A DNA stretch of 63,213 nucleotides, counting the filler, from an uncultured archaeon (lineage in GTDB: Archaea; Nanobdellota; Nanobdellia; Woesearchaeales; CAIVOO01): assembly GCA_903842985.1 (NCBI GenBank). It is 7 parts of 7 records of this genome, joined end to end, with 100 filler letters (N's around TTAATTAATTAA, not from the genome) between each part and the next. Parts side by side here need not be neighbours in the genome. Positions count along the whole stretch, not along the records: positions 1 to 13,445 come from CAIMOB010000001.1; 6 more parts are not named here. One strand, given 5' to 3'. Below are positions 1 to 63,213 of the stretch, one piece after another. The translations under genes were made by a program, and so were the position numbers. The notes under the pieces are model-generated. The model did not search any database and had not been told where the DNA came from. It saw nothing but the letters and a program-made list of their open reading frames with translations. Numbering within the stretch: the first letter of the stretch is position 1; each line of letters opens with the position of its first letter.

Positions 1-54
1 ATACTTTTTAATATGTTGCAAAAAAATCTGCCAGAGATTTAAAAAAGAAAAAAT

Positions 55-654
55 TTACCTGCTTGCGTCAGCCTGTCTTTCCAATTCGTTCTTCTTGGAC
101 ATTGCCTGCGAGCCCATCTCTCTCTTGTATGCCAGGATTATCTCATCTGCAAGCGTCTCAGGCGACTTCTTCTTGCTGTGGAACTTTTTCTGGTATGCTG
201 ACTGGACCATCTGTCTCAAACAAATATCAATCCTTCTCTGCGGAGCGCATTCAACTGCCTTCGGATACCTTGCTCCCCCGTATTCAATCGTGACAATCTC
301 TTCTCTTGGAGCTGCGTTCTCCAATGCCTTCACAAAAACAGCAATAGGATTCTGACCTGTCTTCTTCTCTATTATATTGAACGCCTTCTCGACAACATCA
401 CTTGCTGTCTGGGATTTTCCGCCGCAAACACCTGAAGACCTGAAATGCTTCTTTCCCTTGTGGCCCGGCTGCATCAGTTTGTTGATTAATCTTTCAACAA
501 TAAAAATCTTTGATTTGTGAAACTGCTTTCCTGCATATTTCGCGCCTGTCTTCGGCATCAGCTTCGGCTCAAGAACAATGTAATTCTGAAGCCCAGGGTC
601 ATCTATCTTAATTCCTGCTGTGCTCCATTTTCCGAATACTAGTATCTCGCTCAT
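55..654 (-). CDS. rps7: 30S ribosomal protein S7 (uS7)
   Basis: Archaeal S7 motifs (IVERLINKLM, NAAPREE, ELERQADASR); follows S12. Confidence 0.97.
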   Translation of the reverse strand: MSEILVFGKWSTAGIKIDDPGLQNYIVLEPKLMPKTGAKYAGKQFHKSKIFIVERLINKLMQPGHKGKKHFRSSGVCGGKSQTASDVVEKAFNIIEKKTGQNPIAVFVKALENAAPREEIVTIEYGGARYPKAVECAPQRRIDICLRQMVQSAYQKKFHSKKKSPETLADEIILAYKREMGSQAMSKKNELERQADASR

Positions 655-706
655 TTTAACGAACCTCGTGAGTTAAAATGCTGCAAATCGAAGATTTGCA
701 TCATTT
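651..706 (-). repeat. Start-codon double-hairpin element, copy A1 (S12/S7 junction)
   Basis: Sense: AAATGA TGCAAATC-TTC-GATTTGCA G CATTTTAAC-TCACGAGGTTC-GTTAAAATGA; similar copies at 1136, 47870, 50273. Confidence 0.9.
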
Positions 707-1138
707 CCTTGCCTTCTCAAGCTTTCCGTGCCTTAAAGCCAATAGTGATTGGTCATTAACCTTGATAACCTGCCATCTGACTCCTGGAATATCTCCCATG
801 GCCCTGCCTTGTTTTCCGCCGATGCACTCTACAAGAACTTCATCGTGCTCGTCAATAAGCTTGATGGCGCCGTCGCCAGGTGCAAAAGCTGTTATCTGCC
901 TTCCATTCTTAAGAAGCTGGACTCTTACAGCTTTTCTCATTGCTGAGTTCGGCTGTTTTGCCTCTAGCTGGACCTTTTCAAGCACAATTCCCTTTGCCTG
1001 CGAAGCTCCTTCCATCGGGTCGAACTTGATTTTGGTGCCCAGAGTCCTTCGTATGTATCTCTTATCGCACCATCTTGATTTCTTCCTTCTCTTCTTCAGC
1101 TTCGATGCTGAATTCATTCCACTTGATTTGCTTCCCAT
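701..1138 (-). CDS. rps12: 30S ribosomal protein S12 (uS12)
   Basis: [11 protein letters not shown] and GDIPGVRW motifs; start trimmed to MGSK. Confidence 0.97.
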
Positions 1139-1197
1139 TTTTATGAACCTCGTGAATAAAAATACCAGCAAATCTCAGATTTGCGCTGCATTTTTAT
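1136..1197 (-). repeat. Start-codon double-hairpin element, copy A2 (nusA/S12 junction)
   Basis: Sense: ATAAAAATG CAGC GCAAATC-TGA-GATTTGC TGG TATTTTTAT-TCACGAGGTTC-ATAAAAATG. Confidence 0.85.
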
Positions 1198-1613
1198 TGC
1201 ACCTTGATTTCCTTTATTTCAAAATACCGCCTTGCCTGGTTCTCCAGTCTCCTCAAATTCTCAGCAGCCCTTCCGATGAGCATGCCTCTTGTCTTTGAGT
1301 CGATTGCGGTAAGCGTAATTATGCCCTCGCTCTCCTCAATGTCCATCAGCTTCAGCGGATGAATAAGGTTTTTGATGAATTCAAAGACCTTCTCGTTGAA
1401 TTCGACTATTTTAATCTTTCTTTTAAGCATGTCCGACAGCCTTCTTACATTCGAGGCGTTCTTGCCTATTGCCCTGCCCATCTCTCCCGGCTGGACAACA
1501 AACACCAGCATGCCTTCCTCAGCAAAGCAATCCTTAAGGTTTGCCTTGGTCAGCGTCTGAAACATTGACATGAACTTCATCATGTTTACGTCGTAGCTGA
1601 TCTTCAAAGTCAT
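1194..1613 (-). CDS. nusA: Archaeal NusA (KH domains)
   Basis: GRAIGKNASNV and LIGRAAEN KH loops; between L30e and S12. Confidence 0.95.
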   Translation of the reverse strand: MTLKISYDVNMMKFMSMFQTLTKANLKDCFAEEGMLVFVVQPGEMGRAIGKNASNVRRLSDMLKRKIKIVEFNEKVFEFIKNLIHPLKLMDIEESEGIITLTAIDSKTRGMLIGRAAENLRRLENQARRYFEIKEIKVQ

Positions 1614-1885
1614 TTTTCTGTCTTCTCTATGCTAAGCATGCAAATCTGGAACGGCTTCTTGCAGATTGCTCCAAGCTCGTCGCTCTCCTGCTCAAGATTC
1701 ACAACAGGCGTGTTTGAAAGTGATGCATAATACTCTGCATCTGATTTTGTATCATCAGCGCAGTTCTTTGCAAAAAAGACTTTTTCAAGCTTGCCTGCCT
1801 TTAACTTTTTGATAGTCCTCCGAGTACCTATGATTAGTTTCTTTGTTTTCAGGAGTTTCTTAATTGATGCTAAATCGTCTTCCAT
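1610..1885 (-). CDS. rpl30e: 50S ribosomal protein L30e
   Basis: IIGTRRTIK and ELGAICKKPF motifs; conserved operon position. Confidence 0.93.
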   Translation of the reverse strand: MEDDLASIKKLLKTKKLIIGTRRTIKKLKAGKLEKVFFAKNCADDTKSDAEYYASLSNTPVVNLEQESDELGAICKKPFQICMLSIEKTEK

Positions 1886-1890
1886 TTGAA

Positions 1891-1976
1891 ACGGAACCTC
1901 TGGAAAGTTTGCTTCAGAACACCTGAATGCTTTCCTTCTCTTCCGTGTATATAGGAAAATGGAGGTGGTTTATAAA
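1891..1976 (-). promoter_or_regulatory. TATA box and structured 5' leader of the L30e-nusA-S12-S7 operon
   Basis: TTTATAAA at 1969-1976; leader pairs ACGGAA/TTCCGT, GGAAAG/CTTTCC, TTCAG/CTGAA. Confidence 0.55.
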
Positions 1977-2040
1977 GGTTATTGTTTGGAATATGGTCTC
2001 ATTAAGTTTTTAAATTAGCCATGTTTTTATATACAATATT

Positions 2041-2499
2041 ATGGCAAAACAAATAAGGCCAAGTGTTGTGCTTATGAAGGATGGGAAAATCCTGCTGCTG
2101 AAAAGCAAGTATTCTAGTGGAGAATTTTATCTTTTGCCTGGAGGCAGCATAGAAGACCTTGAAACTATTGAGGAGGCTGCTGTTCGAGAAACTAAAGAGG
2201 AAACAAATTACGACATTAAAATCAGCAGATTACTTTATCTTCAGGAGTGGATTGACAAAAAAAGAAAAAAAGACATTTTATATGTGATTTTCCTTGGAGA
2301 AATAATTGGCGGTGAAGAAACGCATTTAAATGACCCTTGCTTGGAAAAAGGAACTATTCAAGGAATAGAATGGATTGACATTGAAAAATTGAATAAGATT
2401 AAGTTTTATCCAAAAGATGTCGTTCCTTTGCTTAAGGAAGACTGCAAGCAGAACTTCAATAGATGTCCGGTATTTCTTGAACCTTGCTATTCCGGGTGA
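2041..2499 (+). CDS. NUDIX hydrolase
   Basis: Nudix box GGSIEDLETIEEAAVRETKEETN. Confidence 0.9.
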   Translation: MAKQIRPSVVLMKDGKILLLKSKYSSGEFYLLPGGSIEDLETIEEAAVRETKEETNYDIKISRLLYLQEWIDKKRKKDILYVIFLGEIIGGEETHLNDPCLEKGTIQGIEWIDIEKLNKIKFYPKDVVPLLKEDCKQNFNRCPVFLEPCYSG

Positions 2500-2541
2500 A
2501 TTCAGAAACATTTATAATCTAAATTTATCTAGTCTAATAAC

Positions 2542-2964
2542 ATGAAAGAAAAATACCAAAAAATAACAGTCGGCGGATTCTTATGCCACAAAGGAAAAGT
2601 ATTGGTTGTCAGAAGGTCATCTGCAGAGCCCTACCTAACTGGCTTCTATGAGTTGCCTGGCGGAAAAGTGGAGTTTGGGGACCATCCTGAAGAAAGCCTT
2701 GAAAGGGAATTCATGGAGGAAGTGAATCTGAAAATTATTCCTTTGCACCCCTACAGGATATTTACATACATTTCTGACAACGGAAATCGTCATACTGTTG
2801 AACTGGTTTATCTCGTAAAATTAGATGATGATGTCAAGAATGTAAAATTAAGCGAAGAGCACAATGATTTCAAATGGATTTCAGCTGATGAAGCTGATTC
2901 TTTAAAAATGAGCGATGAAATAAAAACAAACATCAAACTTGGTTTTAAAGAAATTAAAGAATAA
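2542..2964 (+). CDS. NUDIX hydrolase (MutT-like)
   Basis: Nudix box GGKVEFGDHPEESLEREFMEEVNL and LSEEH motif. Confidence 0.9.
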   Translation: MKEKYQKITVGGFLCHKGKVLVVRRSSAEPYLTGFYELPGGKVEFGDHPEESLEREFMEEVNLKIIPLHPYRIFTYISDNGNRHTVELVYLVKLDDDVKNVKLSEEHNDFKWISADEADSLKMSDEIKTNIKLGFKEIKE

Positions 2965-2965
2965 T

Positions 2966-4102
2966 TTATTCCTTCTTCTTCGCCTTCAGCACAGGCATTC
3001 CAGTCCCAAGCGGAACAACCTGGTTCAGCATGACGTTCTCAATCACGGAATGAAGCTTGTCCTCTTCGCCGACTAGGCTTGCCCTCATTATGTGCTTGAT
3101 TGGCGTCTCGAATGATGCTCTTGCAAGAACGCTGGATTTCTCGTTAACAACGCCGTATCTTGTGATTCCCTTGATTGCTCCGGATACGCACATTGTGTCA
3201 GAGATTATCATCAGGTGCCTTATGTCAATCTTAAGCCCCTGCGCTTTTATGACTTTCAGAAGCTCGTCAATTATAGTTTCCCTTGCAGCCTCTATTCCAA
3301 GCGTAGCAGCAATCTCATAAATATCATTTGAAGTTGTCCTTTCCTTGTCAACCCATTCCAATGCAAGAACTGCCTTCAGGTTTGAGCCGGCTGTCAGGAC
3401 AATGTACTCGCTTCCCCTCTTGACAGGAAGCACCTGCGTAACTCCCTTGATTCCGGAAATGTGCGTCTCCTTCAGCTTTTCCTTCAGCTTGTAAAGCGAG
3501 TTCAGGTTCGCATCCTTATCCTCAAGCTTCGCGATTATCGAAACTGTATCCTGCTTTATCTTCAGTGACTTCATTGCTTTCGAAAGCGTTTTTGAAAGAT
3601 TGGCAAGCGTCAAATCAAGGTCCTTGAGTTTCTGCTCGTCGATGTCAACCTTGATTATCATGTCCGCGATGTTCACCAGGAATTCTGTTGCAACATCCTT
3701 CAGCTTTATTTCCTTGACAAGCAGCGCCTGCTTCTTCACATTTTCCTTTTGATTGTAGGGCGCGTTCAGGTAAATCTCCATCATCGGTGTTGAAATGGTT
3801 TTCCTTGCGTCAAGAATCTCAATTATTCTCGGCAGTCCCATTGTGACGTTCATCTCAGAAACACCCGAGAAGTGGAATGTGTCAAGCGTTGCCTGCGTTC
3901 CCTGCTCTCCGATTGACTGCGCTGAAAGCAGCCCGACGCATTCGCCGGCATCCAGCTTTGATTTCTCGTATTCAGCGTGCACAGCTTCAAGTATCTTGCG
4001 AACCTTTGCTGCATCTGCCTTCTCAGGCAGATTCGCCTTTATTTCGTCAATAATCAGCTTCGGAAGCTTTTCCTCGTATTCCTTAAAAATTTCGTCTGTC
4101 AT
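2966..4102 (-). CDS. rpoA2: DNA-directed RNA polymerase subunit A''
   Basis: SIGEQGTQATLDTFH and VLARASFETP motifs. Confidence 0.97.
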   Translation of the reverse strand: MTDEIFKEYEEKLPKLIIDEIKANLPEKADAAKVRKILEAVHAEYEKSKLDAGECVGLLSAQSIGEQGTQATLDTFHFSGVSEMNVTMGLPRIIEILDARKTISTPMMEIYLNAPYNQKENVKKQALLVKEIKLKDVATEFLVNIADMIIKVDIDEQKLKDLDLTLANLSKTLSKAMKSLKIKQDTVSIIAKLEDKDANLNSLYKLKEKLKETHISGIKGVTQVLPVKRGSEYIVLTAGSNLKAVLALEWVDKERTTSNDIYEIAATLGIEAARETIIDELLKVIKAQGLKIDIRHLMIISDTMCVSGAIKGITRYGVVNEKSSVLARASFETPIKHIMRASLVGEEDKLHSVIENVMLNQVVPLGTGMPVLKAKKKE

Positions 4103-6696
4103 TTTAAGTTTTGAATTATTCTTTTAACATCAATCTTTCCGCCCACAGAGCGCGACACGTCAACGCCGTCCTCTCCGTAGCTGAACTGTATTATCTTGTT
4201 GCTTGCGTCCCTTACTGTGCCGTCGTAGTCAACCTTTATGTCCTGCATTGCGTTTGACAGCCTTCTGTAAAGGTATCCTGATTTAGGCGTTCTCAGTGCA
4301 GTGTCCATCAGCGAGTCCCTTCCTGTCATCGCGGCGAAAAAGTACTCTGCAGGTGTCGTTCCCCTTTTGTAGCCGTACTTGACAAATCCCCTTGCGCTTT
4401 CTGTCAAATCACCTGCCCTAAAAGCTGAAAGTGTCCTGCCCTTGTATCCCTTATCTATTCTTTTTCCTCTCAGAACCTGCTGTCCGATGCAAGCTGTCAT
4501 CTGGCCGAGCGTAAGTACGCTTCCTCTCGCGCCTGACCTTGCCATAATCACAGTCGGTGTAAGCTTTGTTGAATATTCGGCAACAATGTTTCCTGTCTTG
4601 TTCCTGACATTGTTAAGCGTCTCTATTATCTTCAATTCAAGCGTCTCTTCAATTGTCTTTCCAGGGAATGCCTCAAGCGTCCTGTCTGCACAGGCTGAAA
4701 TCAGCTCCCTTATTGTTATGGTTGACTCCTCAAGCGCGTTTTCAATCTTCTGGTTCGCGTCATCAGGAAGGTCCATGTCAGATATCCCGACTGTAAATCC
4801 TTTATGGAAAAGGTAATTCACGCCGAGCTTTGCAACCTTTGCCAGGAAATCCACTGCAAACTCCTGCCCGTATTTCTGGTGCAGGTTTCTCAGCAAAAGG
4901 CCTGCGCCTTTTCCGAGATTTGCAGAATCAAGCGTTCCCTGCAAAAGCTTTCCATCCTTGATTACAATGTGATTGGCATCCTTGCACTCTGCTTCAGGCC
5001 CTTTCTTGCAGAGCTTTGAGTGCGCCGAGAAATTGAAATCGTCAGGAAGAAGCATGCTGAAAACATCTCTCCCTGAAATTGTCTTTTTGCTTGGAAGCCT
5101 TGAAAAGTCAGTTATTCCTGAGTCAACAAGAAGCTTTACAGCAATCTCCTTCTTTATTTCAGGATCTCTTGCAAGCAGGAAGTTTCCTGATATGCTGTCC
5201 TGGATGCAGCCCATGATGCTCAAGCCGAATGCAGGAGATATAAGCTGGGTCGGGACTTCCATTAAAATCTCCGCCTCCGCCCTTGCCTCCTCTGTCTGAG
5301 GTATGTGAAGGTTCATTTCGTCTCCGTCAAAGTCTGCGTTGTACGGGTGGCAGACAGACGGGTTCAGCCTCAATGTCCTTCCTGGAAGAACCTTAATCTT
5401 GTGGCACATCATTGACATCCTGTGAAGCGATGGCTGCCTGTTGAAGACAGATATGTCCCCGTCCATCAGGTGCCTTTCAATAATGTAGCCCGGCTGTATC
5501 TCCTCAAGAATCTGCTCCTTCATCTCCTCTGTTATCTTCTTTTTCTTTCCGTCAGGCCTTATGACATAATTTGCGCCAGGATACTTGTCAGAGCCCTTCT
5601 GCACAAACGCCTTTAGGTAATTGATGTTCCAGGCGGTTACCCTCTCTGGAACAGTGAGCTTCATTGCCATTATAAGAGGAATCCCAACTTCATTCAGCCC
5701 AATCATTGGGTCGGGGCTTATGACTGTTCTCGCAGAAAAGTTTGTCCTCTTCCCGGCAAGGTTGTATCTTATTCTTCCTTCCTTGCTCTTTATTCTTTCA
5801 GCCAGCGTCTTAAGCGGCTGCCCGCTCCTGTGCCTTGCAGGCGGAAGCTGAGCCACTTCATTGTTGTAGAAAGTTGTAACGTGATACTGAAGCAGGTCCC
5901 ATAAATCCTCAATTATTATTTCCGGCGCACCCGCATTTATGTTCTCGAACAACCTCTGGTTTATTCTTACGATGTCGCCGAGCTTGTGTGTCAGGTCATC
6001 CTCTGAGCGCTCGCCTGATTCTAGCGTGATGCTCGGCCTTATTGTTACGGGCGGAATCGGAAGTATTGTCTGCACAGCCCATTCAGGCCTTGCATATTTA
6101 GGGTTCAGCCCAAACAGCTCGCAGTCTTCGTCAGAAATCTTCTCAAGCCTTGCCCTTATCTCTATCGGCGTTATCCTCTTCTCGTTTTCAAGGAATGTTG
6201 TCGGCTTCTCAATTGTTATCTTCAGCTGCCTTGCTTTGCAGTGCGGGCATTTGTTTGTTGTCTTCAGCGAGGTTATGACATGCTTCACTATTTTCCTTCT
6301 TTTCTCAAGCCCGACTTCCTTGTCAGCTGCTGCAAGGCTTTCGATTATTTTGTCTGCCTTAACCTTTGGTATCAGTATTTTTCCGCATTCCCTGCATGTG
6401 AATTTCAAAAGTGTTGATATCAGGGAAACGAGATTTATGTTTATGACTGGTCTTGCAAGCTCTATGTAGCCGAAATGCCCGACGCATTCCTTTATCTTCG
6501 AGCCGCAGGTCTTGCATCTCAGGCCGGGATCAATCACTCCCATCCTTGTGTCCATGAGCCCGCCGTCAACAGGGTATCCTTCCTTGTCGTAAAGCTCAGG
6601 CGTGACAACCTTTACGGCAGACATCTTCTTCACGACCTTCGGGCTGAGTAGTCCGAAGACGATTGAGCTTACCTTTTTGTAGACGTATTCTTCCAT
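4099..6696 (-). CDS. rpoA1: DNA-directed RNA polymerase subunit A'
   Basis: Catalytic YNADFDGDEMN; Zn-binding CKTC...GHFG. Confidence 0.98.
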   Translation of the reverse strand: MEEYVYKKVSSIVFGLLSPKVVKKMSAVKVVTPELYDKEGYPVDGGLMDTRMGVIDPGLRCKTCGSKIKECVGHFGYIELARPVININLVSLISTLLKFTCRECGKILIPKVKADKIIESLAAADKEVGLEKRRKIVKHVITSLKTTNKCPHCKARQLKITIEKPTTFLENEKRITPIEIRARLEKISDEDCELFGLNPKYARPEWAVQTILPIPPVTIRPSITLESGERSEDDLTHKLGDIVRINQRLFENINAGAPEIIIEDLWDLLQYHVTTFYNNEVAQLPPARHRSGQPLKTLAERIKSKEGRIRYNLAGKRTNFSARTVISPDPMIGLNEVGIPLIMAMKLTVPERVTAWNINYLKAFVQKGSDKYPGANYVIRPDGKKKKITEEMKEQILEEIQPGYIIERHLMDGDISVFNRQPSLHRMSMMCHKIKVLPGRTLRLNPSVCHPYNADFDGDEMNLHIPQTEEARAEAEILMEVPTQLISPAFGLSIMGCIQDSISGNFLLARDPEIKKEIAVKLLVDSGITDFSRLPSKKTISGRDVFSMLLPDDFNFSAHSKLCKKGPEAECKDANHIVIKDGKLLQGTLDSANLGKGAGLLLRNLHQKYGQEFAVDFLAKVAKLGVNYLFHKGFTVGISDMDLPDDANQKIENALEESTITIRELISACADRTLEAFPGKTIEETLELKIIETLNNVRNKTGNIVAEYSTKLTPTVIMARSGARGSVLTLGQMTACIGQQVLRGKRIDKGYKGRTLSAFRAGDLTESARGFVKYGYKRGTTPAEYFFAAMTGRDSLMDTALRTPKSGYLYRRLSNAMQDIKVDYDGTVRDASNKIIQFSYGEDGVDVSRSVGGKIDVKRIIQNLK

Positions 6697-6697
6697 T

Positions 6698-8500
6698 TTA
6701 GTATTTTGTCCTCAACATCAGTTTTGGATAGATTCCAAGCGCCTTCAGCTCGTCAAGCATCAGCTTGAATGCGTAGGCAATCTCCACATATGAAATTTCA
6801 ACATTGTCGCCGCACATTGGGCAGTATGATTTCTTTTTGTATTCATTGTGTATGGCGAACATTCCGCAGTTCTCGCACACCGGAACCAGCGTCTTGTCTG
6901 AATCGAATCTTTCCTTGAGGAGCATGGATGCGCCGTGCGAGACAAATGTATCCTTCTCCATCTCTCCAAGCCTCAATCCGCCTTCCTTCGCCCTTCCCTC
7001 TGTAGGCTGCCTTGTCAATAATTGTATTGGGCCACGCGCCCTTGAATGGATTTTGTTTGCAACCATGTGCTTCAGCTTCATGTAATACATGTCGCCGATG
7101 AATATTCTTGCTTCCATCTGCTCGCCTGTCTCGCCGTTGTACATTGTCTCTACTCCGTTTTCCCTGAAGCCAAGCGAAAGAAGCTCCTGCCTTAATTTTT
7201 CCTCTGGCTCTGAGCTGAATGTCGTGCCGTCGACGTATCTTCCTGACAGCGCGCCGACCTTTCCTGCAAGCAATTCAAGCAGATGCGAGATTGTCATTCT
7301 TGTAGGCAGGCTGTGTGGCGAGAAAATCAGGTCTGGAACAATTCCTGAAGACGTGAATGGCATGTCAGATTCCGAAACTATCAGGCCGACAACTCCCTTC
7401 TGGCCGTGCCTTGATGTGAACTTGTCCCCTATCTCAGGTATTCTCTGGTCCCTTACGCGAACCTGGACAAGCTTGTTGCCCTCTTCGCTTTCGGTGACTG
7501 TGACAAAATCGATTATTCCCTGCTCGCCGTGCGCAGCAGCAAGCGAACTTTCCCTTCTCACGTTTGATGTCAGGCTGTATTCATCAGCGCCGCTCAAGAA
7601 CCTTGGCGGGCTTGTCTTTCCTATGATGACATCGCTTTCAGCTATCTGCGCTTCAGGATAGATTATGCCGTCGGCCTCAAGCAGCCTGTAATCCTTTTCG
7701 CTCCTGTATCCCTTTATTTCCTTGTCAGGCACTGAGATTTCATCTGTCAGCCCGCCTGCATACCTCAGCTCTTCAGCGAGCGAAGGCCTATAGTATGTTG
7801 AGCGCGCAAATCCTCTGTCGACAGAGCCTTTGTTAATTATGATTGCGTCCTCCATGTTGTAGCCCTTGTAACTCATAATTGCCACAACCACGTTCTGGCC
7901 CGCAGGGTGATTATTGTAGTCGGAAAGCTCGTGCATGATTGTGTTAACTATCGGCTTCTGCGGAGTGTGAAGTATGTTGACATCCATATCCATCCTCACT
8001 GCATAGTTCGCGGCGTAGATTCCCTGCGCCTGCTTCTGAGTTTTTGAGCCTGCATTTATTCTCGCTGCAGGCGCGTGATTTGAAAATGGGACAAGCGAGC
8101 TTATCAGCCCCAACATTGCGATAGGCGAAACTTCAAGATGTGTGTGATCCTTTGTAAGCTCATGTTCGTAGAACGCGACAAGCGCATTTTCCTCCTCCAT
8201 GGCGTCGAGATATTCTGCAACCCCCTGGTTAACCAGGTCAGACCAGTTTATCTCATTTTTCTGCAGCTGCTGGATGTGCTTGTCTGTGAGCAGCGGCTGG
8301 CCGTACTTCACAACTATCAGCGGCCTTCTTACTCTTCCCTTGGAATTCTCTATCCATACCTCATTTGAATCTGCATTGTGATAAACATTCATATTTTTGT
8401 CAATGGCTCCCTTCCTTCTTTCCTCTATCAAGCTCTGCCTAAACTCCTGCGGGTTCTCGACAGTTCCCACGAACTTGTTGTTAAGGTATACGTCAGCCAT
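6698..8500 (-). CDS. rpoB1: DNA-directed RNA polymerase subunit B'
   Basis: GDKFTSRHGQKG and GGLRLGEMEKD motifs. Confidence 0.98.
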   Translation of the reverse strand: MADVYLNNKFVGTVENPQEFRQSLIEERRKGAIDKNMNVYHNADSNEVWIENSKGRVRRPLIVVKYGQPLLTDKHIQQLQKNEINWSDLVNQGVAEYLDAMEEENALVAFYEHELTKDHTHLEVSPIAMLGLISSLVPFSNHAPAARINAGSKTQKQAQGIYAANYAVRMDMDVNILHTPQKPIVNTIMHELSDYNNHPAGQNVVVAIMSYKGYNMEDAIIINKGSVDRGFARSTYYRPSLAEELRYAGGLTDEISVPDKEIKGYRSEKDYRLLEADGIIYPEAQIAESDVIIGKTSPPRFLSGADEYSLTSNVRRESSLAAAHGEQGIIDFVTVTESEEGNKLVQVRVRDQRIPEIGDKFTSRHGQKGVVGLIVSESDMPFTSSGIVPDLIFSPHSLPTRMTISHLLELLAGKVGALSGRYVDGTTFSSEPEEKLRQELLSLGFRENGVETMYNGETGEQMEARIFIGDMYYMKLKHMVANKIHSRARGPIQLLTRQPTEGRAKEGGLRLGEMEKDTFVSHGASMLLKERFDSDKTLVPVCENCGMFAIHNEYKKKSYCPMCGDNVEISYVEIAYAFKLMLDELKALGIYPKLMLRTKY

Positions 8501-8501
8501 T

Positions 8502-9986
8502 TTACTTCAGCGGAATCAGCCCAAGCCCCTTTAGATTTTTCATTATTGAGTCGTCAGGCATCTCCTGCGACACTGTTGCAAGCATTGCAAGATTTTTCCT
8601 CAAGCCGATGTTTGTTCCTTCAGGAGTTTCAATCGCGCACAGCCTTCCGAGATGTGTCGGATGAAGCGCCCTTGCCTCGAAATTCTCCTGGCTTGATGAT
8701 AATGGTGAAACAACTCTCTGCAAATGTGAAATCATGTCAAGGAAATTATTCCTCTGGATTCTCTGTGAGATTCCCTCCCTTCCGCCTATCCATGAGCCGG
8801 TTGCCATGGACGAGTAAATCCTCTGGGTCAGGAGCTTGTCCCTTATGATTACTTTTATTGAAGGGAACTTGCCTCTCTTGACAATTCTCTGGAAATTGTA
8901 AAGCAGGTCGCCGATAAGGACTTTTAAGTTCGCCCTCATCAGGTCAGCGAGCAGGTCGCCTGAAAGCTTGAGCCTCTTGTTCATGTAATTATCCTTGTCA
9001 TCTTCAGGAAGGACTCCGTTTGAAACGTCAATGAACTTCTTGAGCATCTTGCACAGATTGTATGCCTTGAACTGCCTTTCATTTATCTGCGTCCCGAGGT
9101 TCGGAAGCAGGAAGCGGTCTATGATTTCCTTCATCCTTTCAACCCTCACGTCCTTTGCCTGCGTTATCCCTATCTTCTTTGCAATGTAATCCATCGCATC
9201 CTCTTCTGTCTTCACGTCGGAAAACTCAGAGAGGTTGATTATTGCCTCGTCATACTGCTTGTCTGAGGAGATTGACCTCATTATCTCCTCATCCTTTGTC
9301 ATGCCGAGCGCCTTTATGATTATGATTAGCGGCACCCTCTTGACCCTTGTGAATGTCAGGTAGAAAATCCCGTCCTTCAGCCTCTCGAATGTGTGCGGTA
9401 TTTTGTACGCCTCCTTCTCGCAGAAAACCTTGCCTATGTACTCTGAAAGGCCTGTTGAAGTCTTTTCGACAAGGAACTTGTTCGGCGCCAAATCCTCTAC
9501 GCTGATAAGGACTTTCTCTGTACCGTTGATTATGAAATAGCCGCCTGGGTCGTCAGGATCCTCCTTCTGCTGGATTAGCTCTTCCCTTGAAATCTTGTAG
9601 AGGTTGCAGTATTTTGATTTCAGCATCACAGGTATGCTTCCTATCTGTGTTGTGAATGTCTCCCTCTGGATGCCGTTGATGTGCGAGGAAACCTCAATGA
9701 AGCACGGCGCGGCGTATGTCAGCTTCCTCAGCCTGGCCTCCATCGGATAGATTTTTCTCTTAGAGCCGTCCGCCTCTGTTATTTCAGGCTTCTGCACCCA
9801 GATCTTGTCAAGCTTTATCTTGAATTCATCGACGTTGTGCGGGATTATTGTAGGCTCTATGTCCTTGTTTTCAGCTATGATCTTGCTCAGCTCAACCTCG
9901 ATGAAGTTGTTAAATGATTCAATGTCTGCGTCAACCAGGCTTCTCTCTTCGAAGAACTTTTTAATCAGAATGCGCATCTTATCCAT
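8502..9986 (-). CDS. rpoB2: DNA-directed RNA polymerase subunit B''
   Basis: PMEARLRKLTY, GYFIINGTEKV, ETPEGTNIGL motifs. Confidence 0.98.
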   Translation of the reverse strand: MDKMRILIKKFFEERSLVDADIESFNNFIEVELSKIIAENKDIEPTIIPHNVDEFKIKLDKIWVQKPEITEADGSKRKIYPMEARLRKLTYAAPCFIEVSSHINGIQRETFTTQIGSIPVMLKSKYCNLYKISREELIQQKEDPDDPGGYFIINGTEKVLISVEDLAPNKFLVEKTSTGLSEYIGKVFCEKEAYKIPHTFERLKDGIFYLTFTRVKRVPLIIIIKALGMTKDEEIMRSISSDKQYDEAIINLSEFSDVKTEEDAMDYIAKKIGITQAKDVRVERMKEIIDRFLLPNLGTQINERQFKAYNLCKMLKKFIDVSNGVLPEDDKDNYMNKRLKLSGDLLADLMRANLKVLIGDLLYNFQRIVKRGKFPSIKVIIRDKLLTQRIYSSMATGSWIGGREGISQRIQRNNFLDMISHLQRVVSPLSSSQENFEARALHPTHLGRLCAIETPEGTNIGLRKNLAMLATVSQEMPDDSIMKNLKGLGLIPLK

Positions 9987-10215
9987 GCGTCACACTCCGG
10001 TAATACATTGACTCTCCCGCTGTCAGGCTTTTTCTTGCTATTTTGACGACATCTCCTTCCTTAGCATCAAGATGTGCAATTGCAGGATCAATGTCTAGAA
10101 TCTTTGGAAGCTCCTTTATTGTCAAATCATATTTCTTGAAAAGTTCCTGCTTCTCCTTTTCAGAAAGCTTGGTGTGCTTTGGGATTATGGTGTGTTTCTG
10201 TTCTTTTTCAGCCAT
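9979..10215 (-). CDS. rpoH: DNA-directed RNA polymerase subunit H (Rpo5)
   Basis: HTIIPKH, LPKI..DP and RKSLTAG..YYR motifs; start trimmed to MAEK. Confidence 0.95.
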   Translation of the reverse strand: MAEKEQKHTIIPKHTKLSEKEKQELFKKYDLTIKELPKILDIDPAIAHLDAKEGDVVKIARKSLTAGESMYYRSVTHG

Positions 10216-10233
10216 GTTTACCCTCGATTGGAA

Positions 10234-10323
10234 CGGGCCGGACGGGATTTTCAAGATTTGTTTTTGAACCCGCGACCACCTCATTAAAAGTGAGGTGCGC
10301 TAGCCAGACTGCGCTACCGGCCC
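10234..10323 (-). tRNA. tRNA-Lys(TTT) with 15-nt non-canonical intron at 59/60 (10248-10262)
   Basis: Acceptor GGGCCGG/CCGGCCC; anticodon arm CCTCA-CTTTTAA-TGAGG; T-loop forms BHB TTCA-AAA...TGAA-AAT. Confidence 0.9.
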
Positions 10324-10395
10324 AGTTTCAAAAACAGGGGAAGAGCCCTGGTGAGGGAAACCCCCGTTTTTGAGCGTAATTTTTATAAAAAAATA

Positions 10396-10526
10396 CGCCC
10401 TGGCCGGGATTTTCAGAGTGATATTGAAAATATCCTTTTTGAACCCGGGTCGAAGCCGATCTGTAGTTCTTTTCAAATTTTTGAACTTCGACAGGGCTTC
10501 ATGATAGGCCACTACACCACCAGGGC
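10396..10526 (-). tRNA. tRNA-Asp(GTC) with two introns: 37/38 (10459-10488, 30 nt) and 59/60 (10410-10437, 28 nt)
   Basis: Acceptor GCCCTGG/CCAGGGC; BHB CTGT-CGA...ACAG-ATC restores loop CTGTCGC; BHB TTCA-AAA...TGAA-AAT restores TTCAAAT. Confidence 0.9.
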
Positions 10527-10711
10527 TTATTTTTGGTTAATACATGCGAAATCTGTCTCCTTTTGCATAGATAAGGCTATTTTAAGACTTATTTAGCTAA
10601 GAAGGTAAGATTTTGCATACTTTTACTATAAAATTTTGTATTTATAAATATTTCGTTTTTAAATATAAAGAACAAAATAAAAAAGAACTAAAATCTTGTA
10701 TGGTCAGTTAC

Positions 10712-10879
10712 TTAGAACTTCTTTCTTTTTGAGTAACATTCCCTGCAGTAGACTGGTTTTCCTTCTGTTGGCTTGAAAGGAACTTCGCATTCCTGCCCAC
10801 ATTCAGAGCACGTAGCCTTGTGCATTTCTCGCGGTCCGAAAGAATCTCTTCTGAATCCGCCTTTTCTGTCTTCTCTCAT
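10712..10879 (-). CDS. CxxC-x17-CxxC domain protein (55 aa, absent from the ORF track)
   Basis: Translated by hand: MREDRKGGFRRDSFGPREMHKATCSECGQECEVPFKPTEGKPVYCRECYSKRKKF; GGAGG upstream. Confidence 0.9.
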   Translation of the reverse strand: MREDRKGGFRRDSFGPREMHKATCSECGQECEVPFKPTEGKPVYCRECYSKRKKF

Positions 10880-10972
10880 TTTTCGTTTCCTCCTAATACA
10901 TAAAAAAAGCCTTTAAGGCCTGGTTTATGTCTATTTTCACAGAGTTAATTGCACTCATTTATAAAGTTTATG

Positions 10973-11350
10973 CTAAGACTTCCACAGCCCATGTATATTG
11001 CAGTATGCCCTGGCTGCGATCTTTTTTGCCTCTATGCAGAATTCCGCCTCTGGCCTGTCTCCTAGCTTTAGGTGCTTCCTGTATATTCTTCCGTCTGCCA
11101 TTAGTTCTATGAAGTCTATATAGTGTTTCAGCTCCATTGGATGCGGGATAGAGCCGACTTTTACCCTGATTCCTGTGCTTGTTTTTTCAATTACAGGCAC
11201 GTGCTTCTCCTTAAGCTCATCTGCAATTGTCTTTTCTGCCAAAAGCTCCATTGGCTTGTCGCAGCAGACCAACTGCCCCATTCCCGGGTCAAGAACTTCA
11301 ACTATGTTCCCGCAGACATTGCACTTGTAAATTTGGTTTAGTTCAGTCAT
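10973..11350 (-). CDS. dfx: Desulfoferrodoxin / superoxide reductase
   Basis: YKCNVCGN...CC desulforedoxin site; EKHVP, HPM...H, CNIHG. Confidence 0.95.
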
Positions 11351-11365
11351 TCTTCTGCTAAGAAT

Positions 11366-12052
11366 TCAGGATTTTATATATTTTGTTGTTTTTAACTGCT
11401 CGCTCTTGGCATTTGCAAGGACATAGTTCAGCGCAGAAGTGTAGGCAAAAAGCCTTTTTGCTGTCTCAATCGCTCTTTCCTTGTCCTTAACGCGGATGCT
11501 TTTGGTTAATTCGTCGTATTCATTCCAGTAATCTCCGAAATCCTGGAAAACATCCTTTGCCAGATTTGTTTCAGAGAAATTGCCTGCGTCAATTATCTCT
11601 TTTAAATCATTTCTTGCCTTAAGCCCGATTTCATGCGCCTTGTTTTTTGCCTGCCCCGCAAAGACCTCTGCTTCTTCGTAGTTGCCTGCATAGGCATTGT
11701 AGGCAGCCTGCGCAAGATGAATCATTGCATATTCCTCTGTGATTCTTTTCTGGCAGAATGTAATCATGCTTTTCATGAACTCTCTGTCGCTAAGATTCAT
11801 GAATTCATCGTAAATTTCAATTGCCGCTCTTCTTACTGCAATCCCTGAAATGCAGCAGCTGATGTCATGCGACGCGTTGTCTGCGTTTATCACAAGCTCA
11901 GTCGCTGTTTTAGGGTTTCTGCTTCCAAGATGGCTTTTTCTTGAATTGCATTCTTTTAGGATTTCCTCTTCGACATTTACAGTATTACTGCTCCCATAAT
12001 CAAGGACTATCTTTTTCTCAAGCCCCAGTTTTTCTGAGTAGTCTTTTAGCAT
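11366..12052 (-). CDS. Hypothetical protein
   Basis: 228-aa ORF with upstream TATA-like sequence; no family recognised. Confidence 0.6.
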   Translation of the reverse strand: MLKDYSEKLGLEKKIVLDYGSSNTVNVEEEILKECNSRKSHLGSRNPKTATELVINADNASHDISCCISGIAVRRAAIEIYDEFMNLSDREFMKSMITFCQKRITEEYAMIHLAQAAYNAYAGNYEEAEVFAGQAKNKAHEIGLKARNDLKEIIDAGNFSETNLAKDVFQDFGDYWNEYDELTKSIRVKDKERAIETAKRLFAYTSALNYVLANAKSEQLKTTKYIKS

Positions 12053-12126
12053 GGAAAATCATATGCGCTGGTCGTATAAATAATTAATGCAAAGATTTTT
12101 ATACCCTTTTAGGGCATTTGTTTTTT

Positions 12127-12615
12127 ATGGACTTTTTCGCGCATCTGCTCTGGAATTACATCTTCTTCAATAAATACAAGAAGCTGAAGCTTTCCCTCGC
12201 ATTTGCAGCAATGCCCGACCTTTTCTCATTTGGAATTTTGCTGGTTGTTGGTCTTTTCACAGGGTTCAGATGGGCTCATCCTGCTGACCAAACAGTGATT
12301 CCGAGCTGGGTTCCTGTATTTTATTCGCTCACGCATTCGCTTGTCATAATCGCTGCTGTTTTCCTGGTTGTTTACCTAATATTCAGGACAATCCCAGTTT
12401 ATTTGCTTGCCTGGCCAATCCACGTTGTAATTGACATCTTCACGCATTCGCTGAAGTTCTACCCGACGCCGTTTCTGTGGCCGATTTCAAACTTTCATTT
12501 CCCAGGCATCAGCTGGGGCACGCTCTGGTTCATGATTGTGAATTATGTTTTGATTGTTTCCTGCATTGTTTATATCAATAGGAAGAAGATAAAGAAATTG
12601 TTTAAAAAAATCTAG
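12127..12615 (+). CDS. Membrane-bound metal-dependent hydrolase-like protein
   Basis: AH...PD...THS...H..ID.FTH pattern with TM segments. Confidence 0.7.
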   Translation: MDFFAHLLWNYIFFNKYKKLKLSLAFAAMPDLFSFGILLVVGLFTGFRWAHPADQTVIPSWVPVFYSLTHSLVIIAAVFLVVYLIFRTIPVYLLAWPIHVVIDIFTHSLKFYPTPFLWPISNFHFPGISWGTLWFMIVNYVLIVSCIVYINRKKIKKLFKKI

Positions 12616-13197
12616 CTAGTATGTCACAGATGGGCATTGAATTTCTTGTGTTTTCTTGTCCTTCTCCTTGTAATCTATGCTCATTATCGCGGTAACAGCC
12701 ATTTTAAGATTCGGGGCAACATTCACCTGCTCGCCGTAACCATGCGCCACATAGGACCATTGCGAAGTTTCCGGTGAAGAAGCTGTTCTTGTGCAGGTGC
12801 GCATAAGATTGTCAATTTCCCATCCGCCGCAGGAGAACTGGTCAGGCGCAGTTGTTCCAACTGTTGGGTTTGTTGAGATGAAAAACTGGGCTCCTTCTGA
12901 GCCTGTCATTGTGCCGGATGATTTTATCTCGTAAGCCCTGGCGTACTTCGCCCCCATATTTCGGAGAACACCTCTTACATCTCCCTTGTACTCTTCAGTT
13001 ATAATGCAGGAGTAATTTGCGAACTGGACAGAAGCTGTTTTCTCAACTGGCTGAGGCTCAGGGGCATTGTCTTCAGGTGTCAGATCTTCTGTGCTTGTGT
13101 TCTGCTCATTATTAGCCTGCTCCTTGCAGCCTGCCAAGAGCAAACTAAATGCCACAGACAATAGAACCAAAGCAATTGTTATTTGTCTCTTTTTCAC
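12616..13197 (-). CDS. Putative lipoprotein
   Basis: Signal peptide ending in lipobox LLAG-C. Confidence 0.7.
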   Translation of the reverse strand: MKKRQITIALVLLSVAFSLLLAGCKEQANNEQNTSTEDLTPEDNAPEPQPVEKTASVQFANYSCIITEEYKGDVRGVLRNMGAKYARAYEIKSSGTMTGSEGAQFFISTNPTVGTTAPDQFSCGGWEIDNLMRTCTRTASSPETSQWSYVAHGYGEQVNVAPNLKMAVTAIMSIDYKEKDKKTQEIQCPSVTY

Positions 13198-13445
13198 AGC
13201 AATGATGAAATTTAAAGAATATATAAAAGTTTCTGTTTTTAAAAAGAGTCGCCGCTGAAGCGACGGAACCTTTGGTTCGAATTACCCACTTTTTGCCATT
13301 GCCAACTTATTAATATTTATTGCTTCAATCTGATTTTCCATATCACTTATTGAATGTATAACGCTTGCGATAGCACATATTAATGCTATAGACCCGGCAC
13401 AAATAATCAAATCAGACGAAGAAGGAGTAACACCTCGAGTAATGG

Positions 13446-13545
13446 NNNNNNNNNNNNNNNNNNNNNNNNNNNNNNNNNNNNNNNNNNNNTTAATTAATTA
13501 ANNNNNNNNNNNNNNNNNNNNNNNNNNNNNNNNNNNNNNNNNNNN
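13446..13545. other. Artificial contig linker
   Basis: N run + TTAATTAATTAA + N run, 100 bp. Confidence 0.98.
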
Positions 13546-13628
13546 AAAATTGTCAAGCAAATTTATATTCCTAAAACAACAAGCTTCCAAGAGGTTTATG
13601 CTTCGTTGGAGGTAGGCACCGCACTAGC

Positions 13629-15137
13629 ATGAGAAAAACAATATTAATAGCACTGACATTTGCAGCTCTGATGTTTATTATAGCTTTTGCAGCGGACAAT
13701 TCAAGCAAAAGAGGCATTTATTCAGTTACCCCTTCATTCAAAGCAGAGGTTGACTACGACCTGAATGAGTATAAAGCAATTTCAGATAATATAAGTAAAA
13801 TAATATGGACCTGCACTAACAAAAAGACAGACTGCCTGACAGAATCGGTAAAAGGTATAGCTGCCTTTGACTTTTACTTTAAAAACCGGGGAAACATAAT
13901 AACTTTAAAGGACGCAAAATCATGGAATATATACTGCGAGGCGCACGACGAGGATTTCTTTTATGATTTTGTGGAGTTCTATAGCGACTGCATAAATTCC
14001 CTGGGTAATGTCTGCAAATGTGAAATGAATTTAAGCAGATACGGCTCCATTACGGAAATCAATTCAATAAAGTCACCGGATGTGTCGGATGTGATAACAA
14101 TGATTCTTCCTTCAAAGGAGATTGAGGAGGACATTTATCTTAACGGCTTCCAGGCAGATGCGCTAAAAATATCTCCGAAGGGAAAGAAACTCGTGCTTGT
14201 GAAAAATAGCACAAATAAAAAGCTGTATTTTGATGAGAAAACAGCTGTTGCAGAAAACTGCAAGGTAAGCAATAAGATCTTCAAGGCATGTGTTGTCAGC
14301 AAAAAGACATTTCTTGCGCAGAATCAACTGACAAAATCAATAGGCGAGCAGAACATAGTCACAAGATTCGCCTTTAGGATGCTTGACTTGCCTCCTCCGC
14401 CATTGAAGAATGTTCAGGCGTTTGACAAAAAGAAGGCAAGCAATAAGATGGTGATTCGATGGAATGAAAGCGAGGCAATAGACATTTCAAAGTACGCAAT
14501 CTATTATTCAACAACAGACTTCAATGACGTGAGCCTGCCAGACTGCGTGTCAAGCGGCATTTGCAAAAAAGTTGAGCTTGATGCAGATTCAACAGTTGTG
14601 AACTCAATTGACCTGGAAGCTGAACCGATTTTTGACAAGGCCTTGGGGGTTTATGTCTATGGCTATGAAGAAAACAAGCTCTATCATCTGAAATCAGACA
14701 CTAAGAATTATTATTTCTATAGCATTGAGGTTCCTGAGAATAAAAATTATTTCATCGCTGTGACTGGAATTGATGTGGCTGGAAATGAGCTGGATAATTT
14801 AAAGCAGGGCAGGCTTACATACAACCAAAATTATGTCGAAGCTGAGTCAGTTGATGATATCCCTACTGGAAAAGTAAGCGACATAACAATAGACAGCACT
14901 AACCAGCTTAGCTGGACAGAGCCGAAAGAGAACATTGACGGCACCATTCTCGACATAAACTCAAGGATTGACTACCAGATCTATGAGTTTGCTGATTCAG
15001 AGTTTTTTAAGATAGGAGACCTATTAGGGGAGCCGCCATACCCTGTCGACCCTGCAAAGACATATAAGGTTTTGGCTATCAAGAGAAGCGCGCCTGTTGA
15101 AGAGCCGTCACTAGAATGGGACTATTTGATGAAATAG
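13629..15137 (+). CDS. Secreted protein with probable fibronectin-III-like C-terminal modules
   Basis: Signal peptide; PPPP..W...Y.IYYS and Y.IAVTGID.AGNE patterns. Confidence 0.6.
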   Translation: MRKTILIALTFAALMFIIAFAADNSSKRGIYSVTPSFKAEVDYDLNEYKAISDNISKIIWTCTNKKTDCLTESVKGIAAFDFYFKNRGNIITLKDAKSWNIYCEAHDEDFFYDFVEFYSDCINSLGNVCKCEMNLSRYGSITEINSIKSPDVSDVITMILPSKEIEEDIYLNGFQADALKISPKGKKLVLVKNSTNKKLYFDEKTAVAENCKVSNKIFKACVVSKKTFLAQNQLTKSIGEQNIVTRFAFRMLDLPPPPLKNVQAFDKKKASNKMVIRWNESEAIDISKYAIYYSTTDFNDVSLPDCVSSGICKKVELDADSTVVNSIDLEAEPIFDKALGVYVYGYEENKLYHLKSDTKNYYFYSIEVPENKNYFIAVTGIDVAGNELDNLKQGRLTYNQNYVEAESVDDIPTGKVSDITIDSTNQLSWTEPKENIDGTILDINSRIDYQIYEFADSEFFKIGDLLGEPPYPVDPAKTYKVLAIKRSAPVEEPSLEWDYLMK

Positions 15138-15200
15138 CTTCTTCAGTATAATAATTTTAGTATAACAATCATTAAAAACAAGCTTAAAATTCTTTATTAT

Positions 15201-16199
15201 ATGATTAACATACCCTTCGAGCACATAATAAGCACAATAAGGGAAAAGACAGGGCTTTCTGAGGATGAGATAAATTCAAAGATAAAGGAAAAGCTGAAGC
15301 AGCTTTCTGACCTTATCTCAAAGGAAGGCGCTGCCCACATAATTGCAAATGAATTGGGAGTGAAGCTTGTTGATGTTTCAAGGAAGCTTAAGATTAATGA
15401 ATTAATGCCAGGCATGAGGAATGTTGAGATAATAGGAAAGGTGACAAAGGTAAATGAGCTTTATGAGTTTGAGACAGAGGAGAGGTCAGGAAAGGTTTCT
15501 TCTTTTGTGATGGGCGACGAGACAGCTGTTGTAAGAGTCACGCTATGGGGAAGCCAGGCAGACAAAATAACAGGCATCAAAGAAGGTGATGTGATAAAAG
15601 TCAAGGGCGCTTATGTAAAGGAAAACAACAGGCAGAACGAGCTTCATCTGAGCGACAGGGGAAACATGATTATAAATCCTGAGGGCGAGGCACTTGGGCA
15701 GATAAGGGAATCAAACATCACAAGAAGGCAGCTTGCTGATTTGAAGGAAAATGAGCAGAATGTCGAGGTGCTGGGCACGATTGTGCAGGTTTCTGACCCA
15801 AGATATTTTGAGGTCTGCCCCGAATGCAACAGAAGACTGAAGCTAAGGGACAACATGCTTATCTGCGAGACGCATGATGTTGTGAAGCCAAAGCTGTCCT
15901 ATGTTTTCAATGTTTCTTTTGATGACGGAACAGACAGCATGAGAACAGTATTTTACAAGAACCAGGCAGACAGGCTGCTTGAGAAAAGCGAAGCAGAGAT
16001 ATTGGAATTTAGGGAAAAGCCTGAACAGCTTGAAGCTGTCAAGAAAGAGCTTCTCGGGAAGATTGTGAAGATTGTCGGCAGGGTCAATTTAAACGCAATG
16101 TTTGGAAGGAAGGAACTGATTGCCCAGCAGGTGTTTACAAAAATAAATGTTGACGAAGAGATAAAAAGAGTCGAAGAGGCAATTGCCAAAGTACAATGA
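15201..16199 (+). CDS. Replication protein A-like OB-fold ssDNA-binding protein
   Basis: GDET...VTLWG and FDDGT OB folds; CPECNR...CETH Zn finger. Confidence 0.88.
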   Translation: MINIPFEHIISTIREKTGLSEDEINSKIKEKLKQLSDLISKEGAAHIIANELGVKLVDVSRKLKINELMPGMRNVEIIGKVTKVNELYEFETEERSGKVSSFVMGDETAVVRVTLWGSQADKITGIKEGDVIKVKGAYVKENNRQNELHLSDRGNMIINPEGEALGQIRESNITRRQLADLKENEQNVEVLGTIVQVSDPRYFEVCPECNRRLKLRDNMLICETHDVVKPKLSYVFNVSFDDGTDSMRTVFYKNQADRLLEKSEAEILEFREKPEQLEAVKKELLGKIVKIVGRVNLNAMFGRKELIAQQVFTKINVDEEIKRVEEAIAKVQ

Positions 16200-16645
16200 T
16201 GTTTAAGACGCATCTGGCATTTGGATTTCTTGCTGCCCTGTTTTCACTTCAGTACCTTAATCCCGGAAACCAGGTGCTTTTCTTCATTCTCGTGATGATT
16301 GGAGCGTGCCTGCCTGACATAGACCATCCAAAATCGAAGCTCGGCAAGTATTTCAAGCCAATTGGCTGGCTCTTCGAGCACAGGGGATTCTTCCACAGCA
16401 TCTTCATGCTTGTGATTCTGTCATTGGCTGTCCTGTATTTCTTCAACTGGTTCTACACATCAGCAATAGCAATCGGATTCCTGTCGCACTTGATATCCGA
16501 TGCAATAACAATCCAAGGCATAATGCCCTTTCATCCGCTTTCAAGATTCAGGCTGCGCGGTTTCATAGAAACAAATTCTATCTTTGAGACCATAATCTTC
16601 ATCGCGCTTGTTGTCTTCGATGTTCTGAAGCTGATTAGGCTATAG
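16196..16645 (+). CDS. YdjM-like membrane metal-dependent hydrolase
   Basis: KTH, LPDIDH, HRGFFHS, SHLISD motifs. Confidence 0.85.
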   Translation: MMFKTHLAFGFLAALFSLQYLNPGNQVLFFILVMIGACLPDIDHPKSKLGKYFKPIGWLFEHRGFFHSIFMLVILSLAVLYFFNWFYTSAIAIGFLSHLISDAITIQGIMPFHPLSRFRLRGFIETNSIFETIIFIALVVFDVLKLIRL

Positions 16646-16714
16646 ATATGAGTTTTGGGTCTTGAGATATGGGTTTTGAAGCTGATTCAGATGTAAATCT
16701 ATTTGGCTAAAAGA

Positions 16715-17053
16715 CTAATTTTTCTTATACAATGTACAACCTTGAGTTTGGCACTCAGGATAATGGCATTCGCCGCCTGTTCTTGAAGAATGTTCACAAT
16801 CCACGTCTTGAGACCCATTATAATATTTTATTATTTTAATTTTTATTGGAGTACTGGGGACAGGACAAAGCGCGTCTTCAATATTCTTGATTTCCGATTT
16901 CATTCTTCTTTCGCTACAAGCCAATTCTACGCAACTAGAAGGGGGGTAGCATGATTCTTTCCATAATCTAAATGCTCTTGCTCCCAAGGTATAATCATTC
17001 CTTGTCAAAACAGCAGTAAGTCTTACTGCTTCCCGAATAGTCACCACTTCCAT
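16715..17053 (-). CDS. Hypothetical Cys-containing protein
   Basis: ORF only; start uncertain (17053 or 17104). Confidence 0.45.
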   Translation of the reverse strand: MEVVTIREAVRLTAVLTRNDYTLGARAFRLWKESCYPPSSCVELACSERRMKSEIKNIEDALCPVPSTPIKIKIIKYYNGSQDVDCEHSSRTGGECHYPECQTQGCTLYKKN

Positions 17054-17106
17054 ATGTTTGGCTAAATGCCCTAAATTAATAAATTTTTCTGTAAACAACC
17101 ACATTC

Positions 17107-17223
17107 TAGAACACGCGCGGTCACGCGCTTAACTATTATGACACTTGTCAAATAGTTTTTTCCCGCCCTAACGCCTTTTTTTCTAAAAAAGGGGTTTGTG
17201 TTGTAGCGATCGCTACAACGCGC
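17107..17223 (+). repeat. 117-bp multi-palindrome element, copy B1
   Basis: 112/117 identical to 33407-33523 by manual alignment; contains GTTGTAGCGATCGCTACAAC; TATA-like TTAAATA follows. Confidence 0.92.
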
Positions 17224-17258
17224 GCTTAAATACTTTAAATTTCTAATTAACAGCAAGC

Positions 17259-17408
17259 CGCGTAACCAGCCACAGTTGGTGCAGAAACCGCCCGTCAAGG
17301 GCGGTTCATGCCCACTATCCACTGGACAACCCCCAGCGTGAGCTATATAAGCCAATTGGGCTTAATGTACCACGCTTCCACCAACTCTGTTGGCTGAAAT
17401 AAAACGCG
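17259..17408 (+). ncRNA. Candidate structured RNA or 5' leader
   Basis: Nested stems CGCGT/ACGCG, CAGCCA/TGGCTG, AGTTGGTG/CACCAACT, AACCGCCC/GGGCGGTT, AGCGTG/CACGCT, AAGCC/GGCTT. Confidence 0.65.
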
Positions 17409-17425
17409 AAAGCAAGGAGGCTAAA

Positions 17426-17731
17426 ATGAAGCAAACAAACCAAAACGAAATACAAACAATTGAATCAGGCAAGAACATGCCTGAAAAGAAGTTCAGGGCA
17501 GGACCAATAACAGCAACTGTCTGGAAAAACCAGGCGCATTTGGCTAATGGAGAGGAACGGGAATTCAGGACTGTTTCTTTTGACAGAAGCTACAAGGACA
17601 AGACAGGCAGCTGGAAGAATACAAATTCTTTGAGAGTCAATGACCTGCCAAAGGCCCAGATGGTTCTTGGAAAGGCATACGAGTATCTTGCCCTTGTTGA
17701 GCAGGATAACAGCGAGGAGGTTATTGTTTAA
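17426..17731 (+). CDS. Conserved hypothetical protein, possibly ssDNA-binding
   Basis: PEKKFRAGPITATVWKN...SFDRSYKDK.G.WK pattern; SD GGAGG; directly upstream of radA. Confidence 0.7.
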   Translation: MKQTNQNEIQTIESGKNMPEKKFRAGPITATVWKNQAHLANGEEREFRTVSFDRSYKDKTGSWKNTNSLRVNDLPKAQMVLGKAYEYLALVEQDNSEEVIV

Positions 17732-17775
17732 CCTCCTTTTTAAATGATTAAGAAAAACTTAAAAAGGTGAGAAAC

Positions 17776-18777
17776 ATGAGAAACAAGGTAGTAATGGAAG
17801 AATTAGAGGAAATTGAAGAGGAAACAATCAGCATGGATCCAAAAAAGATAAATTCTGTAAAGGATTTGCCTGGCGTGGGCGCTGCAACAGCTGAAAAGCT
17901 TATGTCAGCAGGCGTTGACAGCCTAATGTCAATTGCAGTTTCATCTCCCGGGCAGCTTGTTGAATTGTCAGGCGTGACAGAAGCAGTTGCAAGGAAAATG
18001 ATAAATGCAGCAAGGGATGCGCTTGAAATGGGGTTTGAATCAGGTGACGATCTTCTTAAGAAAAGAGAAAGGGTGCAGAAGATATCAACGGGAAGCAAGG
18101 CATTTGACGAGATGATGGAAGGAGGTTTTGAAACAGGAGCAATCACAGAATGCTTTGGCGAATTCGGCTCCGGCAAAACGCAGCTTGCTCACATTTTGGC
18201 AGTAAGTATACAGAAGGATGATCCGGATGCAGTTGCTGTCTACATTGACACAGAAAACACATTCAGGCCAGAGAGGATAATACAGCTTGCAAAGGGTGCA
18301 AATCTTGACCCTGACAAAGTTCTGAAGAACATAAGGGTTGCAAGGGCATACAACTCAGACCATCAGATGCTTTTGGCTGAAAAAGTAAATGACTTAATCA
18401 AGGACAAGAGCCTTAAAGTCAAGCTTGTTGTCATTGATTCGCTGACAGCGCATTTCAGGGCAGAGTTCATTGGAAGGGGCACGCTTGCAGAAAGGCAGCA
18501 GAAGATAAACAAGCACATGCACACGCTTCTGAAGCTCGCAGACGCGCACAACCTTTTGGTTTACGTAACAAACCAGGTTATGTCAAAGCCAGACACTTTC
18601 TTCGGAGACCCAACACAGGCAATTGGCGGACACATTGTTGCTCACAGTTCCACCTTCAGAATCTATTTGAGGAAGGGGAAGAAAGGCAGCAGGGTTGCAA
18701 AGCTCATTGATTCGCCGAACATGGCAGAGAAGGAGTGCGGATTCTTCGTGACAGAAGGCGGTCTGAAGGAGATTTAA
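17776..18777 (+). CDS. radA: DNA repair and recombination protein RadA
   Basis: HhH N-domain LPGVG; Walker A GEFGSGKT; IDTENTFRPERI. Confidence 0.97.
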   Translation: MRNKVVMEELEEIEEETISMDPKKINSVKDLPGVGAATAEKLMSAGVDSLMSIAVSSPGQLVELSGVTEAVARKMINAARDALEMGFESGDDLLKKRERVQKISTGSKAFDEMMEGGFETGAITECFGEFGSGKTQLAHILAVSIQKDDPDAVAVYIDTENTFRPERIIQLAKGANLDPDKVLKNIRVARAYNSDHQMLLAEKVNDLIKDKSLKVKLVVIDSLTAHFRAEFIGRGTLAERQQKINKHMHTLLKLADAHNLLVYVTNQVMSKPDTFFGDPTQAIGGHIVAHSSTFRIYLRKGKKGSRVAKLIDSPNMAEKECGFFVTEGGLKEI

Positions 18778-18826
18778 TTTTTTTCTTTATTTTTGGAAAG
18801 ATTTATATAGTCAAATTGATTACAAA

Positions 18827-19045
18827 ATGGTAAACAATACTCATTTCGAGAAAATTGTGAAGACAAGGCATTATAGGATATTTCATAAAAGAAAAGTGCC
18901 TTGGAAATTGGTTTTGCAGATAGTGGCTACAGCAAGAAGAAAATGCAAAGGAACTAATTTAGTTGAGTTTAAGACTGAAAATTACTATGTTTTTGGAAAA
19001 ATAGAAAACAATGAATTAAAAATAATAAACGCAAAAAGAAAATGA
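18827..19045 (+). CDS. Small basic protein, putative toxin of a type II TA-like pair
   Basis: 72 aa, ending IINAK; ATGA overlap with the next gene. Confidence 0.5.
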   Translation: MVNNTHFEKIVKTRHYRIFHKRKVPWKLVLQIVATARRKCKGTNLVEFKTENYYVFGKIENNELKIINAKRK

Positions 19046-19368
19046 AAATCAAAAAATGTCCGGAATGCGGGAATTTGATGAAACAGGTGGAAGTGGCTGT
19101 TGAAGATGCAGAGAATAAAATCCAAAGCCTTCAGTGCCCCAAATGCGGCTATTTTGAATTCGACAAGAAAACAGGGATGAATGTTGTAAAGGAATTGGAA
19201 GAAAAGGAGCAGGCGCTTAAAATCAAGCAGAAAATCGTGAAATTGTCGCACAAAAGGCTAGGGATGTATTTCAACAAGCACATCGTGGAAAGCCTTGGGC
19301 TAAAGCCAGGAGAGGATATTTCTGTTTCAGTCCCGTCCAAAAAGAAGATAATTATTGAAGTGGGATAG
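19042..19368 (+). CDS. Zinc-ribbon plus AbrB-like protein, putative antitoxin
   Basis: CPECG..M...CPKCG, then LGMYFNKHIVESLGLKPGEDI. Confidence 0.65.
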   Translation: MKIKKCPECGNLMKQVEVAVEDAENKIQSLQCPKCGYFEFDKKTGMNVVKELEEKEQALKIKQKIVKLSHKRLGMYFNKHIVESLGLKPGEDISVSVPSKKKIIIEVG

Positions 19369-19403
19369 TTAATTTTTTAAAACAGAGCATCTTCTGAAGT
19401 TCT

Positions 19404-20054
19404 ATGGTTAAAAGAATTAGCTGGTTTGAAGCATTCGGCAAGGCAATGAATGTCATATTCATAAAGAAAGATTTTTCGAACTACAAAGAGATGGTTAAGA
19501 ATGAATTAAAATTTTATAGGAAATACTTGAAGCAAGGTGCAAAAGTCCTTGACATTGGTTGCGGGCTCGGTTGTGAAGCTGTTCCGCTTTCAGGATTTGG
19601 CTATAAAGTTGTTGGAATCGACAATGACAAAAGGGTTGTGGAGGCGGCAAGGAAAAATGCAAAGAAATTCGGCAAGAAAATCAAAATAGTTTACGGCAAT
19701 ATCTTCAGAATAGATAGAATTTTTGGGAAGAACTCATTTGATGCCTGCATTTCCGGCGGTGTTCTGGAGCATTTCCCTGAGAAAAAGGTAAGGCAGATAA
19801 TCAGGAAACAGCTTTATGTTGCTCCGCTTGTAATCGCTTCAATCCCTCTTTCTTCGAAAAAGAACATGAGAAGCGAATATAAAGATTACAGAAGAAGAAT
19901 CTGCAGGGATGGAATCTACAGGAATTTTTGGAGCGTAAATTATATGCTGAATAATATTTTTAAAGGATTTAATATAGTTGATTACAAAATACAAAGGGCG
20001 CACAAATCAATAGGAAATTTTAAGGCGTTAATAATTGTAATTGGTAGAAAATGA
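19404..20054 (+). CDS. Class I SAM-dependent methyltransferase
   Basis: VLDIGCGLG; FD.CIS.GVLEHF. Confidence 0.9.
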   Translation: MVKRISWFEAFGKAMNVIFIKKDFSNYKEMVKNELKFYRKYLKQGAKVLDIGCGLGCEAVPLSGFGYKVVGIDNDKRVVEAARKNAKKFGKKIKIVYGNIFRIDRIFGKNSFDACISGGVLEHFPEKKVRQIIRKQLYVAPLVIASIPLSSKKNMRSEYKDYRRRICRDGIYRNFWSVNYMLNNIFKGFNIVDYKIQRAHKSIGNFKALIIVIGRK

Positions 20055-20560
20055 GACTCTTCATAGCAGTTGATTTCAACGAACTGAAGGATTATTTTAC
20101 TGAATTGCAGAAGCAGCTTCCAGAAGCGAAGTCAACGCTGCCGAAGGATTTTCATTTGACATTAAAGTTTCTTGGAGAGGTTGAAGACAGCAGGGTTGAG
20201 AAGATAAGAGAAGCATTAAGAAAAATAAAATTCAAGCCATTTGAGGCAAAGGTCACGAATATAGGATATTTCACTCCAGATTTTCTGAAGGTTGTTTTCG
20301 TTGATGTTGACAACGCAATCAGCAAACTGCAAAGCGAGATTGATACTAAATTAGAAGCCATGTTCAAGAAAGAAGCCAACTTCCACCCGCACTTAACAAT
20401 TGCAAGGATAAAGTTTGTCAAAGACAAGAAAGGATACATTGAAGCATTAAATAAAATAAAGACAGATGAAAAGAAAGTAAAAATAGATTCGTTCCAGCTC
20501 ATCAAAAGCACGCTGGCACCAGAAGGGCCTATTTATGAGGTTGTTGAGGAATTCAGCTGA
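20051..20560 (+). CDS. thpR: RNA 2',3'-cyclic phosphodiesterase (2H family)
   Basis: MRLFIAV start; two HxT motifs (HLTLKFLG, PHLTIAR). Confidence 0.93.
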   Translation: MRLFIAVDFNELKDYFTELQKQLPEAKSTLPKDFHLTLKFLGEVEDSRVEKIREALRKIKFKPFEAKVTNIGYFTPDFLKVVFVDVDNAISKLQSEIDTKLEAMFKKEANFHPHLTIARIKFVKDKKGYIEALNKIKTDEKKVKIDSFQLIKSTLAPEGPIYEVVEEFS

Positions 20561-21448
20561 TTAGTAAAAATGTATATCCAAATTAAATGCTTTCATGAAG
20601 AATCTTACTGTTTTTTTGCCAAGCGGATGCTTGAAGAAGCCATTTATAGTTGTTCTGATAGGACCAAACATGAAAATATATGAAATAGGTTTTGCAAAAA
20701 TTTTGAATGTTGGCCTCATTTTCTTTTCAAAATACCTTCTTAAAACAATTTTTTGGATTTTTCCCGACTTTTTTAATAGCTTTATTCTGTCTTTAGCTGA
20801 TAATTCAGGTGTAACAAAAATAGGAGATGTTGTATTTTGAGCAGAATCATTCAAATATGTTTTGGGATCTCTGATAAACGCTTTATTTTCCTTTACCCAT
20901 TCATATAGTTCTGTGCCTGGAAAAGGGATTAAATTATAGAAATGAACGTCGGAGACAGGATATTTTAAGGCTAATTTGAAAGTGTCTTCAACATCCTCAA
21001 TTGTTTCATGAGGACTTCCGATTATGAAGAATAATTGCAAATCAAAATTTAAATCAATTATCATACGAATTGCTTTTTCTATGTCTGCCATCGATTCCTC
21101 TTTTTTAATCACTTTAAGCATTTTGTCATTGCCAACTTCAACACCTATTCCTATTTGGTTAAATCCTGCTGATTTCATTGCTGTAAGAACTTGCTTGTTT
21201 ACCCTATCTGCACGTATGCCACCACACCTAATTTTTAGGTCCTTTAATCCACCTTTTTTAATTAACCTGCATAATTCAATAACTCTTTCTTTTATTATTG
21301 TAAAATTATCATCAACAAAACAGAATTCTTTGAAACCCTTATCATACCACATTTTTAATTCGTCAAATACATTTTGTGGGCTTCTTACTCTGAACGATCT
21401 TCCAGCTGTTGTCGCTGTTGGACAGTATATGCATCTGAAAGGGCATCC
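20561..21448 (-). CDS. Radical SAM protein, B12-binding class-like (5' truncated)
   Basis: GCPFRCIYC at contig edge; FVDDNF, GIGVE.G, PFPGTEL. Confidence 0.88.
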   Translation of the reverse strand, partial: GCPFRCIYCPTATTAGRSFRVRSPQNVFDELKMWYDKGFKEFCFVDDNFTIIKERVIELCRLIKKGGLKDLKIRCGGIRADRVNKQVLTAMKSAGFNQIGIGVEVGNDKMLKVIKKEESMADIEKAIRMIIDLNFDLQLFFIIGSPHETIEDVEDTFKLALKYPVSDVHFYNLIPFPGTELYEWVKENKAFIRDPKTYLNDSAQNTTSPIFVTPELSAKDRIKLLKKSGKIQKIVLRRYFEKKMRPTFKIFAKPISYIFMFGPIRTTINGFFKHPLGKKTVRFFMKAFNLDIHFY

Positions 21449-21548
21449 NNNNNNNNNNNNNNNNNNNNNNNNNNNNNNNNNNNNNNNNNNNNTTAATTAA
21501 TTAANNNNNNNNNNNNNNNNNNNNNNNNNNNNNNNNNNNNNNNNNNNN
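21449..21548. other. Artificial contig linker
   Basis: N run + TTAATTAATTAA + N run. Confidence 0.98.
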
Positions 21549-21562
21549 CAAAAGAACTGCAC

Positions 21563-22765
21563 TTACTTTCCAAGAAAAGCTAGTTCTTCCTTTTCAAGCG
21601 CAAGGTTCTGCGAGATGCTTTCCTTTGCAGGCTTGCTCTTTAGGATGTTCTTCATGAAAGGAAGATAATACTGCTGTATTTTTCTGGAAGAAGCATGGAG
21701 CTTTGTGCCGAACTTTGCGCAGATGGCTTTTTTCATCTCGCGCATTGATTTGGTCTGGTAAAGGCGCAGGAGCTTTGAGGGAGGCATGTAGCGCGTGAAC
21801 TTGTGATACACCCGCTCTTTTGAAGCAGAGACTCCTGCTGTGACCAAATCATTAACATATTTGTAAAGTTCCCAGGACTGCCTTCGCAGTATTCGTCCGC
21901 TGAAGACGTCTGCGCGCGATGCATAATTGTACGCTTTTGCAACCTCAGAAGGGAGCTCGTATTCATTTGCGATGTTGTCGGTAATCCAGAGTCTAACCAT
22001 CTCAGGTTCAAGGTCAACTTTCTCGATTATGTTGCGGGATTCGTTCAAATCTTCGGTCTTGAAAACTGTCTGAACTGCGCTGAAGATTTTTTCTTCTTTC
22101 GGGCGCTCCTCAAGGGAAGTCAAATCTTCTCCAGTAACTTTTTTCTTGCCAGCAGAAATCATGTCCAAATCAGTGAGGGCTGCACGCACATCTCCTGAGG
22201 AGTTTTTTGAAATAAATTCAGTAACAAGAGGCTCGAACTCAATGCCTTCTGCAGTCAGAATTGCCTGCAGATATTTGTTAAGAGTGGCAGAATGAATTTT
22301 TTTGAATTCAATAGCAGTTGCACAAGATTTGAGAGACTTGAGTTTTTGGTTCCAGATATCAAGCGCAATCAGTATTATGGGCACGCGGGATTCCTTGATA
22401 AGCTTGATGAGCGCAGCCATTCCGCCGCGGTCGCTTGCTGTAAATGATTCTGCCTCGTCAATCAAAATCATCTTCTTTTTCCCGAAAAGGCTGCCTGTCC
22501 TCAGCGCAGAACCTATCTGCTGCTCAATCACATCCTTTCCGCGAAAATCCGAAGCATTAAGCTCAGTGAGTTCGTAATTCATCTCGTTCGCAATCGTGTA
22601 AACTGACGTAGTCTTACCTGTGCCTGTGGGGCCATAAATAATAAGCGCCTTGTTCTTCTGCTGCCTGAATGTATTAAGAAATTCTATAACCTGCATTATT
22701 GCAGCGCTCTGCCCTATTATATCAGCTATTTTCTTTGGAGCGTATTTTTCAAGAAACGACATCAT
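21563..22765 (-). CDS. rfcL: Replication factor C large subunit
   Basis: EKYAPK, GPTGTGKTT, ELNASDFR, LIDEAE, GDVRAAL. Confidence 0.93.
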   Translation of the reverse strand: MMSFLEKYAPKKIADIIGQSAAIMQVIEFLNTFRQQKNKALIIYGPTGTGKTTSVYTIANEMNYELTELNASDFRGKDVIEQQIGSALRTGSLFGKKKMILIDEAESFTASDRGGMAALIKLIKESRVPIILIALDIWNQKLKSLKSCATAIEFKKIHSATLNKYLQAILTAEGIEFEPLVTEFISKNSSGDVRAALTDLDMISAGKKKVTGEDLTSLEERPKEEKIFSAVQTVFKTEDLNESRNIIEKVDLEPEMVRLWITDNIANEYELPSEVAKAYNYASRADVFSGRILRRQSWELYKYVNDLVTAGVSASKERVYHKFTRYMPPSKLLRLYQTKSMREMKKAICAKFGTKLHASSRKIQQYYLPFMKNILKSKPAKESISQNLALEKEELAFLGK

Positions 22766-23106
22766 AATAATCCATTAAGCTCAAAAAGCTCAAGCAACTT
22801 GTCAAAATCCATTTTACCGGATGCTTTCATCATTTCCAAATCATAGATTGACTCTGCATTCTCATCCATCTTCAAAAGATACAGTGATTCAAGCGGCGCA
22901 ATCCTGAAATATCCTTTCCCACATTTTTGTGTACAGACTTCCTTGCGCTCCTGTGAAAGCATTTTTGACGGGAAAAATATTGTTCGGTTCGCTGTCTTCA
23001 GGCAGATTTTCTTTTCGTTCTCAGCGCAGAAGCAGATGTTAAGACTGAGCTCTCCGCCTTTCTCGTTCTTTTGTATTGTCAGAACATCGAAAAAGGGAGA
23101 AATCAT
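22762..23106 (-). CDS. Hypothetical protein
   Basis: ORF overlapping the rfcL start; true start uncertain. Confidence 0.4.
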   Translation of the reverse strand: MISPFFDVLTIQKNEKGGELSLNICFCAENEKKICLKTANRTIFFPSKMLSQERKEVCTQKCGKGYFRIAPLESLYLLKMDENAESIYDLEMMKASGKMDFDKLLELFELNGLL

Positions 23107-23289
23107 TCGCTGGGCGGCAAATATTTCAATTGATAAGACACTTCAGAATATTTCAAAAACACGCTTTTATTCCACTCCCACGATGGAAGCTCGTTCTCTT
23201 CTTTATCCCGTTATTAATAATGACATTGCGTTTCAGCAAACGTATCTTATACGATTCACCGGCAGTTTCTATTCCAACGCAATCACCCC

Positions 23290-23389
23290 NNNNNNNNNNN
23301 NNNNNNNNNNNNNNNNNNNNNNNNNNNNNNNNNTTAATTAATTAANNNNNNNNNNNNNNNNNNNNNNNNNNNNNNNNNNNNNNNNNNNN
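23290..23389. other. Artificial contig linker
   Basis: N run + TTAATTAATTAA + N run. Confidence 0.98.
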
Positions 23390-23407
23390 CAGATAACAGA
23401 GAATATT

Positions 23408-23875
23408 ATGTCACTTTTCCCCCTATTCAGGAGACTGCTAAAGTCCAGCGAAGAGGATAAATGCACCAAAATACCCAACCCGCAATATCCCGTCTTGGGG
23501 ATATTATCAGTCAGGGGCGCTTTGCCAATGTCTGAAATCGGGATGCGCCTCGGCATCTCAAAGCCAAATATGACTGTCATCATCGACTATCTAATCGCGG
23601 AGAAGAATGTCAAGAGGATAGATGATGAGAAAGACAGAAGGATAGTAATGATAGATATCACTGAAAAAGGCAGGGAGGCGCTGAAAGGCGCAAGAGAGCT
23701 CCTAAAAAATGAACTCAAAAAGAAGCTTCTTATCCTGAATGAGAAAGATCTAGTAAAGATGTTAAGCTCACTAAAGAACTTAAAAGAGGTATTGTCAAAG
23801 ATTGATTCCTCCACAAATAAAGACAACAAAGGAATCAAGACTAAAAAATATGCAACCAAGGAGGCTAAAAAATGA
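23408..23875 (+). CDS. MarR family transcriptional regulator (possibly 5' truncated)
   Basis: MSEIG..LGISKPNMT helix-turn-helix; DEKDRR...ITEKG wing. Confidence 0.9.
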   Translation: MSLFPLFRRLLKSSEEDKCTKIPNPQYPVLGILSVRGALPMSEIGMRLGISKPNMTVIIDYLIAEKNVKRIDDEKDRRIVMIDITEKGREALKGARELLKNELKKKLLILNEKDLVKMLSSLKNLKEVLSKIDSSTNKDNKGIKTKKYATKEAKK

Positions 23876-24834
23876 AAACAAGAGGATGTGTGCAGAGTTT
23901 AATACTCCTCGCAGCATTTATGATATTTGCTGTTGCAGGGTCAACACCAGTGCATGGCGAGAACGTGAATGAGATTAATTATTCTTCTTCCAGAACCATA
24001 GCTACCACTTCAAACTCATATTTCATGATAAGTGTGATTAAATATGAACCTTACCCTGTGAATGCAGGAGACTGGTTTGACCTGTGGATAAAGGTGCAAA
24101 ACATGGGACTTAATGATGCACGGGATGCAAGATTCGAGCTCAGGATGGATTATCCTTTCTCTTCGAATGACTCGCTTGTGAGGGATTACGGACTAATCAA
24201 CGGAATAAACAGCGCTTACAAGCTGGATGCCACAAAAGACGCAACCCAGGTTGTCCTTAAATACAGGGTTAGGGTGGCTGACAATGCGCCTGAGGGAGAA
24301 TCAAAACTCAGGTTTATAACAAATTCAAATTCAGAATCAGCAGATACGGCAGCAGGCTATGACATACCAATCGAAATAGCCAAGACAAAGACTGATTTCA
24401 ATGTCAAGCTCAGGGACATAACACCTCAGGAAATCTCGCTTGTTCTCACGAACACAGGAGACAAAACTGCAAAAGCAATTGTCTTCGAGGTGGAGCCAGG
24501 CAATGTAAATTTCCTCAAGGAGGCGGAGCCTTTGTCTCTCGGCGACTTAAATCAGGGAGATCTTACGGTTGCGCATGTAAAAGCTATTCCCAAACAGGGG
24601 GCTGATGCAATCAATGTCAGGATATCATACACAGACATTGCAGGAGTGAGGAACACAGTTGAGAAAACAGTGCCCATTGACAGTTCTATACTGCAGAATG
24701 TATGCACCCAGGTGCCTAACAAGGATTACCTCAGATGGGTCTTCGGCACAGTGGGACTTCTCACCGGAGTTTTCATAATGCTTCTCACAATGCTTATTCT
24801 GCAGAAGAGACGCGCTGCAAAGCATCATCAGTAG
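23872..24834 (+). CDS. COG1361-like S-layer/Ig-fold protein with C-terminal TM anchor
   Basis: Signal peptide; YEPYPV.AG..FDL..KVQN.G; L.NTG...A; C-terminal TM plus basic tail. Confidence 0.7.
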   Translation: MKTRGCVQSLILLAAFMIFAVAGSTPVHGENVNEINYSSSRTIATTSNSYFMISVIKYEPYPVNAGDWFDLWIKVQNMGLNDARDARFELRMDYPFSSNDSLVRDYGLINGINSAYKLDATKDATQVVLKYRVRVADNAPEGESKLRFITNSNSESADTAAGYDIPIEIAKTKTDFNVKLRDITPQEISLVLTNTGDKTAKAIVFEVEPGNVNFLKEAEPLSLGDLNQGDLTVAHVKAIPKQGADAINVRISYTDIAGVRNTVEKTVPIDSSILQNVCTQVPNKDYLRWVFGTVGLLTGVFIMLLTMLILQKRRAAKHHQ

Positions 24835-24860
24835 GAGCAGAAGCGAACGAGTTGACTAAT

Positions 24861-25571
24861 ATGAAAAAAGAATCAGCTTTCCAAAAAATAGAGAAAAAAG
24901 TAATTGAGGAAGAGAAAAAGATAGGCCATGAGATAAGGAAGGATGAGAAAGCTGCTGCACATTTCATCCAGAGCCATACATTCAAGATAATCATTCTTAC
25001 TGTTGTCTTTGGCGTCCTCTTAGGCGGACTAATTTACCTTACAGCAATACAGGACAGGGTTTACATAGAGAAATCAGAGATAAGCGCGCCCATAATCTCA
25101 CTGTCGCCTGCCTCTTCAGGAATACTTGAGAAAGTGTTTGTAAAAGAAGGGGATATCATACCTGCCAACACCGTTGTTGCCCAGGTGAGCGGCAGCCAGA
25201 TAAGGTCTGAGATAGGCGGTCTCGTGATAAAAGTTCAAGACACTCCGGGCCAGATTGTCAGCCAGCAGACTCCAATTGTGCAGATGATAGACCAAAATAA
25301 GCTAAGGGTGGTAGGCCATCTGGCGGAAGACAAGGGATTGAAGGACATACACAATGGCCAGCATGTTGTCTTCACAGTAGACGCTTTCGGCTCTGAAAAA
25401 TTCAATGGGACAGTTGAGTCCATAAGCCCTGCTTCGAGGGACTCAGCAATTCTCTTTTCGATTTCAGACAAGAGACCTGAAAAAGAATTTGATGTAAAAA
25501 TAAAATATGACAATAGTGTTTACAGCCAATTTAAGAATGGAATGTCTGCAAAGATGTGGGTTTACAAATAA
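24861..25571 (+). CDS. HlyD/EmrA-family membrane fusion protein (short form)
   Basis: N-terminal TM, lipoyl-like VKEGD, GTVESISPAS, C-terminal GMSAK. Confidence 0.85.
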   Translation: MKKESAFQKIEKKVIEEEKKIGHEIRKDEKAAAHFIQSHTFKIIILTVVFGVLLGGLIYLTAIQDRVYIEKSEISAPIISLSPASSGILEKVFVKEGDIIPANTVVAQVSGSQIRSEIGGLVIKVQDTPGQIVSQQTPIVQMIDQNKLRVVGHLAEDKGLKDIHNGQHVVFTVDAFGSEKFNGTVESISPASRDSAILFSISDKRPEKEFDVKIKYDNSVYSQFKNGMSAKMWVYK

Positions 25572-25582
25572 TTCGAGAGAAA

Positions 25583-27088
25583 ATGTCTGCTGACTCTAAA
25601 CCAGATTCTAAAAATAATACCAAATGGATTGTTCTTGCCACAGTTATGATTGGAACTTTTCTTGGAGGGCTGAATATGACAATTGCAAATCTTGCCCTTC
25701 CAAAAATAATTTCTGATTTTGGCATCACTGTTTCAATGGCAGGCTGGATTTCCACGGCATATATAATCGCCAATGCGGTGCTTGTTCCTGTCTGGGGAAA
25801 GCTTGGAGACATGATAGGAAGAAAAAAAGTCTATATCCTGGGCTTCTCCATTTTCATAGTAGGCTCCATACTTACTGGATTGGCATGGAATTTTAGTTCC
25901 ATGGTAGTTTTCAGGGTCATCCAGGCTATTGCAGTGTCAGCTGATTATCCAACAGCAATGGCGATTATAGCAGTCACTTTCACTGAAGGCAGAGAAAGGG
26001 CTCAAGCGCTTGGAATATGGTCTGCTTCATTTGCAATATCAAGCGTCTTTGGACCTCTTATCGGAGGTCCTTTGATAGATGCATTCGGCTGGCGTTCTGT
26101 TTTTTTCATTTCGATTCCTACGGGTCTTTTTGGGATATTCATGGCTCTCAGGTATGTGAAAGAATTCGTGAATACTAAGGCAGATGCAAATTTTGACTTC
26201 AAGGGAGCTGTAACTTTAGGCCTTACGCTTACTGCTCTTGTGCTTGTTCTCGAGAAGGGATTGGACTGGGGATGGTTTTCGATAGATAGCATCATTACTT
26301 ATGCAGCTGTGATTTTGTTCGGAACTATTTTTTACTTCACTGAAAGGAAAAACAAAGAACCCATTGTTGACTTTAAGTTCTTCAAGAACACTGTATTCGT
26401 GGGAACCCTTGCAAACAATTTCATAGTCTTTATGGGCATGATGGGTGCGATGTTCCTGCTGCCGATTTTTGTCCAGACATATCTGGGCTATGGCGCCACT
26501 CAAACGGGCTATCTTTTCATGCCCATGGCTTTTTTTATGGTTCTGTCAGCCCAGATTGGAGGATGGATGGTGGGCAAAGTCAAGGCAAACTGGGTCATAT
26601 GCATAAGCACTCTTATTGCTGCATTTGGAATATATCTTTTCTCATTCTACATAGATCCCAAATCCACTGCGCTTGACATAATAATTCCGATAAGCGTGAT
26701 GGCAATGGGTCTGGGGCTTGGAATGTCGCAGAGGACTGTCGCAATAACCTCGTCTGTACCTGTGCATGAAGTTGGCATGGCTTCTTCTGTCCTGGCTCTT
26801 GCAAGGAACATAGCAGGAGCATTTGGCATTGCAATTTTTTCAACAATACTTACAAATGCAACTAAAAGCAGTGTTTTACAAATTGCGCAGAACACTGTGA
26901 TACACACTTCTAATCCTATGATCATAGGCGAGGTCACAGCACTGATAGGTTTTAAGGCCCAGATAACAGCATTCGCCACAGTATTCACTGTCTCATCAAT
27001 TTTAGTTCTTATTGGCGCCATTGTTTCGTTTTTTGTCAAAATACCTGATTTTAAAAACAAGAAGACCGAGCAAGTGCCTGTTGAATGA
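25583..27088 (+). CDS. MFS transporter, DHA2 (EmrB/QacA) family
   Basis: GKLGDMIGRKK motif A; GPLIGG...GWRSVF; about 14 TM segments. Confidence 0.93.
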   Translation: MSADSKPDSKNNTKWIVLATVMIGTFLGGLNMTIANLALPKIISDFGITVSMAGWISTAYIIANAVLVPVWGKLGDMIGRKKVYILGFSIFIVGSILTGLAWNFSSMVVFRVIQAIAVSADYPTAMAIIAVTFTEGRERAQALGIWSASFAISSVFGPLIGGPLIDAFGWRSVFFISIPTGLFGIFMALRYVKEFVNTKADANFDFKGAVTLGLTLTALVLVLEKGLDWGWFSIDSIITYAAVILFGTIFYFTERKNKEPIVDFKFFKNTVFVGTLANNFIVFMGMMGAMFLLPIFVQTYLGYGATQTGYLFMPMAFFMVLSAQIGGWMVGKVKANWVICISTLIAAFGIYLFSFYIDPKSTALDIIIPISVMAMGLGLGMSQRTVAITSSVPVHEVGMASSVLALARNIAGAFGIAIFSTILTNATKSSVLQIAQNTVIHTSNPMIIGEVTALIGFKAQITAFATVFTVSSILVLIGAIVSFFVKIPDFKNKKTEQVPVE

Positions 27089-27142
27089 AAGTCTGTTAAA
27101 TTTACCACGAATATTTAATGCAGGTGGGTAGCTTAATAGAAC

Positions 27143-27646
27143 TCAAAAAACCTTCTTAAAAACAATTGATTTAACGCCTATAAGCCTTTTCGGGTCAGAT
27201 GTTTCTGCTATTTTCTCGTACTTTGCTTTTTCATGCACTCTAAGGGAAGCCTTGTTATTTGACGCGACATCTGTGTAAACTCCCTTGTATCCCTCTTTTC
27301 TTTCAAAATCTTCGGTTGCTAAAAGTATTAAAGTTCCGTAACCTTTGCCACTAAATTTTGGATGAACGCCAAAACCCATGCAGTAAGCGAAGTTTTCTTT
27401 TTCTTCAGGGAATCTTGGGCTTTTGTACTGCGCATAAGGACCGAATATAGAATATGCAATTATTTCTCCGTTCTCCTCTCCAATTATTACAGTCGTGTTG
27501 CTTTTTGTGCCAAACAGCTCCCCAAGCAGTTTGGGAATGACAGATTCTTTCGGCTTCCCGCTGTAAAAAGCAGCAATGTAGCCTGCCTTTTCCATAACAG
27601 AGTAAATTCCTTCAATATCTTTGGCAGTTGCTTTTCTTAGTTTCAT
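27143..27646 (-). CDS. GNAT family N-acetyltransferase
   Basis: VHPKFSGKGYGT acetyl-CoA loop; N.ASL..HEK. Confidence 0.88.
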   Translation of the reverse strand: MKLRKATAKDIEGIYSVMEKAGYIAAFYSGKPKESVIPKLLGELFGTKSNTTVIIGEENGEIIAYSIFGPYAQYKSPRFPEEKENFAYCMGFGVHPKFSGKGYGTLILLATEDFERKEGYKGVYTDVASNNKASLRVHEKAKYEKIAETSDPKRLIGVKSIVFKKVF

Positions 27647-27682
27647 GTTAAAATGCCGTTAAAATTAACAAGATTATAAAGG

Positions 27683-27729
27683 TGCCGGTAAGGGACTTCC
27701 AAAAAAGTATGATATTTGGAGATTTGAGC
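27683..27729 (+). repeat. Intergenic direct repeat R1
   Basis: Core CTTCCAAAAAAGTATGATATTTGGAGATTTGAGC (27696-27729), 31/34 identical to R2. Confidence 0.88.
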
Positions 27730-27757
27730 CAGTGGTGATGATGTATTGTAAACCAAG

Positions 27758-28651
27758 CTAAATATAAACTGTCATTAGCGGACCATTTAAATCAAAAATT
27801 AAGTTAAGGATTCTGTCGCAAAGCCTGATTACCTTTAATTCTCCTGAGCAGCTGTCCAGCTCTTTTTGCAAAAGCTCCTTGTTCCTGCCAAATTGAGGCA
27901 TCTTCTCCAATTTGAAATCGTAGAAAAGTTCATAGAATTGTTTCTGGAATTCCAATAGTTTTCTCAAAAATAATTTTATTTTGTTATCAACTTTGATTTT
28001 ATTTGCCGAAATGTGCACGCATAAATCCCTGTATCTGTCTGCAACCTTCTCAAGTTGCTCAATTATAGTATAAAGTGGAGCAATTCTTTTACAATCAATT
28101 TCAGACCCAAGATTTATCCCTCTTCTGCAATAATCTGCAAATTTATCTGACTCTATTTTGAGCAGGGTTATATTTTTCATCCATTCGAAATCATCCTTGC
28201 CAATGGCTTCGTTAAACTCAGAAGCCATATTGTTAAGTACAAAAAAGAACCTTTTAAGGACACTGCCGAACTCTTCAAAATTTGTCTGTGAAATGCTTTT
28301 TATGATAACTGAATTTTTTGCCTGGTCAACTATTTCAAATCCTGAAAACTGCTCTCTTACAAGCTCTGTAATTTCTTTAAGCTCATCATAATAGCTAAAA
28401 TTGATTCTGACTTCATCGTAGCCAGCCTTATAGGCTGCCCCAATCATCTTTCTGGTCATTGGGCGAGCATTTGAAATGTCAATTTCTATTTTTTTCTGTT
28501 CATGATGTTTTTTTACAGATATTATTAGCTGTCTGTCTTTTTCCTCAACTTCAATCTCTTCGCCTTTCTTTAGGTTCTTCTCCTTAACCCATTTTCTTGG
28601 CAGGGAAACTGTAAGCGATGACAACCCATGTTGTATAAGTTTTCTTTTCAT
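27758..28651 (-). CDS. AbrB-PhoU family regulator
   Basis: RKLIQHG.SSLTVSLPRKWV AbrB domain; AYKAGYDE; LEKVAD. Confidence 0.85.
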   Translation of the reverse strand: MKRKLIQHGLSSLTVSLPRKWVKEKNLKKGEEIEVEEKDRQLIISVKKHHEQKKIEIDISNARPMTRKMIGAAYKAGYDEVRINFSYYDELKEITELVREQFSGFEIVDQAKNSVIIKSISQTNFEEFGSVLKRFFFVLNNMASEFNEAIGKDDFEWMKNITLLKIESDKFADYCRRGINLGSEIDCKRIAPLYTIIEQLEKVADRYRDLCVHISANKIKVDNKIKLFLRKLLEFQKQFYELFYDFKLEKMPQFGRNKELLQKELDSCSGELKVIRLCDRILNLIFDLNGPLMTVYI

Positions 28652-28752
28652 AAGATTAGTATACTCAAAAAGTATATAAATCTTTCTAAAATGTATTCAA
28701 AATACATTTTGTATGCACAAATTATTTATTAGTTGCCTGCCTATTAAAGATT

Positions 28753-29868
28753 ATGACAGACTTATATATATCCGGACAAGAAAAAGCAGAATGCGCAAAG
28801 AAATATCCTTTTCTTGGATTTTTGATGGGTGAAGAAATTACAAGAATACAGGTTATAGACTGTGAAAAACTGCCTGATTTGAAAGATGGGTACGAGCATA
28901 TGTGCTCTGACTGGTATTTCTATCACAATTATGATTTTGAAGACGATGACCACTATTATAAGCTTAATGATGTCTTATTTGAAATTGATAAAGATGATGA
29001 CAAGCCAATCACAGTAAGAGATCATGATCTGACCTTATACAAGAGACTCAAAACTCCTGAAGAAAAGAACAGAGTAAAATATTTTGGACCGGAAAAGAAA
29101 AGGCTTGTTGTTGTTTCGGGCCCTTCAGGGGTTGGGAAGGGTCCAATAATTGATTGGGTTAAAAAATTATATTTTTCAAAAAATAATGAAGAACTCAGAT
29201 TTTGCCAGGTAAATGTAAGAAAAGAGAAAACTGAGAGACACAGAGGAGATGAAAAGGAGCTGGGATTTGATGGCATTGGCAAAAACATTTATGAATTTGA
29301 ATGCAGGGGAACAAAACAAATTATCGACCTGGATGAGCTTGATAACGCAGTTGTCAGCCATGATACAACCTTAATCGAAACATATTACAATGCATTTGAT
29401 TTTTTAAAAGAACATTATGAAAGAAATGCCAAATTTGTTTCTGTATTCATCTCTCCTTTAACAAGAAGTGAATTAATGTACTTAGAATATGTGAATGTGC
29501 CATTAAGCGAGTATCTTCCAGATGTTATGTTTGATTCTCTGAAAAAAAGGGCTCAGAATGATGGAAAAGAACTTACAGACATTGTTATTAAGGAGTTAAC
29601 AGAAAGGTCGCAAGACTCGTTCAATGAAATGCTTTTCGCTCACAATTATGATTTTATAATCCCAAATCATTTCTACGAATCTGATATGAGATGGAAACTT
29701 TCTCTTCTTATTGGAGAGCAAATGATAACTGTGGATGATTTATATGACATAATCAAACGTGGAAAAGAATCCAGAGTAGAAAAGGCAGAAGATTATTTTA
29801 GGGGTCTTGTTCCTTTGCTACAAACACCAGCAAAACAACATCAATTTTCAAAAACTAATATTAAGTAA
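28753..29868 (+). CDS. Guanylate-kinase-like P-loop protein with N-terminal extension
   Basis: VVVSGPSGVGKG, SVFISP, YDFIIPN. Confidence 0.65.
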   Translation: MTDLYISGQEKAECAKKYPFLGFLMGEEITRIQVIDCEKLPDLKDGYEHMCSDWYFYHNYDFEDDDHYYKLNDVLFEIDKDDDKPITVRDHDLTLYKRLKTPEEKNRVKYFGPEKKRLVVVSGPSGVGKGPIIDWVKKLYFSKNNEELRFCQVNVRKEKTERHRGDEKELGFDGIGKNIYEFECRGTKQIIDLDELDNAVVSHDTTLIETYYNAFDFLKEHYERNAKFVSVFISPLTRSELMYLEYVNVPLSEYLPDVMFDSLKKRAQNDGKELTDIVIKELTERSQDSFNEMLFAHNYDFIIPNHFYESDMRWKLSLLIGEQMITVDDLYDIIKRGKESRVEKAEDYFRGLVPLLQTPAKQHQFSKTNIK

Positions 29869-29871
29869 GTA

Positions 29872-29919
29872 TGCCGTGGGGAGCTTCATAAAAAGTATGA
29901 TGTTTGGAGATTTGAGCGG
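29872..29919 (+). repeat. Intergenic direct repeat R2
   Basis: Core CTTCATAAAAAGTATGATGTTTGGAGATTTGAGC (29884-29917). Confidence 0.9.
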
Positions 29920-29923
29920 GGAG

Positions 29924-30886
29924 TTATAACAGCAGATTAAACAAATATCCTGTAAATACTATCCCTAAAGCCACTATTGCGACATAGATTGCAAGAAGCT
30001 TGGTCTTCATGACTTTCTTCAGGATAATCATTTCCGGCAGAGACAATGCTGTTACTGACATCATAAATGCCAATGAAGTCCCCAGTGGCAGCCCTTTCTC
30101 TAATAGGGATTTAATGACAGGCAGTATTCCAGCAGCATTTGAATAAAGAGGAACGCCAATCAAAACAGCTATCGGAACTGCAAACCAATTTGCCTTGCCT
30201 GCAATTTTTGATAAAACATTTTCAGGAGCATAGCCGTGAATTGCTGCTCCGATGGCGACTCCAAGCAGGATATAGGGATAAATATTTCTGATTAAGTTAA
30301 AGGTAAACTCTTTCGCATACGCAAGCTTCTGATTGAATGATTTGATGTTTACGCCCCTGACGCCATACTTCGTTTTCCAGACACTGCTTTTTATCAGATG
30401 CTCAAGTTTCATCTTCCCAAGAATGAATCCAGCAACAACAGAAATGACCAAGCCTGAAACTATGTAAATTGCTGCAATTTTGAACCCGAACAACGCAAAA
30501 AGCAGAATGACTGCAACTTCATTTATCATTGGAGCAGATATCAAATACGAAAATGTTACCCCTAAAGGAACTCCTGCTTCCAGCAATCCAATAAACAAAG
30601 GAATTGCAGAACAGGTGCAGAAAGGGGTTATTATCCCCAATAACCCTGCTGACAGGTTGCTTAAGACCGGAATTTTTCTAGTTAATATCTTCCTTATTTT
30701 TTGAGGAGGAAAATACGCCCTCAGCAATGAAACTGCAAAAATGATGACAGCCAAAAGAATAAGTATTTTTATGCAATCATAGATAAAGAAATTCAATGCT
30801 CCGCTGAGTGCGCTCTCTTTTTTGATGTTTAAAACATTAAAAACAAGCCAGTCTGAAAAAAGCTGAATTGGTTTAAAGATATCCAT
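29924..30886 (-). CDS. ArsP/DUF318 family permease
   Basis: TPFCTCSAIP, SAPMINEV, GVPLYSN, ALSLPE motifs. Confidence 0.9.
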   Translation of the reverse strand: MDIFKPIQLFSDWLVFNVLNIKKESALSGALNFFIYDCIKILILLAVIIFAVSLLRAYFPPQKIRKILTRKIPVLSNLSAGLLGIITPFCTCSAIPLFIGLLEAGVPLGVTFSYLISAPMINEVAVILLFALFGFKIAAIYIVSGLVISVVAGFILGKMKLEHLIKSSVWKTKYGVRGVNIKSFNQKLAYAKEFTFNLIRNIYPYILLGVAIGAAIHGYAPENVLSKIAGKANWFAVPIAVLIGVPLYSNAAGILPVIKSLLEKGLPLGTSLAFMMSVTALSLPEMIILKKVMKTKLLAIYVAIVALGIVFTGYLFNLLL

Positions 30887-30920
30887 TGATGTAGTGCTCT
30901 AAAACAGGTATTTAAAAATA

Positions 30921-30990
30921 TGTCGGTGGTGTGGGCTTCATAAAAAGCATGATGTTAGGAGATTTGAGCGGTTTCTATGTCAAATCTCCT
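30921..30990 (+). repeat. Intergenic direct repeat R3 plus 11-bp inverted arm
   Basis: Core 30936-30969, 32/34 identical to R2; AGGAGATTTGA (30957-67) inverted at 30980-90 over the TrmB stop. Confidence 0.88.
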
Positions 30991-31747
30991 GTGTTTTATA
31001 ATTTGGCGGTTTTGCCACTTTCCATAACTGCTCAAAAAAAGATTTGAAGGTGATTGCAGTAACTTCATCGTTAATTAAGATTACTTTTATCTGGGGCTCA
31101 TATTTGAATATGCAAACAGTATGGTTCCCAAAAACGACAATCGCATTGGGGGTTGATGATTCCAAAAACCTGATTTTTGAGAATTTTGATTCTTTTTTAT
31201 ATTCATAAAAATATCCTTTTTCTGAAAAGATAACTCTTTCATGATTTTTTGGCAGTGTCGCATCAGCCCATTCTCTCCAGATTTTATTGAACTTTTCTCC
31301 CTTTGAAGAACGGACTCCCATTGCAAGGACTTCCTCTTTTTCCTTCAATGTCCTTGTCGCTTCCCACACAGCTGTTTTGAATCCGTTAAGCCCAGTGTAT
31401 ATTGCCACCCTGGACTGCTCCAGCTTGAATTGCCTGATTTTTTCAATTTCAGGAATAAGGGATTCTGCTATCTGCTCCTCTGCTTCAAGCTCATCTTTCT
31501 TTTTTTTAATATAATCCTTTAATCTGTCCGGAGGTGCAGCTGCAAAATGCTTCACGCCGTCAATTATTGTTTCGCTGACCAAGCCCTTTCTTTTCAATGC
31601 TTCCAGAATTTCATATATCTTCCCAGTATTCAGCCCAGATTCCTTTAGCAGTTGGCCTGTTTTTGAAGAGCCTATTCTGCTTAGAGTAAGGTAAGCTGTA
31701 GCTTCATTGTGGGTTAAACCCAGCTTTTCAAGAAGGGCTATATTCAT
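30980..31747 (-). CDS. TrmB family transcriptional regulator
   Basis: LGLT.NEA.AY..L; KIYEILE.L..KGLV; C-terminal FE.LWK.AK. Confidence 0.88.
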   Translation of the reverse strand: MNIALLEKLGLTHNEATAYLTLSRIGSSKTGQLLKESGLNTGKIYEILEALKRKGLVSETIIDGVKHFAAAPPDRLKDYIKKKKDELEAEEQIAESLIPEIEKIRQFKLEQSRVAIYTGLNGFKTAVWEATRTLKEKEEVLAMGVRSSKGEKFNKIWREWADATLPKNHERVIFSEKGYFYEYKKESKFSKIRFLESSTPNAIVVFGNHTVCIFKYEPQIKVILINDEVTAITFKSFFEQLWKVAKPPNYKTQEI

Positions 31748-31806
31748 TTTACTCTACACTTAGGGGGAGGTAATATTTAAATACTTCGGTTATCTTGTTA
31801 TTACTA

Positions 31807-31825
31807 TGAGGTTGTAACAACCTCA
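31807..31825. promoter_or_regulatory. Candidate operator (9-1-9 inverted repeat)
   Basis: TGAGGTTGT-A-ACAACCTCA between divergent genes. Confidence 0.5.
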
Positions 31826-31876
31826 GAAAAAGAAACAAAAGTCGTTACCTCGGACTTAAAAGGGGTGGAGAAAAAA

Positions 31877-32215
31877 ATGAAAAGAGGAGAGAAAATAGGA
31901 GAGATTGTTAAAACTGTTGGTATAACATCATTACTAGGTGCACATGTTGCAAATGCAGCCATTTGTGCTTATGAGGGTTATAATAATTTACCAATAAGTG
32001 AAGCAAACCATGCTGCATTACTTTTAGCTACTGCTGGACTTAATTCATGTCTTATTGATACGTATCTCAGCGAGGAGAATCGCAATAGGAAGTGTAGTTA
32101 TGAGCGTCTCAACCTTCAGGATTTCATTCCCTACAACTTAGGGAATGGATTTATTTTTGGATTTTGGGGGTTAATGGCATATGGGGCTGGACAATTAACA
32201 AGGAATTTTTTATAA
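31877..32215 (+). CDS. Hypothetical membrane protein
   Basis: ORF with hydrophobic segments. Confidence 0.55.
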   Translation: MKRGEKIGEIVKTVGITSLLGAHVANAAICAYEGYNNLPISEANHAALLLATAGLNSCLIDTYLSEENRNRKCSYERLNLQDFIPYNLGNGFIFGFWGLMAYGAGQLTRNFL

Positions 32216-32229
32216 AATGAAAATGCTAG

Positions 32230-32413
32230 GTGATTAAAATGAACGGAAGCAATAAAAAAATTTTGGTAATAGAAGATAATATTGCAGAAGCAATTAATGC
32301 TCAAACTGAATTAGCTCGTGCTGGATTTAGGGATTTTAGAGCAGTTACAACTTTATCAGAAGGACTAGAATCAATGCCCCAGTACACCGCAGTTTTATCT
32401 GATTTGTTTTTCC
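32230..32413 (+). CDS. Receiver (REC)-like protein, 3' truncated
   Basis: KILVIEDN ... AVLSDLFF; runs into linker. Confidence 0.6.
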
Positions 32414-32513
32414 NNNNNNNNNNNNNNNNNNNNNNNNNNNNNNNNNNNNNNNNNNNNTTAATTAATTAANNNNNNNNNNNNNNNNNNNNNNNNNNNNNNN
32501 NNNNNNNNNNNNN
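32414..32513. other. Artificial contig linker
   Basis: N run + TTAATTAATTAA + N run. Confidence 0.98.
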
Positions 32514-33062
32514 AAGCTTCCAAAGGCAGTTGAAGAGGAAGCTGCAAGAGTTTACACTTTGGCAGTCCAGAGAGGGCTTGTGAGAGGCAGGTCAATGGAG
32601 TCGGTTGTTGCTGGCTCATTGTATGCAGCCTGCAGAAGCCACGATGTTCCAAGGACACTTGACGAGCTTTCTGAAGCATCTGGAATTGAAAAGAAAGAAA
32701 TCGGAAGGACCTACAGGTTCATCACAAGGGAGCTTGGAATAAAGATAATGCCAAGCAATCCAGCAGACTACATTGCAAGATTCGCGTCTTCGCTGAGATT
32801 GAGCGCAGAGACACAGTCAAAGGCAATAGAGATTCTTGAGATGGCCCAGAAGTCTGAACTGACATCTGGAAGGGGCCCGACAGGAATAGCAGCTGCTGCG
32901 CTTTACGTCGCTGCATTGATGCACGGCGAGAAAAGAACGCAGAGGGAAGTTGCTGATGTCGCAGGCGTCACAGAAGTCACAATAAGGAACAGATACAAGG
33001 AACTGCTTGAAGAGCTGGATCTTGAGAAAGAGCTGAAGAAGAAGCTGAAGAAAGAGAAGTAA
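32514..33062 (+). CDS. tfb: Transcription initiation factor IIB (5' truncated)
   Basis: [32 protein letters not shown]. Confidence 0.96.
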
Positions 33063-33105
33063 TTTTCTTTTTTATTTATATTTTTGTAAAAGGTGTTCTT
33101 ATAAA

Positions 33106-33381
33106 ATGGCAGACTGGACTGGATTAATAAAAGAATATGGCTGGCTTGGAGCAGCTCCGCTTGTGGTAGATTATCTTCTGCATTTGAAGAACGAAATAGA
33201 AATGAAAAGAAATTGTGAAAAGTCCAAAGTGCTGGATAGTCTGCATAACAAGATTCAGCTTGCGTTTTTTAACGAAGCTGATGTAATAGACTACGTTGTT
33301 TCTCTGGAGCAGAGAATGCGCGAAGGTGTCAGCAAACCAGAAAGCATTGAGAACACGCCGATTGAGCCGAGATATTTTTAA
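33106..33381 (+). CDS. Hypothetical protein
   Basis: ORF with AGGTG SD-like sequence. Confidence 0.55.
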   Translation: MADWTGLIKEYGWLGAAPLVVDYLLHLKNEIEMKRNCEKSKVLDSLHNKIQLAFFNEADVIDYVVSLEQRMREGVSKPESIENTPIEPRYF

Positions 33382-33406
33382 AATAAATTAGTCTAATTTT
33401 ATCGTT

Positions 33407-33523
33407 TAGAACACGCGCGGCTACGCGCTTAACCATTATGACACTTGTAAACTAGTTTTTTCCCGCCCTAACGCCTTTTTTTCTAAAAAAGGGGTTTGTG
33501 TTGTAGCGATCGCTACAACGCGC
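33407..33523 (+). repeat. 117-bp multi-palindrome element, copy B2
   Basis: Near-identical to 17107-17223; TTTATATA TATA box follows. Confidence 0.92.
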
Positions 33524-33581
33524 ATTTATATACTCTGGTTGTCTAACATTATCAGCTGGTTCTGTGGCTTGAGGTGATAAA

Positions 33582-34655
33582 ATGATAAAGATCAATACAG
33601 ATATGCCTCTTGTTTCAGAGGACAGGAAAAGAGAAATACTCGACGACGGAAAGTCAGGAGACTTTAAGTACAAGGACCTGGCAAGGCGCGTTGAAAAGTA
33701 TGAAAAGACATTAAGCGATTATTCGCTTAAAAAAGAGCATCCGCTTGTCAGGATGGCTTACAGGCTGACTGATCAGGTTCAGCTGACATCAGAGTACAGC
33801 AGGCTTATGAAGAAAAAAGACAAGCTTGAGTCAAACGTGCTCAGCCTCGAGGAGACGGTATCTGCGCTCCAGTCAGAGATAAATTCAATGGACACGCAGA
33901 TAAAGACAACAAAGCAGATGTATGATGACAGCAAATGCGTGGTGATAGGAAATGAATCGATACTGAAAGAGGCAAACACCAGGCTTGACGAGCTTAAAAT
34001 AAAATATAATGGTATACAGGAAAAGCTAGAGCAGGACCCTGAGAACCTGGCGCTTTTGAGAGACACGAACATGCAGGAAGCAGAAATATCAGGCATAATG
34101 AATGATTTTGAGAGCATCGAAAACGAAACAATGCAATTTTCAGTCAAGATGAGGCAGTTTGAAACAACAATGAACCACTACCTCACAAACAAGGAAAGGT
34201 TGATGCTCCAGCTTGAGGCAACAAGGGAAAGCTGCTACGCATCAAAGCTGGAGATAAACAACATGAATCTCGTAATTGAGGAAAATACAAATCCAATCAA
34301 GAACGCAAAGCTCCTTGTGACAGCCTACGGCGACGTGAAGGAGTCAAATGAGATTTCAAGCTTTGTTTACAAGGAAGGCATAGCACTAGTAGAAAAGATA
34401 GGCCAGCTCGACGGGTTTGAGCAGACGCATTCAGACTACGAACAGCTTAGGGCGACAAGAAAAAAGAGATGGGACAAGCAGATTCAAAAGGCGAAGAAGA
34501 GGATAACAGACGATTCAAAGAAAAGGTTTGATGTCGGAGGAAAAAAAGATGAGCAAGTTAATGGAACGCCTGCTCAATCAGTTTTACGCAGACTGCTCCT
34601 GCCACGCGCTGCCGCTGGTGTCAGAAACGACAGAGTTGCAGGCACTAAACCTTGA
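33582..34655 (+). CDS. Long coiled-coil hypothetical protein
   Basis: Heptad-like E/K/L/M-rich sequence; SD GAGGTGA; 3' end overlaps the next gene by 107 nt. Confidence 0.7.
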   Translation: MIKINTDMPLVSEDRKREILDDGKSGDFKYKDLARRVEKYEKTLSDYSLKKEHPLVRMAYRLTDQVQLTSEYSRLMKKKDKLESNVLSLEETVSALQSEINSMDTQIKTTKQMYDDSKCVVIGNESILKEANTRLDELKIKYNGIQEKLEQDPENLALLRDTNMQEAEISGIMNDFESIENETMQFSVKMRQFETTMNHYLTNKERLMLQLEATRESCYASKLEINNMNLVIEENTNPIKNAKLLVTAYGDVKESNEISSFVYKEGIALVEKIGQLDGFEQTHSDYEQLRATRKKRWDKQIQKAKKRITDDSKKRFDVGGKKDEQVNGTPAQSVLRRLLLPRAAAGVRNDRVAGTKP

Positions 34656-35199
34656 GGAGTGCGCAAGGCAGGCAGAGGAGCTAGCATTCAGCGACAGCAA
34701 TGACATAAGGAAGTTTAGATGGCTTGAGAAGATAGTGAATGATTACAGCCATTTGCTTGAGAAGAAAGATGATGAGATGTACAATTCAAGGTTTTTTGCG
34801 CCTTACCAGAAGCAGATGAAGAACCTTGCAAGATTAAATGAAATTGTCGCATTGAAAAAAGAACAGCTGAAAAATAGGGTTGCAATCGAAGCAAAACAAT
34901 CAGGGTTTGATTTTATTGGCTATCTAAACGACATAGAAGCAAGCGACACAAACCAAAAAAGGATTATCGGGATTTTTAAGGGAGCGGGGCAGCTGAAATG
35001 GCAGGAAAGGTTTGAGGCTGTCTGGGATGAGATTGGTAAAATAAAAGACACAAGATTCCTGCATCAGCTGAAAGAAGGGATTAAATGCTGTGTTTCAGAA
35101 GGATATCTTGCAGAGAGATTCAAAAACTCTTATCTGCAGAACATTGCAGAGAATCTGGTTTATGAAATTGAGAGAAGGTTAAAATTAAATAATTGTTAA
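34549..35199 (+). CDS. Hypothetical helical protein
   Basis: ATG after GGAGG SD. Confidence 0.65.
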   Translation: MSKLMERLLNQFYADCSCHALPLVSETTELQALNLEECARQAEELAFSDSNDIRKFRWLEKIVNDYSHLLEKKDDEMYNSRFFAPYQKQMKNLARLNEIVALKKEQLKNRVAIEAKQSGFDFIGYLNDIEASDTNQKRIIGIFKGAGQLKWQERFEAVWDEIGKIKDTRFLHQLKEGIKCCVSEGYLAERFKNSYLQNIAENLVYEIERRLKLNNC

Positions 35200-35259
35200 G
35201 TCAGCTCTTTAAAAACTCTTCTAAAGGTTTAAATATTTTTCTGACTATTTAAATTCAAA

Positions 35260-35646
35260 ATGGTGGACGAACTTGAAAGCCTTGTAAAAGAATGCAGACC
35301 CTTAAATGACAAGTATACTTTGCTGGTTTTGGATGCGGGAGTAAACAAGGAGGCGCACCTAAAGCTTCCGCTTAAGGTTCGGCTGCTGATGGGGGACAAA
35401 ATAAAACTCCTCCGCGGAATTGTTAACTATAACATGAGGCCGAACATAATAGACCATTGCAATTATACTGATGGAACAGTTTACAGGTTTGATAAACTAA
35501 TCCTGACTTTTAACGGAAAAGAAATGGGTGTGCTTGCGGCGATTCTGGACTTTTTAAAGTACAACAAAAATTACGTTTACGAAAATGCACTAAATGAAGG
35601 AGTTGCAAGAATAGCTGAAAAATGGCCTTTGGCATTCAAGGGCTGA
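35260..35646 (+). CDS. Hypothetical protein
   Basis: ORF after TTTAAATA box. Confidence 0.6.
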   Translation: MVDELESLVKECRPLNDKYTLLVLDAGVNKEAHLKLPLKVRLLMGDKIKLLRGIVNYNMRPNIIDHCNYTDGTVYRFDKLILTFNGKEMGVLAAILDFLKYNKNYVYENALNEGVARIAEKWPLAFKG

Positions 35647-37030
35647 CAGCGTCCACAGCATTCGAATAAGTCTTCCTGTTGCCGTACTGCACAATAACGG
35701 GCTTCAGCCTGAGTTCGCCGACAACGCCAAGCTTAGTCTTAATCCTGTATGATATAATCCTCACTTCGCCTGGCTCAAGCTTTGGGATTACCCAGGTAAT
35801 CACAGTGCCATCTGCATAAGGATAAAGTTTTGTTGGCTGCAGGGTGTCAGACTCTTTTCTTTCGAAGACAGAGATTTTGGGGATTTTGTCAACTATCTTT
35901 ATGTTCTTTACTGTTCCGCTGCTTCTGTTCTTCAGCTTTATTATTGCCCTGACTGAGTTTATCCCGCCTTCATTAATCAGTATTTCGGACGCTTCTTTCG
36001 CGACAATCAGCGGCGACCTGAAGACAAAGTAAAGTATTGCCAGCGCAATTATTAATATAATCAAGTAAAGTATTGGCTTGTAATCAATCCTTACATTTAT
36101 TATATAAGACGCATTTGGCTCAATTGTTACCTCGCGCGTCAAATAATATGCATCATCCTTTGATATGCTTGTTGTGTCAGGGTTTGTTGACGTGAATAAT
36201 CTTTCAAAATACCCTGTTTCAACCAGCACGTTATCTGTATATTTTGAATTGCCGTCATTTGTGAATGTGTATGTCACAAGCCTGCCTAAAAACTTCTTTT
36301 CTGTTGTTTTGCTTGCCTTGAAAATGCCATATGGGTAAATCTCATACTCTTTGCTAATTTCTTTTATAACTTGGTCTTTATAGACAAGCTGAACTTTGAC
36401 TGTGTCTTTCTGCGGCGCGATGCTTTTGTTCAGCGAAATTGAGAAATCTGTGCTTTTGCTCTGTGCAGATGCAAGGTCCACAACAGCAACCTCATCAAAA
36501 AATGAGCTATTCAGCCGGATTGTAAGGTCATCAAATTTTTTCCTATTGTTGTTTTTCAGCTGAACTTTTATAGATGTTGTTTTTCTCAGGTCCAGCTTTT
36601 CAGGCATAAGAAGCGAAACTTCAATGTTTGTTGGGTAATCTATCAGGTCCTCCCTTACATTGACAGAAGCAATCTCGCTTATCTGTTTTTTAGTTTCCTG
36701 CGATTGAAGAACTATTTCAACATCATACGGCCCAAATCCTATGTATTCTCTTGGCTTCAGCAGGAGCGTTGTTGTACTTGTGCCTTTTGGCGGGACAGAA
36801 AGGCCGACAGTGTAATCCTTTAATGGCACTGTTTCCAATGACCACCACATGTCATTTGATGAAATCAGGAAAACATCTTCTTTTGGCAGGTCATTGCTAA
36901 CTGTTAGCAGGAATTTTGCAGAGTCATAGGGAGAAATCTGGTTGTTTACTGGAGATATTGTCAGGTTTGCTGCGCAGGCTGTTGAAATTGAAACCAGCAG
37001 AACTGCAATAAACAGGAAAAATCTTTTCAT
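35636..37030 (-). CDS. Secreted Ig-fold/S-layer-associated membrane protein
   Basis: Signal peptide, beta-rich repeats, internal TM, W.IPKLEPGE..ISY module. Confidence 0.7.
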   Translation of the reverse strand: MKRFFLFIAVLLVSISTACAANLTISPVNNQISPYDSAKFLLTVSNDLPKEDVFLISSNDMWWSLETVPLKDYTVGLSVPPKGTSTTTLLLKPREYIGFGPYDVEIVLQSQETKKQISEIASVNVREDLIDYPTNIEVSLLMPEKLDLRKTTSIKVQLKNNNRKKFDDLTIRLNSSFFDEVAVVDLASAQSKSTDFSISLNKSIAPQKDTVKVQLVYKDQVIKEISKEYEIYPYGIFKASKTTEKKFLGRLVTYTFTNDGNSKYTDNVLVETGYFERLFTSTNPDTTSISKDDAYYLTREVTIEPNASYIINVRIDYKPILYLIILIIALAILYFVFRSPLIVAKEASEILINEGGINSVRAIIKLKNRSSGTVKNIKIVDKIPKISVFERKESDTLQPTKLYPYADGTVITWVIPKLEPGEVRIISYRIKTKLGVVGELRLKPVIVQYGNRKTYSNAVDAVSP

Positions 37031-37104
37031 CCCAAAGCACCTCAATGGTGGCTATACCATACTAATTACTAATATATAAAGGTTTGTATAGGATATATAA
37101 ATAT

Positions 37105-39570
37105 TCAGCCTGAAATCCTGCTCACGTGCCCCTCTTTCTCTATTCTTATTATATTCTGGACAAACGATTCCAGCTTTGCCTCGTGGGACACAATTATCAC
37201 CTGCCTTGCGTTAAGCTGTTCAAGAACATCCCTCACCTTATCTAACTGCTCTGTTGAAAAGCCGTCTGTAGGCTCGTCAAGGATTATTATGTCTCTTGTC
37301 TTGATTGTGGACATCATGTTGTTAATCACCCTATTTAATGCAAGCCTGTAAGCCAGGGCGCAGGATGTTTTTTCGCCTCCAGACATGCCAAACAACTCTG
37401 TTTGGTAGCCGTTCTGTTCAACCACTGGCGCGAATTCCTCATCCAGCTTTATCGAAATTGAGTCATCCTCCAAAAGAAGCGAACACCACTGCTGGAAAAG
37501 CTCATTGAACTCGGCTCTGACAGAGTTCATCATATGCTTCTCCATTTCAAACATAAGGTTTACAAAGAATTCCTCAAGCCAGTACTGCTTTTCTGACAGG
37601 TCAACAATTGAATCCTTTACTTCATTCTTTATTTTTATTTCTTTATTAAGTTCAGTTAAATTTTTATCAAGCAATTCATTTTCCTTGTCAAGCTCTGCCT
37701 TTTTTATTTCCGTGCTCTTTGATTTTTCAAGAATGCCTTCCAGCTCCTTTTTTGATTGAATGAACTTGTTCTCTGTGTCCCTGAGGCTTTCAATATCTTT
37801 TTCTATCTTTGTCTTACCCAGCTTCAGCCCTTCCATCAGCTGTTTTATTTCAGTTTCCTCTTTTGTAAGCGCATCTGCCCTGCTCATTTTTTCCTGGCAG
37901 AGCGCTGAAACCATCTCTTTTTCCTTTACCATGGTTTTCTGCTCCTGAATCGCCTTCAGCAGCAGCTTCTTTTCCTCAAGATTTTTCTTTTCAGCTTCGA
38001 TGTTTTTTGCGCCGATTTCTCTTTCAATTGTGATTATTTCAAGAAGAAGTTTTGAGAGCAGCTCCTGTTTTTCTCCAATCTCATCGCTGGCAGACCTCAG
38101 GCTTTCTATTTCAGTGCGCAGCCTCTCTGCGATTTTCCCCTTTTCTTCAAAATTCCTAAGCATTTTTTTAAGCTCATCAAGCTTTTTTGCAGAATCATAT
38201 TTTTTCTGGTTTACCTCTTCAATCTGCTTTTCATAGGACTCAATTTTTTTGTTCTCCTCGGCATTGATTTTGTGCTTGTGGCTTTCATCCACAGACTGGG
38301 CGCAGGTCGGGCATTTATCCATGCCTTTTATCTTGTCCTTTGTTTCAGACGAATGCCTCTTTAGCGCCTCGTATTCGCTCAGCATTTTTGCAAGCCTGAT
38401 GACCTCTTTCTCGGCGCTGTCAAGCCTTTCCTCAGCATCTTTTCTCGCTTCCATGTCCTGCTTGAGCAGGTTAAGCATGGATTCTTTCCCTGCGATTGAT
38501 TTTGTCTTTTCAAGCCCGGCTTTTATCTCGTTTTTCAGCTCTTCAGACCTTTTTTTGCTCTGGGTGTGATTTTCTGCGAGCTCTGACATCCTTTTTGACG
38601 CTGTCAGGAACTCAGTTTCAAGAGCTTTCAGCTCTTTTTCAGCATCTTCCTCCCTGCATTCGAATTTTTTTATCTTTATGCCTGCAATTCTTTCATTCAG
38701 CTCCTTTATCTGCTTCTGAAGCCCGCTGATTTCCTTCACATTTGCATCTTTCCTCTTTGCCACAGCATCTATCTTTGTCTCTGTAACATCAAGCTCCCTT
38801 TTCAGGTTGTTAAGAATTATTATTTTGTCCTCAAACTCCTTCAGAACAGCTTTTTTTCCTTCAATCTCGCTCTTGAATTCATTATATTTCGGCATTATCC
38901 CGTCGATTTTCTTCTTCAGCTCTTTTATCTCTGATTCAAGCTTCTCTTTCTGCTTTAGCTTGTCTTCAATGTCAAAGATTTTCCCGCTTAGCTCTTTCTT
39001 CTGCTCCTTGAGGTTCTTGACGAGAATTCCGGCATTTTCAGCTATTCTTTTGTACTTGTCAATCCCGAAAACGCGCCTCAGCGTGTCCAGTCTCGCGCTC
39101 TTGTCCTCAAAAAGAATTTGTTTCATCTCCTCCTGTGGCGTGTAAACTGTGTATCTATAAATCAATGATTTTGATTTTGTGACTAATTCATCAGGGTAGC
39201 CAAGCTGTTCAAGGATTTTTGTTTTCAGCTCTGTTGGCATCATATCATATTTCATGTCATTGATTATTATGTAGCCCGCATCCTGCTTTACAGAATCCTT
39301 CAGCGCCTTCAATGCGCGCTTTATTATAATATTTTTTCCATCAATCTCAAAGTTCAATTCAACACTGCCTGAGTTTTTCCCTCTTCTCAGAAGGGAAGTT
39401 CCCGATAGGTCTGTCTTGAGAATTCCGAAAAGCGCGAACTCTACTGCCTGGAGTATTGTGGATTTGCCTGAGCCTATGTCCCCAGATAGGAGAAGCGAGC
39501 CCTCTGGAAACTTGATTTCCTGGCTAAGATAGCTTCTTATGTTGCTCAGCTTGATTGATTTGAGAATCAT
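37105..39570 (-). CDS. rad50: Rad50/SMC-family ATPase
   Basis: Walker A GDIGSGKST; CPTC zinc hook in coiled coil; MSGGE signature; ILDEPT; VSH. Confidence 0.88.
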   Translation of the reverse strand: MILKSIKLSNIRSYLSQEIKFPEGSLLLSGDIGSGKSTILQAVEFALFGILKTDLSGTSLLRRGKNSGSVELNFEIDGKNIIIKRALKALKDSVKQDAGYIIINDMKYDMMPTELKTKILEQLGYPDELVTKSKSLIYRYTVYTPQEEMKQILFEDKSARLDTLRRVFGIDKYKRIAENAGILVKNLKEQKKELSGKIFDIEDKLKQKEKLESEIKELKKKIDGIMPKYNEFKSEIEGKKAVLKEFEDKIIILNNLKRELDVTETKIDAVAKRKDANVKEISGLQKQIKELNERIAGIKIKKFECREEDAEKELKALETEFLTASKRMSELAENHTQSKKRSEELKNEIKAGLEKTKSIAGKESMLNLLKQDMEARKDAEERLDSAEKEVIRLAKMLSEYEALKRHSSETKDKIKGMDKCPTCAQSVDESHKHKINAEENKKIESYEKQIEEVNQKKYDSAKKLDELKKMLRNFEEKGKIAERLRTEIESLRSASDEIGEKQELLSKLLLEIITIEREIGAKNIEAEKKNLEEKKLLLKAIQEQKTMVKEKEMVSALCQEKMSRADALTKEETEIKQLMEGLKLGKTKIEKDIESLRDTENKFIQSKKELEGILEKSKSTEIKKAELDKENELLDKNLTELNKEIKIKNEVKDSIVDLSEKQYWLEEFFVNLMFEMEKHMMNSVRAEFNELFQQWCSLLLEDDSISIKLDEEFAPVVEQNGYQTELFGMSGGEKTSCALAYRLALNRVINNMMSTIKTRDIIILDEPTDGFSTEQLDKVRDVLEQLNARQVIIVSHEAKLESFVQNIIRIEKEGHVSRISG

Positions 39571-39623
39571 GCAATCTCAGAAGGAACAGAGATTTATATA
39601 CCTTATTAATGGGAATATGGAAA

Positions 39624-40220
39624 TTAAAACTCGCCTTTCTTCTTTTTGTAAAGCACAAGGCTAACTGCCCCGATAGTCGCTCCTATCAAATTAAACAAAA
39701 GGTCGAGCGCATTATTTACATAATCGCCCACTGTTGTGTTTTTTATGAATGTTACAGCGCCGAATTCAATGTTTTCCCAGATTGAGCCAAGGCCAAGCGC
39801 CACAAGAATAAGCAGCACTGTAAGGTTAACTGATTTCATTTTTATTGAATCATGCATATGGCTGCTTAGAAGATTGTATGAAAGAAAAACAAGTACAAAT
39901 GAGTCAAATGCGTGCACGAAATTGTCATAGCCCAGTATGCCGAATTTGTGGTCCCAGAGAACCTGCCCGTTAATGTGAACATCGCTTCCCATAAAGTACA
40001 GGAGGATCATAATTAGAAGGCCCAGGATTATCATGTTTGGAAGCTTTATCTCACGGTAATAGAAATAGATGAAGAGCACTAACGACAATATTATCAAATT
40101 GTAGGCAAAAAATTCAAAATTTCTCTGGTGATAATTTACAAAGCTGAGAATAATCAGAACAAAAATAACAAAAATCAGAAACCATCTTCGGTTTGACTTT
40201 TCCTCTTTTGCATTAACCAT
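39624..40220 (-). CDS. DUF2238-like membrane protein
   Basis: YDNFVH, WE..EF, DL..NL.G motifs. Confidence 0.65.
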   Translation of the reverse strand: MVNAKEEKSNRRWFLIFVIFVLIILSFVNYHQRNFEFFAYNLIILSLVLFIYFYYREIKLPNMIILGLLIMILLYFMGSDVHINGQVLWDHKFGILGYDNFVHAFDSFVLVFLSYNLLSSHMHDSIKMKSVNLTVLLILVALGLGSIWENIEFGAVTFIKNTTVGDYVNNALDLLFNLIGATIGAVSLVLYKKKKGEF

Positions 40221-40259
40221 ATAAAAATAAAAAAATAAAGATGTTTAAAAAGGTTGCGC

Positions 40260-41327
40260 TTAGCTGCAGCTTCCGCTGGCTGCCTGCGCTGTTGTGGAAA
40301 GCTGAGTGTTTCCACATTCGCTTGGCGCAGTCTCAAATGCAGCGCACATTGCCTGCTTTACTGCATCAGGCGTCCTTACATTTGCCTGCTCGCCATCGAT
40401 GAAAACCGTCGGCGAGCCCTGGACATTCAGCTTTTTGCCAAGCGCTTTCTCAGATGCAAGAAGCGAAATTCCTTCATTCTGCTGACAGTCTTTTACCATC
40501 TGGGTGTCAATTCCAACATCCTTGGCAACTCCTTCCCAGCACGAATCTGCGTTTGTTGAATCGCACTTCTTGTTTATAGCCAGGATAAATTCGAAATACT
40601 TGTCAAGCCCGAGCTTCTTGTAGACGCAAAGCTCCCTTTCATCCTGGGTTATCTCCTGAACGCCGTGCATTGAGCAGTAGGCGCCGTTCTCAAGGCATCC
40701 GTTTCCATAATTTTCATAAATTACATAATGAGGTATGAAATCTGCCTTGCCTTTCAAAAGCTGATAGACTGGCTCGATTGCTTCCTCTGCGATGTTTCCG
40801 TATGGGCAGAAGGCCATCACAAAGAAGTCAATCTGCGGCTTGTTGTCGCCTAAGACAACACCGATTGAACTTAAAAATTCCTTTTGCTTTTCTGGGTCAA
40901 TGAAATGGGAAGCGCCTGTTACATCATCCAAAAGCTTGTAATCACTTTCGACATTCTGGAAAGATGCAACCATTTGTGGGTTTTTCCATGAATCTGTCTT
41001 GGTTATTTTTGAGTCAAATATGTATGCCGGAACATAAACGAGGTTAAATTCTTTTATCAGTGCTTTTCCTTCGCTTGAAGAAATATCAACATTAGTTATT
41101 TTGACGCCAGGAAACAACTGCTGTGAGGCTCCGACAATCTGCGTTGTGTCGCAGGTCTTGCAGTTCTTGTCATTCAGGACAGTCAGCCCGACTTCAACAT
41201 TTGTTGCTGTTGCACCTACTGATGGCTTTTTGACTTCCAGACATACAAGAACAGCGATTATTATCACTGCAATTGCAGCAGCAATGTAAAGTGTTTTTCT
41301 CTTTATTTTTATTGTTTTACTTGACAT
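40260..41327 (-). CDS. Membrane-anchored thioredoxin/DsbA-like protein
   Basis: CKTC, FVMAFCPYG, SMHG..E, VQGSPTVFIDG. Confidence 0.75.
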   Translation of the reverse strand: MSSKTIKIKRKTLYIAAAIAVIIIAVLVCLEVKKPSVGATATNVEVGLTVLNDKNCKTCDTTQIVGASQQLFPGVKITNVDISSSEGKALIKEFNLVYVPAYIFDSKITKTDSWKNPQMVASFQNVESDYKLLDDVTGASHFIDPEKQKEFLSSIGVVLGDNKPQIDFFVMAFCPYGNIAEEAIEPVYQLLKGKADFIPHYVIYENYGNGCLENGAYCSMHGVQEITQDERELCVYKKLGLDKYFEFILAINKKCDSTNADSCWEGVAKDVGIDTQMVKDCQQNEGISLLASEKALGKKLNVQGSPTVFIDGEQANVRTPDAVKQAMCAAFETAPSECGNTQLSTTAQAASGSCS

Positions 41328-41458
41328 AGTTTAAACCCCCTTAAAGTCATTTTTAAAATAACTAGTATTTAAATATTGTGGATTTATGGTTTATTACAAA
41401 AAGCCAGAATGCTTTTTGTAATGAATACCACAGGCCTTCGTCTGTGGTTTTTTATTGC

Positions 41459-41890
41459 TCAGGAAGCTATTTCCAGGACCTTTATCCTGAAGTTCAGTGT
41501 TTTTCCCGCCATCGGATGGTTCAGGTCCACAACAACATCGTCTTTCTTCACTTCTTTTATTACCGCACCTATTTTCATCCCTTCAGATGTCTGAAGACCA
41601 ACAACCTTTCCCGGCTTTAGCTCCATCTCTTTTGGAAAAATTGATCTTGGAATGTCTTTTTTCAGCTCTTCCTTATATTCGCCATAGGCTTCTTCTGGCT
41701 TTATTTTTATTTTCTTTTCCTTACCCTTCTCCATACCTATTATTGCATTTTCAAATCCAGGTATTACCTGGCCTGAGCCAATTTCAAATTCCAATGGCTG
41801 GCCGTGCTTTTCAGAGCTGTCGAAAACAGTGCCGTCATCCAATGTCCCTTCATATTCAATCTTCACTTTATCTCCTTTTTTTACTGGCAT
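41459..41890 (-). CDS. slyD: FKBP-type peptidyl-prolyl isomerase
   Basis: DGTVFDSS, IPGFE, AYG, DLNHPMAGKTLNF. Confidence 0.93.
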   Translation of the reverse strand: MPVKKGDKVKIEYEGTLDDGTVFDSSEKHGQPLEFEIGSGQVIPGFENAIIGMEKGKEKKIKIKPEEAYGEYKEELKKDIPRSIFPKEMELKPGKVVGLQTSEGMKIGAVIKEVKKDDVVVDLNHPMAGKTLNFRIKVLEIAS

Positions 41891-41903
41891 AGAATCACCT
41901 ATT

Positions 41904-42317
41904 TCATTTTTTTGTTATGTTTATCTTTGCGCTGCATTTCTGGCAGCTGAAGACAATCGCGTCAGCAGAAGATGTTTTTCCTGTTTCCTCGTCTAAAACC
42001 TTCACCTTTTTCTTGTGATATGGAACTTCTATGAATCCTGAGTTTCCGCACTGCGGGCAGGTGTATTCGATGGCTGCAGTCAGGGTGCCTTCATATTCTT
42101 CCTTTTCAACTGTGTAATTGCATTCAGGGCAGACATACTCTTTCGACCTTATCTTTACCTTTCCGCCTTCCCTTGGCTTGCCCATCAAGGCTTTCTTGCA
42201 TTTTGGGCAGGGCAATCTGTAAACCCAGGCAAACGCCTTTCCATTGCCAATATTTCTCTTTGTGAAATAGACTAATTTGCCAATCTCCTCATCTGTCTCT
42301 GGCTTTTTTGATGGCAT
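41904..42317 (-). CDS. Multi-CxxC zinc-finger protein
   Basis: CPKC, CPEC, CPQC, CQKC. Confidence 0.7.
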   Translation of the reverse strand: MPSKKPETDEEIGKLVYFTKRNIGNGKAFAWVYRLPCPKCKKALMGKPREGGKVKIRSKEYVCPECNYTVEKEEYEGTLTAAIEYTCPQCGNSGFIEVPYHKKKVKVLDEETGKTSSADAIVFSCQKCSAKINITKK

Positions 42318-43017
42318 TTTTCGCTTTATTGTGTTTTGTTTTATAAATTTTTGCCTTTGCTTCATCACTAATTATTTTCTCCGAACACCTTAACAATCTT
42401 TTATAAACTTCATGAATGTAAAGCGGGGCATCAGTAATATGATTAGTAGCAATCCTTTGTCCTAGGTAAGCCATTCTTTCAACGGGAGATGTTATTTCTG
42501 TATAAACATCATTACCATTCCAAAGAGCTATACGTATTGCTCTTCCTTCTTGCTCCCATCTTTCATAAGCATTAATAAATTTGTCAGTATCAATAAGATG
42601 CAGGTCTTGGCCCTGATGAATATATTCATGAATTGTTGATGAAATAAAATCTGCTGGGGAAAATTTACTGTTTGTTAAATAACTTTCTTTAACAATTATT
42701 TTTTTATCCTTGCCCATTCCTTGCAATATTCCGCGCAAACCGCCTGATGAAGAAATCGCTGCCCATTTATTATTGGTTTGGATGGTTGCGACAGGCACGC
42801 CTTTTGCGCTGTAAATAGGTATATCTTTCATTTTTTGATAGGCTTCATCAGTGAAATATTTTTTAAGAACATCATGAAATGTGCCATAGCGATTTTTAGC
42901 GTCAAGAGACACATAATTGTTTGTTACGTTCTTCAAGCCATAGGCGCAGTTCTCTAAAGCAAGCGCTGCAGCTGCTCCTAACCCAATTTTCAAAAAATCC
43001 CTTCTGCTGTATTCCAT
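42289..43017 (-). CDS. Twin-arginine-signal protein with HExxH motif
   Basis: SRRDFLK; IHEYIH. Confidence 0.65.
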   Translation of the reverse strand: MEYSRRDFLKIGLGAAAALALENCAYGLKNVTNNYVSLDAKNRYGTFHDVLKKYFTDEAYQKMKDIPIYSAKGVPVATIQTNNKWAAISSSGGLRGILQGMGKDKKIIVKESYLTNSKFSPADFISSTIHEYIHQGQDLHLIDTDKFINAYERWEQEGRAIRIALWNGNDVYTEITSPVERMAYLGQRIATNHITDAPLYIHEVYKRLLRCSEKIISDEAKAKIYKTKHNKAKNAIKKARDR

Positions 43018-43065
43018 ATATGATTGAAGAAATGTCTAGTATATAAATCTTTCTTTACTCATAAG

Positions 43066-43851
43066 TTATAACAATTCACTTAATCTCTTCACTTCAATAG
43101 AAACCGCATTTGCCTTCACCCTTATTTCTCTTGGGCATAGAGTATTCTCCAGCTTGTTCTCTTCGCAGTATTTCAGTATCTTGTTTTTTTCATCTTCGTT
43201 CCTGAAGCGGACAATGACAACAATGTTCCTGCTGTCCTTGTGGAGGATGTCGAAGCCATTCAAATCCTGCTTTATTTTCTCGCATCTGTCAAATAAGAAT
43301 TTAAATCGCTTTGGAAGGTTGTTTAACTTTTCCAATAGTTTTTCCTCATCCAGCTTCGCTTCCTCTAATTTTATTTCTTCATTCAATGCAAGAACCCCTC
43401 CTTCTCCCAAGTCAATAGCCTTCCATTCACCCAAAGACGCGACAATTATGTCTCCTCTGCATAAGTCTGTCCCGATTGTCCCAGACGCATCATTGATGAA
43501 CAGGCAGTTGTATTTCTTGCACAGAGCAATAATGTCATCAACCGGCTGCTCAGCATGGTAGCCTGCAAATGAATTCAGCAGAAGAACTGTGTTTTTGTTC
43601 TGCGAAAGCGCAAAGCCGAGCAAGTCAAGCTCAACAACCCCGAAATCAGTCTCCATCTCAATCATGCTGAAGCCAAGCCTTTTGCCGAACTTCTTGTAGC
43701 TCATCCATCCGCCCTGGTCAGCAAGAACCAATGTGTCCTTCCCTTTTGATTTCGCGAATTTGAGAGCTTCCTTTATAGCTTCATCTCCTTTGCTCAGGAA
43801 GTAGATGAATTTCTTTTTTGCCAATTGCTTGATTTTTTCCTTGGATGACAT
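43066..43851 (-). CDS. PLP-dependent transferase-like protein
   Basis: DQGGW.SY, INDASG, SLGEWK.IDLGEGG. Confidence 0.65.
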   Translation of the reverse strand: MSSKEKIKQLAKKKFIYFLSKGDEAIKEALKFAKSKGKDTLVLADQGGWMSYKKFGKRLGFSMIEMETDFGVVELDLLGFALSQNKNTVLLLNSFAGYHAEQPVDDIIALCKKYNCLFINDASGTIGTDLCRGDIIVASLGEWKAIDLGEGGVLALNEEIKLEEAKLDEEKLLEKLNNLPKRFKFLFDRCEKIKQDLNGFDILHKDSRNIVVIVRFRNEDEKNKILKYCEENKLENTLCPREIRVKANAVSIEVKRLSELL

Positions 43852-43888
43852 AGTAAAGTATATAAATTAAATAATAAATAATATATAA

Positions 43889-44662
43889 ATGCTTGCCAAA
43901 AGAGGGCAGATAACAACGTTTCTGATAGTTGGAGTAGTGCTATTGTTTGTGACAGGGTTGGTTATTTATGTGAGGAATGTTACTGTAAAAGAAACAATAA
44001 AGCCAACCCCTGCCGGAGCAATTGAAACAGCGCCCTTGAAAAACTATGTTGAATCATGCCTGAAGTCAGTTGGCGAGGATGCGATAATCCAGGTTGGCAG
44101 AACAGGCGGATTCATGGAGCCGGTTCCATTGCCTTCGATGACATACAACAACACTGATATCTATTATTGGTATTATATCAATCAGACCATCTCTCCTTCA
44201 AAAGATGTTATTGAAAATGAGATTTCAAATTATCTGAGATTGTACCTTGAAGACTGCCTTGCAGACTTCACGAACTTCAAGGCGCAGGGCTACAACATAA
44301 CAACAGGCAGCATACTGCCGAATGTGACAATCGCTTCAGACAAAGTATCTTTGAGATTAAATTACCCTGTGATGATGAAAAGAGGAACAGCAACAGCAGT
44401 TGTTCCTGATTATGAGACAAGCGTCAGTGTAAGGCTTGGCAAGATAATTGATGTGGTTGAAATCCTGATGAGCAGCCAGAATGAAACTCCTGAAATGCTC
44501 TGTCTGAGCTGTCTTACATTGCAGGCAGTGCTCAATAACTTCAAATTCGAGAACAAGTACTTCGACGACATGGAATTGATAAAGATAGTGGACAATCTTG
44601 TGACTGTGAAGAACCAGCCATATGAGTTTAGCTATGCTGTCAAGCTCGGACCATTAAAATGA
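43889..44662 (+). CDS. Class III signal (pilin-like N-terminus) protein
   Basis: KRG-QITTFLIVG plus hydrophobic stretch; YVESCL. Confidence 0.65.
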   Translation: MLAKRGQITTFLIVGVVLLFVTGLVIYVRNVTVKETIKPTPAGAIETAPLKNYVESCLKSVGEDAIIQVGRTGGFMEPVPLPSMTYNNTDIYYWYYINQTISPSKDVIENEISNYLRLYLEDCLADFTNFKAQGYNITTGSILPNVTIASDKVSLRLNYPVMMKRGTATAVVPDYETSVSVRLGKIIDVVEILMSSQNETPEMLCLSCLTLQAVLNNFKFENKYFDDMELIKIVDNLVTVKNQPYEFSYAVKLGPLK

Positions 44663-46860
44663 AAACAGAAATAATTGCAATTATTGTAATGCTTCTTTTA
44701 GTTTTTACTGTATCTGCAGTTAATGATACAACACAATTCAAAGATGGAAAATGCCCAGATACAGCAAACTGCGTAGTCCCTCTTAGTTATAATGGACCGA
44801 TTAATGTCAAAGGAGGGGCTATTTCTTATGGAGGTCAGACATTCTCTGCATCTTCAGGAAGCACAATTACTGTTGGAGACGGGAAGATAACTGCTTTCTC
44901 AGGAAGTGTTTCGCCTCCGACGCCGTTAAAGATTGGAGATGCAGAGGTGCAGGGAGATAATATAAATTATGATAAAGATAAAGGGCTGTCCATTGGTTCA
45001 GGCCCGCTTAATAGAGTTAACGGAGTTGCCATAGAAAATGCAAATTCAATAAAAGTATCAAAATCCCAAGGAGGGACAAAAACTGTAATAACCGGAACAG
45101 CTACCGCTGATGGGAAAGTGGAATGCGGAGAACGTGGAAAATTTGCACTTCTTTCTTCGGGAACACATTTTTCCTATGACACAAGCACAAAATCACTTAC
45201 AATCGACGGCACTAATAGCCGTGCAGTAATTCCAAGAGGCACACTGAATGCAAATATTGCCGCCACAAATGGAGCGACAATTGAAGTGGTTGAAGGATTT
45301 AATCTCCAAAATGGGTTTGTTACAGTAAAGAACGGCAAAACTTATGTACATACAGATGTATCTTGTAATACTAATCCGCCGTGCGATTTGGGTAACTTGA
45401 ATGGAATTCATTTTTCACTTAGTGGCTCGAATAAAGACGTTTCTGTATGCAAAGTACAAAGCCAATGTGATACAACAGGACCTTATGTGGTAATGACAGA
45501 AAACACATTTGAGGGGCATAATCTGCAAAATCTAGTGAGGTTTGACAAGAACAATAAATATGTCACTGTCCTAGCACCAGATGGCAGAGAAAAGTTCTTC
45601 GCCGTGGACGGGCCAGACTTTGTTAGAATAACCAAAGGAAATATACCTACTGTTGAAATCCGCGGTGGACACACTATTAGTTATGCTAGTTTAATTAACG
45701 GCGATTTATTGATAGATTATAATGCTAGAGGGTTGTTGCTTACACGAGAAAATAGTTTTAGTTCACCAGGCCCGTCAAGCTTACAAGCATTTAGGAATGG
45801 GGCTCGAGGATTTTCTGAGGATTCAGTGCCAATAGATGTAATTGGCGTTGATAAAAATGGAGCGCCTGTTTACCAAGAAGGGTACGGATTTAAAATCTCC
45901 ATAGACAGTGCAAATGGCATAACATCCTATCCCTGCAGAACGTCAGCTTCAGCTGCGACTGGCAGGGCAACAAACTGGATAACTGGGATGGATGCTGCAT
46001 GCATGTCATCGCCGGCAGGAACATGCTCTGAAGCAGATCTTCCATATGCTGCTGAAATAAAATCGGATACTGTTAATGTTTGCGGGAAAGATGCAAGTGG
46101 AAATGATGTAGCCTGCGAAGATCTGATTAAAGCAGCAGGACTTCTTTACAGCAAAGAAGACAACGGATATAAAGTTTACAAAGAAACAAAATATGATAAC
46201 ATACAAAGCAATGAGGGACCATATACTTCTTTTAGTAAAGATGATATGGAGTATGTAAAATACGTTACTGAGCAAACCGAACTAGGACCCATGGTGAAAC
46301 AAGAAAACATAGCTGCATTTGAATCATATTTGAAAGCCCACTATAACTCGGGAATAAAAGTAACAGGAACGAATGAAATTGTTATTGAAGGAATATACGT
46401 CGAAAAAGGCAATCCAGCGAGTTTAGGGACAGTCACCTATAATCTTAGGGAAGGAACGTCTGAATATAAAATAAATGATTATAGCAGCTACCTTAAAGCG
46501 GAATTTAAAAACAAAGATTCAAAAGTAACAGATGTTAAATATAGAGACGGATCTTATGTAGTTGATTTTAATAGTGATGTAGCGAAAACAGGAACGTACG
46601 ACCCAAGTACAGGCATAGTCACTAGAGATGTAAGATTTCTAAAAAAAGAGACCAGTGATGAAATTAAACATGATATAGCAGCTGCAACTTATGTTCCGAA
46701 AACGCCCACACTTATAAATAATAATCTTGCTCCAAGAGTCGCTGCAGGAAATGTAGATCTCAAAACGCGTAACTCGTTATTTAAGAATATAGCTGAAGCT
46801 AAAAAGAAAACTGAAAATCGTCTAAATATAGGCGAAGAACCATCAACTCCAAAGAAATAA
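44659..46860 (+). CDS. Large secreted G/S/T/C-rich protein
   Basis: Signal peptide; beta-rich; ATGA-coupled to the previous gene. Confidence 0.65.
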   Translation: MKTEIIAIIVMLLLVFTVSAVNDTTQFKDGKCPDTANCVVPLSYNGPINVKGGAISYGGQTFSASSGSTITVGDGKITAFSGSVSPPTPLKIGDAEVQGDNINYDKDKGLSIGSGPLNRVNGVAIENANSIKVSKSQGGTKTVITGTATADGKVECGERGKFALLSSGTHFSYDTSTKSLTIDGTNSRAVIPRGTLNANIAATNGATIEVVEGFNLQNGFVTVKNGKTYVHTDVSCNTNPPCDLGNLNGIHFSLSGSNKDVSVCKVQSQCDTTGPYVVMTENTFEGHNLQNLVRFDKNNKYVTVLAPDGREKFFAVDGPDFVRITKGNIPTVEIRGGHTISYASLINGDLLIDYNARGLLLTRENSFSSPGPSSLQAFRNGARGFSEDSVPIDVIGVDKNGAPVYQEGYGFKISIDSANGITSYPCRTSASAATGRATNWITGMDAACMSSPAGTCSEADLPYAAEIKSDTVNVCGKDASGNDVACEDLIKAAGLLYSKEDNGYKVYKETKYDNIQSNEGPYTSFSKDDMEYVKYVTEQTELGPMVKQENIAAFESYLKAHYNSGIKVTGTNEIVIEGIYVEKGNPASLGTVTYNLREGTSEYKINDYSSYLKAEFKNKDSKVTDVKYRDGSYVVDFNSDVAKTGTYDPSTGIVTRDVRFLKKETSDEIKHDIAAATYVPKTPTLINNNLAPRVAAGNVDLKTRNSLFKNIAEAKKKTENRLNIGEEPSTPKK

Positions 46861-46863
46861 AAT

Positions 46864-47742
46864 TCACAACTCCTTGTAAATCTCTTCTGCGGTTTTCTTC
46901 AGCTCTTCAAGAGGAATGTCAGGTATCTTTTCCTTGGGCACGCCGTGGACTTCAAACAAGTCGAATATCCGCTCTGCGGCTTTCCCGTAATAAGAATCTT
47001 TTATCTGAATAAAATAATCCAAATCCATTATGACATTGTAAGACGGCGCCCTGACAAATGAGCCGACATAGGCCTTTACTTCGCCCGGCACATTCATATT
47101 TTTATCTTCATTTCTTAAATGCTCAATCTCATGCTGGACGTAGCTCTCCACCAGGTTATTGTAGATGTTCTGTCTCGTCTCCTCGTCATTCTTGCCCTTC
47201 ATTGATTCGTAAAACCTTGCATTAACCTTTGCGGGGAAAAAATCCACATCCTTTGATTTGTAAAGCTCAAAAACTCCGTTAGTGAGCGACTTCATTTTCT
47301 TGTCGTCTATGAATATCCTTCCATACAGATTAAATGCATTGGGATTGTCAAGAGATGTGCCGGCAGATGTCAATGGCTCATACATTATGACATCATACTT
47401 ATTTCCATTGTCAACTGCTTTTCTTATCGGCTTTGTTAGCTTTCCAAGAAGATTTTGGCGGTAAAAGTATCCCCACTTATCTATTAATTCGTTTTCAAGC
47501 TCCTCATGCGTTTCAGGAATTTCAACGCATCTGCTTAACTCTTCAACAAGTTTTATTTTTTCTTCGCGGTTGTCTTCAACTACGAATCTTTTCATTGAGT
47601 TTTCAATTATATTATTGCAGTAATTGCCAATAACATTTCCAACAGGGTCGTTTGGCTTTGCTGGGGACGATGCTAATGCCGGAGCATTTGCTACAAAAGG
47701 CAAAAGAAATCCTGCAGTTAACAGCCAGTTCTTGAGCTTCAT
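46864..47742 (-). CDS. Secreted HExxH protein (putative zincin-like peptidase)
   Basis: Signal peptide MKLKNWLL...ALA; QHEIEH...GEVKAY. Confidence 0.6.
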   Translation of the reverse strand: MKLKNWLLTAGFLLPFVANAPALASSPAKPNDPVGNVIGNYCNNIIENSMKRFVVEDNREEKIKLVEELSRCVEIPETHEELENELIDKWGYFYRQNLLGKLTKPIRKAVDNGNKYDVIMYEPLTSAGTSLDNPNAFNLYGRIFIDDKKMKSLTNGVFELYKSKDVDFFPAKVNARFYESMKGKNDEETRQNIYNNLVESYVQHEIEHLRNEDKNMNVPGEVKAYVGSFVRAPSYNVIMDLDYFIQIKDSYYGKAAERIFDLFEVHGVPKEKIPDIPLEELKKTAEEIYKEL

Positions 47743-47873
47743 TTTCCCTCCAGATACTCCCTCAAAGCGCATTCCACGAAATGGCTCCTGTTCCTAAACT
47801 TTGGCGCTCTTGATTTCTCTATTATCTTTAGAACAATATCCTCTTCCAGTGTTATGCTAAGGTTGTGCTTCAT
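47739..47873 (-). CDS. CopG/ribbon-helix-helix protein (44 aa, absent from the ORF track)
   Basis: MKHNLSITLEEDIVLKIIEKSRAPKFRNRSHFVECALREYLEGK; ATGA overlap with the next gene. Confidence 0.8.
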   Translation of the reverse strand: MKHNLSITLEEDIVLKIIEKSRAPKFRNRSHFVECALREYLEGK

Positions 47874-47927
47874 TTTAACGAACCTTGTGAGTTAAAATGT
47901 CCGCAAATCATGATTTGCGTCATTTTA
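47870..47927 (-). repeat. Start-codon double-hairpin element, copy A3 (5' UTR of RHH gene)
   Basis: Sense: TAAAATGA CGCAAATC-AT-GATTTGCG GA CATTTTAAC-TCACAAGGTTC-GTTAAAATGA. Confidence 0.9.
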
Positions 47928-48049
47928 GCCAATACGTTGTATTAGGTTATATTACAAGTATTTAAACCTTTCGTTACCTATAAGTAACAACATATTATTT
48001 CTATATTGAAAATAAAGCTTTAAATAATGCAGATAAAACCCCAAAAGAT

Positions 48050-48523
48050 ATGACCTACTACGACCAAATCGCACCTGGCTACGATGAATTGCACAGGGAG
48101 GAACAGCTGAAAAAGCTCAATTTCATTGCCAAATACATCAAACTAGAATGCAATGGATTAGATGTTGGCTGCGGAACAGGCGTATCAACCAGCTTCTTTA
48201 ACTGCAAAGTCGGCGTTGACCCTTCTGAAGAGCTTCTTAAAATCGCCAAAAAGAATTATTCGGAAATCAAATTCGTAAAAGCAAATGCAGAGAAACTGCC
48301 TTTCAAGGACAATGAATTTGATTTTGTTGTTTCAATAACAGCAATCCAGAACTTTGATGACATTGAAAAAGGATTGAAAGAAATAAAAAGAGTTGGAAAG
48401 AAGTTTGTTCTGAGCTTCCTGAAGAAGTCAGGCAAAAGAGAAATAATAGAAAAATTGATTGAAACAATCTTTGATGTTAAGAAGAGAATTGAGGAAGAGA
48501 AAGATATCGTCTATTTATGCTGA
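48050..48523 (+). CDS. Class I SAM-dependent methyltransferase
   Basis: LDVGCGTG; AEKLPFKDNEFD. Confidence 0.9.
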   Translation: MTYYDQIAPGYDELHREEQLKKLNFIAKYIKLECNGLDVGCGTGVSTSFFNCKVGVDPSEELLKIAKKNYSEIKFVKANAEKLPFKDNEFDFVVSITAIQNFDDIEKGLKEIKRVGKKFVLSFLKKSGKREIIEKLIETIFDVKKRIEEEKDIVYLC

Positions 48524-49392
48524 TAAGCTAAGACCCCCTTGAATATCATATAGACGATAAAATTCAGCGATTCCCCTGGCTTCATTGGGCTGTTTTCAAT
48601 TATTCTCTTGATGTTGTTTTTTCCATTTGCCATCATCAATGTCGCTTTTTCCTTGTCGTTCAGCAAAAACCGGTTCAGGACTGCAACATTCATTATCTTT
48701 GGAGTCTGGTCAAGGTAATGCGCTGCATTGGTGACTTCAATCTCCCAGTATTTCGGCCTGTCCCTCTTTTCTTCATATTTTTTATGCAGGTCTTCTTCAA
48801 GCCCTTTTTCTATTTCATTTATGCTGAAAATTCCTGGAACAGGCACCTCCTCAATAATCATCTCCAGGTCAGCCTCGTCTTCGAGGTTTAAATCCAGCTG
48901 CCTGCCTTCACCTCCCTGCTCAGACTGTTTTATTATCCTGACATTGGCTAGCATCTCCGCTTTTTTGAGTTCGATTTTTATGAATGAATATAGCTTTTCA
49001 AACATTCCAATGGAAAGTGCACTGGCTTCATTAACCATCAGGCCGACTGAATAATTTTTGCCGTTGTCAGAAATCACAAAGGCATTAAAGTCAATTTTAT
49101 ACTCCTTGAGTGTCTTGACGCACTCATAGATTTCGCCAAGCTTCTGGTCAAACTCAATTGTTTCGTCTGGGGAGCAGAACCATTCATTTTTTCCTTCACT
49201 GATCTTTATTTCGCGCTCCTGCTGCAGTATTTCCAGAAAATAATTCAGAACGCCCGGTGTCGCGTCTGGCAGCTCTTTTCTCATAACATCAACAAGCCAG
49301 TGATCATCTACTTTGCATCTCCTTTCAAACAGGGAAAGCTCTAAATTAAGCGTTTCAATATCTATCTCATTTGATAATTCTTCCCCTGCCAT
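48511..49392 (-). CDS. Hypothetical protein
   Basis: Long acidic ORF; start trimmed to MAGEE. Confidence 0.6.
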   Translation of the reverse strand: MAGEELSNEIDIETLNLELSLFERRCKVDDHWLVDVMRKELPDATPGVLNYFLEILQQEREIKISEGKNEWFCSPDETIEFDQKLGEIYECVKTLKEYKIDFNAFVISDNGKNYSVGLMVNEASALSIGMFEKLYSFIKIELKKAEMLANVRIIKQSEQGGEGRQLDLNLEDEADLEMIIEEVPVPGIFSINEIEKGLEEDLHKKYEEKRDRPKYWEIEVTNAAHYLDQTPKIMNVAVLNRFLLNDKEKATLMMANGKNNIKRIIENSPMKPGESLNFIVYMIFKGVLAYQHK

Positions 49393-49480
49393 GCCAGTTT
49401 CCAATATAAACTTATTAAAAAGCTTTCCAAAACCTTTATAAATCAAAACAAATACTAATCTGCATATGAGAGGTGTTGCG

Positions 49481-50275
49481 ATGAATTTCCTTAGGACGTT
49501 TACATCTAGCCTTAATTTTCTTTCTTACGAACGGCTTGCTGAATCCAGTGTCAAGGAGACATTTAAGTACCTTGCAAAGCTCGTGCTTATTTTTTTCATA
49601 ATTTTCTGCCTGCTGCTGATACCAAAGCTTGTCACGCTTTCAAAGACAATTGACAGCGACCTCAACAAATTTTCAGTTATCCAGCTCAAGACAAACATAA
49701 CTCAGAAAGAGCCAATTGTTTTGTATGGAAAGGACAGCAGGATGATGGTTACATTAGACACAGCAAGCAACGCAACAACTGTTGCAAAAGGGAAATATCT
49801 AATAACTTCTAGCAATATCATAAAGAAAAGCTGGCTCGGAACAGAAATTACAAGCATTAAGGGATATTCTGATGTTTTGAAACATAAGGAGTTTTACAAA
49901 AAGATTGTTTACGTGCTGATTGGGCTTGCGATTCCAGGCATTGTTTTCTTCGGCTACATCGGATATCTAATCAAGTACATTGTTCTGTCATTGATTGTCT
50001 CATTTTTGATATTGATTGCTGTAAGATTATTTAGATACGAAGTTAGCTACAAGCAGATATTTAATTCAACTGTTTACGGGATGACAATAGCAATAATGCT
50101 TGAGGCTGTGCTTAAGCCATTTATTTATATCCCATACATTGGCGTTAACGGAGTCGCATTAATCGCAGGCATTGTCTGGGCGTCGCTTGGCGTATCAAGA
50201 ATCGGATTTTTTGAAAGAAGAAAAAGCAGCGGCGGCCAAAAGACAAGAAGAAGGGGCTACATCGAATTAGAATAA
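49481..50275 (+). CDS. DUF1189-like membrane protein
   Basis: Several TM segments; SYKQIF..TVYG.T. Confidence 0.6.
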   Translation: MNFLRTFTSSLNFLSYERLAESSVKETFKYLAKLVLIFFIIFCLLLIPKLVTLSKTIDSDLNKFSVIQLKTNITQKEPIVLYGKDSRMMVTLDTASNATTVAKGKYLITSSNIIKKSWLGTEITSIKGYSDVLKHKEFYKKIVYVLIGLAIPGIVFFGYIGYLIKYIVLSLIVSFLILIAVRLFRYEVSYKQIFNSTVYGMTIAIMLEAVLKPFIYIPYIGVNGVALIAGIVWASLGVSRIGFFERRKSSGGQKTRRRGYIELE

Positions 50276-50331
50276 AATGACGCAAATCACGATTTGCGGA
50301 CATTTTTAACTCACAAGGTTCATTAAAAATG
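50273..50331 (+). repeat. Start-codon double-hairpin element, copy A4
   Basis: TAAAATGA CGCAAATC-AC-GATTTGCG GA CATTTTTAAC-TCACAAGGTTC-ATTAAAAATG. Confidence 0.9.
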
Positions 50332-50826
50332 GTCAGTTTCATGGAGGTTGCCGGCGCAAGACCTGTTGCGCTCATCACAACAAGAGCGGACGTTGATGTC
50401 CTGGGGAAGAAAACATCGAAAGACAATGTTTTCACATGCTCCTGGAACATGCCTTTGTCATTTAACCCGGCATTGTATGCAATAGCTGTTGGGAAACAGC
50501 GGTTTTCCTACAGGCTCATAAAAAGCTCGCAGTTGTTCGTAGTGAACTTCATTCCGGCGACGCTGAAAAAGGAAGCTGTCTACTGCGGAACGCAGTCAGG
50601 CGAGTTCATTGACAAGTTCAAGGAAGCGAAGCTTAAGACAGAAGAGGCTGAAAATATTGAGTGCCTCCGGCTGAAAGACGCCGTTGCTTTCCTCGAATGT
50701 GAGGTTGTCAATGAAATAGAGGCAGGCGACCATGTGCTGTTTGTCGGCAGGGTCGTGAATTCAAAGATTAATGCTGATAAAAAGAGGCTATATCATATAA
50801 CAGGAGATAAATTTGAGGTGATTTAA
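50329..50826 (+). CDS. Flavin reductase family protein
   Basis: SFNP, FVVN, CG..SG...DKF, LECEV...AGDH.LFVG.V. Confidence 0.9.
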   Translation: MVSFMEVAGARPVALITTRADVDVLGKKTSKDNVFTCSWNMPLSFNPALYAIAVGKQRFSYRLIKSSQLFVVNFIPATLKKEAVYCGTQSGEFIDKFKEAKLKTEEAENIECLRLKDAVAFLECEVVNEIEAGDHVLFVGRVVNSKINADKKRLYHITGDKFEVI

Positions 50827-51327
50827 ATGGAAATACAGGACATCGAACAAATAAAAAGAATTAATGCTTTGACAAAGGAATTATTAGAGCATGGAATAGC
50901 TTCAAACATGGAAGAAGCAGCAGAGCAGGCAAGGAAAATGGTTGAAAGGGGACAGAGCATTGAAGTAAAGCGCGACTCTGAAATTGTTGTAAGGCCCGCT
51001 TCACCGCAGTCGCTCTCAAGCCCAGGGCACAACTTGCTTGGCCTTGATGATTTAAAGCAGAGGATTGACACCATTGAACAGCAGATGGAATCTATGCTTG
51101 GCAAGATTAACGAGATTATTTCTGAATTAAACAGGGTGCAGAAGGGAAAGACAGAGACACCAGCGCCGAGACAGGAACATTCTCCAATAACAATGGAAGA
51201 GCCGAAGAATGACCAGCAGGCGCATCTGAAGGATGAGAAGGTTGAGCCTCACCATAGGACGGGAAAGTATGTTCCAAGTGATGTTTCAATCGAGAAGATG
51301 TTTTACTTCGGCGGCGGAAGAAGGTAA
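50827..51327 (+). CDS. Hypothetical protein
   Basis: SD GAGGTGA; coiled coil; C-terminal DVSIEKMFYFG. Confidence 0.7.
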   Translation: MEIQDIEQIKRINALTKELLEHGIASNMEEAAEQARKMVERGQSIEVKRDSEIVVRPASPQSLSSPGHNLLGLDDLKQRIDTIEQQMESMLGKINEIISELNRVQKGKTETPAPRQEHSPITMEEPKNDQQAHLKDEKVEPHHRTGKYVPSDVSIEKMFYFGGGRR

Positions 51328-51340
51328 TTTTGGGGTAAAA

Positions 51341-51700
51341 ATGGCACCTAAAAAACCTGAATATGAAACGCTAAACTCAAAACTTCTGAAGGAAGATTAT
51401 GAAATCGTAAATGTTATCAAAGATATGTGTATGCCTGAAGGGCTCACAGAATTGCTGATGGACTATGTAAAAGGAAAATACTCGAACATGGCGGTAGTTC
51501 CATCTGAAATTGCGTTTAGGGGAAGTGAATGGCAGCTTATGATTCCTTCTCACATAGTTTATGTTAGGTACAGCCCAAAAGGAAAAAGAATGAGTGAAAA
51601 GAAACACGACCCACAGCACATAAATTTTCATGAACTTCAACCTGAATTCAAAAACATTTATTCAAGGGAAGAGAAATTCATCCACATTACACGCCTATAA
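51341..51700 (+). CDS. Hypothetical protein
   Basis: ORF from MAPKK. Confidence 0.55.
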   Translation: MAPKKPEYETLNSKLLKEDYEIVNVIKDMCMPEGLTELLMDYVKGKYSNMAVVPSEIAFRGSEWQLMIPSHIVYVRYSPKGKRMSEKKHDPQHINFHELQPEFKNIYSREEKFIHITRL

Positions 51701-51761
51701 TTTATTTACCACCTCTTAGTTTAAATAAACCTTTAAATCATATACTGGAATAAATACCTCT

Positions 51762-53039
51762 ATGCCTCTCGAATACATCAATCTTAAGTACAAGCCTCAG
51801 GCAGATGATTTGATTGCAGAATATTACTTAGAGCCTGACGGAATTTCTATTGAGCAGGCATGTGAGCACCTGGCTGCAGAATCTTCTATCGGGACATGGA
51901 CAGACATCTCAACAATGAGCCCGAAAATAGCCCGCAGATTAAAGCCAAATGTCTATTCAATCAACCACAAGACAGGAGAAGTCAAGATTGCCTACACAGC
52001 TGACTTGTTTGAGCCAGGCAACATGGCACAGATATGGTCTGCGATTGCAGGAAATATCTTTGGGATGAAGGCAATCAAGAATCTAAGACTGCAGGACATC
52101 CGTTTCCCAAAAAGCATTGTAAAGTCATTCAGGGGACCAAGGCACGGAATTGAAGGCATAAAGAACCTGACAAAAGTCTACAACAGGCCGCTGGTCGGCA
52201 CAATTGTCAAGCCAAAAGTCGGATTGAATGAGGAAGAGCATGCAAAAGTTGCCTACGAAGCCTGGGTCGGCGGATTGGATGTTGTGAAAGACGACGAAAA
52301 TCTCACATCCATGCCTTTCAATAATTTCCAGAAAAGAATTGTGAAGACTTTGGCATTAAGGGACATGGCAGAGAGAGTAACAGGCGAGAAAAAGATTTAC
52401 ATGCCAAATATAACAGCTGAGACAGGAGAGATGCTCAAAAGGGCTGACTTTGTAAAGGCCCGTGGCGGAGAATACATAATGGTTGACATTCTCACCTGCG
52501 GATGGTCAGGTCTGCAGACAGTAAGAGAGCATGGCGAGAAATCAGGAATGATAATTCATGCTCACAGGGCAATGCACGCTGCATTGACAAGGAATCCCAA
52601 TCACGGCATTTCAATGATGGCGATTGCAAAAAGCGCAAGATTAATCGGCGTTGACCAGCTGCACATTGGAACAGCAGCTGTGGGAAAGATGCATGGCGGA
52701 AGGTCAGAGGAGCTTGCATTGGAAGAAGAGATGGAGTACATGAGGATGAATGATGATTTCCACCATAATATCCTCAGGCAGGACTGGTTTGGCATAAAAC
52801 CTGTGCTTGCAGTCGCTTCCGGAGGCCTCAGCCCCCTTTCAACACCGAAACTTTTAAAAATAATGGGCAAAAACATAGTAGCACAATATGGCGGCGGATG
52901 CCACGGCCACCCTGACGGCACACGAGCCGGAGCAATGGCCATAAGGCAGAGCCTGGATGCTGCGCTCAAGGGCATTTCTCTTAAGGCGTATGCAGAGACA
53001 CACAAGGAACTACAAAGAGCATTGAATAAGTGGAGTTGA
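51762..53039 (+). CDS. rbcL: RuBisCO large subunit, archaeal form III
   Basis: AAESSIGTW, KPKVG, KDDEN, HAHRAMH, VGKM, ASGG, GGG..GHP. Confidence 0.95.
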   Translation: MPLEYINLKYKPQADDLIAEYYLEPDGISIEQACEHLAAESSIGTWTDISTMSPKIARRLKPNVYSINHKTGEVKIAYTADLFEPGNMAQIWSAIAGNIFGMKAIKNLRLQDIRFPKSIVKSFRGPRHGIEGIKNLTKVYNRPLVGTIVKPKVGLNEEEHAKVAYEAWVGGLDVVKDDENLTSMPFNNFQKRIVKTLALRDMAERVTGEKKIYMPNITAETGEMLKRADFVKARGGEYIMVDILTCGWSGLQTVREHGEKSGMIIHAHRAMHAALTRNPNHGISMMAIAKSARLIGVDQLHIGTAAVGKMHGGRSEELALEEEMEYMRMNDDFHHNILRQDWFGIKPVLAVASGGLSPLSTPKLLKIMGKNIVAQYGGGCHGHPDGTRAGAMAIRQSLDAALKGISLKAYAETHKELQRALNKWS

Positions 53040-53047
53040 CGTCTTAA

Positions 53048-53566
53048 ATGTTTGAATTGTTTGGAATGTATAAAGTCAAAAGGTTTTTTGGCAGGAATAA
53101 TGTAAAGCATGAGATAATTGGAAAGCTGAATGAGGTTTATTCTGAGTTTTACGATCTTGAGCAGAAAAAGCAGCCAAGGATTGTGAGAATTAAGCTTGGC
53201 GACAAGGAAAAGCATTTTCTTGAGATTTTTTCAAAGCTAAAAATGCAGTCACCCGCAAAAATGAATAAAGATGCTGTGATGAAGTATCACAGCGAATGCA
53301 ACTATCTGCATGAAATATACCAAAGACTGAATGAGGATACGAAAAAGAAATTCATGGACAGGATGTTGTGCGCAAATGCAAGCTCGCTTGTCAGGATTTT
53401 CGGCATGATAAAGAAGTCAGGCAAGAGCTTTGACGACGACGAGATAAAGAGTTTAATCACAGCAGACTTGAACAAGGTAGAGGGAAATGAAGCAATGGAA
53501 TTCCTGAAAATGAATCTTGAATTTATAGAAGGGAAAAGAAAGGGATTGCCGAAATTAAATATTTAA
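53048..53566 (+). CDS. Hypothetical protein
   Basis: ORF directly after rbcL. Confidence 0.55.
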   Translation: MFELFGMYKVKRFFGRNNVKHEIIGKLNEVYSEFYDLEQKKQPRIVRIKLGDKEKHFLEIFSKLKMQSPAKMNKDAVMKYHSECNYLHEIYQRLNEDTKKKFMDRMLCANASSLVRIFGMIKKSGKSFDDDEIKSLITADLNKVEGNEAMEFLKMNLEFIEGKRKGLPKLNI

Positions 53567-53862
53567 TCTTTAACGTCATTAGAGATGTCTTTTGGCAGTT
53601 TTTTTAACCATTCCGCAACTTCGTCAGGCGGTTTTCCGTATACAGTCATATATAAAAAATAAAACGGGGGACTTCCATCACTTAAATTATGCGCAGTTAA
53701 GATTGCACATGTTTTAATAAAATAAACTTCTTCAAGACAATATGAAGATGGATAATCATCTTTTGCTAATATTTCTTCGCCTCCAAATTTCTTAACATTT
53801 TTTAAAATATCTGAAAGTTCTTTGCGTTTTTCAGCTTTAAATTCATACATTACTTTTGTCAT
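53563..53862 (-). CDS. Hypothetical protein (AT-rich island)
   Basis: ATGA-coupled ORF. Confidence 0.55.
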   Translation of the reverse strand: MTKVMYEFKAEKRKELSDILKNVKKFGGEEILAKDDYPSSYCLEEVYFIKTCAILTAHNLSDGSPPFYFLYMTVYGKPPDEVAEWLKKLPKDISNDVKD

Positions 53863-54446
53863 TTAATCCTCTCTTTCAATTTTTTAATATGATCTAAAAT
53901 TTCTTCATAAGTTAAAAAACCTCTATAACCAATATAATCTCTTCTAAGGTGCCTTTTTGATGATATATTATAAGTTGATCCTCCCATTACATGTGGTTGA
54001 CTTAATTCTAGAACCAAATCATTGATTTCACGATTTTTTCTTATAATCATTTCTGCTTTTTCAAATATTTTTAATGTTTTTTCATCATTACATATTACCG
54101 GTCCAGAATATAATATATGTTCAGGACAATCTTTTTTATATCTAGAGGATACTAGAACAATATCTTCCAAGTCTTTTCTTGTATAAATATCAATTAATTT
54201 AGGATTTCCACCTTTATATCCATTATTATACGCTTCCTGTAATTTTATAGCAAAATCGCCTTTATGAATATGATATATATATTTTATTTCACCCAAACCA
54301 TGCCGCCATTCACTAATGCAAGCGCATTCATTTGGCTTAATTTTAGCAACGAGTCCAAATGGCCCAAATTCCACCACAGGATCTTTTAATGCTTTTTTAA
54401 GTACACTCAAAGATTTTGCAGTCATTTTAGCTGTTTTAAAGTTCAT
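53859..54446 (-). CDS. Hypothetical protein (AT-rich island)
   Basis: 195-aa ORF. Confidence 0.6.
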   Translation of the reverse strand: MNFKTAKMTAKSLSVLKKALKDPVVEFGPFGLVAKIKPNECACISEWRHGLGEIKYIYHIHKGDFAIKLQEAYNNGYKGGNPKLIDIYTRKDLEDIVLVSSRYKKDCPEHILYSGPVICNDEKTLKIFEKAEMIIRKNREINDLVLELSQPHVMGGSTYNISSKRHLRRDYIGYRGFLTYEEILDHIKKLKERIK

Positions 54447-54470
54447 TTTATTTTCCCCCCCATGCGTTTT

Positions 54471-54740
54471 TTAAGTATATTCAGGGATTTCATAATCTTT
54501 TTTTGAAGGAACTTTTCCTTCATTATCAAGTTTAATATGATGTTCTGCAACCAATGCTCCAATATCTCCAAATATTATTCCTGCTTCTTCAATGCCTTCC
54601 TTATGGTGCCTAAATTTTCTATGTTTATGGCGTTCTGAAGGTTCATATAAACTTGCAAATTCATCCAGCCAGCGGTGTATTCTTTCATATCTTTTGCCAA
54701 ATGCTGTTTCGCTTGCCCTGCAATGCTGTTCAAAATTCAT
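54471..54740 (-). CDS. His-rich small protein, DUF6915-like
   Basis: H...S...FG, IH.WLD, HR..RHH..G, AE.HI..D pattern. Confidence 0.6.
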   Translation of the reverse strand: MNFEQHCRASETAFGKRYERIHRWLDEFASLYEPSERHKHRKFRHHKEGIEEAGIIFGDIGALVAEHHIKLDNEGKVPSKKDYEIPEYT

Positions 54741-54773
54741 AACTTTATTTTTTTAAAATTTTGTAATATTGAA

Positions 54774-54873
54774 NNNNNNNNNNNNNNNNNNNNNNNNNNN
54801 NNNNNNNNNNNNNNNNNTTAATTAATTAANNNNNNNNNNNNNNNNNNNNNNNNNNNNNNNNNNNNNNNNNNNN
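54774..54873. other. Artificial contig linker
   Basis: N run + TTAATTAATTAA + N run. Confidence 0.98.
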
Positions 54874-55273
54874 CGGCTTTGGAATGAATGGATCTACACT
54901 AGTATATAATTCAACTATTGGAACTCAGCATAGTTTTCAAGTAGGTGGTGTGCAAAAAGCATACATAAATACTTATGGATTAGCAGTTAATGGTGATATT
55001 TATAAATATTCATCATCTGCCCCAGCAAATTTGAATTGTATAGGCTATCGCCAAGAAGTATTTATAAGTGGCGCATCAGCGCTCACACTGCCTGAACTAA
55101 TCACAAAAACACTTCCCATCAAGAATGCAAACGCAAAAATCTCGAGAATCATCGTGAATATCTGAGAGAGGGCTATCGCTTTAAGTGCATTTGTTTTTTG
55201 ATTTCCACTTCTTTTTCTATTTTCCCTTTTTTCTTTATTCAAGTTAACACCCTTTCCTTTTTGCTATTGATTA

Positions 55274-56248
55274 TTATTTTTTATCGTCGTCTTTAAATAC
55301 CATGTAATAACCATACTTGCTATTTTTGTATAGCCTTCCATTGGGTTCTTCTTTTACAAAAGTATCATCTTTGTCCAGTCTCGTTTCAAGCCAAGATTTG
55401 GATTCGATAGAATAACTCCCGGCAAACTTATTTTGAGCAAGTACATCTAAAAAGTCCTCTGAAGCAATCTTGGCAGCTTCCTCATCAGAATTTGGCATGT
55501 TCTTAAATAACATAAGCCTGATCGGTTTGTTTTTATAAGCCACTGTTGAATCCCTTTCAGTTCTCTGAGCAGCGGCCACAACTTGTTTCTTTTCTCTTGC
55601 AAGCACGGTTATCTCGGCTTTACCTGCAAATCGCCCCTCACTATACCACAATGCAGTATAATTTCCAGCCGGAAGCTTGCCTGGCTCATAGTCAAATCGT
55701 TGTAATGGTGATTCGCGGCTGTTTGAATCCTTATATCCTGCTATTGCTTCTCCCTTATCATTAAGCAATGTAAACTGATATGGCTTTTTTCCAATATCTC
55801 CGGTAAGACAAATTTTCTGGTCATCATAAAAAACTCGGCCTTCTCCAAAATATTCATCTCTTTGAGCATATCCATCGCCATTTACATCTTTCCAGTAATT
55901 GCAGGCAAAAAATCCAGGGCTGTTTTCCCAGGTTTTTTTATTATCTGCGTTATTATTCTGAGCCTGTTGATTCTGCTGCTCCTGTAGGTTTTTTATAGCA
56001 TTCATCGTCTCATGATGCTCTTCGCCAGCAGCAATTGAACTGAATGAAGAATTCATCAAGCCCATTCCCAAGGCAAGCTTACGATTTCCGCTATATGCTG
56101 CGCTCATCGCGCCCATACCTGTCGACATTTCAGCAGTCCTCGATAAATCGCTTGGATATCCAGTGGCGCACCCCGTCATAAGAGCTAGTGCTCCTACGCC
56201 TAAAATTCTCGCCAACCCGCCTGTTTTTTTATCAGTTTTTCTTTCCAT
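55274..56248 (-). CDS. Putative lipoprotein
   Basis: LMTG-C lipobox; Q/N-rich linker; DVNGDG Ca-binding-like loop. Confidence 0.7.
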   Translation of the reverse strand: MERKTDKKTGGLARILGVGALALMTGCATGYPSDLSRTAEMSTGMGAMSAAYSGNRKLALGMGLMNSSFSSIAAGEEHHETMNAIKNLQEQQNQQAQNNNADNKKTWENSPGFFACNYWKDVNGDGYAQRDEYFGEGRVFYDDQKICLTGDIGKKPYQFTLLNDKGEAIAGYKDSNSRESPLQRFDYEPGKLPAGNYTALWYSEGRFAGKAEITVLAREKKQVVAAAQRTERDSTVAYKNKPIRLMLFKNMPNSDEEAAKIASEDFLDVLAQNKFAGSYSIESKSWLETRLDKDDTFVKEEPNGRLYKNSKYGYYMVFKDDDKK

Positions 56249-56322
56249 TTTCCTTGTTTTATCTATGTTTTCCAGCTATTTAAATCTTGTGTTTTTGTTG
56301 TAACTAACAAGTGACAACTAAC

Positions 56323-58398
56323 TTATTTACCGCCTGCCCATAAATTTTTGAAATAATCCATTATCACTCTTCCCTGTATAGGCGCTACTGCTTTACCTGC
56401 AATAGTATTAACAACTCCGGTGCTTGCTTGAGTAACTTGCGCAATATTAGCTGCCGTATTGGTGCTTGCCGAGCTTGATGCACTCGATGCAGTTGTTGTT
56501 CCATTAGCTCCGGGTGTCGCTTCAATTATCTCTGGTCCTCCGCTTCCTGCAACTCTTTGCTGGCCATGATAAGCGGCATATCCTTGGTCTGTTGAAACTC
56601 CAACATAATTGGATTTTTCTCCACAGTCTCCAAGATTTGCGCAGAATTCATTCATCGCGCTTGCCCAATTTTTTGCAGATTCATCGCTTATTTTTGTGCT
56701 TGCTATGTCTTGGGCAGTCACATATTGGCAGTTTCCGACGCTTTGGTCGCAGGTCCATTCTGTTTTTTGCTGCCCGAATATCTTTAGAGGGTATGTCACT
56801 CTCGTGAACTGCACAGAAAGCTTTGCATTTCCTAAAGCACACTGAGCTACAGCACCTGTTCCGCCAGTGCTTGAGGGGCTGACATAGCCTGTTCCAAAAG
56901 CAGGAGTAGTGCCGGTGAAAGCAGGAGTTGTTGATGAGAAATTTCCACTAGTCCCTGTTGTTCCGGTAGTCAATCCAGAGCTTGTTGTCGTCGATGTGCT
57001 TCCCCAGAAAGTCAAGCCAGGAGGATAGTTAGGCAGGCATAATCCATCAGGCGTCAATTGTCCTTTTGATGTATCATTGTTCGATTTTTCTATCTGCGCT
57101 GTATTTGATGAATAATAATATCCTTCTCTCCATAAACAGTCACGTACATCTGCATTCTCGCAGGCTGCCTGGTCTTTCTGGCCTATGCAGTCTTGCCAGC
57201 GATTAACTCGGCATGCGGCCTCTGAAAAACCATTAAATGTGTCTTGAATGCATATTTCATTCCTGAAATCTGCGCATGATTCAGGAATCACTTCGCCGAA
57301 AATGCATACTTCCTTGTAATACCTCGAGCCAACAGTGTCTTGTCCATTTCCTGTCGGATTGTCATCATTGCACCATGATTCTCCGTGTCGTTTTCCTGCA
57401 TCTTTGCAGCTCAGGTCAATGCATATATTATCTCCATATGTCGGAAGGCCAGTACTGCTTGATGCTTTTCTTCCGATGCTTCCTAGGAAATAATCGCAGT
57501 TTCCGCACGTAGCAGATCCTGCATTTGAGCTTCCATAGCCGCAACTCTCTGATTTCTTGTAGACTTTTTCCCAATACTGGTTATCTGCAAACCTGCTCGC
57601 ATCGTATATATTTGCGATATTCCCGCAGGTATCCGTATAATAGACCTCATCTTTTCCTTCGATTAATGTTGTTTTTTGCGATCTTCCGCATATGCTTCCA
57701 AGCTCAGGAGCAGTGCATAAGGTATCCTTGTAAAAGCCGACAGGCGCCATTGTTATATTCCCTGTTGAGTTTAATTCTGTAATGTTTACATTTTCAGAAG
57801 ACTGCGATGCCGTTGAACAACTTGCTCTTGTTTCGAAAACGCAGTTCTTTACTCCGGAAGATTCAGTGACGCAGGCTCCCTTGTCTGCCTGTTGCGCTGT
57901 TGCGATGCAGGTGGCTTCGTCAGTTATTGTCGTCCTGAAATCTGTATTCAGCTGATAGAATCCTGAAAGCATCTTGCAGCGCGTGAGTGTTATGAATGCT
58001 CCCTGGTCTCCAAGTATGCAGCATCCAAGGTTGCACTGTGGAATTTGGCACTGCTGGCTGGCAGCCCATATTCCGTTGCTGTCCTGGCATACTCTCTGGG
58101 GAGTTGATTCCATGCAAGTTCCTTCGACTTCATTGAAACAGCAGCCCGGCTTGCAGTAGCTCGTTGATTCACATGAAGTCGGCGCATTCTTGAATGCGGG
58201 GTCGCACTGGCTTTGTTGGGTGTTCTGGCACCATTTGCCGTCGGTAGTTTTCTCGCAGCAGTAGCTGGCTTCGGCTGCAAGCGCCATTGAGAGAGAACTC
58301 AATAATATGAACGCAGTAGCTATGGCTGCAAGCATGATGATGAATATTATTTTTCTTTCTCTTGCCAATCGCTTTTTTTTATCTTTGGTTTTTAGCAT
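56323..58398 (-). CDS. Large Cys-rich secreted protein
   Basis: Signal anchor; repeated GCC motifs; S/T-rich linkers. Confidence 0.75.
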   Translation of the reverse strand: MLKTKDKKKRLARERKIIFIIMLAAIATAFILLSSLSMALAAEASYCCEKTTDGKWCQNTQQSQCDPAFKNAPTSCESTSYCKPGCCFNEVEGTCMESTPQRVCQDSNGIWAASQQCQIPQCNLGCCILGDQGAFITLTRCKMLSGFYQLNTDFRTTITDEATCIATAQQADKGACVTESSGVKNCVFETRASCSTASQSSENVNITELNSTGNITMAPVGFYKDTLCTAPELGSICGRSQKTTLIEGKDEVYYTDTCGNIANIYDASRFADNQYWEKVYKKSESCGYGSSNAGSATCGNCDYFLGSIGRKASSSTGLPTYGDNICIDLSCKDAGKRHGESWCNDDNPTGNGQDTVGSRYYKEVCIFGEVIPESCADFRNEICIQDTFNGFSEAACRVNRWQDCIGQKDQAACENADVRDCLWREGYYYSSNTAQIEKSNNDTSKGQLTPDGLCLPNYPPGLTFWGSTSTTTSSGLTTGTTGTSGNFSSTTPAFTGTTPAFGTGYVSPSSTGGTGAVAQCALGNAKLSVQFTRVTYPLKIFGQQKTEWTCDQSVGNCQYVTAQDIASTKISDESAKNWASAMNEFCANLGDCGEKSNYVGVSTDQGYAAYHGQQRVAGSGGPEIIEATPGANGTTTASSASSSASTNTAANIAQVTQASTGVVNTIAGKAVAPIQGRVIMDYFKNLWAGGK

Positions 58399-59222
58399 TA
58401 TGCTGCTGCTCCTGCTTGCGCAGTGAAAGTAGGCGGAAGAGCCCAGCCAGCAGGCCATGCAAGGCTTCTTGTGGCAAATTGTAGCACTTCGCCCGTGTTT
58501 CTTTCTGTCAAAATATAAACTTTTGTGCCGTCGTCAAATCTTTTCTTTTCTACTTTCACAAAGGGATAATAAGTCATGTAAATTTCAGGAGCAGAATCTC
58601 CATATCTTGCCTCGTAATTCTGTATTGATGAAGCAACTAGCAACAAGTCATATGATTTTGAGGGGAATTGGAGCTTGAAATCTTTGCTGTCGAAGCCAAG
58701 GCTTTCCTCGCCCTTTGAAAGAGCCATGCTCAAATCTATTGAAAAACTTATCCTGTCTGGCTGGATATTCACCGACGATTTTCTTGAGCCAGAACTAGTC
58801 ACCGAGTAACCACGAGATTTCAGGCTGTTTTCCATCTGGCTGAAACAGGCTGAAATGTTTTCCTGCATGTTTTTATTTATCTCCGCTTCGACACTTTCTT
58901 TAAGGAAAGGATTCTGCATCACACAAGTTTTATACCATTCGCCAGTATAGCATACATATGCAATTGTATAATTATTGTACATAAAATATAATTGTGGTTT
59001 TAAACTTCCACCCCTGAGCATGGATTCATTCAAAAGCCCTGTAATAACTCTGTCAACGCAATCTCTTGGAATTAAATCTCCTGGCGGAGTCGGCACAAAA
59101 AGCTGCTTCAGTCTTGGGTAAAGCACTATCAGCAGAACAGCAACTATTGCTATAGCGATTATCACAAATATTGTAAGCTGTGACTTCTTACTATTCCTTA
59201 GCATATTTTTCCTTATGTTCAT
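58398..59222 (-). CDS. Class III signal (pilin-like N-terminus) protein
   Basis: KKS-QLTIFVIIAI; resembles 43889-44662. Confidence 0.65.
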   Translation of the reverse strand: MNIRKNMLRNSKKSQLTIFVIIAIAIVAVLLIVLYPRLKQLFVPTPPGDLIPRDCVDRVITGLLNESMLRGGSLKPQLYFMYNNYTIAYVCYTGEWYKTCVMQNPFLKESVEAEINKNMQENISACFSQMENSLKSRGYSVTSSGSRKSSVNIQPDRISFSIDLSMALSKGEESLGFDSKDFKLQFPSKSYDLLLVASSIQNYEARYGDSAPEIYMTYYPFVKVEKKRFDDGTKVYILTERNTGEVLQFATRSLAWPAGWALPPTFTAQAGAAA

Positions 59223-59324
59223 AAATTGCTCCCTCTTTTCCCTTTTTGTTTTATAATTTTGAATCAGCCAGAAAATCCCTAAATTTTCTGGATTTTTCCC
59301 ATTTATTTCATGTTTTTTGGGTTA

Positions 59325-59424
59325 NNNNNNNNNNNNNNNNNNNNNNNNNNNNNNNNNNNNNNNNNNNNTTAATTAATTAANNNNNNNNNNNNNNNNNNNN
59401 NNNNNNNNNNNNNNNNNNNNNNNN
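59325..59424. other. Artificial contig linker
   Basis: N run + TTAATTAATTAA + N run. Confidence 0.98.
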
Positions 59425-59697
59425 AGTTAGAAAATTTAAAATACGTTTTAGATGTTCCACTTAATAATTATAAAGAGTTCTTTCAAACCTTTAAACATTC
59501 ATTCGGAAGTGAACAGAGATTGATTCCTTTTTTTAGACTTCCTTTTGTAAAATATGATGAAGCTACGTTGGATTTAGAAGAGCCAGGGCAGTTGCGTGGC
59601 ATAATGCATAATGATTTTAACAGGTCCTTTCCGCATATTCACTACAAGGGCAATTGTGCTGTTGTCAATGTTGTAAGACCCGGACTGGTTGGAAAAC

Positions 59698-59994
59698 TCA
59701 TAAACTAGGATTCGATTTCTGCTTGCACTTCAAGTATATCCTTTTCTTCTTCTCTTCAATATCCACTTCATTCAAGTCATTGATGACCAAGTCATTTCCG
59801 CCAAGAAGGAATTTGATTGAGCAGTTGTAAATCTTCACATTCTTTATGTCTGGGTATTCTAGAACCTTTTCAGGCGCTTTGCCGGATTTGTGAGGGTCAT
59901 TTATGTTGAACAGAGCTATCAAAGCGCCGTAGGTATCATTCTTCTTGTCTTTTTTCCTGCTTATTATGACGCTTTTGTATTTGTAAACTGTCAT
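59698..59994 (-). CDS. Hypothetical protein
   Basis: 98-aa basic ORF downstream of eno. Confidence 0.6.
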   Translation of the reverse strand: MTVYKYKSVIISRKKDKKNDTYGALIALFNINDPHKSGKAPEKVLEYPDIKNVKIYNCSIKFLLGGNDLVINDLNEVDIEEKKKRIYLKCKQKSNPSL

Positions 59995-60053
59995 TATAAC
60001 CCCTGTTTTGTGTGAATATCCGCCAGTTTAAAAAGGTTACGTATATATTACGA

Positions 60054-61304
60054 TTAACCCCATTTGTAAAACTTCGCCTGCTTTCCAAGCTCTTCTTCGA
60101 TTCTAAGAAGCTGGTTGTACTTTGCTGTTCTCTCGCCCCTGCACGGCGCTCCTGACTTAATCTGGCCGTTGCCCAATCCAACAACCAAGTCAGCAATGAA
60201 AGTGTCCTCTGCCTCGCCAGACCTGTGCGAAACCATCACATTCCAGTCACTCTTTATCGCAAGCTGTGCAGCTTCAAGCGCTTCTGAAATAGTTCCAATC
60301 TGGTTGACTTTTAAAAGCAGGGCATTGCAGGCATGCAAGACAATCGCTTTCTGTATTCTTTCTGGATTTGTGACAGTCAAATCATCTCCCACAATCTGGA
60401 TTTTCTTCAGTGTTTTTGTTGCAAGCGCAAAATTATTGAAATCATCCTGTGCAAACGGGTCTTCGATTGAGATTATCGGATACATGTCAATCAATTCTTC
60501 ATATTTCTCCAGCAGCTGCTCACCTGTCAGTTCAGCTCCCTCAAGATAGTACTTTCCGTCCCTGAAGAATTCTGACGAAGCGCAGTCCATCCCTAATTTA
60601 ACTTTCTTCTTGTAGCCCGACTCTTCAATTGCTTCTGTTATCAGGTTAAGCGGCTCCTCAATGTGCTCGACAGGAGGCGCAAACCCTCCTTCGTCGCCGA
60701 CATTTGAAGCTGTCTTTCCGTATTTCTCCTCTATGACTTTTTTAAGTGTGTGGTAAATCTCAGTACCGATCTGCAGTGCCTCGCTGAAACTTTTTGCCCC
60801 GACAGGATTGAGCATGAATTCCTGCACATCCAGCTTGTTTCCTGCATGCTTTCCGCCGTTGATTATGTTGAAGCACGGCACAGGAAGAATCAGTTTGCTG
60901 TTTGTTATGCCTGAAATGTAACTGTAAAGCGGAATTCCCTGTTCTGCTGCAGACGCCCTTGCATAAGCCATCGATACTGCAAGAATTGCATTAGCTCCTA
61001 AATTTGACTTATTTTTTGTGCCATCCAATTCAATCATCAGGCGGTCAACATCCATCTGCTCGCCAAGTTCAGCGCCAACTAATTTCTTGGAAATCTTGTC
61101 AATGTTCTTTACAGCCTTCAAAACGCCTTTTCCAAGGTATCTTTTTCCTCCGTCCCTTAATTCAAGCGCTTCATGAATCCCTGTAGATGCGCCAGATGGA
61201 ACAATCGCCCTGAACAATCCCTTAGAAGTCAGAATTTCAGCTTCAACAGTCGGATTTCCCCGCGAATCAAGCACCTCTCTGCCCCTAAGGTTTAATATCT
61301 GCAT
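60054..61304 (-). CDS. eno: Enolase
   Basis: [36 protein letters not shown]; start trimmed to MQIL. Confidence 0.97.
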
Positions 61305-61339
61305 ACGACGGTAAAAGAATTCAGGGTTTAAAAATGTTC

Positions 61340-61951
61340 TTATTTGGTACGAATCAGAGGCCTGTTTGAATTTAACGCATGTTCCAGGCTGTCTGCCAAA
61401 TAAATACCACAACTGAGCTCATCAAAATGCCTTCTGAAATGGTAGCTGTATTTGTTGCAGACGCCGATAAAAGACACGCCTGCTGCCCTGGCAAACTCCG
61501 CATCATTTGTCGTATCCCCAACATAAAGTCTTGGAGCATGCCTTCTAAGCATTTCCGTCTTATTGTACTGTGTTCCGACAACGCTATCAAAAAAACTTTC
61601 TAATCCAAGAGTTCTTAGGCTGTTTATCAAGAAATCCTCCTGCTCTCCGCTTATCAGAATAATATTTTCAGCACTGTTCTGTTTCAGCGACTGCAGTGTT
61701 TCTTTAACTCCTGGAATTATGTGCGTGGAAATGTCATGTCTGTAAAACTTCCTGTACAAACCTTCAAGCTCTTCAGCCCTGACATTAACTCCCAATCTTT
61801 TGTAATACTCCACATAATCCATGGTGAATAACTGCCTGTGCTCTTTAACTGTTTTTTTCTTCAACCCCAGATGCTTCAGAATATCATTTACAGTTGTGAA
61901 TACTCTCTCCCTGTCGTCGACGAGTGTTCCGCTGTAGTCAAGCCCAATCAT
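61340..61951 (-). CDS. HAD family hydrolase
   Basis: LDYSGTLVD (motif I variant), PGV, YVGD...D...AR.AG. Confidence 0.8.
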
Positions 61952-62450
61952 TCTTTTCCCTCATTTCATTAAATAATTTGATGTAATCCTTGCTTTTGAA
62001 GTCAGAGTAAGTGTAATCAAACGGCTCAAATGAATTGTTCCTGAACCTCAGCGCAATGTCGCCATAGATTCCGCATTTTATGTAAACCTTGTGGCTTGAA
62101 TCCTTTGCAGAAGCCAGGACAACTTTCATCTGTGTAAGATAGCCGGGATCAAGATTTATTTTTCTGCTGCCTTTCTCTGCAAATTTTTTCTCTATTTTGT
62201 TTGTCTTCAATTTGACTTCAGCAATCTCATCCGGCGCTATCATTTTGTCAAAGAAGACGAACTTTCTTTTCAGCCCAGAACCCATTTCCTCTTCATAAAA
62301 TTTAGTGAAATTCCAGTCAAAAATGCCGCTTTCGAAATCAATCCTGCCGAAAACAGGCAATTCTTTCTTGATTTCTTCAAACAATGCAGTATTGCTGGAA
62401 AGCATTCCAATAAACAATTTTGCCTTTTTTACTTCCTTGGGCTCTGCCAT
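61938..62450 (-). CDS. DUF4416 family protein
   Basis: YEEEMG..LKR, R.INLDPGY, LAS.KD..H. Confidence 0.8.
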   Translation of the reverse strand: MAEPKEVKKAKLFIGMLSSNTALFEEIKKELPVFGRIDFESGIFDWNFTKFYEEEMGSGLKRKFVFFDKMIAPDEIAEVKLKTNKIEKKFAEKGSRKINLDPGYLTQMKVVLASAKDSSHKVYIKCGIYGDIALRFRNNSFEPFDYTYSDFKSKDYIKLFNEMREKNDWA

Positions 62451-62512
62451 GCATTTAAAAGTGTATCGAAAGGTTTAAATCTTTTTTGTTTAATCAGGTG
62501 GCAGAGAGACAA

Positions 62513-63213
62513 ATGACAGAGATACAACCTACAGAGCTTGAAGGGCTAATTGTCCCAATAATCACTCCGATGCACCAAAATGGAAGCAAGTGCTCTATTG
62601 ATTACAATAAACTGCACGAAATTTTAGTTGATCTTGTAAATGCGAATGTTGATGTAATATGCCCTGGCGGAACAACTGGGCAGAGCGAACTTCTGACATA
62701 CAATGAACAAATTGACTTGATTGAATTTGCCTGGAAATGCGTCAACGAACTTGAGAAAAAAGCAGGTTTCGTCAAGGATTTAATCGCAGGCATTAATCCA
62801 ACATCGACAGACAACGCAGTCAGGCTGTGCCAGGATATAGAAAAAAGAATAAAAGAGCCCATGACATTCATGAGCGTTGTTGGGTGCAATAATGTTTCTC
62901 AGAGAGGCATAATGGATTATTTCGGGACGCTTACCTATGGAATAAAGGGAAATGTGATGCTTTATAATAATACATCAAGAACAAATTCAAATATAGAAGC
63001 TGAAACAGCCATTGCGCTTTCAAAAAATCCAAAGATAATAGGAATAAAGGATTCTTCAGCAGACATGGGAAAGCTAAAAAAAATAATAAGAAATACAGAT
63101 CCGAATGAATTTAGGGTGATTGCCGGCAACGACTACAAGATAGTAGACATAATAAAGGCAGGCGGCTACGGCGCTGTTGCCTCGACTGCCAATGTAGCGC
63201 CTGCGCTTATGGA
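62513..63213 (+). CDS. dapA: Dihydrodipicolinate synthase family protein (3' truncated at window end)
   Basis: Hand translation: GLIVPIITP, GTTGQ, LYN..SRT, GIKDSS. Confidence 0.85.
   Translation, partial: MTEIQPTELEGLIVPIITPMHQNGSKCSIDYNKLHEILVDLVNANVDVICPGGTTGQSELLTYNEQIDLIEFAWKCVNELEKKAGFVKDLIAGINPTSTDNAVRLCQDIEKRIKEPMTFMSVVGCNNVSQRGIMDYFGTLTYGIKGNVMLYNNTSRTNSNIEAETAIALSKNPKIIGIKDSSADMGKLKKIIRNTDPNEFRVIAGNDYKIVDIIKAGGYGAVASTANVAPALM

Follow-up and report, generated by a model that had tools for sequence, protein, structure and literature searches.

Four genes of one archaeal genome begin immediately behind the same short double hairpin, which raises the question of whether this element controls their translation or arrived there by some other route. 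The window, which is the whole stretch of DNA analysed (63,213 nucleotides), consists of seven joined contigs of the genome G000 (879 kb, 41% G+C, 60 contigs, 92.65% complete). Its gene content suggests a Woesearchaeota-like DPANN archaeon. A sequence-only reading had placed four copies of the element at 651, 1136, 47870 and 50273, each with an upstream AAATG, a first stem, an anti-start segment, an 11-nt loop and the real start codon. It had proposed a lineage-specific translational switch or a protein-bound RNA/DNA motif. The four start-type copies and their layout were confirmed in the window sequence, on two contigs (C1 and C6), as were the unrelated downstream genes, which encode rpS7, rpS12, an RHH_1 protein and a flavin-reductase-like protein. 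The parts of the copies are as follows.

651..700, minus strand: copy 1 (subtype A), a 50-bp insertion including one repeat copy, at the ATGA overlap of the rps12 stop and rps7 start
701..706, minus strand: left repeat of copy 1, AAATGA, the old rps7 start overlapping the rps12 stop
682..700, minus strand: stem 1 of copy 1, with GCAAAT/ATTTGC core and variable loop
672..680, minus strand: inner arm of copy 1, complementary to both repeat copies; candidate guide
661..671, minus strand: loop 2 of copy 1, made up of TC, a 2-bp helix, a 3-nt loop and TC
651..660, minus strand: right arm of copy 1, with the right repeat and the working rps7 ATG (652-654)
1136..1188, minus strand: copy 2 (subtype B), 53 bp including one repeat, at the rps12 start
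1165-1188, 1145-1155 and 1136-1138, minus strand: core hairpin, loop 2 and working ATG of copy 2
1189..1197, minus strand: left repeat of copy 2, 9 bp, holding the stop of a NusA-like KH gene and the old ATG
47870..47919, minus strand: copy 3 (subtype A), 50 bp including one repeat, at the start of a 44-codon RHH gene (47739-47873)
47920..47927, minus strand: left repeat of copy 3, 8 bp, with the old ATG
50274..50279, plus strand: left repeat of copy 4, AAAATG, overlapping the stop of a DUF1189 gene; its old ATG opens a 10-codon frame
50280..50331, plus strand: copy 4 (subtype A), 52 bp including one repeat, with the working ATG of the flavin-reductase-like gene at 50329

In each case the upstream AAATG belongs to a direct repeat of the start, of 9, 6, 8 and 6 bp at 1136, 651, 47870 and 50273, respectively.

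Copy number and subtypes

The 11-nt loop occurs exactly four times in the window, once in each copy, and eight times with at most one mismatch (1.82 expected; reached by 0 of 100 shuffles). Across G000 there are 11 exact occurrences, each ahead of an ATG. The copy search was performed with a profile HMM, in place of a covariance model; built from 10 seed copies, it detected 19 copies in G000 at E <1e-5 and one degenerate copy (E 0.35), with a best match of E 2.0 on the reversed genome. The total of ~20 start-type copies is joined by an internally deleted copy on contig C47 and a right-end remnant. Subtype A has ATGA, then C or T, before GCAAAT, and ATGA flanks it on both sides in 16/18 copies; subtype B has G, then CAGC, before GCAAAT and TGG after ATTTGC. 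The copy at C14:88546 was left unparsed in the repeat, relay-frame and motif counts (hence n=19); its upstream match in the comparison genome G001 is another locus, and it was excluded from the occupancy count.

Covariation and two near-equal predicted folds

The covariation claimed for the element is real. For 25 start-type copies, scored over the two hairpins and the 2-bp helix inside loop 2, 97% of cells were paired and 26 cells were compensatory, above 500/500 shuffles and all slid controls, although these figures are inflated by the kinship of the copies, and the alignment of runs of differing length accounts for part of the signal in two stem-2 columns. Individual pairs followed the earlier description less closely. 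The outer pair of stem 1 is T-A at 651 and C-G at 47870 and 50273, as described, but copy 1136, of the second subtype, has an irregular CAGC/TGG loop foot. For stem 2, the closing pair was said to be C-G or T-A; at 50273 it is a C-A mismatch, and stem 2 of copy 1136 contains a T-G pair. The conserved 11-nt segment is exact in all four copies but is not a plain loop, having an inner structure of TC, 2-bp helix, short loop and TC. Among the 25 aligned copies, TC..TC and the inner helix are each present in 23, and the TC..TC that closes loop 2 reads GA/GA on the opposite strand. Tandem G-A pairs are a stable motif. Loop 1 is variable, with 14 forms in 16 copies, and loop 2 has 8.

Predicted energies of the start-open and start-buried folds differ by no more than 2 kcal/mol in 16/18 G000 copies folded, but copy 1136 is predicted to prefer the open fold by 6.8 kcal/mol. 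The two folds are nearly equal because one arm can pair with either copy of the duplicated target, in the order repeat, hairpin, inverted repeat, repeat. Strand preference was small and mixed: stem 2 was lower on the antisense strand in 24/25 copies, by 0.4 kcal/mol, and the whole element was lower on the sense strand in 19/25.

The family had not been recognised from sequence, and neither Rfam nor the literature (main texts) provided a description. An Rfam search of the window returned a tRNA as its sole match, and a search of 10 copies at E up to 1 returned one flanking tRNA, all else falling far under the gathering score. In the main text of a preprint on 208 complete Nanobdellota genomes, 'palindrom' and 'hairpin' have 0 occurrences (10.64898/2026.05.13.725050).

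Empty sites, direct repeats and mixed occupancy

We compared G000 with a genome of the same genus, G001 (64% complete; 686,593 bases used; ~83% identity across 446 kb aligned), and with the more distant outgroups G003, G005 and G006. G001 has orthologous places for 11 of the 20 start-type sites, 8 empty and 3 filled, the other 9 being without a comparable place. Four of the empty sites are clean 50-bp gaps, as seen for copies 1 and 3 (the gene downstream of copy 3 matches PF01402). Empty sites hold one copy of the flanking repeat, and a direct repeat of 3-9 bp flanks 19/19 parsed G000 copies. Conversely, two sites are filled in G001 and empty in G000, and one of these has just the right half. 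At rps12 and rps7, G003, G005 and G006 lack the element too, and the filled state is therefore a gain; by copy, the empty genomes are G001, G003, G005 and G006 for copy 1 and G001, G003 and G006 for copy 2. For copy 4, the flavin-reductase-like gene was not found in G001 (64% complete), and the best-matching genes in G002, G003, G005 and G006 (30-47% identity) are without the element upstream. In G005, a different hairpin-rich insert lies ahead of the rps12 start (L015).

Metagenome assemblies gave further states of the same sites. One X6 contig spans copy 1 and is without copy 2, which is also missing from a second X6 contig with 2 differences in 158 bases. In one X5 contig, copy 2 is reduced to loop 2 and the right arm, stem 1 being lost; another observation from X5, a contig that skips 651-700, has 6 ambiguous letters and 27 letters on its short side and is weak alone. 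At copy 2 the window is also matched by X1 and X2, which are possibly its source. Given the fragmentation of G000 into 60 contigs, an assembly artefact might be suspected, but its probability is negligible: the copies differ among themselves, they are present in other genomes and metagenomes, and the X6 contigs that span copy 1 come from a separate study, so that independent assemblies already refute it.

Copying involves the entire unit. Composite copies at two unrelated genes (C14:102905 and C51:6191) hold an identical nested pair of extra hairpins, and the unit was therefore copied whole. Collectively, elements have been gained at single sites, have left a direct repeat, have been copied as a unit and have decayed by internal deletion. 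We conclude that the element is very probably a mobile insertion.

Two other observations concern variation between related genomes. The gene start at C14:102905 has a simple copy in one assembly (L180:945-1008), a composite copy with another stem in G000 and none in G001, and is possibly a site hit by repeated insertion. Separately, other hairpin-chain families differ between G000 and G001, including AAAATCC/GGATTTT pairs, TCAGAAAC/GTTTCTGA and a ~150-bp repeat; their sites in G000 are C14:92708-92770, C19:1156, C46:1597, C46:8401 (147 bp with an 11-bp repeat, at a tRNA end), C38:34623 and C60:9539.

A wider family with many kinds of target

The core hairpin of subtype B was found in 11/401 genomes of the order, with 0 matches to the reversed pattern, and in 25 metagenome loci, one of which was dropped as chance. 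The right half of the start-type element is narrower in distribution, with 4 loci in the species collection: three already-counted copies and one in a Nanobdellati record. Scans of viral sequences gave 0 matches to the stem-2 pattern and 3 chance-like matches to the core. A relaxed pattern matched 78/221 genomes, a figure that includes many chance coding matches and is not a prevalence; in other orders of the class it matched 4/52 genomes, and 0/4 loci fetched form the hairpin.

Core contexts comprise Shine-Dalgarno sites, start codons, tRNA 3' ends, the 16S 3' end, the rps10 3' end, and tRNA anticodon and D loops, the tRNA, 16S and gene names being partly assigned by reading the sequence. At the tRNA, 16S and rps10 3' ends the core is antisense to the gene, and at locus L173 a 48-nt insertion of the core family lies in frame in a reverse-transcriptase gene. 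Most contexts have a common layout, namely X, core, inverted X, loop and X, where X is the local target sequence. In distant families, stem 1 changes sequence with compensation and the foot stays constant (20 copies, in regions picked by eye as hairpins).

The match between inner arm and target was quantified in 43 copies, after near-identical copies had been collapsed (48 to 43) and L166 (58% G+C, chance-like) dropped. Over the seven positions below the foot, the mean is 4.63 Watson-Crick pairs, compared with 2.86 after flank swaps (5000 swaps, maximum 3.49), and the mean repeat length is 6.9 bp, compared with 3.6 bp with swapped flanks. Arm pairing in the 20 stem-variant copies, again in regions picked by eye as hairpins, was 4.3 versus 2.48. 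The inner arm thus matches the local target over many target types, with about a quarter of copies breaking the rule (for example, the G079 multi-hairpin repeats and the D-loop inserts). A G directly precedes the core in 27/30 genome contexts; the genome pattern, unlike the metagenome pattern, did not require this flanking G. Long repeats of at least 30 bp occur at L093 and L250, and the repeats at the rps10 copy L178 are diverged.

Several loci have more elaborate arrangements. At L178, L183, L186 and L096 the core lies at the rps10 3' end between two diverged copies of the gene end, a layout resembling, by analogy, that of an integrating element that supplies a replacement end. A head-to-tail tandem of a 50-bp GAGG-targeting version precedes a gene at L111 / L115 (G003 C9:21428-21656), with an assembly gap in the array. 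At L095, L103, L109 and L113 (G079) the core is inside a ~260-bp repeated multi-hairpin element whose loops are inverted between copies.

The tRNA copies bear on a route through RNA, in which a small archaeal intron or hairpin RNA would be reverse-spliced or reverse-transcribed (for example, by a DGR-type reverse transcriptase) and then recombined in. Three of the four tRNA anticodon copies are whole candidate introns exactly at the canonical position 37/38, in tRNA-Val and tRNA-Glu, with an intron helix of 3-7 bp, and G000 has one reverse transcriptase. However, the BHB-like motif of these copies is imperfect, with a central helix of only 2-3 of 4, and 0/19 start-codon copies form a bulge-helix-bulge that would restore the empty site. 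Given these imperfect motifs and the lack of spliceable start copies, the RNA route is therefore possible but less likely. Reverse transcriptase was present in 3/12 genomes tested, and the copies antisense to tRNA, 16S and rps10 ends also count against it; overall we regard this route as quite improbable.

Other tRNA genes, at L107, L099, L108, L112, L167 and L185, have D-loop, anticodon-loop and T-loop inserts, and ARAGORN made no call at four scanned loci of this set; in G000 there were 19 tRNA calls in all. The reverse transcriptase of G000 (C54:26408-29278; L147, L206) has nearby a pair of similar asparagine-rich frames, whose sequences suggest the template repeat and the variable repeat of a diversity-generating retroelement.

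Start codons as sites of insertion

Start-type copies always have the orientation of the downstream gene. The GAGGT of loop 2 matches the 16S 3' end of G000, and in copy 1 it is located 8 nt ahead of the ATG; GAGG has been lost in some copies. With a crude gene caller, 199/287 (69%) of AAAATGA/G sites outside coding interiors in G000 are starts, with 491 more sites inside coding sequence, and 15/20 copies are at starts of frames of at least 70 codons by the same caller. Sequence targeting plus the loss of harmful insertions therefore suffices to account for the location at starts. By recognisable genes, 19/20 copies are at starts, and there may be some preference for real starts. The copy on contig C27 is at a stop codon, followed by a frame of 11 codons. 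The same contig has, near 13400-13600, two overlapping frames, one of 47 codons and one that contains cysteine and lies in another phase; both are kept in G000 and G001 and are possibly a frameshifted small gene.

The old start codon remains upstream of each copy. An upstream stop is at most 10 nt away in 15/19 copies, and the old ATG opens a frame of 10-34 codons that ends at -23 to +1 of the new ATG in 19/19. For copies 1 and 3 this frame has 17 codons and ends in ATGA on the new start, an exact overlap seen in 7/19 copies, and for copy 2 it has 16 codons and stops 5 nt before the new ATG. Altogether 12/19 frames end within -6 to +1, and 7/19 stop 15-23 nt short. In the parts of PMC10666635 on Haloferax and E. 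coli, re-initiation needs an overlap or a very short gap and is nearly gone at ~20 nt. By these distance limits, 12/19 copies could keep translational coupling, whereas the other 7, a point against the relay, would depend on the element's own site. We infer that the left-over ATG may serve as a short translational relay frame.

These results bear on the proposal of a lineage-specific translational switch, or protein-bound leader, acting through two folds. Several properties fit a switch: the small energy difference between folds in most copies, the constant orientation with a Shine-Dalgarno match at 8 nt, the three sites common to G000 and G001, and the retention of loop 2 where stem 1 is gone. 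Against this, the element is missing at the orthologous genes in close relatives (8/11 empty, with empty outgroups), the genes have no common function, the share of copies at starts (15/20) compares with 69% for background sites, and GAGG is not always kept. Moreover, the core is found where no translation starts, both within a coding sequence and in antisense orientation at the ends of tRNA, 16S and rps10, and the C27 copy precedes only 11 codons. A switch is thus very unlikely, with at most some old copies domesticated. What stands of the proposal is a structured, lineage-restricted family, apparently undescribed and with real covariation, and a protein-bound DNA motif is still allowed. The element is most likely a genetic parasite, harmless by design, that brings its own ribosome-binding site and a duplicated start, and not a translation switch. 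As a caution, a leader that is predicted to be bistable and shows covariation can be the scar of an insertion.

Possible routes of movement

The constant asymmetric foot and the fixed join point to a protein that works on DNA in single-stranded form and is guided by the inner arm, an interpretation that we favour with some reservation. We read the element as a non-autonomous mobile DNA element of ~50 bp, probably moved by an enzyme-plus-guide route. Its layout is a target repeat X, hairpin 1 with the conserved irregular foot, inverted X, the hairpin-2 loop and X. A host or trans-acting protein would recognise the irregular foot on single-stranded DNA, and the inner arm would pair with the element's right end and with the target, setting the site, with the join just 3' of the ATG and one base (A in subtype A, G in subtype B). 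Repair synthesis would complete the insertion, giving variable repeat lengths and now and then refitting the arm to a new target. The start-codon subfamily would be tolerated in essential operons through the Shine-Dalgarno site and ATG that it supplies; the left-over ATG would yield the short relay frame, which in the canonical 50-bp form closes on a newly made ATGA overlap. Both folds of the RNA would be a by-product.

Searches for a mobiliser were negative. Profile searches of G000 (92.65% complete) detected no PF01797, NF047646, PF01548, PF00589, PF07282 or PF01541, a crude HUH-motif scan of the same genome gave one spurious frame, and there was no sign of an autonomous copy, an excised circle or a joined end. 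PF01797 (Y1) is present in 2/11 core-positive genomes versus 132/401 overall (G318 is counted only in these tallies), and no copy lies near the 31 Y1 loci of the order, the best profile match having E 0.012 at 1.3 kb from the gene. Two candidates were rejected. For the first, a weak NF047646 match (G079, L116), the sequence suggests an IS200-like gene that carries end hairpins of its own. The second is an AAATC/GATTT double hairpin at L142 that was considered as a Y1 partner; it is 48 nt long and is inserted, in frame, within an IS200-like transposase gene (L142:1457-1504, G145), and is hence a target. L127, L130, L133 and L134 are relatives of L142 without the insert, and L129 looks like a deletion between the repeats of a filled allele.

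The lack of a mobiliser in the six searched families is compatible with insertion by no dedicated enzyme, in which the replisome or a repair polymerase would change template where AAAATG offers microhomology, copy a further element and return, with snap-back synthesis making the inverted arm. Repeats that range from 3 to >30 bp, loop inversions among the G079 copies and the many other hairpin families gained or lost between G000 and G001 fit this route. The repeats of at least 30 bp and the diverged rps10 repeats also run contrary to a simple enzyme route, needing local synthesis or recombination beyond cut-and-join. The variable and sometimes long repeats therefore indicate that DNA synthesis finishes the event, and enzyme-free template switching stays alive. 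It predicts, however, neither a foot conserved across distant families amid stem change nor the G before the core, and we consider it unlikely, retaining the enzyme-plus-guide route as the preferred reading.

A broader possibility, which we put forward tentatively and with some doubt, is a minimal reprogrammable class of element in which a constant protein-bound foot would be combined with an arm rewritten for each target and a single-strand enzyme of these archaea. Harmless subfamilies would rebuild what they hit (ribosome-binding site, coupled start codon, tRNA or rRNA end), and a landing at tRNA 37/38 would be a new intron. The target-matching arm suggests an enzyme for which a few bases of the element may define the target, and this would be of interest for tools.

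Comparison with known systems

This is a real, recently active and apparently undescribed mini mobile element. It means that gene-less mobile DNA spreads in essential ribosomal operons of streamlined archaea, rebuilding the start and the stop-start overlap that it breaks. In its working the element resembles REP or IS200/IS605-type hairpin elements, but it lacks defining features of these, of MITEs and of Ssn/SRM.

In the parts of PMC8266576 and PMC6006769 that concern them, REP/BIME sequences are imperfect palindromes of 20-50 nt with a conserved irregular zone, thought to be moved in trans as single strands; intergenic dispersal, variable loops, and tandem and composite forms are common to REP and our element. 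The element is likewise an imperfect palindrome with a conserved irregularity, its foot being constant and its stem covarying. It differs in that GTAG/GTGG is at the foot in 0/19 copies on either strand, that no RAYT/tnpA-REP gene was found in G000, and that it has a target repeat and an inverted target copy and rebuilds gene starts. IS200/IS605 elements insert without target duplication, whereas our element leaves direct repeats and has no TnpA association among genomes of the order. According to the relevant section of PMC6006769, the IS200/IS605 target is set by pairing with a guide beside a protein-bound hairpin. The target-tracking arm suggests a similar guide pairing next to a hairpin, but this candidate guide is 3' of the hairpin and has 5-15 nt of plain complementarity that varies with the target.

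The Ssn system, as presented in the main text of PMC11893778, has short oriented hairpin repeats near important genes, like the element, and its NTS/SRM is acted on as single-stranded DNA; the word 'archaea' was not found in that main text. The SRM consensus fits 0/19 copies, and GIY-YIG (PF01541) was not found in G000 or G001, with 3/16 genomes tested carrying the gene (presence only). With MITEs, as outlined in part of PMC3184786, the element shares being short, non-coding, dispersed and foldable, with direct repeats of 3-9 bp in 19/19 copies. A single repeat copy is present at the 8 empty sites, as for a MITE. It differs from MITEs in lacking terminal inverted repeats (across 19 copies, complementarity covers 2-5 of 10 end bases) and in its variable repeat length. 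As for a parent IS, the three families searched (PF01797, PF01548 and PF07282) gave no match in G000 (92.65% complete).

Rickettsia palindromic elements can insert in frame in genes. The L173 insertion is likewise in frame, but compared with those elements, which are among the families listed in PMC3184786, ours is half the size, is mostly at gene junctions and carries target copies. Finally, like the archaeal bulge-helix-bulge tRNA introns covered in part of a 2026 preprint (10.64898/2026.10.13.758758), members of the family are whole canonical-position candidate introns, here in tRNA-Val and tRNA-Glu. Among start copies, 0/19 have a boundary with all three helices. These whole-intron members offer a testable route for the arrival of archaeal tRNA introns, a question that a 2026 preprint, in the part concerned, leaves open for Asgard archaea.

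Follow-up and report, generated by a model that had tools for sequence, protein, structure and literature searches.

The genome of an uncultured archaeon of the order Woesearchaeales carries a gene-less cassette of 50-57 nt with two hairpins, which sits on AAATG starts and brings its own ribosome-binding motif, an ATG and stop codons in all frames. We consider it probable that this cassette is a mobile sequence; its founder is proposed to have arisen by fold-back copying and then to have spread by microhomology. Translation of the host gene is likely kept by the cassette's own ribosome-binding motif and ATG, and since each copy brings both, this would explain why the host tolerates it.

The window, i.e. 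the whole stretch of DNA that was analyzed (63,213 nt), comprises seven contigs of an 879-kb assembly (92.65% complete; G000). The contigs are joined by N-linkers with TTAATTAATTAA at 13446-13545, 21449-21548, 23290-23389, 32414-32513, 54774-54873 and 59325-59424, which as an artefact make up the window's largest "repeat family". The window contains four copies of the cassette. Copies A1 and A2 lie in a cluster whose gene order (L30e-like, NusA-like, S12, S7) is archaeal. Copy A1 (652..704, minus strand) occupies the junction between the ribosomal protein S12 gene (701..1138, minus; Pfam PF00164), which lies between A2 and A1, and the ribosomal protein S7 gene downstream (55..654, minus; Pfam PF00177). 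Its unit is 50 nt long, with ATGs at 704-702 and 654-652 and a 6-nt direct repeat, AAATGA. Within A1, the hairpin 1 core (683..699, minus; GCAAATC-loop-GATTTGC, with a loop that differs among copies) is followed by an internal anti-target (672..680, minus; CATTTTAAC), which is predicted to pair with the upstream AAATG or the downstream GTTAAAATG, never with both at once. A Shine-Dalgarno-like motif, GAGGT (663..667, minus), lies 8 nt 5' of the S7 ATG within the loop of hairpin 2, and the fixed 3' end (652..660, minus; GTTAAAATG) provides the start codon, a TAA that ends 1 nt upstream of this ATG and a TGA that overlaps it as ATGA. A predicted mini-ORF of 17 codons (651..704, minus) overlaps S12 upstream and S7 downstream.

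Copy A2 (1136..1191, minus) lies at the nusA/S12 junction, downstream of a NusA-like KH protein gene (1194..1613, minus; Pfam PF13184). It has a unit of 53 nt, a 9-nt direct repeat (ATAAAAATG), the core GCAGCGCAAATC..GATTTGCTGGT and a predicted mini-ORF at 1191-1141 (minus). Copy A3 (47871..47923, minus) is found at the start of a 44-aa CopG-type ribbon-helix-helix gene (47739..47873, minus; Pfam PF01402) that has no coupled gene upstream; its direct repeat is TAAAATGA (8 nt) and its mini-ORF (47923-47870, minus) has the predicted peptide MTQIMICGHFNSQGSLK. Copy A4 (50277..50331, plus strand) lies on the start of a flavin-reductase-like gene (50329..50826, plus; Pfam PF01613) and has a 52-nt unit, a 6-nt direct repeat (AAAATG) and a mini-ORF of 10 codons. 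A first-pass annotation of the window had described these four copies, and its coordinates, direct repeats and mini-ORFs hold base for base, as do its ATG-to-ATG distances of 50, 53, 50 and 52 nt and the stop after 10 codons in A4. It had omitted the internal reverse-complement of the target and the presence of the same core at tRNA ends.

In the 879-kb genome, an iterated HMM recovers 20 copies, of which 19 score E≤5e-11 and one is weak (best reversed-genome decoy E=0.8), and a covariance model (R2) recovers the same 20. The two ATGs are 46-57 nt apart in 18 copies, and 106 and 110 nt apart in two copies that hold a further hairpin pair. On the coding strand, the target AAATG is followed in turn by hairpin 1 (GCAAATC-loop-GATTTGC, of which there are three versions), CATTTTAAC, a loop that contains GAGGT, and GTTAAAATG. 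The GAGGT is located 8 nt 5' of the cassette ATG and matches the anti-Shine-Dalgarno 3' end of the genome's 16S rRNA (GATCACCTCC), in agreement with the first-pass proposal that the element supplies its own Shine-Dalgarno motif and ATG. Within the hairpin 1 core, five of seven pairs are invariant in 22 copies and one pair is changed on both sides. The helix of hairpin 2 is 100% paired in the 22 aligned copies, and three of its six pairs have changes on both sides. Both helices together are paired in 98.6% of cells with four pairs changed on both sides, which was reached in 0/500 shuffles, a figure inflated by the kinship of the 22 copies. Two folds are predicted to compete, since the central segment can pair with either AAATG (z -1.9 to -2.9). 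Two other identities were considered and rejected by eye: no bulge-helix-bulge motif of an archaeal intron was seen in the copies, and for the site of a dimeric repressor the half-site spacing is variable.

Empty alleles and target sites

The copies are insertions with direct repeats of 3-10 nt, judging by sequence comparison with a congener (G001; 64% complete, 84% nucleotide identity to G000 over 446 kb aligned), because the congener is empty at 8 of the 11 comparable sites. Orthologous junctions were found in G001 for 11 of the 20 sites, three of them filled, and nine were not found. Both ribosomal junctions are empty in G001 (S12/S7 reads ...GCAAGGAAATGAGCGA and nusA/S12 reads ...ACATAAAAATGGGAAG), and the gaps in the G000/G001 alignment are exactly 50 nt and 53 nt at these two sites, respectively. 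The A3 site is empty as well, and no orthologous junction was found for A4. These alleles support the first-pass view that the element is an insertion; its statement that deletion of one unit at S12/S7 would restore an ATGA overlap describes a real allele of G001. A plain -4 overlap at S12/S7 is also present in five relatives. Among the junctions listed from 29 relatives (24 for nusA/S12 and 19 for S12/S7, with three long spacers lying outside that set), the cassette is present in none.

The reverse case also occurs, as one G001 site is filled where G000 is empty. A third congener, represented by metagenome contigs, is filled at the nusA start and at the start of another small (ribosomal-type) gene, both of which are empty in G001. 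At the Spt4 site, G000 carries the cassette, as does a third-congener contig that is closer to G001, yet G001 itself is empty, and S12/S7 is filled in a G001-like contig. These two cases suggest that precise loss between direct repeats probably also occurs and that some empty alleles may be losses. Logan contigs cross the filled nusA/S12 copy without differences in 2 of 4 runs examined, which may derive from the source sample. One contig (depth 2.8, with 2 differences in 158 nt) skips this copy and is a weak, uncounted hint of an empty allele within the species. The evidence for movement is comparative, and neither an excision intermediate nor active movement was seen. In more distant relatives, the nusA/S12 junction holds unrelated-looking hairpin inserts of 60-140 nt (L003, L010, L028 and others), which makes this junction a repeated landing site.

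Targeting of start codons, as proposed in the first-pass annotation, is seen in 19 of the 20 copies, each ending at the start codon of an ORF no shorter than 44 codons. The exception, C27, opens an 11-codon ORF. No copy lies on any of 1454 in-gene AAATG[AG] sites, and at most one (C27) lies on the approximately 157 other non-coding sites (P about 3e-4 for the non-coding sites). The C27 copy (L032 879-1107) is situated between ORFs of 46 and 11 codons, overlapped by ATGA in both genomes. An upstream stop is found at -7..+4 in 16/20 copies vs 85/238 in the background (P=1.6e-4), where the background gene calls are crude, with a cut-off of 70 codons vs 40 for the copies. Because the copies share ancestry, such tests across copies overstate their significance. 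The 19 downstream proteins scanned include six ribosomal proteins (S4, S7, S12, S28e, L18 and L30), and the non-ribosomal genes are unrelated in function: Spt4, an RNA polymerase zinc-ribbon subunit, Pcc1, a KH protein, a helicase, a HAD hydrolase, a TIM-barrel enzyme, an M50 peptidase, a flavin reductase, a ribbon-helix-helix protein and three without family.

The direct repeat has a median length of 7 nt in 28 copies (20 from G000, four from G001 and four from the third congener). Target bases preceding the ATG match the element's own end over a mean of 2.9 nt vs 1.1 nt for 918 other starts (P=6e-9), and the extra microhomology is not significant when AA is required first (P=0.07). The base after the ATG is identical on both sides in 22/28 copies. 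As the target bases match the element's end, the best reading of the repeat, on the strength of these sequences, is that a fixed end of the element shares microhomology with the target. The duplication of the start context claimed in the first-pass annotation is therefore present as direct repeats, but it is in part the element's own fixed end matching the target.

Translation through the cassette

The predicted mini-ORF of the same 28 copies ends in an ATGA overlap in 9 and within -3..+4 of the next ATG in 19, stops 11-20 nt early in the other 9, and is fused to the host gene in none. The relay is built into the fixed tail, which places a stop at either -1 or +4 in all but one of the three reading frames. 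When loop length alone was varied in one reference copy, the mini-ORF ended at -1, +4 and -18 in turn. The first-pass annotation had expected the copies to prefer stop-free frames ending at the downstream start. Selection on each copy for such a frame finds no support, since the count of relaying copies (19/28) equals the expected 18.7 (P=1.0), nine copies stop early, and the deficit of copies in the bad frame (6/28) is not significant (P=0.13). A null model with shuffled interiors (19 vs 8) was discarded as evidence, as the copies share one ancestor, which makes the frame-neutral test the appropriate comparison. In Haloferax and E. coli, coupling is almost lost at about 20 nt according to the accessible part of one report (PMC10666635), so the early-stopping copies would rely on their Shine-Dalgarno motif. 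The relay is thus a plausible property of the tail and not a demonstrated selection target. Against the view that the cassette keeps its host gene translated, the predicted folds often hide the downstream AUG, whose unpaired probability is ≤0.14 in 20/26 copies with hairpin 1 melted, and a hidden AUG could reduce expression.

The first-pass annotation had offered a leader-peptide attenuator as its alternative, and short ORFs beside alternative hairpins and a U run are indeed what such a device would contain. It is very improbable here. The peptides occur in all three frames (14, 8 and 6 of 28), range from 10 to 34 codons and have no common regulatory residue, and the lack of peptide conservation makes attenuation unlikely; the targets are unrelated and the position is internal to operons. 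The sole Rfam match within the window is a tRNA. At four loci the copies have no match at E≤0.5, and nothing reaches gathering or E≤0.5 save a weak lysine-riboswitch match elsewhere.

A host-domesticated translational switch has somewhat more in its favor, although we regard it as unlikely. According to this model, CATTTTAAC would flip between the upstream and the downstream AUG and tie initiation to upstream translation. The two mutually exclusive folds predicted above would allow this, hairpin 2 is kept via paired changes, the copies favor coupled junctions and ribosomal operons, and 3 of the 11 sites are common to G000 and G001 at 84% nucleotide identity. However, copies have been gained and lost between the congeners at most sites, the targets have no common function, and the same core lies antisense at the 3' ends of tRNAs, sites at which translation plays no part. 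Conservation of the helices would equally be expected if mobility requires them at the DNA level.

The hairpin core and a proposed route of movement

Within the genomes searched, the full tail is confined to one genus as far as sequence matching can tell: the full-tail pattern is found in 2/61 relatives, and covariance model R2 finds matches at E≤0.001 in 3/7 genomes of the family and 4/150 of the order (weakly in the latter, with 3/149 other than its own). The pattern occurs three times in metagenome_contigs and not at all in genome_contigs and viral_contigs, from which its own and near genomes may be absent. The type-B core alone is more widespread, with 52 stretches in genome_contigs (36 archaeal by title and 16 bacterial) and none in viral_contigs. 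The archaeal-titled stretches are mostly Woesearchaeota/Nanoarchaeota with some Methanosarcinales by title, and some are the same DNA as the covariance-search matches. Archaeal core sites include start codons, Shine-Dalgarno motifs and tRNA 5' ends; in antisense orientation, the core is found at the 3' ends of tRNAs and where a 103-codon gene ends. The core hairpin is asymmetric and oriented; its loop varies, and an A-G mismatch beneath the stem is conserved. A type-B core without the Shine-Dalgarno tail lies antisense at a tRNA-Arg 3' end with a 14-nt repeat (G000 C22:309-334; G001 C7:12499-12526). Head-to-tail tandem arrays of the core unit are found at L172, L185 and L186, two of which run into assembly gaps.

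Across Woesearchaeota-type genomes, the core is as a rule followed by the reverse-complement of the local target and then by a second target copy. After removal of duplicates and loci with short flanks, 37 archaeal and 14 bacterial loci were left. In the archaeal loci, the bases after the core pair with their own upstream flank at 4.35/8 positions vs 2.84 with swapped flanks (0/5000), and 8.6 nt of the upstream flank are repeated vs 3.7 with swapped flanks. The 14 bacterial loci, which are chance matches, have neither the pairing nor the repeat excess. With one locus per genome (24 genomes), pairing is 4.85/8 vs 2.89 shuffled, and 4.16 vs 2.25 without the two nearest positions. In three loci whose flank holds the first codons of a gene, a different one each time, the anti-target pairs with the flank at 13, 12 and 10 of 14 positions; at three other loci displayed, it does so at only 5-6 of 14. 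In 6/7 type-B start-codon copies, there are as many target G's ahead of the core as there are pyrimidines behind it. One sub-family of six copies pairs at only 1-2 of 8 positions, several core loci pair at 1-3 of 8 with the left flank, and in most cassette copies the anti-target pairs over 9 nt with the right-hand target copy vs 6-7 nt with the left. The better pairing with the right-hand copy and the poorly pairing core loci indicate that the anti-target is not, as a rule, templated afresh each time the element inserts. At some core loci elsewhere, target duplications reach 20-46 nt.

A second core family, ATAAAG.AAATC..GATT.TCAGA, stands behind tRNA-Gly, -Ser and -Ile genes and at other sites (G000 C4:20701, C12, C38:4483, C39, C46 and C47; G001 C13:18411). 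It has a target repeat of 11-17 nt, the target/reverse-complement/target layout in 6/7 copies by eye, and tRNA-Ile sites that are empty in the other of the two genomes. At least 20 further hairpin-rich inserts of 50-150 nt differ between G000 and G001, several of them on ATGs or tRNA ends (e.g. C13:951, C14:92715, C19:1155, C32:14218, C46:8411 and C58:24089). A tail-only version with hairpin 2, Shine-Dalgarno motif and ATG and without hairpin 1 is found at G001 C13:13108-13135, where G000 is empty, at the start of what we take to be an FtsY-like gene; the labels L40e-like, S27ae-like, S10-like and FtsY-like are presumptive gene assignments. Hairpin modules also seem to lie in frame inside proteins, resembling Rickettsia palindromic elements: a Y1 transposase at L206 (G145:C42) has an extra RNLRFLGCQKSSIF, and G000 C46 near 2732-3445 has a module in the N-terminal linker of a presumed FtsY-like protein.

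The layout of target, anti-target and target points to fold-back copying at insertion or to later correction by template switching. In the fold-back reading, which we propose for the founder, the hairpin core would be joined to a nicked or single-stranded target, fold back and copy a few target bases, and then rejoin upstream through a second turn or re-annealing, thereby duplicating the target. One founder would have captured the tail with the Shine-Dalgarno motif and AAAATG, and this fixed unit would have spread in the genus as its 3' end annealed to AAATG(A/G) through microhomology, for the most part at places in well-expressed operons where a stop meets a start. Such spread of one fixed unit would explain why the anti-target pairs better with the right-hand target copy than with the left. 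The copies would owe their persistence to the tail, which provides for initiation anew; in roughly two-thirds of them, a ribosome coming off the upstream gene could translate the mini-ORF and then reinitiate. The direct repeats would also permit precise loss. The enzymatic step may have been host replication or repair acting on a hairpin-nicked strand, a suggestion that we put forward with less than even confidence. A broader proposal is more speculative still: Woesearchaeota may harbor a gene-less mobile class in which a hairpin cap joins a gene end and primes fold-back copying, and a second cap completes a target-cap-antitarget-cap-target dumbbell that is reprogrammed for each target and spread by microhomology, with no need for a transposase of a known family.

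Because the window is seven joined contigs, the first-pass remark that it contains no transposase says little, and the whole genome was searched instead. The remark extends to the assembly as far as nine families go, since PF01541, PF01797, PF07282, PF01548, PF00589, PF01609, PF01867, PF00239 and PF13358 are all without a match in G000, which is 92.65% complete. Seven families and reverse transcriptase were searched in five core-carrying genomes, and none is present in more than 3/5. A gene-bearing full-length version of the cassette was not found in searches of genomes and contig collections, nor is any gene framed by cassette ends among the larger G000/G001 insertions listed. A MITE was rejected, as the element's ends match as inverted repeats at only 0-6/10 positions (median 2, in 20 copies), the direct repeat has no fixed length (3-10 nt, and up to 46 nt at cores elsewhere), and G000 has no IS4/5, IS630 or IS110 transposase. 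Non-autonomous derivatives of IS200/IS605 make no target duplication and use TnpA in trans; this identity was also rejected, given the direct repeats and the absence of TnpA and TnpB from G000. A 342-aa TnpB/Cas12f-like gene absent from G000 is inserted alone in G001 (C12 about 9961-11092; L241). It has a short direct repeat and 16-bp terminal inverted repeats, the latter being uncommon in TnpB-only elements.

The cassette is possibly, though doubtfully, a non-autonomous passenger of a hairpin-recognizing single-strand enzyme acting in trans, either HUH Y1/RAYT-like or of the Ssn-type GIY-YIG family. The anti-target would then have come later, by template-switch correction that lengthened the stem into the flank. 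The oriented, asymmetric hairpin with its variable loop and conserved A-G mismatch is REP-like, tandem arrays exist (L172, L185), and of 251 genomes of the order, 95 and 87 have these two enzyme families. Template switching is described as homogenizing inverted-repeat arms in the accessible part of one source (PMC8604942). Against this, the published SRM pattern or the GTAG/CGTC tag is found in 0/20 copies, and no such enzyme is present in G000, G001 or G003 (the searches covering both families in G000 and G001, and Y1 in G003). An AAATC..GATTT hairpin flanks 0/11 small GIY-YIG genes recovered from 20 loci (by eye) and 0/31 Y1 loci (scan for perfect stems of at least 7 bp). Later correction alone also leaves the 20-46 nt duplications without explanation.

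Retro-transposition of an RNA copied by the genome's reverse transcriptase is improbable. G000 has one reverse transcriptase, and the targets are well-expressed genes and tRNAs, which would suit such copying. This enzyme, however, is encoded beside an 88-nt template/variable repeat pair (L240; G000 C54:26408-29278, with a second variable copy at G000 C13:1-168) and is likely, by eye, part of a diversity-generating retroelement. Furthermore, no reverse transcriptase is present in the 4 other core-carrying genomes, including G003 at 99% completeness, the copies at tRNA 3' ends are antisense, and anti-target mismatches are not confined to template adenines.

Comparison with known elements

Mycobacterial MIRUs are mobile repeats that insert at start codons and carry an internal ORF coupled at -4, so the strategy of start-codon insertion, and with it the idea of the first-pass annotation, is already published, as the accessible portions of two sources describe (PMC12548453; PMC3184786). 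In these portions, MIRUs appear as dispersed repeats of 40-100 bp with empty and filled sites, short direct repeats and no transposase of their own described. The cassette has comparable traits, being 46-57 nt in 18 copies and 106/110 nt in two, with 16/20 copies at stop-start junctions, empty and filled sites and a direct repeat at the start codon, which is 3-10 nt vs the MIRU's fixed 4. Its mini-ORF ends in a -4 overlap in 9/28 copies, and the frame varies. In contrast to the GC-rich inverted repeats and imperfect terminal inverted repeats described for MIRUs, it is archaeal, AT-rich and without terminal inverted repeats, and it has its own Shine-Dalgarno motif, an internal reverse-complement of the target and a core also present at tRNA ends. 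Judged by these descriptions, the cassette would work like a MIRU.

Other elements have some of these features, as far as the accessible text of the respective sources goes. Neisseria REP2 and Borrelia IR-A/IR-B are 120-180 bp long, with two stem-loops, a promoter, and a ribosome-binding site and ATG immediately 5' of unrelated genes (PMC3184786). The cassette likewise has two internal stem-loops, a ribosome-binding site and ATG and no terminal inverted repeats, whereas it is ~50 nt long and operon-internal, and has demonstrated empty sites and target repeats. REP/BIME-RAYT and NTS/SRM-Ssn systems have similar short, oriented, imperfect hairpins with variable loops, dimers and tandem arrays (PMC3733652; PMC11893778). 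Unlike REP/RAYT, the cassette has no GTAG/CGTC tag 5' of the stem in any of 20 copies and no partner enzyme in the genome. It likewise differs from NTS/SRM in that the SRM pattern as published matches none of the 20 copies (2 matches genome-wide), and no ~90-aa GIY-YIG gene flanked by the repeat is found in G000/G001. The target duplication and anti-target set it apart from both REP and SRM. Yeast mitochondrial GC clusters (GC42) and fungal double-hairpin elements are also palindromic and gene-less, ~40-80 nt long and variably present among strains, with a putative target duplication and units merging into longer ones, as in the two cassette copies of 106-110 nt; these elements are organellar and GC-rich, and they lack a start-codon cassette (PMC4478555).

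The layout itself resembles yeast foldback templated inversions and ODIRA triplications, in which short inverted copies of the flank (about 5-34 bp) or direct-inverted-direct arrangements are formed via a hairpin-capped intermediate, according to the accessible parts of two reports (PMC11724301, PMC10766183). Both have a templated inverted copy of the local flank. The yeast events are accidents of repair or replication that use purely local sequence, whereas the turns of the cassette are conserved foreign loop modules found across an archaeal order. A literature search, with subscription papers outside its reach, found no published account of such elements in Woesearchaeota or DPANN. Within the literature found, a hairpin core at start codons, ribosome-binding sites and tRNA ends, accompanied by a reverse-complement of the target and a second target copy, appears to be unreported.

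When DPANN genomes are annotated, the cassettes displace the start codons that are called and give rise to small ORFs that are spurious. They indicate that a selfish sequence of 50 nt can enter a ribosomal operon, even in a streamlined archaeal genome, by means of its own initiation signals. The target/anti-target/target footprint, as measured against shuffled and bacterial controls, provides a clue to the movement of the many transposase-less hairpin inserts in DPANN archaea.
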